19,823 nt of DNA from Myxococcota bacterium (GCA_041288095.1 JBGGMJ010000072.1:1-19823), one strand, 5' to 3'. Positions 1 through 19,823 are shown, counted from the first letter of the stretch. The notes: generated by a model not told the origin, from the letters alone. Made by a program: numbers and translations.

Positions 1-252
1 CCGCCCGGCCACCGCGATAGTGGCGCGCGACACCGCGTTAATGCTGTCGAGGGTACCCTGCGCGTCTCCAGCGCCGAAGGTCGCGCGCACCGGGGCGTCG
101 AGCTCGGGCGACGCGACGGCGAGCTCGACCCACGCGACGCCGTTCGTCTCGAGCGATGGCCCGTTGCAGGGTCGATGGATCTCGAGCTGCAGGGAGGCCT
201 CGCCCCCGCAAGCAGCGAGGCCCGCGATGGTCAGGGCGATGAGCTGCTTCAC
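1..252 (-). CDS. Putative lipoprotein, N-terminal part (runs off the left edge; not in the supplied ORF track)
   Basis: Manual translation from GTG at 252: MKQLIALTIAGLAAC-GGEASLQLEIHRPC..., open to base 1. It has a basic N-terminus, a hydrophobic core and the lipobox LAAC. The start overlaps the stop of the upstream gene (GTGA at 249-252), suggesting translational coupling. Confidence 0.75.
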   Translation of the reverse strand, partial: MKQLIALTIAGLAACGGEASLQLEIHRPCNGPSLETNGVAWVELAVASPELDAPVRATFGAGDAQGTLDSINAVSRATIAVAGR

Positions 253-1541
253 CACGCCGCCTGGACCGAGAGGGTGTCGCTCGGGCGATCGCGGCTCATC
301 AGCAAATACGTGGTGCCGCCGGCGAGCGCGGCGCCCGCGGCGACAGCCGACCAGAACCACCACTTGGTGAAGATGCCGCCGCTCCGCACCTCGCTGGTGC
401 TGGTCGCGAGTGGCGTATCGTCGTAGGCCGGCGCGTAGCTATCGAGCACCGCGAGGTCCGCGGCCAGCGCCGCGTCGCGCTCGAGGTTCACCGCCGCGGA
501 GGCGCGGGTAACCGGCGGAGGCGTTTGCACCGGCGGCGGCGCAAAAGTCGTGAAGGCAGTGCTGTCGTTCAAGGGCCGGCGGTCGGGGACGGCCGCCACG
601 GGCTCAGGAGTCGCAATCACGACGGGTGCCGGCGCAACGACGGCGTCGACGAACGGGGCCACCCCACTCAGCTTGGTCGGTGCGAATTGATGTGTGAGCG
701 CCGCGAGCTCACGTGCGAGCTTTCCACCTTCGATGCTCGCCGACAGCATGGCGGCGTCGACCTTGAGGGTCGGCAGCGTCGTCCAGCGGCCGGTGCGGAC
801 ATCGCCGGCGAAGCCGCCCACGGTGAAGAAGCGATCACCGTTGGCGATACCGAGCAGCACCACGACATCGGCGGCGGGCGCGCGCGCGAGGCTCACCGCG
901 CGAGCGCGCATCCCCGCATCGCACGCATTGGCGGCGATGCCGGCGCGCACGTCGCTGGTAGGTGCCGGTGTCGCGGCAGGTCTCGAATCCTTCGCAGCGC
1001 GCGATCGAACCTCTCTGAAAGCGCTGATGAAAACCGGAGGGTACTTCTTGGCATCGAGGCGCGTGTCCGGCGCCGCTCGTGCCACGCGCTCGAGCGCCTT
1101 GCGACCCTTCGCTTCGTCGCCGCGCCGGTAGTGCGCCTCGGCGAGGAGCAGCGCGGCTTCGGCGGTGCGCGCGTCGTCGCCGGCAAACCCCGCGACCGCG
1201 ACTTCGAGCGCGCTGATGGCCTTGGGGAGCTGAAGCTTCTGCAATGCCTTGCGGCCCTCTGCGAGCTTCCGCGGCGCTCTGGGATCAGTTGCAACCGCGG
1301 GCGCCGCCGCGGACACCGCGTCAGGTGCGGCGACGTCTTGGACGACGATGGCGTCGAGACCTCCGGCCTTGAGCTCCTCGACCACGGCCTGCGTCATTGA
1401 AACGGCAGCGCTCTCGGGAACGCTGCCGCCAATGACCACGACGGGATGCAATGCAATGCGGCCCTTCCCCGCCAATGCTGGGGCCGAGACCGAGAGCGTC
1501 ACCACGCCAAGGACGAATCGTGGGTTGAACAGAGCGGGCAC
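249..1541 (-). CDS. Exported/membrane-anchored hypothetical protein with a TPR-like segment, Pro/Ala linker and C-terminal hydrophobic helix
   Basis: Sec-type signal (RFVLGVVTLSVSAPALA). TPR-like helices (AEAALLLAEAHYRRGDEAKGRKALERVARAAP...LDAKKYPP). C-terminal FTKWWFWSAVAAGAALAGG segment, as seen in myxobacterial TPR/PEGA-type proteins. RBS-like GGAG upstream of the GTG start. Confidence 0.7.
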   Translation of the reverse strand: MPALFNPRFVLGVVTLSVSAPALAGKGRIALHPVVVIGGSVPESAAVSMTQAVVEELKAGGLDAIVVQDVAAPDAVSAAAPAVATDPRAPRKLAEGRKALQKLQLPKAISALEVAVAGFAGDDARTAEAALLLAEAHYRRGDEAKGRKALERVARAAPDTRLDAKKYPPVFISAFREVRSRAAKDSRPAATPAPTSDVRAGIAANACDAGMRARAVSLARAPAADVVVLLGIANGDRFFTVGGFAGDVRTGRWTTLPTLKVDAAMLSASIEGGKLARELAALTHQFAPTKLSGVAPFVDAVVAPAPVVIATPEPVAAVPDRRPLNDSTAFTTFAPPPVQTPPPVTRASAAVNLERDAALAADLAVLDSYAPAYDDTPLATSTSEVRSGGIFTKWWFWSAVAAGAALAGGTTYLLMSRDRPSDTLSVQAAW

Positions 1542-1629
1542 ACGCTCCTCCGGACCGGGTTATCGGCGCCGCTCCCCGGGACGGTGTGTGAGCAGCTAAA
1601 TCTTTAGAAACAAAGGGTGAATCTGGGCT

Positions 1630-1728
1630 GGAAAAATGGGGACACTCACCATTTTCCCGACACCTACTCGGCTGTGCGCGGCGGAAAATGGTGAGTGTCC
1701 CCATTTTTCCGAGTGTCCCCATTTTTCC
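1630..1728. repeat. 28-bp perfect inverted repeat plus an 18-bp tandem partial copy (REP/MITE-like element)
   Basis: 1630-1657 GGAAAAATGGGGACACTCACCATTTTCC is the exact reverse complement of 1683-1710 GGAAAATGGTGAGTGTCCCCATTTTTCC, with a 25-nt spacer. GAGTGTCCCCATTTTTCC is repeated directly at 1711-1728. Confidence 0.85.
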
Positions 1729-1763
1729 CCAATGGCTCGGGCCGCGTGTTAGCGTCCGCAGCC

Positions 1764-3683
1764 GTGGCCATCGACCTGCGCCTCAAGATCCTCTGGGCGC
1801 CGCTCCTCACGGTGGCGCTGACCGCCGCGCTTGCCGGCGCTAGCTGGGTCGACCGCACGCGCCTCGCGCAGCAACTCGGCGCCGTGCTGCAGACGCGCAG
1901 CGACCTCGAGCAAGTGGTGGCGCGCGTCCACGACTACCACGAGCGCGCCGTGGCCCGTGCCCGCGAGGCCGTCCTCGACCCGCGACTCGCGAACCGCGTC
2001 CCCATCGTCGCGTACAGCGCCGAGCACTACGCCGAAGACATGGACCGCAGCCTCATCGAAGCGCGCGGCGCCCTGTTGCGCGCCAGCGTGCCCGGCGCCG
2101 ATCAACGCTGGCACGCCGACATGCAGCGCGCCGCCGACGAGCTCGACCGCGGCCGCGCGCGCCTCGCCGGTCTCGGGCAAAACTTCGCGGCTCTGCTCGA
2201 TACGCTCGACGGCGAAGACCTCGAGGTTACCAACACGGCCCTGCATGACGTCGAGCAGAGCGCCGCCGAGATTGCCACCGACCTCCGCCGCACCAGCGCC
2301 ATCGTGCGCCGCGCCCTCGATTGGCAAGCGAGGAGCGTGACCGGCACCGGCGCCTTGGTTCCACGCTGGGTCTGGATCGCCCTGCTGCCCTGGATCGCCA
2401 TCGGCACCTACCTGACGCTGCGCCCGGTCAGCCGCCTGCGCCGCCTCGCTTTGGGCGACACCGTCGCCCCGACGACCCGCGAAGAGCGTGCGCTCGCCGA
2501 GCGCGAAGGCGAGCTCTCGAAGCGCATCGCCGACAACGAAGCGCTGGCCAACCAACGCCTGCGCGACAGCGAGCGCGCCGCGCAGAACGCGCGCCGCGCG
2601 GAGCACGAGCTCGCGCTCTTGAAGCTCTACAACGACAACCTCGTGAACAGCCTGCGCTCGGCCGTCGTGGTCACCGATCCCGTCGGACGCGTCATCGGCA
2701 GCAACCGCGCCGCGCGCGAGCTCTTCGGTATCGCCGTCGACACCGATCTCGACATTGACGACCACCCACTCGGCAAGGCCCTCAAGGCGCGTAACCCCGC
2801 CTTTTTCGAGGAACGCGAGCGCGCCGCCGCCGCCAAGGCCGTGGCCCGCTACGACGGCGTGCCGGTCGCGCACGAGGCCGGCCGCGAACGTCTCATCGAC
2901 GTCACCATGACTCCGTACGTCGACGAGAGCGGCGCCACCCGCGGTTTCATCTGGGTTTGCGACGACGTCACCGACGCCGTCCGCTTGAAGGGCCAGCTCC
3001 TTGCATCCGAGCACCTCGCGGCTGTCGGCCGCTTGTCGGCGCAAGTCGCGCACGAGATCCGCAATCCGCTCTCGGCCATCGGTCTCAACGCCGAGTTGCT
3101 CCAAGACGAGCTCGATGCGAGCCTCGAAGGGGCGCACAAGAAGGAAGCGCAGACGTTGCTCGCCGCCATCGCCGGCGAGATCGAGCGCCTCACCGCGGTC
3201 ACCGAGAGCTACTTGCAGATGGCGCGCCTGCCGCGTCCCGCGCTGCGTGATGCCGATCTGAATCAGCTCGTCGGCGATCTCTTCAGCATGCTCAGCGAAG
3301 AAATGAAGCAGGCGAAGATCGAGGTCGTGCTCGAGCTCGCATCACCCGCGCCGCACGCCATGGTCGATCCAGGTCAGCTCCGTCAGGGGATGCTCAACAT
3401 CGTCCGCAACGGTCGCGAGGCAATGCCGGAAGGCGGCCGACTGAAGGTTCGCACCGCGCGCGACAACGGTAGCGCCATCATCGAGGTCACCGACGAAGGC
3501 GAAGGGATCCCGGATGAGCTCCGCGGCCGCGTCTTCGAGCCCTTCTTCTCGACCAAAGAGAGCGGCACCGGCCTCGGTTTGTCGCTCACCCAGCAGATCG
3601 TGGCCGAGCACGGCGGCAGCATCGCCATCGCCGCCAATGCCCCCAAAGGCACCCGTGTCATGCTTTCCCTGCCCACCGGCTAA
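1764..3683 (+). CDS. Membrane sensor histidine kinase (2 TM, extracytoplasmic helical domain, coiled coil, PAS, HisKA, HATPase_c); NtrB/AtoS-like
   Basis: H-box AHEIRNPL, N-box LNIVRNGREAM, G1 DEGEGI, F-box FEPFFSTK, G2 GTGLGL. PAS signatures VVVTDPVGRVIGSNRAARELFG and DDVTD. Start moved from 1695 (which lies inside the repeat) to the in-frame GTG at 1764 (MAIDLRLKILW); the exact start is uncertain. Confidence 0.93.
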   Translation: MAIDLRLKILWAPLLTVALTAALAGASWVDRTRLAQQLGAVLQTRSDLEQVVARVHDYHERAVARAREAVLDPRLANRVPIVAYSAEHYAEDMDRSLIEARGALLRASVPGADQRWHADMQRAADELDRGRARLAGLGQNFAALLDTLDGEDLEVTNTALHDVEQSAAEIATDLRRTSAIVRRALDWQARSVTGTGALVPRWVWIALLPWIAIGTYLTLRPVSRLRRLALGDTVAPTTREERALAEREGELSKRIADNEALANQRLRDSERAAQNARRAEHELALLKLYNDNLVNSLRSAVVVTDPVGRVIGSNRAARELFGIAVDTDLDIDDHPLGKALKARNPAFFEERERAAAAKAVARYDGVPVAHEAGRERLIDVTMTPYVDESGATRGFIWVCDDVTDAVRLKGQLLASEHLAAVGRLSAQVAHEIRNPLSAIGLNAELLQDELDASLEGAHKKEAQTLLAAIAGEIERLTAVTESYLQMARLPRPALRDADLNQLVGDLFSMLSEEMKQAKIEVVLELASPAPHAMVDPGQLRQGMLNIVRNGREAMPEGGRLKVRTARDNGSAIIEVTDEGEGIPDELRGRVFEPFFSTKESGTGLGLSLTQQIVAEHGGSIAIAANAPKGTRVMLSLPTG

Positions 3684-3810
3684 CGTCCGCAAGTGCCCGT
3701 GAAGGCTCGAAAACCCGACGGCGGCGACAAAAGCCCCCATTTTTAGAGGAGATAGCGCCTTCCCCGGCTATTGACTGACCCTGCGCACCCACTAACATCA
3801 GCCTCTCCCC

Positions 3811-5115
3811 ATGCTCGCGTACGAAAAAACGACGCTGGATAACGGTCTGCAGGTGGTGGCGATCCAACAGCCCTACCTGCATTCGAGCGACATCGCGTTC
3901 TTCGTGCGCGTGGGGTCGCGACACGAGCAAGTCGCGCAATGGGGTCTGTCGCATATGGTCGAGCACATGCTCTTCCGCGGCAGCGCGAGTCATCCGGACT
4001 CGTTGTCGCTCGCGCGCGCCTTCGAGAAGAGCGGCGGGCTGCTGAACGCTTCGACCTGGCGTGATCACACGCAGCTCACGGCGACGGTTCACCCCAGTCG
4101 CATGCGCGGTTTTCTGAACGTGCTCGCCGACATGGTCGCGCGCCCCGTGTTTCAAGAGCTCGACGTCGAGCGGCACATCATCGAAGAGGAGCTGCGCTCC
4201 GACCTCGACGCGAGCGGCGAGGACGTGAACATCAACAACGTCTCGCGCGCCAACATCTGGAGCGGCCATCCGATGGGCCGGCGCATCACCGGCTCGGTCG
4301 AGAGCTTGAACGGGTTCGCCGTAAGTGACGTGCAGGCGCATCACGCCCGCCACTACGTTGGGCCGAACGCGGTGCTATGCGTCGCGGGGCCGCTGAAGGC
4401 CGCGGACGTGGTGGCGATTGCCGCCGAGGCGTTCGCGAAGTTTCCCTCCGGGCGCGCGACGACCGACGGAGAGGCCGCGCTCTTCACCGATCGCGACCGG
4501 CTCATCACGCGCAGCGTCTCGAGCTCGCAGCTGTCGGTGCAGCTCACATTCGAGGCAATGCCCGACGTCCACGACGACTTCATGGCGATGCAGTTCCTGA
4601 CGCGCATCTTGGATGACGGGATGGGGTCACGCTTGCAGCAGGCGGTGTGCGAGCGGCGCGGGTTGGTCTACGAGATGACCACGGGGCTCGACTGCTACGC
4701 GGACTGCGGCCTCTACGACATCGAGCTGAAGGTCGCGCCCCGACGCGCGGCTTCGGCGGTCGCGGCAACACTCGATGTCCTGGAGAAGCTCGTTACCGAC
4801 GGTGTGAGCGACAACGAGATCGACGATGTTCGTGAGCGCAGCTTGCATGAGCTCGAGTACCGCATCGACTCGACGACCGAGCTCGCCAACTACTTTGGTG
4901 CCGCGACCTTGTTTGGCTCCGCGCGCACCGATGCGCTGGACCTCGAGATGCTCGAAAACGAAGCCCGCCGGATGCGCGAAGTCAGCGCCGAGAGCGTCTC
5001 GCGGGTGGCCCGGGAGCTCTTTGCCAAGAAGCGTCTGGTGACCACGATCATCGGCCCGATCGAACGGGCAAACATGAAGAAAATCGGGCACTTAGTGGGC
5101 GGCTTCGGAACTTAG
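3811..5115 (+). CDS. M16 (pitrilysin/insulinase-family, M16B-type) zinc peptidase
   Basis: N-terminal TLDNGLQV, GSRHE, inverted zinc motif HMVEH, NASTWRDHT, downstream Glu in ERHIIEEE, HPMGRRITG, and C-terminal-half SRL...ERRGLVY motif. No signal peptide. Confidence 0.93.
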   Translation: MLAYEKTTLDNGLQVVAIQQPYLHSSDIAFFVRVGSRHEQVAQWGLSHMVEHMLFRGSASHPDSLSLARAFEKSGGLLNASTWRDHTQLTATVHPSRMRGFLNVLADMVARPVFQELDVERHIIEEELRSDLDASGEDVNINNVSRANIWSGHPMGRRITGSVESLNGFAVSDVQAHHARHYVGPNAVLCVAGPLKAADVVAIAAEAFAKFPSGRATTDGEAALFTDRDRLITRSVSSSQLSVQLTFEAMPDVHDDFMAMQFLTRILDDGMGSRLQQAVCERRGLVYEMTTGLDCYADCGLYDIELKVAPRRAASAVAATLDVLEKLVTDGVSDNEIDDVRERSLHELEYRIDSTTELANYFGAATLFGSARTDALDLEMLENEARRMREVSAESVSRVARELFAKKRLVTTIIGPIERANMKKIGHLVGGFGT

Positions 5116-5117
5116 TA

Positions 5118-5353
5118 CGCGGCCCGACTTTGGTCGTTGCCAGGCCGTGATCCGAGAGCTATGCAGGTAAGACTGCACCCAAGGCTGGGGGGGCTCCCCA
5201 GGCCTCGTGTGCCGAGTGGTGGTGTGATGACTGGCCGTTCTTCGCAGTAGCCAACCGTGAGGGTTGCCGGTCGTCACGCCACCAGTCGCCACATGATCCG
5301 CAGATGCTGCCGACCGCTATAGCGACTGCGTCGGACACCGAAGCGTCCGACGC
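5118..5353. ncRNA. Candidate structured non-coding element of unknown family (about six stem-loops including a 29-pair stem)
   Basis: Hairpins at 5118-5149, 5162-5177, 5182-5205, 5205-5296 (long stem), 5295-5315 and 5328-5353 (C-UUCG-G loop on the minus strand). No credible coding frame. No match by eye to tRNA, tmRNA, SRP or RNase P hallmarks. Confidence 0.55.
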
Positions 5354-5357
5354 GGAA

Positions 5358-5363
5358 AGCATA
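5358..5363 (-). promoter_or_regulatory. Possible sigma70 -10 hexamer (TATGCT) for a minus-strand transcript starting near 5351
   Basis: AGCATA on + equals TATGCT on -, six nt ahead of the G at 5351 in the UUCG hairpin. No convincing -35 was found. Confidence 0.3.
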
Positions 5364-5467
5364 GCGCCTCTTGACCGTGCGCGAAACAAAAATGCGCAGG
5401 CGTATGTGTATGTAGGGTGGTGTCGCGATCGTTTTTGGCTTCCGCTTTAGCGGACACGACGGAACAT

Positions 5468-5492
5468 CCGGGGAGGGACCACCCTCTCTCGG
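5468..5492 (-). terminator. Hairpin immediately after the DUF1552 stop; possible terminator or 3' stabiliser
   Basis: CCGGGGAGGG-ACCA-CCCTCTCTCGG imperfect stem, 3 nt from the stop codon. It lacks a clear U-tract. Confidence 0.3.
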
Positions 5493-5495
5493 CGT

Positions 5496-6818
5496 CTAGC
5501 TCGTAAGCGCCGACAACAGACCCGTCGAATCCGCGAAGCGATTACCGCCACCGACCATGTTCGTCATCGTCGCGAACAGGTTGGCAATAGGCGTCCTATC
5601 CGGCGCCACGATGTGCCGTCCGCCAGTCACCTGCCCATTCGCGTGCCCCGCCACGATCACCGGCAACCGATCATGATTGTGCGCGTTGCCGTCGCCAATC
5701 TCGCTCGAATAGAACGCGAGCACGTGGTCGATGAGCTTGCCGTTCCCATCATCCGTCTCGGCCATGCGTTGCACCAGATACGCGAACTGCTGCACATCCC
5801 ACGTGTTCACCTTGGCGTACTGGTCGAGCTTGTAGGTGTTGCCCTCGTGATGTGACAGGTCGTGGTGTCCCTCCGCCACCCCGGGCGCGAACCCCGAACG
5901 GCCGCTGCCGCCGTTGCCGCGCATGTAGGTGATGACCCGGGTCACATCGCACTGCATGGCGAGCACCATGACGTCGATCATGTTGCGAACCCGAACGAGC
6001 GTGTCGCCGCCCGCGACCGGCGCCGTCCCCTGGCAAACCGCCCCGCCCTCGAGGTCGCTGCGCTGACTCGTCAACCTCGTATCGAGCTCGTCGACGCTCG
6101 TCATGTACTGATCGAGCTTCTGTTTGTCGCGAACCCCGAGGCGCGTCTCGAGCCGCTTCGCGTCCGCACGCACGAGGTCGACCACACGCTGGCGCCGTCC
6201 CAACGCATGCGCCGCTGCCAGTGCGCTCTCGTCGGGCTCCAGGACGAACTGATTGAACGCCGCGAGAGGGTCCGTGATCTTCGACAGCGGCGTCGTGGCA
6301 TCGGCCCACGAGACGTTGTTGCTGTAGGCGCAGCCGTAACCCGAGTCGCAATTGCCGGAGTTACCACCCGACTCGAGGCCGAGCTGCAGCGAACGAATCT
6401 GCGTCTGCCCGGCGTATCGCGCGGCGATGATCTGATCGACCGAAACCCCGTTACGAATATCGGTATCGCTCTTGTTGGGATGGGCGCAGGTCAAAAACGC
6501 CGCGGTGCCACGCGCATGGTCGCCGGCGCCGTCCGCCTGTGCCGTCGCGCCGTAGTTCCACAGGTTGGAGATCACGTTGATGTGACTCCGCACGGCGGCG
6601 AGCGGCTGCAGCGTCAAGGAGAGGTTCAGCGACCCAAGGGGGCCCACCGACCAGGTGTCGACTCGCTTCCCGCAGGGCACGTAGTAGTACAAGAAGCGCA
6701 GCGGCGGCGTCGCCTGCGCCTTCGCGGCCGTGGGGATCATCGCGTCGAGCAGTGGCAGCGCCAGCACCGTGCCGGTACCGCGCAAGAAGGTGCGTCGCGA
6801 AAGTTGCCATCGCCGCAT
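5496..6818 (-). CDS. DUF1552 family protein, Tat-exported
   Basis: Start placed at ATG 6818 with RBS AGGGAG. Twin-arginine signal MRRWQLSRRTFLRGTGTVLALPLLDAM. Family-typical motifs SVDQIIA, SLQLG, CDSGYGCAYSNNVSW, DKQKLDQY, CDVTRVIT, HHDLSHH, GDGNAHNH, ANLF. Confidence 0.9.
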   Translation of the reverse strand: MRRWQLSRRTFLRGTGTVLALPLLDAMIPTAAKAQATPPLRFLYYYVPCGKRVDTWSVGPLGSLNLSLTLQPLAAVRSHINVISNLWNYGATAQADGAGDHARGTAAFLTCAHPNKSDTDIRNGVSVDQIIAARYAGQTQIRSLQLGLESGGNSGNCDSGYGCAYSNNVSWADATTPLSKITDPLAAFNQFVLEPDESALAAAHALGRRQRVVDLVRADAKRLETRLGVRDKQKLDQYMTSVDELDTRLTSQRSDLEGGAVCQGTAPVAGGDTLVRVRNMIDVMVLAMQCDVTRVITYMRGNGGSGRSGFAPGVAEGHHDLSHHEGNTYKLDQYAKVNTWDVQQFAYLVQRMAETDDGNGKLIDHVLAFYSSEIGDGNAHNHDRLPVIVAGHANGQVTGGRHIVAPDRTPIANLFATMTNMVGGGNRFADSTGLLSALTS

Positions 6819-6829
6819 GCGGAAGCTCC

Positions 6830-8461
6830 CTACTGATTGGTTTGGCGTGAGGTGAACGGACGGCTCGTCGCCATCGCCACGACCAGATCGGTGACGCCGT
6901 ATGCGCTGGCCGAGGTCTGCTCCGCGATGGCGTTCAACGAGCAACGATCGGTACGCTTCATGGCGCGCCCGAGCGCGAAGGTCGCGATCTTCTCGACAGC
7001 GCAAGCCACGGTTTCGGGCTTGCGCGCCAGGGCCTCGGCGAGTGGTACCGGGCCAGCGTAGCGCTCACCTTCGGGCAGCTCGGCCACGACATCGACGACA
7101 TTGCCCTTCTCGTCCTTGCTGCGGGGCTTTCCCAGATTGTCGAAGCCTTCGAAGGCGAGCCCGATGGGGTCCATCACCATGTGGCAGCTCGCGCAGGTCG
7201 GGTCGATCCGGTGTTGCGCGAGTTGCGCACGTTTCGGCGCATTCGGGTCCACCTCGCCGGCCTTCTCATCGATGTCGGCCGGAGGCGCGGCCGGGGGCGC
7301 GCACAGCACTTCGTCGAGCACGAACTTGCCCCGCTTCACCGGGGAGGTCTTGTCGGGGTGCGACGTGCCCGTCAGGTAGCTCGCGTGGCCGAGCACTCCG
7401 GGAACGCGCCCTGGTGGAAGCGCGACTCGCTGGAATTGGTCCCCACTAACGTCAGCGAGCCCGTAGTGCTCGGCCAAGCGGCCGTTGACGAAGGTGTACG
7501 CGGCGCTGAAGAGCTCGGCGACGGGCACGTTGTGCTCGAGCGCGTACTTGAAGAGCGCTTTGGTCTCGCCAGCCATGGCGGCGCGCAGCTCTTCGTCGAA
7601 TTCGGCCGCTGTCGGCTCGGCGTCAGCCAGGAGCCCCAACCCCAGCCACTGAGCCGCGAAGTGATCGACGAGGCTTTGGGCCCGCGGGTCAGCGAGCAGG
7701 CGCTGCGCCTCGGCGGCGAGCACCGTCGGCGTCTTGAGCGAGCCGTTCTCGGCGGCGGCGAGCAACGCGTCGTCGGGCGTGCTGCTCCAGATGAAATACG
7801 ACAGCCGCGTCGCAAGCTCGAACGGGCCAATCGCCTCGACCGCTTCGGCTGCGCCGGATTGCGCCTCGACGCGGAAAATGAAGCTCGGCGAGGAGAGCGC
7901 CGTGGCGACACCAACTTGCACCGCCATGTCGAAGTCGTCACCGTCGGCGCGCGTGTCCGTCAAAGCGGAGTCGAGGCTCGTCTTCTCGATGTCGGTGAGC
8001 GGCCGGCGGAAGGCGCGCTTCGCGAAGCCATGCACGATGGTGCGGAAGCAGGTGATGTCGTCCTGGTTCTGGGGAGTGCAGGTGAGCAGACGCGCCGCCG
8101 TGCCGGCCGGGCGCGCACGATCTCGCGCCATGGCGCGCAGCGCGGCGTCGAAGCCGTTGTCGACGTAGGCGGTCAGGTGGTTGATCGAAGTGCTCAAGAC
8201 GTCGCCGATGGCGTCGAAGCCGAGCGCGCGGTCATCGGCTGGGAGCGTGGCGATGCGGTCGACGTCGTCGCCCAGCAAGTCACGCAAGGTGTTGCGGTAC
8301 TCGATGCGCGAAAGACGGCGCATGGTGACGCGGCCGGGGTCGGCCGGGCCGTTGCACAGGGCAGCGTCGTTGGAGGAAGGCGAAATGTCGCCAGCGGGGT
8401 CACCAATGGTGCCCGAACAGGCGAACGCGAAAGCACACACCACTGCCAGCGTGAGGCGCAT
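6830..8461 (-). CDS. DUF1592-family multidomain protein (DUF1587-DUF1595-DUF1592-DUF1588-DUF1585), predicted lipoprotein with one CxxCH motif
   Basis: Start ATG 8461 with RBS GAGGT; lipobox AFAFAC. Motifs RRLSRIEYRNTLRDLLG, FAKRAFRRPL, ELATRLSYFIWSSTPDDALL, FAAQWLGL, TSPVKRGKFVL, CASCH..MDPIGLAFEGFD, FALGR. Confidence 0.9.
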   Translation of the reverse strand: MRLTLAVVCAFAFACSGTIGDPAGDISPSSNDAALCNGPADPGRVTMRRLSRIEYRNTLRDLLGDDVDRIATLPADDRALGFDAIGDVLSTSINHLTAYVDNGFDAALRAMARDRARPAGTAARLLTCTPQNQDDITCFRTIVHGFAKRAFRRPLTDIEKTSLDSALTDTRADGDDFDMAVQVGVATALSSPSFIFRVEAQSGAAEAVEAIGPFELATRLSYFIWSSTPDDALLAAAENGSLKTPTVLAAEAQRLLADPRAQSLVDHFAAQWLGLGLLADAEPTAAEFDEELRAAMAGETKALFKYALEHNVPVAELFSAAYTFVNGRLAEHYGLADVSGDQFQRVALPPGRVPGVLGHASYLTGTSHPDKTSPVKRGKFVLDEVLCAPPAAPPADIDEKAGEVDPNAPKRAQLAQHRIDPTCASCHMVMDPIGLAFEGFDNLGKPRSKDEKGNVVDVVAELPEGERYAGPVPLAEALARKPETVACAVEKIATFALGRAMKRTDRCSLNAIAEQTSASAYGVTDLVVAMATSRPFTSRQTNQ

Positions 8462-8650
8462 CGTGGACCTCGGTGCCGAGAGTAACGGCACGAGAGTCCG
8501 CCTAAGCGAACAGCGTGCCAAAGCACGCCGCCGGCTTAAGTGCGCGTTCTAGCTTGGTCGGCTACTCGAGCGTTGAGGAGCACGGACCACAACGTGGGTG
8601 TGCAGCCCCCACGCATTCGTCCCCCCTACCATCCGGAAAACGCCCGACAA

Positions 8651-9850
8651 TCAGAGCGAAGCAGTGGCCTGGCCGCCGTTCACCGACGACTTCGAAGGCG
8701 CGTCCTTCTTCGATGGGGCCGAGCCCCTCACGTACTGGCGGAACAGCACATAGAGCGGCGCCGAGACCGCGATGGTCGAGTAGCTGCCGAGCACGATGCC
8801 CACGGTCATGCAGAGCGCGAAGTCGCGCGTGACCGTGCCGCCGAAGATGAGGATGGCGAGGACGACCGCGAGCGTCGCGAACGAGGTGATGAGGGTACGC
8901 GCCAGGGTCTCGTTGATCGAGGTGTCGACCAGCGCCTTCAAGTCGCGTCCGCGCAAACGGACCATATTTTCGCGTACGCGGTCGAAGATGACGATGGTGT
9001 CGTTGAGCGAGTAACCCATGAGCGTGAGGATGGCCGCGACGATGGGCAGATTGAACTCGATCTGGAAGACCGAGAAGAAGCCCATGATGATGACGGCGTC
9101 GTGCACGAGCGTGATGACGGCACCCGGTGCGAAGAAGAAGTCGAAGCGCAAGGCGATGTAGAAGAGGATGAAGATCATCGAGTAGATGACCGCGAGGATG
9201 CCTTGGTTGCGCAGCTGCGCGCCGACCTGCGGGCCGACGAACTCGGTGCGCTGCACGAGCTGGTGGTCGGCTGGGATCTCGAAGGCCTTCACCAAGGCGC
9301 CCTGCACCTTGTCGGCGACCGAGATCAGCTCGACGACGTATTCGGGACGATCGACGCGCTCCCCGGCGTTGATGCGCTTCACTTCGAGAGCGTATTTGCC
9401 GAGGACGCCCTTCAGCTGCTCTTCCGTGACCGGCTTGGTGAAGCCGACGATGATGTTCTCACCGCTCTCGGCGACCGAGAAGTTGCCAACGCCGGTCTCG
9501 CCACCGGCGAGCGCTTCGATGTCGTGCTTGAGCTGGGTGCGTTGCTCTTCGGTGAGCGCGCTCTCTTGGCGCACCAGCACCAAGAACTCGTTCGCCGAGG
9601 CGTCGCCGTAGCGTTGGACGCGCGAGTCACCGAGCCCGAGCGACTCGACGACCTTCTGGACCTTCTCTTCTTCGACCTTCTTGTCGAACTTCACCTGGAG
9701 CTCGTAGCCGCCGGCGAAGTCGATGCCGAAGTTGATACCGCGAGTGAACAGCGACACCACGCTGATGACCAGCATCGCCGCGGAGATGGCGATGTAGACC
9801 CGGTTCAACGACATCCATTGGACGGTGGGCTGCTTGGCAAGAAAACGCAT
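8651..9850 (-). CDS. secF: Protein translocase subunit SecF
   Basis: GINFGIDFAGG, VGPQVGAQL, YIALRF, LVHD, GYSLNDTIVIFDRVREN, SINETLARTLITS. RBS GAGG; follows secD. Confidence 0.97.
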   Translation of the reverse strand: MRFLAKQPTVQWMSLNRVYIAISAAMLVISVVSLFTRGINFGIDFAGGYELQVKFDKKVEEEKVQKVVESLGLGDSRVQRYGDASANEFLVLVRQESALTEEQRTQLKHDIEALAGGETGVGNFSVAESGENIIVGFTKPVTEEQLKGVLGKYALEVKRINAGERVDRPEYVVELISVADKVQGALVKAFEIPADHQLVQRTEFVGPQVGAQLRNQGILAVIYSMIFILFYIALRFDFFFAPGAVITLVHDAVIIMGFFSVFQIEFNLPIVAAILTLMGYSLNDTIVIFDRVRENMVRLRGRDLKALVDTSINETLARTLITSFATLAVVLAILIFGGTVTRDFALCMTVGIVLGSYSTIAVSAPLYVLFRQYVRGSAPSKKDAPSKSSVNGGQATASL

Positions 9851-9864
9851 GAGTTACCTCGGCC

Positions 9865-11652
9865 TCAGATGCTCAGCGTCTGCACGCGGCGGCGGTTGAT
9901 GAAGAAGTCGAAGATGACGCGAGTGAACACGACGGCGGTGAAGAGCGAGCAGATGATGCCGACGATGAGCGATACGGCGAAGCCGCGCACCGGGCCCGTA
10001 CCGTACTGCATGAGCACGACGCCGGAGATGAGCGTAGTAACGTTCGAGTCGAAGATACTGCTGAACGCCTTCTGATAACCGGCATCGACAGCGGCGCGCA
10101 CCGGCTTACCGGCGGCGAGCTCGTCACGTATGCGCTCGAAGATGAGCACGTTGGAGTCGACCGCCATGCCGACGGTGAGCACGATGCCCGCCATACCGGG
10201 CAAGGTCAGCGTCGCCTCGAAGAGCGACAGCACCGCCATGAGCAGGAAGATGTTGAGCACCAGCGCGAGGTCCGCGATGACGCCCGACAAGCGGTAGTAG
10301 AGCAGCATGAAGATGATGAGGAAGCCGGTGCCGACGATGATGGCGATGCTGCCGTCGTGCACCGCCTGGTCACCCAAGGTGCGGCCGACTTGGCGCTTCT
10401 CGGAGACCTCGACGGGAGCCGGGAGCGCGCCCGACTTCAAGACGAGCGCGAGGTTCTTGGCCTCCTCGAGCTCGTAGCGCGGATCGCCGGAGCCCAAGGT
10501 GATGCGGGCGTGGCCGCCGCCGATCTTTTCGCTGATGGACGGCGCGCTGTTGACGTTGCCGTCGAGCACGATGGCCATGCGGCGCTTCACGTTGTCCGCC
10601 GTCAGCTTCTCGAAGACCTTGGCGCCCTCGGGATCGAACTCGATGCCGACGTGATGGCGCGAGCGGACTTCCTGGTCCTGCTGAACGGTGGCGTTGATCA
10701 GATAATCACCGGTGATGCCGGCGCGCGCGTCGAGCACGTAGGTGCGGAAGGTCTCGTTGCGCTGCGAGGCGGCGCCCCGCTTCTCGCCGATGCGGCCGAA
10801 GGCGATGTCGCGGTTACCCGGGATCTTCGTCGCGAGTAGGTCCTTGACCGCGTTACGCTCGGACGCCGGCAGCTCGAAGTAGACCTCGCGCATGCTCTGG
10901 CCGTTGGGACCTTCAAGGAGGTCCTCACGCTTGACGACGCCCGCCGGCAAGTCGGCGATGCTGTCGAAGGCGGCGGTCGCCTCGGTATCGACGATCTTGA
11001 ACTCGAGCTGCGCGGTGCGGCCGATGACGTCGATGGCGCGCTCCGGATCTTTCACGCCCGGGAGCTGCACCAGGATGCTGTTGGTGCCGCGCTTGGCGAT
11101 TTGCGGCTCGGTGACGCCGAGCTTGTCGGCGCGGTTGCGGATGACGTTGATCGCCTGATCGACCGCGTTGGTGCGCACGGCCTCGGCTTCCTGCGGTACG
11201 AGCTCGAGATGCATGGTCGCGCCATCGCGGCTCGCCATGTTGAGGACCGTGAAGTCACGCGCGAGCAAGGTGCGGGCGCTCTCGACGTTGGTGTCGGGTG
11301 CCAGCTCGAGCACCAGCTCGCTCTGGTCACGCGGACGGTCGAGCTTGGTGAAGGCGATGTTGTCCTTCTTGAGCCCTTCGCGCAGCGCGTCGGCGACGCG
11401 GTCGAGGCGCTGCTCGATGGCCTTCTCGACGCGGACGGTCATGACCAGGTGCACGCCGCCCTGGAGGTCGAGACCCAGGTTGAAGATCTTGCAGTGCGAC
11501 CAGGCGGGTAGCGACTTGCAGAAGACGTCGCGGTCGTCCTTCTGCTCCTGCGTCGCGCCGCCGTAGTACTCGACCGAGGGATACAGCATGAAGGCCGCGG
11601 CGCCGATGACACCGACGACGAAGATCAGACGAAGCACCCAGTTGCTGTTCAT
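9865..11652 (-). CDS. secD: Protein translocase subunit SecD
   Basis: LGLDLQGGVHL, IRNRADKLGVTEPQI, ILVQLPG, TAQLEF, MAIVLDG, LKSGALPAP, ATLTLPGMAGIVLTVGMAVDSNVLIFERIRDE, DSNVTT, GPVRGFAVSL. Confidence 0.97.
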   Translation of the reverse strand: MNSNWVLRLIFVVGVIGAAAFMLYPSVEYYGGATQEQKDDRDVFCKSLPAWSHCKIFNLGLDLQGGVHLVMTVRVEKAIEQRLDRVADALREGLKKDNIAFTKLDRPRDQSELVLELAPDTNVESARTLLARDFTVLNMASRDGATMHLELVPQEAEAVRTNAVDQAINVIRNRADKLGVTEPQIAKRGTNSILVQLPGVKDPERAIDVIGRTAQLEFKIVDTEATAAFDSIADLPAGVVKREDLLEGPNGQSMREVYFELPASERNAVKDLLATKIPGNRDIAFGRIGEKRGAASQRNETFRTYVLDARAGITGDYLINATVQQDQEVRSRHHVGIEFDPEGAKVFEKLTADNVKRRMAIVLDGNVNSAPSISEKIGGGHARITLGSGDPRYELEEAKNLALVLKSGALPAPVEVSEKRQVGRTLGDQAVHDGSIAIIVGTGFLIIFMLLYYRLSGVIADLALVLNIFLLMAVLSLFEATLTLPGMAGIVLTVGMAVDSNVLIFERIRDELAAGKPVRAAVDAGYQKAFSSIFDSNVTTLISGVVLMQYGTGPVRGFAVSLIVGIICSLFTAVVFTRVIFDFFINRRRVQTLSI

Positions 11653-12044
11653 CGAGCGGCCTCCGCAGCCTTGCTATCGGTCTTCTCGAGCTTTTCCGCC
11701 TTACCGGGCTTGGTGTCGGAGGTCGCGGTCGCGGTCGGCCAGCGTCCGCTGATGCGGTCACGCAGCATCTTCACTTTGACCCTGTCGGCGATCTCGATGG
11801 TCGCGACCTTGTCGTCGAGGGCGATGATCTTGCCCCACATGCCGCCGCTGGTGACGATCTCGTCGTCCTTCTTCAAGGCGGTGAGCAGCTCGGCGTGCTC
11901 ACGCCGCTGCTTGTTCGCTGGGCGGATGAGCAGGAAGTAAACCACCGCGAACATGAGGCCGATCATCACGAAGCTGGAGATCTGGCTCATAGGGCCGCCC
12001 GAAGCTTGGGCAAGCAAAATTTGGCTTAAAAAGTGCGGAAGCAT
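11649..12044 (-). CDS. yajC: Preprotein translocase subunit YajC
   Basis: YFLLIRP..KQ, LKKDDEIVTSGGMWGKI. The stop overlaps the secD start (ATGA). The start at ATG 12044 is a best guess. Confidence 0.93.
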   Translation of the reverse strand: MLPHFLSQILLAQASGGPMSQISSFVMIGLMFAVVYFLLIRPANKQRREHAELLTALKKDDEIVTSGGMWGKIIALDDKVATIEIADRVKVKMLRDRISGRWPTATATSDTKPGKAEKLEKTDSKAAEAAR

Positions 12045-12308
12045 GCGGGGCGCGGCGTAGCACAGCGGTGTCACAAAGAGCAATGCGAACGCGATCGGCC
12101 AAGGTACTTGCGACGCCGTGACACGGTTTTCGGGACCGAAATGGGCCCTTGGAGCCCACTATTTCAGCAACTTCCACTCTCACGGGTCACCAGCTAACCC
12201 CCTGAGACAAATTGTGAAGTTACAGCAATGACTCGCAGGCAACTCGGCAAAAACACGCCCGATATCCCTTGGGCGCGGTTTTCGTCCCTTCTGTACCGGG
12301 AGCTTTTC

Positions 12309-14891
12309 GTGAGTTCTTTGTCGCTCGAGCGTGTCAGCCCCCTCACCGTCATTGCCTCAAGCAAAGAACCCATCTCGAGCGCCCTCATCGCCGAGGCAAC
12401 GGCCAAGACGAAAAAACCGGAGCAAGCCGCCCTTCAGGCTCGCCGCGAGCTCCGCGAGATCATCGACACCAAGGTGCTCGGTGACAAGACGCCCGAGGTC
12501 ACTCCCGAGCTCGCCGCCGAGCTTGCCAAGATCGAAAGCATCGAGAAGGTCCGCCCGCTGAACAACCTCGCGGCCGAGATGTTCGCCCACCGCATTCCAC
12601 CGGCCGAGTCCGTGATCGTGCCGTCGAGGGGTGTCCAGGCCGGCTCGCACGCGCTCCAGGCACTCGTCCTCGGCGCCCGCGCCGCCATGGAAGGCCAGCT
12701 CGCTACCGACACCGAGGAACAGAAGGCCAGCAAGGCCGGCGTCCTCGAGCTGCTGGGCGACGTCGCAACGTCCGCGCAGGTGAGCTTCTTGCTCAGCGCT
12801 TGGGCGAGCTTTGCCAAGCCGGCCGGCAGCGGCAAATTCACGGTTCCGAACGAGATCCTGCCCGACCTCGCCGAAGGCATGCGGGCGATGCACCAAGCGA
12901 TGACCGCGCTTACGCCGGAGGCGCTGAAGCTCGCGCTCGGCGCCATCGCCGGCAAGATGAACGGCCTCCCCGGGCTCATGCCGGGCATGGGCGGCGCCGA
13001 AGGCGGCAAGGTCGCGGCCAAGCTCACCCCCGAGCAGCTCGAAGCGAAGAAGAAGGCCGCTGAAGCGGACATGAAGCGCCCGATCGGCGGCCTCGACCAA
13101 GGCAAGCTCGAGGAGCTCTACGGCAAGCTCAACGTGGCGTCGCGCGCCGGCGAGTTCGTCTACGGCGTCCGCAAGGCCCGCCCCGCTTGGTACCGCGAGG
13201 TCGTGAACGTCGTCCGCGCGCATCCGGTGACGATGCAGCTCGAGCCGATCATCCACCGCATCCTCGGCAACATCGCGGCGCAGCAGCGCGAAGTCGAGAC
13301 GACGTTCGCCGGCCGCGAGATCAGCAAGGAGCTCCTCGCGAGCAACACGGACAAGCAGCTCGCGGCGCTCTACCACGCGGCCCGCGAGGTCGCCGACGCC
13401 CTCGGCGCCGGTCCAGACCTGTCGCTCTTGCGCACGCCGAGCCTCACCCCGAACGCCTACGTTTACATGGCGAACTTCGACGCCCCGCGCGTCGTCGTAC
13501 ACGATGCGTTCGTGCGCATGTGCTGGGACAGCGAGACCAAGGACTTCATCAAGATTGGCATCAAGGACGGTCAAGCCGTGCCGGCGAATACGCCCGGCGC
13601 CGAGATCATCCCGATCGGTAAGCTGGTCTTCCAGGACGTCGTCGGTCACGAGCTTGGCCACATTCGCGACGGCATCCCCTTCACCCGCATCGCGCTGGGC
13701 GTGCTCACCGGCAACGCCATGCGCAACGCCGCCAGCGCGACCGACAAGGCCGCCGCCCACGAGCACAGCGCCGGCTGCCAGTGCGGGCTCCAGGCGGAGA
13801 CCGCGGGCTTCGACGACATCCTGGCCAAGGTGATGGCGGACCCATCGATCCAGAAGTTCCTGCCGCAGGGTGGCGCGACCGACAAGGTCGAGGTCTTGCA
13901 AGACCGCCTGGAAGACCTCTTGGGCGCCAAGCTCATGAAGGAGACCGCCGGCGGCGCCAGCGGGCTCTTCTCGCAGCTGACCCGCGAGGCCGAAGCCACG
14001 GCGGACCAGCTCTCGACCATGCATCGCGGCACCGGCAAGCACCTGGCCATGTTCTTCGACATCATTCGTCGCGCCTCGAGCGCCGGCACCTCGGCGGAGC
14101 GTGAGGACTTGATGATCGAGTCCTTCAATCGCGATCTCGTCGCCGAGCTCAAGAGCACGATGCTGCGCGCGCAGAAGACCGCGTTCAACGGCCAAGCAGC
14201 GCTCGGCGGCTCGTCGTCGCACCCGCCGGAAGCCTTCCGCGCCATCGGCAACGCTCAGTTCGCCGACACCCTGCCGGCGAAGATCGCCTCGGTCTACCGC
14301 GCCCTGCCCCCGCAATTCCGTACCGTGGCCGCGGCGGTCGCCATCGACGCCGGCATCGAACGGCAAGAGGACATCATGTCCGCGTTCTCGTCGAGCATGT
14401 CGGCGCACACCGACAAGGTCTTCGAGTCGGTCGTCAGCGAGGCACGCCACGAGGACCTCTTGAAGCGACTGTCGATCGTCACCGGCGCGCTCGCCGAGCT
14501 CGCGTTCCGCGACGGCGTCCGCTTGAAGGAAGGCGAGCCCGACGGCTTCGTCTTCGAGATCATCCAGTTCATCCGCAGCATCGCGGGCCAGCTGTTCGCG
14601 CAGCACGCCGAGCCGGGTGACAGCGAGCTCCTCGCCGATGTCGAGCCGATGCGCCCCGCGCAGGGCGTCAACACCTACGAGCAGCTCGCGGTCGAGCTCG
14701 CCAAGCGCGTCGCCGAGGCCGGCGAGAAGATGCCGGCCGAGGAGCGCAAGCTGTGGCTGACCGCCATCGGCATGCTCAAGAAGAGCGCCTCCGAAGGCGA
14801 AGAGCAGCTCAAGGAATCGCGCCAGGAAGCCAAGGCTCGCACCGCTAAAGCGGTCATGTCGAGCAGCGCGCGCAGTCGATCACGCAGCTAG
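12309..14891 (+). CDS. Large (~860 aa) M48-like zinc metalloprotease with long uncharacterised helical extensions
   Basis: Ordered M48 motifs: TPNAYV...RVVVHDAF, VVGHELGH (13647-13661), REAEATAD (~13983-14006), SHP...R (~14217-14240). Start moved to the in-frame GTG at 12309, which is preceded by GGGAG. Confidence 0.72.
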   Translation: MSSLSLERVSPLTVIASSKEPISSALIAEATAKTKKPEQAALQARRELREIIDTKVLGDKTPEVTPELAAELAKIESIEKVRPLNNLAAEMFAHRIPPAESVIVPSRGVQAGSHALQALVLGARAAMEGQLATDTEEQKASKAGVLELLGDVATSAQVSFLLSAWASFAKPAGSGKFTVPNEILPDLAEGMRAMHQAMTALTPEALKLALGAIAGKMNGLPGLMPGMGGAEGGKVAAKLTPEQLEAKKKAAEADMKRPIGGLDQGKLEELYGKLNVASRAGEFVYGVRKARPAWYREVVNVVRAHPVTMQLEPIIHRILGNIAAQQREVETTFAGREISKELLASNTDKQLAALYHAAREVADALGAGPDLSLLRTPSLTPNAYVYMANFDAPRVVVHDAFVRMCWDSETKDFIKIGIKDGQAVPANTPGAEIIPIGKLVFQDVVGHELGHIRDGIPFTRIALGVLTGNAMRNAASATDKAAAHEHSAGCQCGLQAETAGFDDILAKVMADPSIQKFLPQGGATDKVEVLQDRLEDLLGAKLMKETAGGASGLFSQLTREAEATADQLSTMHRGTGKHLAMFFDIIRRASSAGTSAEREDLMIESFNRDLVAELKSTMLRAQKTAFNGQAALGGSSSHPPEAFRAIGNAQFADTLPAKIASVYRALPPQFRTVAAAVAIDAGIERQEDIMSAFSSSMSAHTDKVFESVVSEARHEDLLKRLSIVTGALAELAFRDGVRLKEGEPDGFVFEIIQFIRSIAGQLFAQHAEPGDSELLADVEPMRPAQGVNTYEQLAVELAKRVAEAGEKMPAEERKLWLTAIGMLKKSASEGEEQLKESRQEAKARTAKAVMSSSARSRSRS

Positions 14892-14912
14892 GGCTTTAAC
14901 GGGCTAACAGAC

Positions 14913-14956
14913 AAGGGGCGGTGATGCGGGTTCGCGTCGCCGCCCCTTCGTCGTTT
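14913..14956 (+). terminator. Intrinsic terminator-like hairpin between convergent genes
   Basis: AAGGGGCGGTGATGCG-GGTT-CGCGTCGCCGCCCCTT: 16-pair stem with two G.U pairs on +, followed by CGTCGTTT. Confidence 0.65.
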
Positions 14957-15681
14957 CACACCCCGACCGACTGACCTCGCTCGCCGCCTTCCGGCCGGCG
15001 CGTATCGCCGGGGTCCTCGACGAGATTCACCGGCGCGAGCCACGGCGGGAACAGGACCTCGTCGACGAAGCGCTCACCCAGCAAGCGCCTTACGACTTTC
15101 ATGCCGTGCTGGTCGTCACGGTGGGCGCGCACGTAACGCGAGCGTTGCTCGAGTCGCGCGCCCTGGTTGTCGACCGAACGGCGCACCGCCAGATCGACGA
15201 AGGCACGTGTCATCATCGCCATCCGCAGGTCGAGATCGAGCGGCAAGGCGTCGAAACGACCGACAAACGCCGAAGCGGACAGCTGGTCGCGAGCCCAACG
15301 AGCGGGATCGGGAGCCGATGGATGCCAGTCGGAGCCCAGCGCCTGGGCGATACGCGGCTCGTCGCTCCGCGACGTCGGCGATAGATCGAGCGCCACCACC
15401 CACTGAGCCATGACGCCCGGCCGCACGATGTCGACGCCGTAGATCGGTTGCGCCGTGACACAGGTCGGCAGCACCAGCGCGTTGTCGACCTTCAAGGACG
15501 GGCTGTCGATCTGCACGAAACGCGCGTAGGCAACCGTGCCGCCGCTGTAGGCACGCGCGCGCACGGAGAACGCCTTGCCGCGATAGTCGACCGACATGCT
15601 CGCAAGTGACGGCGCGATGACCCGGGGTGTGAGACCCAACGCTCCCACCAATGTAGCTTCGACGTTCTCCAACAAGCTCAT
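14956..15681 (-). CDS. Ferredoxin-dependent bilin reductase (PcyA/PebA/PebB/HY2/RCCR fold)-like protein
   Basis: Motif order matches the family as recalled: LKVDNALVLP...PIYGVDIV...VALDLSPT...RWARDQLS..AFVGR...RY....DD....VVRRLLG..FVDEVLFP, compared with PcyA-type ILHCVxFP...PxFGCDIV...IADLSPT...W..IFS...R...Y...NDKTRRVLEKAFG...YxxxVLF. Start at ATG 15681. Recognised by eye only. Confidence 0.72.
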   Translation of the reverse strand: MSLLENVEATLVGALGLTPRVIAPSLASMSVDYRGKAFSVRARAYSGGTVAYARFVQIDSPSLKVDNALVLPTCVTAQPIYGVDIVRPGVMAQWVVALDLSPTSRSDEPRIAQALGSDWHPSAPDPARWARDQLSASAFVGRFDALPLDLDLRMAMMTRAFVDLAVRRSVDNQGARLEQRSRYVRAHRDDQHGMKVVRRLLGERFVDEVLFPPWLAPVNLVEDPGDTRRPEGGERGQSVGV

Positions 15682-15813
15682 CCCGTTTCCCAATGCGACT
15701 CGACCAACCGTACGATGTTGTTGCCCTCCTCTGTCGGCAAGTACGGGGCGCGATATGCCACATGGCCCCCGAGAGAACGGGCCTCGGGCAGAGCCATGGT
15801 GTCGGCGAGCAGG

Positions 15814-16926
15814 TCACGGATCCGCGACCAAAGTAGGTCCGATCTCGCCGAGGAACGCAGCCGGGTCGAAGTCGCCACGGTCGAGCGCCTCGCGCATGCG
15901 CCGCATGAGCCGGAGGTAGAACGCGACGTTGTGAATGGTGGCGAGACGATGAAACGTCAGCTCGCCCGCGATGAACAGATGGCGCAGGTAAGCACGGCTG
16001 AAGTTGCGGCAAGTGTGGCAGTCGCACTGCGGATCGAGCGCCTGTTCGCTCTTCTGGTGCATGGCGTTCTTGATGTTGACCTTGCCACCCGCGACGAACA
16101 ACGAGCCGTTGCGCGCGTTGCGACTCGGCATCACGCAGTCGAACATGTCGACACCGGCGGCGACGCCGCGCACCAGATCCGCCGGGGTGCCTACTCCCAT
16201 CAAGTAACGAGGCTTGCTTGCCGGCAATAGCGGAGCCGTATGCGCGACGATGGAGGCGATGGCGTCGGGAGCCTCGCCAACCGACACGCCGCCGATGGCG
16301 AACCCCGGAAACGGCAGCTCGCCCATGACGCGCGCGTGCTCTTCTCGCAGGTCGGGATAGATGCCGCCCTGGACGATGCCGAACCAGGAGACCTCCGGAC
16401 GCTTCACGGCGTCGAGACAGCGCTTGGCCCACGCGGTCGTACGATTGACGGCGCGCTGCACCTGCTCGCGGTCGGCCTGCCCCGGAGGGCACTCGTCGAG
16501 CACCATGGCGACGTCGGGCCCCAAGTCTTCCTGCACCTCGACCAGCTTCTCGGGGGAGAGATCGATGGGACTGCCGTCGATATGCGACTTGAAGCGCACG
16601 CTGCGGTCATCGATGTCGCGCAGCTCGGCCAGGCTGAACACTTGAAAGCCGCCGCTGTCCGTGAGGATGGCCCCCGGATATCCGCTAAAGCGGTGCAGCC
16701 CACCCATATCGCGAACGACCTTGGAGCCCGGCCGGAGCATCAGGTGATAGGCGTTGTTCAAGATCATGCGCGCGCCGAGCTCGCCGAGGTCGCGGAAATC
16801 GAGAGCCTTGACGGTGGCAAGGGTGCCGACCGGCATGAACACGGGAGTTTCGACCACGCCGTGCAGCGTGGTGAGGCGGCCTCGTCGAGCGCGGCCGACG
16901 GTCTTGTCGAGCGTGAATGAGATCAT
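15814..16926 (-). CDS. tgt: tRNA-guanine(34) transglycosylase
   Basis: ETPVFMPVGT, NAYHLMLRPG, TDSGGFQVFSL, FGIVQGG, IGGVSVGE, KPRYLMGVG, GVDMFDCVMPSRNARNG, zinc site CDCHTC...H. Start at ATG 16926 overlaps the queA stop (ATGA). Confidence 0.97.
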   Translation of the reverse strand: MISFTLDKTVGRARRGRLTTLHGVVETPVFMPVGTLATVKALDFRDLGELGARMILNNAYHLMLRPGSKVVRDMGGLHRFSGYPGAILTDSGGFQVFSLAELRDIDDRSVRFKSHIDGSPIDLSPEKLVEVQEDLGPDVAMVLDECPPGQADREQVQRAVNRTTAWAKRCLDAVKRPEVSWFGIVQGGIYPDLREEHARVMGELPFPGFAIGGVSVGEAPDAIASIVAHTAPLLPASKPRYLMGVGTPADLVRGVAAGVDMFDCVMPSRNARNGSLFVAGGKVNIKNAMHQKSEQALDPQCDCHTCRNFSRAYLRHLFIAGELTFHRLATIHNVAFYLRLMRRMREALDRGDFDPAAFLGEIGPTLVADP

Positions 16927-17963
16927 GTGTCGATGAGCATGGCGTCGCCGTACGAGAAAAAGCGGTAACGCGCCCGTACCGCCTCGGCGTAGGCGGCGAG
17001 CACCCGCTCCCTGCCCGCCAGCGCCGACACCAGCATGAGCAGCGTCGAGCGCGGGACGTGGAAGTTGGTGACGAGAGCGTCGGTCACGCGGAACTCGTAC
17101 CCCGGATAGATGAACAAACGCGAGCTGCCGCTGGGCTCGCCGGTCGCGGCCCACGTCTCGAGCGCCCTTAGGCTCGTCGTGCCGACCGGAACCACGCGCC
17201 CTCCCCGCTTCCGCGCGGCCTCGATGGCGCGAACGGTGGCTTCGGGAATGGCGTAGTGCTCGGCGTGCATCGCGTGAGCACGCACATCGCCGGCGTGTTC
17301 CTCGCGCACCGGCAAGAAGGTGCCCGCGCCGACGTGCAAGACGACCTCGGCACGCTCGACACCCGCGGCCGTGAGGCGTTCGAGCACGGCGTCGGTGAAA
17401 TGCAACGAGGCGGTCGGCGCAGCGACGGCTCCCGGCTCGCGCGCGAACACGGTCTGATAGTCCGCTGTATCGGACGCCACCGGCGCCTCGCGCTTGATGT
17501 ACGGCGGCAACGGCACCTCGCCGCGCTGCTCGAGCAACGGCCAGAGCGGTCCGTCGCCTTCGAGCATGGCGTTCGCACCCTCACGCGCCACGACACGCAA
17601 GGACACGCCGCCCGTGATCACCGTCTTGCCGACCTTGAAAGCATCGCCGGGTCGGCCCATCACCTCCCAGCGTGTCGCGGTTTCGAGCGCGCCTTGCGGC
17701 GACAGGAACAAGACCTCGACGCGTCCGCCGGTTGGCCGCTGGGCCTGCAAGCGGGCGGGGATCACCTTCGTGCGGTTCACCACCAGCAGGTCGCCCGCTC
17801 GCAAGAGCGTCGGCAGCTCGCCAAACACGTGGTGCGACACCGCTCCGCTGCTCCGGGACAACCGCAACAACCGACTGGCGTCACGCGGGCGCGCGGGCTC
17901 CTGCGCGATCAGCTCGGGCGGCAGGTCGTAGTCGAACAGCGAAAGCGGGAGTGCGTCGGCCAT
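16923..17963 (-). CDS. queA: S-adenosylmethionine:tRNA ribosyltransferase-isomerase
   Basis: FDYDLPPELIAQEP, DASRLL, NRTKVIPARL, PLPPYI, YQTVFA, GAVAAPTASLHF, LHVGAGTF, VGTTSLRALE, TNFHVPRSTL, YRFFSYGDAM. Start at ATG 17963. Confidence 0.97.
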   Translation of the reverse strand: MADALPLSLFDYDLPPELIAQEPARPRDASRLLRLSRSSGAVSHHVFGELPTLLRAGDLLVVNRTKVIPARLQAQRPTGGRVEVLFLSPQGALETATRWEVMGRPGDAFKVGKTVITGGVSLRVVAREGANAMLEGDGPLWPLLEQRGEVPLPPYIKREAPVASDTADYQTVFAREPGAVAAPTASLHFTDAVLERLTAAGVERAEVVLHVGAGTFLPVREEHAGDVRAHAMHAEHYAIPEATVRAIEAARKRGGRVVPVGTTSLRALETWAATGEPSGSSRLFIYPGYEFRVTDALVTNFHVPRSTLLMLVSALAGRERVLAAYAEAVRARYRFFSYGDAMLIDT

Positions 17964-18131
17964 GCAGCGGGTTGGCGGTATACGCTGACAGGTCGTCAGA
18001 AGGCCACGCATCACAATTTAGGTCAGCCGGGTATGTATCCGGACACAGACCCGTGCTGACGACTTCGAGGCGCCGCAATCGTCCTCGAGCGTCGTGCGTG
18101 TGTCCTGTCGTCCAAAGTCTAGGAGAAGCCT

Positions 18132-19274
18132 ATGCCGATCAACGCGCAAGGCGGCGTCGTCTATTTGGGCCGCACGGCCCCGCTCGCCGTCATCGGGTCC
18201 GGGCTCGCCGGTGAGCCGCCGGCCATCACCAAGCCCAAGCCGCTCACTGCCAACGTGGCCCAAGAACCGGCTCCCAAGCCGCAGGCCCCGAAGGCTCCGA
18301 CGACCCTGCCGACGGAGGGCGAGCCGCCACCAGCAGGCGCGCAGCCCGCCATGAGCCGGTCGGAGCTGGCCATTCGCCAAGCCATGCTCGGCAAGTCGCC
18401 CGGCAAGCTCGTGAGCACGTTGGTCGCTTGGCGCGCCCAGGGCGAGGACGGCGCCCGGAAGATCGATGAATTCGCCGCCGCCATGGCGCGCAACCTCGGC
18501 ATGAGCATCGACGACGCGCGCTTGCTCACCAACGCCATGAGTCTAGGGCTACTCGACAGCAGAGCGATCGCCGAGGGCATCAACGCACTGCGGACCATGG
18601 ACGGGTATCAGCGCGCCGACTGGATGAATCGCTGGTTGCCCGTGGCGCGCGCCGGCGCCCGAGCACTGCTCGCGCTCGCGGAAGATCCGGTCATGAAGTC
18701 ACTGGGTGCGACGCCCGCTATCGCGAACGCGCTCGGAGATCTCGCCGCCACCACGATCCTCATGGTCGACCGCAACAAGAAGCTGCCGCCGGGCACGACG
18801 CTCGAGGGGCGAGCCGAAGCGGCTCGCACGAAGACCATCGAGCGGGCGATGAAGCCGAACGGCTCCGCCTTGCTCATGGAAGCCGGCAAGGTCGGCGCCG
18901 GCGAAGCCGTGAACATGGACGCCCGCGAGGCGCTCGCGCACGACCTGATGGGCCGCTACAAGATCAGCATGGAGCTCGCGCTCCAGCTCGTCGACGCCAT
19001 GCGCAACAAGACGCAAGTCGGCCGCATGATCGCGGAAGGCATGCAGGAGCTCGAAAAGGTCGGTGGAGGGAACGGGGATTTCGCACCCTCTTTCTTCCAT
19101 CATGTCCAGAAGGCGCTCGCGGTCGAAGCCGCCATCGCGGCCGATCCCTTCAAGCGCGAGCTGGGACCTACCAACGAGGCCGAGATCATGCCGATCGCGA
19201 ACCTCGCCGACTTCATCGATCAGCTCGACTACTACGCGGCGGTGATCGCCGAGCGGCAAGCCGCCGCTGATTAG
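18132..19274 (+). CDS. Hypothetical protein with a Pro-rich N-terminus and two diverged ~95-aa helical repeats
   Basis: Strong RBS AGGAG 6 nt before the ATG; codon usage with G/C third positions; fills the gap between queA and the next gene. Internal duplication at an offset of 153-154 aa. Confidence 0.75.
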   Translation: MPINAQGGVVYLGRTAPLAVIGSGLAGEPPAITKPKPLTANVAQEPAPKPQAPKAPTTLPTEGEPPPAGAQPAMSRSELAIRQAMLGKSPGKLVSTLVAWRAQGEDGARKIDEFAAAMARNLGMSIDDARLLTNAMSLGLLDSRAIAEGINALRTMDGYQRADWMNRWLPVARAGARALLALAEDPVMKSLGATPAIANALGDLAATTILMVDRNKKLPPGTTLEGRAEAARTKTIERAMKPNGSALLMEAGKVGAGEAVNMDAREALAHDLMGRYKISMELALQLVDAMRNKTQVGRMIAEGMQELEKVGGGNGDFAPSFFHHVQKALAVEAAIAADPFKRELGPTNEAEIMPIANLADFIDQLDYYAAVIAERQAAAD

Positions 19275-19823
19275 TCGCGGCCGCGCGCGCGGCCGGGGTC
19301 CTCGCTATTCCACAGATACCAGCCGACGGCGCTGCTGGTGATTGCCAGAGCAGAGCTCACCAGGAGGCCGGTGGTCGCAACGCGATAGCGGTCGGACGCG
19401 CTCTCGGAAGCGCGCTGTAGGTCGGTGGCGTTGTAATCATGACGCGCGTCGATGGCGAGATAGGCGCTGGTCCCCGCCGCGGCGGCGAAAACACCCGAGA
19501 GCGCAAACAGCCAAGCGGCTCGTCGGTGAGCTAGCGTCCTTTCCGGATGCAAATCGACCGGCGAAAGCATGACCGACACACCACCGGTGCGATCGGCAAA
19601 GCCGCGGTAGTAGTCGACGCCGTAAGGCGATGCGAACAAGTCACTGTGGTAGGTCGCTTCGACGCTGCCACGCGCCGCATCACGCCTGGGCTCGAAGCGC
19701 AGCTCGGTGAACGCCAGCCCCTTCTGGCCGTCGACGCGCAAGCGGGCTTCGCTGTCGGCGGTGCGCACGAAGGCAAGCTGCGACGCCGGTAACAGAATGC
19801 GTGTCCTCGCCTGCGGGTCCGGG
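19271..19823 (-). CDS. C-terminal part of a hypothetical protein with two terminal hydrophobic helices (start lies beyond the right edge)
   Basis: The frame stays open upstream of the track's 19768 start to the window edge (PDPQARTRILLPASQLAFVRTAD...). Hydrophobic segments AAWLFALSGVFAAAAGTSAYLAI and TTGLLVSSALAITSSAVGWYLW. Its stop overlaps the convergent gene's stop (TTAG, 19271-19274). Confidence 0.65.
   Translation of the reverse strand, partial: PDPQARTRILLPASQLAFVRTADSEARLRVDGQKGLAFTELRFEPRRDAARGSVEATYHSDLFASPYGVDYYRGFADRTGGVSVMLSPVDLHPERTLAHRRAAWLFALSGVFAAAAGTSAYLAIDARHDYNATDLQRASESASDRYRVATTGLLVSSALAITSSAVGWYLWNSEDPGRARGRD

What the first reader, a model, noticed from the sequence alone, without database searches (positions are those of the whole stretch)
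5118..5363. Unannotated ~240-nt structured element whose two halves appear to fold on opposite strands (msr/msd-like layout, no reverse transcriptase in the window)
Seen: a long stem, 5205-5235 pairing with 5266-5296, with 29 of 31 positions paired. All four of its non-Watson-Crick pairs are G.T on the + strand and would be C.A mismatches on the - strand. Flanking hairpins 5118-5149 and 5182-5205 also gain G.T pairs on +. In contrast, hairpins 5328-5353 (GCGUCGGACGC-UUCG-GUGUCCGACGC, a C(UUCG)G tetraloop plus G.U) and 5295-5315 fold better on the - strand, just downstream of a TATGCT -10-like hexamer. The switch in strand preference falls at ~5295. Established: retron ncRNAs have a 5' msr that folds as RNA and a 3' msd whose complement folds as a long DNA stem, and msDNA was discovered in myxobacteria. 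Inference: this could be an orphan or trans-served RT template, two convergent overlapping sRNAs, or a single novel ncRNA. Caveats: the a1/a2-like pairing is weak (minus-strand GCGGUCGGC, 5317-5309, followed by AGC, with GUCGGGCCGC, 5128-5119), and it would leave an unusually short msr.
Basis: partly seen in the sequence, partly recalled or inferred. Interest (0 to 1): 0.75.

Follow-up and report, generated by a model that had tools for sequence, protein, structure and literature searches.

The report
New hairpin small RNA in Myxococcota
The long stem is real and is the core of a previously undescribed, roughly 95-nucleotide hairpin small RNA gene kept by one uncultured order of Myxococcota; it is not a retron, and the hairpins that fold on the other strand most likely belong to the end of the neighbouring convergent operon.

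Summary
In detail: 5205-5235 pairs with 5266-5296 (25 Watson-Crick, 4 G.T, 2 mismatches). The + strand folds far better than the - strand (-62.1 vs -43.4 kcal/mol).

The hairpin is single-copy in its genome. It is the only part of the spacer conserved beyond the genus. Covariance models find it once per genome in 19 of 22 genomes of the order and in 0 of 129 other genomes sampled from the phylum. 20 of 29 pairs show compensatory changes, and G.U pairs favour the + strand 90 to 11.

Outside the window's genus, 11 of 13 genomes have a sigma70-like promoter just upstream and 6 of 13 a T-run just after the stem. The locus is syntenic: histidine kinase or M16 peptidase, then the RNA, then convergent secF. 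Three soil metatranscriptomes hold it.

It has no Rfam match, and SRP and 6S RNAs lie elsewhere. No reverse transcriptase was found in this genome or genus, so the retron reading is not supported.

Hairpins 5293-5355 do prefer the - strand and are genus-specific. They are probably the 3' end of the convergent DUF1552 operon. Function is unknown.

The parts
5205..5296 (+). Core of the conserved small RNA: one long hairpin. P1 is 5205-5235 with 5266-5296. P2 is 5239-5245 with 5257-5263. The apical loop is about 5246-5256.
   Evidence: R1 hit 5200-5299 at 99.5 bits; R2 hit 5205-5295 at 86.6 bits. MFE -62.1, z -8.4. 20 of 29 pairs compensatory, 0 of 500 shuffles reach this. 90 G.U cells on + against 11 that would be G.U on -.
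5250..5257 (+). GCCAACCG at the tip of the hairpin. GCCAAC is invariant in all 24 aligned sequences and CG nearly so.
   Evidence: Alignment A3 gives G51-C56 invariant and C57, G58 at 90% or more. Mean unpaired probability is 0.28-0.82, and 0.5 or more in 20 of 21 distinct sequences.
5137..5165 (+). Weak candidate promoter of the RNA in this genus: TTGCCA (5137-5142), 17 nt, TATGCA (5160-5165). It predicts a start near 5172-5175.
   Evidence: Best hexamer pair in the 80 nt upstream, kept in G000, G001 and G002. It fails the consensus scan and is not above background. The X16 metatranscriptome contig starts about 32 nt before 5207.
5182..5205 (+). Small genus-specific hairpin between the candidate promoter and the core. 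It is probably a 5' leader of the RNA in this genus.
   Evidence: Present in G000, G001, G002 and G003, absent in other families. Weak fold: z -1.3 on +, -3.1 on -.
5118..5149 (+). Hairpin directly after the stop codon of the M16 peptidase gene (5113-5115). Possibly that gene's terminator. Not part of the conserved RNA.
   Evidence: Fold -16.3 (+) and -16.0 (-), so no strand preference. Conserved only within the genus.
5293..5317 (-). Small hairpin that folds on the - strand only. Genus-specific.
   Evidence: -10.4 on - (z -2.6) against -4.4 on +. My reading of the sequences is that the inner helix differs between G000 and G001 with pairing kept on the - strand; this was not computed.
5326..5355 (-). 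GC-rich hairpin with a UUCG loop on the - strand, about 140 nt downstream of the DUF1552 stop (5496). Probably the 3'-end or terminator structure of that convergent operon, and possibly a bidirectional stop.
   Evidence: -22.4 (-) against -20.2 (+). In relatives the - strand is clearly better: G002 -30.0 vs -23.8, G001 -21.8 vs -13.8, with the UUCG loop kept. There is no T-run.
3811..5115 (+). Upstream gene: M16 (insulinase-type) peptidase.
   Evidence: Pfam PF00675 1e-26 and PF05193 2.7e-28.
5496..7004 (-). Convergent downstream gene: DUF1552 (HXXSHH) protein, first of a pair with a DUF1592/1588 protein (6830-8521). The pair lies between the RNA and secF in the window.
   Evidence: Pfam PF07586 7.8e-80. 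In other families secF follows the RNA directly.

Best explanation
Window 5205-5296 (+) is the core of an independently transcribed small non-coding RNA of a new family. The RNA is one long, very stable hairpin of about 95 nt. In this genus it probably has a short 5' leader starting near 5172-5175.

The family is single-copy and vertically inherited. It sits at one syntenic locus (PAS histidine kinase or M16 peptidase, then the RNA, then convergent secF-secD). It is restricted to one uncultured order, which is also the whole class, of Myxococcota.

The basal stem only needs to pair. The upper stem (about 11 bp, with one strongly kept U.G wobble) and the GCCAACC apical loop are fixed in sequence. 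The hairpin followed by a T-run also acts as the RNA's own terminator in the lower-GC relatives.

Mechanism (inferred, not shown): it acts in trans through the fixed upper helix and loop.
- About 40%: it is the RNA part of a protein complex or a protein-sequestering RNA. I lean to this because helix sequence, not just pairing, is conserved.
- About 35%: the loop seeds base-pairing with GGUUGGC-containing mRNAs.

The - strand hairpins at 5293-5355 are a separate, genus-specific feature. They are most likely the 3' end of the convergent DUF1552 operon. The 'two halves on two strands' are therefore two abutting convergent transcription units, not one retron template.

The confidence of 0.8 is for the identity (a new + strand small-RNA gene, not a retron), not for the mechanism.
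For: Conservation and distribution
- Single copy in the genome.
- Beyond the genus only about 5213-5288 is conserved, at 73-83% identity, in 9 genomes of 3 other families.
- R1 finds one locus per genome in 17 of 22 genomes of the order. R2 finds 19 of 22. Both find 0 of 129 genomes elsewhere in the phylum.
- A strict pattern scan of one genome for each of 185,579 species returned 9 loci. All coincide with genomes of this order.

Structure
- 29 pairs, 20 with compensatory changes, 94.3% of 609 cells paired. 0 of 500 shuffles and no slid register come close.

Strand
- 90 G.U cells on + against 11 A.C cells.
- -62.1 vs -43.4 kcal/mol.

Transcription signals
- In 11 of 13 non-genus genomes a TTGAC(A/T)-16/17-TAnnnT-type match (8-11 of 12) lies within 50 nt upstream. 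Each ranks in the top 6.5% or better of background windows.
- 6 of 13 have a run of 4 or more T right after the stem.

Synteny
- secF is convergent just downstream in 11 of 11 loci scanned.
- The upstream ORF is the PAS histidine kinase in 8 and the M16 peptidase in 2 of 12 scanned.

Expression hint
- One contig in each of three soil metatranscriptomes from three studies covers 5206/5207 to 5293-5326.
- One of them carries an adapter tail about 2 nt before 5206.

Not a known RNA
- 0 Rfam matches at gathering score, and only junk at E up to 10.
- SRP RNA and 6S RNA are at other loci.
- No tRNA or tmRNA in the window.
Against: - No promoter-like or terminator-like consensus site exists in the window itself. 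In all 4 genomes of this genus the 50 nt upstream are no better than background. Here the RNA might be made by read-through or processing from the M16 mRNA.
- The metatranscriptome evidence is thin. It is one low-depth contig (2.6-5.3) per run. Contigs carry no strand.
- Function is not shown.
  - A scan of the genome for sites complementary to the loop gave a continuous score distribution. Its best Watson-Crick site lies inside a coding motif.
  - No Hfq, ProQ or Ro60 gene was found in this 90%-complete assembly.
- 3 of 22 genomes lack a detectable copy. In G016 there is no spacer at all between secF and the kinase gene.
- Relatedness of the sequences inflates shuffle-based covariation statistics.
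Confidence: 0.8

Rival explanations
1. Retron-like msr/msd, or an orphan or trans-served RT template. A - strand transcript would be reverse-transcribed into a + sense ssDNA stem.
For: A long imperfect stem with G.T pairs would also be allowed in ssDNA. The hairpins next to it do prefer the other strand. 8 of 22 genomes of the order have some RVT_1 gene.
Against: - No RVT_1 hit in G000 or in 0 of 4 genomes of the genus. 9 of the 17 R1-positive genomes have none, and no RT lies on the RNA's contig.
- The putative msr half (5297-5363) is not conserved outside the genus.
- Promoters and T-runs are on the + strand.
- The locus is vertically inherited and syntenic, unlike mobile retrons.
- The proposed a1/a2 pair was not reported by the repeat finder at 10 nt or more.
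Confidence: 0.02
2. No trans function. The hairpin is only a (bidirectional) terminator or structural spacer between convergent operons: the kinase/M16 genes on + and secDF on -.
For: It always lies between convergent genes. In G004 and G005 the secF stop is only about 6-20 nt from the hairpin. In some relatives the stem is followed by a T-run.
Against: - Terminators do not keep an invariant loop motif and an 11-bp invariant helix across families.
- There is a dedicated promoter 1-12 nt upstream of the model match, at the base of the stem, in most relatives.
- There is a strong one-strand G.U bias.
- The sequence is retained at 96-99% within the genus even though two inserted genes now separate the RNA from secF, about 3.3 kb away.
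Confidence: 0.07
3. Same RNA gene, different mechanism. It is a base-pairing regulator whose single-stranded C-rich apical loop (GCCAACC) seeds kissing or antisense pairing with GGUUGGC-containing mRNA sites.
For: The only invariant single-stranded stretch is the loop. C-rich loop seeds are used by sRNAs of other high-GC bacteria (recalled: the 6C RNA of Actinobacteria; not checked here).
Against: - No outstanding complementary site in the genome.
- GGTTGGC is not clearly enriched in the window: 6 found (one being the RNA's own complement) against 2.5 expected, and 4 of 200 shuffles reach 6.
- Helix sequence is conserved far beyond what a seed model needs.
- No Hfq or ProQ found.
Confidence: 0.35
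4. In this genus the RNA is not a separate gene but a processed 3' UTR piece of the M16 peptidase (or kinase-M16) mRNA.
For: There is no consensus promoter within 50 nt in 4 of 4 genus members, nor in the window. The RNA is on the same strand, 90 nt after the M16 stop.
Against: A hairpin right after the M16 stop (5118-5149) could terminate that mRNA. A weak TTGCCA-17-TATGCA pair is kept in 3 of 4 genus members, and one RNA contig starts where it predicts. Other families have their own clear promoter.
Confidence: 0.15
5. The - strand hairpins (5355 to 5293) are a second, independent small RNA started from the TATGCT at 5363-5358, convergent with and slightly overlapping the + strand RNA.
For: The - strand preference of both hairpins is real and kept in the genus. 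TATGCT is present.
Against: No acceptable -35 by my own reading of the - strand sequence upstream of TATGCT (not computed). 0 promoter-like sites by the scan. The region is conserved only within the genus. It lies downstream of the DUF1552 gene on the same strand, where a 3' UTR or terminator is expected.
Confidence: 0.1

Closest known systems
Retron msr-msd non-coding RNA
   Same: A long imperfect stem inside a roughly 240-nt structured intergenic stretch. Retrons were first found in myxobacteria (established knowledge).
   Different: No RT next to it or in the genome. Only the stem is conserved. The transcript strand is opposite to what the layout needs. The element is single-copy, syntenic and vertically inherited across an order.
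Bacterial small SRP (4.5S) RNA
   Same: A housekeeping-style, single-copy hairpin RNA of about 100 nt. It has its own promoter, a freely covarying basal stem and a sequence-fixed apical part.
   Different: The genome's real SRP RNA is elsewhere (G000:C15:1765-1856, 56.7 bits). This RNA does not match RF00169 or any other Rfam model. It is confined to one order.
Pxr sRNA of Myxococcus and Cystobacterineae
   Same: A lineage-specific small regulatory RNA in the same phylum.
   Different: Pxr has three stem-loops and is confined to Cystobacterineae (passages of PMC11928866). This RNA is one long hairpin in a different, uncultured class. No Rfam match of any kind was found. I recall that Pxr has an Rfam model, but I did not verify its accession.
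Intrinsic or bidirectional terminators between convergent genes
   Same: A GC-rich hairpin between convergent genes, followed by a T-run in 6 of 13 relatives. The genus-specific - strand hairpin 5326-5355 probably is one.
   Different: The 92-nt hairpin has an invariant loop and upper helix, its own promoter and one-strand G.U bias. It is far longer than terminator stems.

Membership tests
Retron (msr-msd ncRNA + RT) | Reverse transcriptase gene adjacent to, and co-transcribed with, the ncRNA | tested here: not met
   Flanking genes are an M16 peptidase and a DUF1552 protein. 0 RVT_1 hits in the whole assembly (90% complete). 0 of 4 in the genus.
Retron (msr-msd ncRNA + RT) | a1/a2 inverted repeats bracketing msr-msd | tested here: not met
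The proposed 5309-5317 / 5119-5128 pair is not among the 11 inverted pairs of 10 nt or more reported for 5050-5550.
Retron (msr-msd ncRNA + RT) | Both msr and msd parts conserved together with the RT; patchy, mobile distribution | tested here: not met
   Only 5213-5288 is conserved outside the genus. There is one syntenic locus per genome in 19 of 22 genomes of the order.
Retron (msr-msd ncRNA + RT) | Production of branched msDNA | not testable with these tools
   Needs an msDNA preparation.
Any Rfam 15 family | Score at or above the family's gathering threshold | tested here: not met
   0 matches in the whole window. The best sub-threshold hits are miRNA-shaped noise, for example mir-431 at 23.6 of 70 bits.
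Bacterial small SRP RNA / 6S RNA | Being the genome's copy of that universal RNA | tested here: not met
   SRP RNA is at G000:C15 (56.7 bits) and 6S at G000:C187 (65.1 bits), both over the cut-off.
Y RNA / YrlA | Co-occurrence with a Ro60 (TROVE) protein | tested here: not met
   0 TROVE hits in G000. The assembly is 90% complete.
Multicopy repeat (REP/MITE-like) | Many copies per genome | tested here: not met
   The only full match in G000 is the locus itself. Other matches are 16-50 nt at E 0.02 or worse.
Independent bacterial sRNA gene (generic) | Conserved structure with covariation on one strand | tested here: met
   20 of 29 pairs compensatory. 90 vs 11 strand-specific wobble cells.
Independent bacterial sRNA gene (generic) | Own promoter and terminator | tested here: inconclusive
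   Met in most relatives: 11 of 13 have a promoter-like site and 6 of 13 a T-run. Not met in the window or its genus.
Independent bacterial sRNA gene (generic) | Discrete transcript detected | tested here: inconclusive
   Contigs in 3 metatranscriptomes cover the hairpin. There is no strand information, no defined ends and no DNA-carry-over control.

The most novel reading that the evidence does not exclude
This is the RNA subunit of a so far unknown ribonucleoprotein that is housekeeping-like for one uncultured class of Myxococcota. It would be a lineage-specific counterpart of SRP, 6S or Y RNAs, recognised through its invariant wobble-containing upper helix and GCCAACC loop, rather than an ordinary base-pairing regulator.
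Probability: 0.25. Interest if true: 0.7.

Novelty: new member of a known kind. Interest (0 to 1): 0.42.

Why it matters
The finding turns an odd intergenic fold into a well-supported new RNA family, with structure, strand, promoter, phyletic range and synteny defined. The family belongs to a Myxococcota lineage known only from metagenomes, where no non-coding RNA has been described as far as my three literature searches show.

The sequence-fixed upper helix and loop give concrete handles for finding its partner by pull-down or comparative target prediction. The case also shows that opposite strand preferences in adjacent hairpins can simply mark two convergent transcription units, which is a useful caution for sequence-only retron calls.

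Tried and rejected
- Rfam at gathering and at E up to 10: nothing usable.
- tRNA/tmRNA scan of the window: 0.
- Multicopy repeat: rejected.
- SRP or 6S identity: rejected, both lie elsewhere.
- Y RNA: no Ro60 found.
- RF01811 was searched on a mis-recalled accession. It is PtaRNA1, not Pxr, and the result is irrelevant.
- Coding potential: loop-length differences between relatives are not multiples of three, and the + frame has stops inside the stem (my reading). Rejected.
- Target search for the loop complement in G000: 1037 seed sites and no outlier. The one site with 9+10 Watson-Crick matches lies inside a CDS, within a YGWPDCEE-coding stretch of an ORF I did not annotate, and was judged chance. 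GGTTGGC in the window: 6 against 2.5 expected, not informative.
- Metagenome pattern scan: 71 loci, of which only 7 are true members by R1. L076 (27.3 bits) was dropped as a different hairpin after alignment.
- G010 spacer (466 nt, z -3.4) contains GCCAAC next to a long-range stem. It was not detected by R1 or R2 and is left undecided.
- G007 (65% complete) and G016 (no spacer): no copy found.
- Hfq and ProQ: not found in G000. This is uninformative for mechanism.
- Earlier findings of this scan: none for this place or sequence.
- Uncovered flanks in the RNA runs are not evidence of silence. The runs were found with this stretch and come from relatives.

Full report
**1. The observation**

The finding lies in a 380-bp gap between two convergent genes. 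One is an M16 peptidase gene (3811-5115, +). The other is a DUF1552 gene (5496-7004, -).

The long stem is exactly as described. Arms 5205-5235 and 5266-5296 give 25 Watson-Crick pairs, 4 G.T pairs and 2 mismatches.

Folded alone, 5203-5298 reaches -62.1 kcal/mol on the + strand (z -8.4; 0 of 200 shuffles as good). On the - strand it reaches only -43.4 (z -4.1).

The strand switch near 5295 is also real. 5293-5317 gives -10.4 on - and -4.4 on +. 5326-5355 gives -22.4 on -, with a C(UUCG)G loop, and -20.2 on +.

Two small claims do not hold in energy terms. 5116-5152 has no strand preference, and 5180-5207 is slightly better on the - strand.

**2. What is conserved**

The 401-nt spacer is single-copy in the 5.85-Mb, 90%-complete assembly, so it is not a repeat.

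Among 40 relatives, the three other genomes of the genus match along most of the spacer at 79-91% identity. In nine genomes from three other families of the order, only about 5213-5288, the long hairpin, matches, at 73-83% identity.

A covariance model of 13 sequences (R1) finds one locus per genome in 17 of 22 genomes of the order. The class contains the same 22 genomes. R1 finds none in 129 other genomes sampled from the phylum.

Inspecting the secF-proximal spacer of the R1-negative genomes gave these results:
- A shorter, divergent variant is present in both genomes of family f7. It has the same GCCAACC loop, the same 3' arm motif and a promoter-like site, and lies between the kinase gene and secF.
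- G016 has no spacer at all.
- G010 is undecided.
- G007 is only 65% complete.

A second model that includes the variants (R2) finds 19 of 22 genomes in the order and again 0 of 129 elsewhere.

A strict pattern scan of one genome for each of 185,579 species returned 9 loci. All sit at the coordinates of genomes of this order. Their records are titled Myxococcota, Deltaproteobacteria or 'Bdellovibrionales' MAGs.

A looser pattern scan of metagenome contigs returned 71 loci, of which 7 are true members by R1.

**3. Structure and strand**

I aligned 24 sequences, 21 of them distinct (A3). RNAalifold predicts one helix of 29 pairs, and 20 of these show changes on both sides with pairing kept.

Pair counting gives 94.3% of 609 cells paired and a covariation score of 0.541, against 0.235 for shuffles. 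0 of 500 shuffles reach any of the five measures. All slid registers fall to 30-52% paired. The sequences are related, so these shuffle figures overstate significance, but the slid-register control does not share that weakness.

The strand is settled independently of the model. 90 cells are G.U on the + strand. Only 11 are A.C, which would be G.U on the - strand.

Per-sequence folds agree on the architecture:
- a long P1 helix;
- a small internal loop;
- a short P2 helix (window 5239-5245 with 5257-5263);
- an apical loop of about 11 nt carrying the invariant GCCAAC (window 5250-5255).

The basal stem varies freely with compensation. About 11 bp of the upper stem are nearly invariant. One wobble is strongly kept, U.G in 18 of 21 sequences at window 5228/5273.

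**4. Transcription signals and context**

Outside the window's genus, a sigma70-like hexamer pair lies in the 50 nt upstream of the stem base in 11 of 13 genomes. These pairs are of the TTGAC(A/T) or TTTGCA, 16-17 nt, TATAAG/TAATGT/TAACAT/TAAAAT type and match 8-11 of 12 positions. In each of the 11 genomes they rank within the top 6.5% of background windows, and within the top 3.4% in 10 of them.

In 6 of 13 genomes a run of four or more T follows the stem directly. There the whole RNA is a hairpin of about 95-100 nt that is its own terminator.

In the window and its genus, no such promoter lies within 50 nt (0 of 4), and the consensus scan finds nothing. The best candidate is TTGCCA (5137-5142), 17 nt, TATGCA (5160-5165), kept in 3 of 4 genus members. 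It would add a 30-nt leader holding the small hairpin 5182-5205.

The synteny is strong.
- secF is convergent immediately downstream in 11 of 11 loci scanned.
- The upstream ORF was scanned in 12 loci. It is a same-strand PAS-HisKA-HATPase kinase in 8 and a same-strand M16 peptidase in 2. One fragment had no hit, and in G006 the neighbour is a divergently oriented sigma54 activator.
- In the window, a DUF1552 / DUF1592-1588 gene pair lies between the RNA and secF (8651-9850) and secD (9865-11652).

**5. Expression**

20 public runs hold part of the stretch. Most hold about 0.14-0.24 of the sampled words, which corresponds roughly to the hairpin.

In three soil metatranscriptomes from three studies, one contig each (151-165 nt, depth 2.6-5.3, 95-100% alike) covers 5206/5207 to 5293, 5298 or 5326. 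The contigs then run on into unlike sequence, so they come from relatives of the genus.
- One contig carries an adapter-like tail about 2 nt before 5206.
- Another starts about 32 nt upstream, where the weak promoter predicts a start.

These are hints only. Contigs carry no strand or ends, depth is low, and I could not lay a control stretch.

**6. What it is not**

- No Rfam family matches, and there is no tRNA or tmRNA.
- SRP RNA and 6S RNA are found elsewhere in the genome, above their cut-offs.
- No Ro60 gene was found.
- Retron: no RVT_1 gene in this assembly, none in the four genomes of the genus, and none in 9 of the 17 genomes that R1 finds positive. Where an RT exists it is on another contig.
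- The part that would be msr (5297-5363) is not conserved beyond the genus.
- Every strand indicator contradicts a - strand template.

The one caveat is that the assembly is 90% complete.

**7. The other half**

The hairpins at 5293-5317 and 5326-5355 are conserved only within the genus, and they fold better on the - strand there too. For the 65-nt context the values are G002 -30.0 vs -23.8 and G001 -21.8 vs -13.8, with the UUCG loop kept. G003 shows no preference, -23.8 vs -24.5.

These hairpins lie on the coding strand of the DUF1552 operon, about 140-200 nt after its stop codon. In the window that operon lies next to the RNA, where other families have secF directly. The simplest reading is a 3' UTR or terminator structure of that operon, abutting the 3' end of the + strand RNA. 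An independent - strand sRNA from TATGCT (5363-5358) is possible but lacks a -35 and any conservation.

**8. Mechanism**

- Shown: a conserved, strand-specific, single-copy hairpin with promoter and terminator signals in relatives.
- Inferred: it acts in trans.

Because helix sequence, and not only pairing, is fixed in the upper stem together with the loop, I lean to recognition by a protein, as an RNP or a sequestering RNA (about 40%). Loop-seeded base-pairing is nearly as likely (about 35%).

A genome scan for loop complements gave no outlier. Hfq and ProQ were not found. Neither result decides the question.

**9. Novelty**

Three full-text searches found nothing on such an RNA. The only myxobacterial sRNA that surfaced is Pxr. 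It has three stem-loops and is confined to Cystobacterineae. I read passages of PMC11928866, not the whole paper.

Earlier notes of this scan hold nothing for this place or sequence.

This is a new family of a known kind, a bacterial small RNA, with good comparative support and unknown function. It is moderately interesting.

Noticed in passing
window 5087-5123: A 17-nt direct repeat 20 nt apart (5087-5103 and 5107-5123, 82% alike) straddles the M16 stop codon. It looks like a small tandem duplication at the gene's end.
   Followed up: no
window 5496-8521 (-): A DUF1552 (HXXSHH) gene and a DUF1592/1588/1585/1595/1587 gene form a pair. In the window the pair lies between the RNA and secF. In the other families secF follows the RNA directly.
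   Followed up: partly
window 249-1541 (-) and 12228-14891 (+): Long ORFs of 430 aa and 887 aa have no Pfam family at E 0.001 or better. The 511-aa ORF 8540-10075 (+) also has none, but it overlaps secF on the other strand and is probably spurious.
   Followed up: no
L135:1398-1474 (+) and L140:1211-1286 (+): Family f7 (G014, G009) carries a shorter, divergent form of the RNA, with an extra 5' hairpin in G014. R1 missed it and R2 scores it only 29-32 bits.
   Followed up: yes
L134:2665-3130 (- strand): In G010 the 466-nt spacer after secF folds with z -3.4. It has GCCAAC directly after a 5' arm that resembles the family's upper stem with flipped pairs. This is possibly a much-expanded variant, or chance.
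   Followed up: partly
G012:C596:508-1140, G015:C128 and C212, G017:C177 and others: Reverse-transcriptase (RVT_1) genes occur in 8 of 22 genomes of the order, all of them among the RNA-positive genomes, but never on the RNA's contig. Their type (retron, group II intron, DGR) was not examined.
   Followed up: no
G000 whole assembly: No Hfq, ProQ/FinO or Ro60 (TROVE) gene was detected in this 90%-complete assembly.
   Followed up: no
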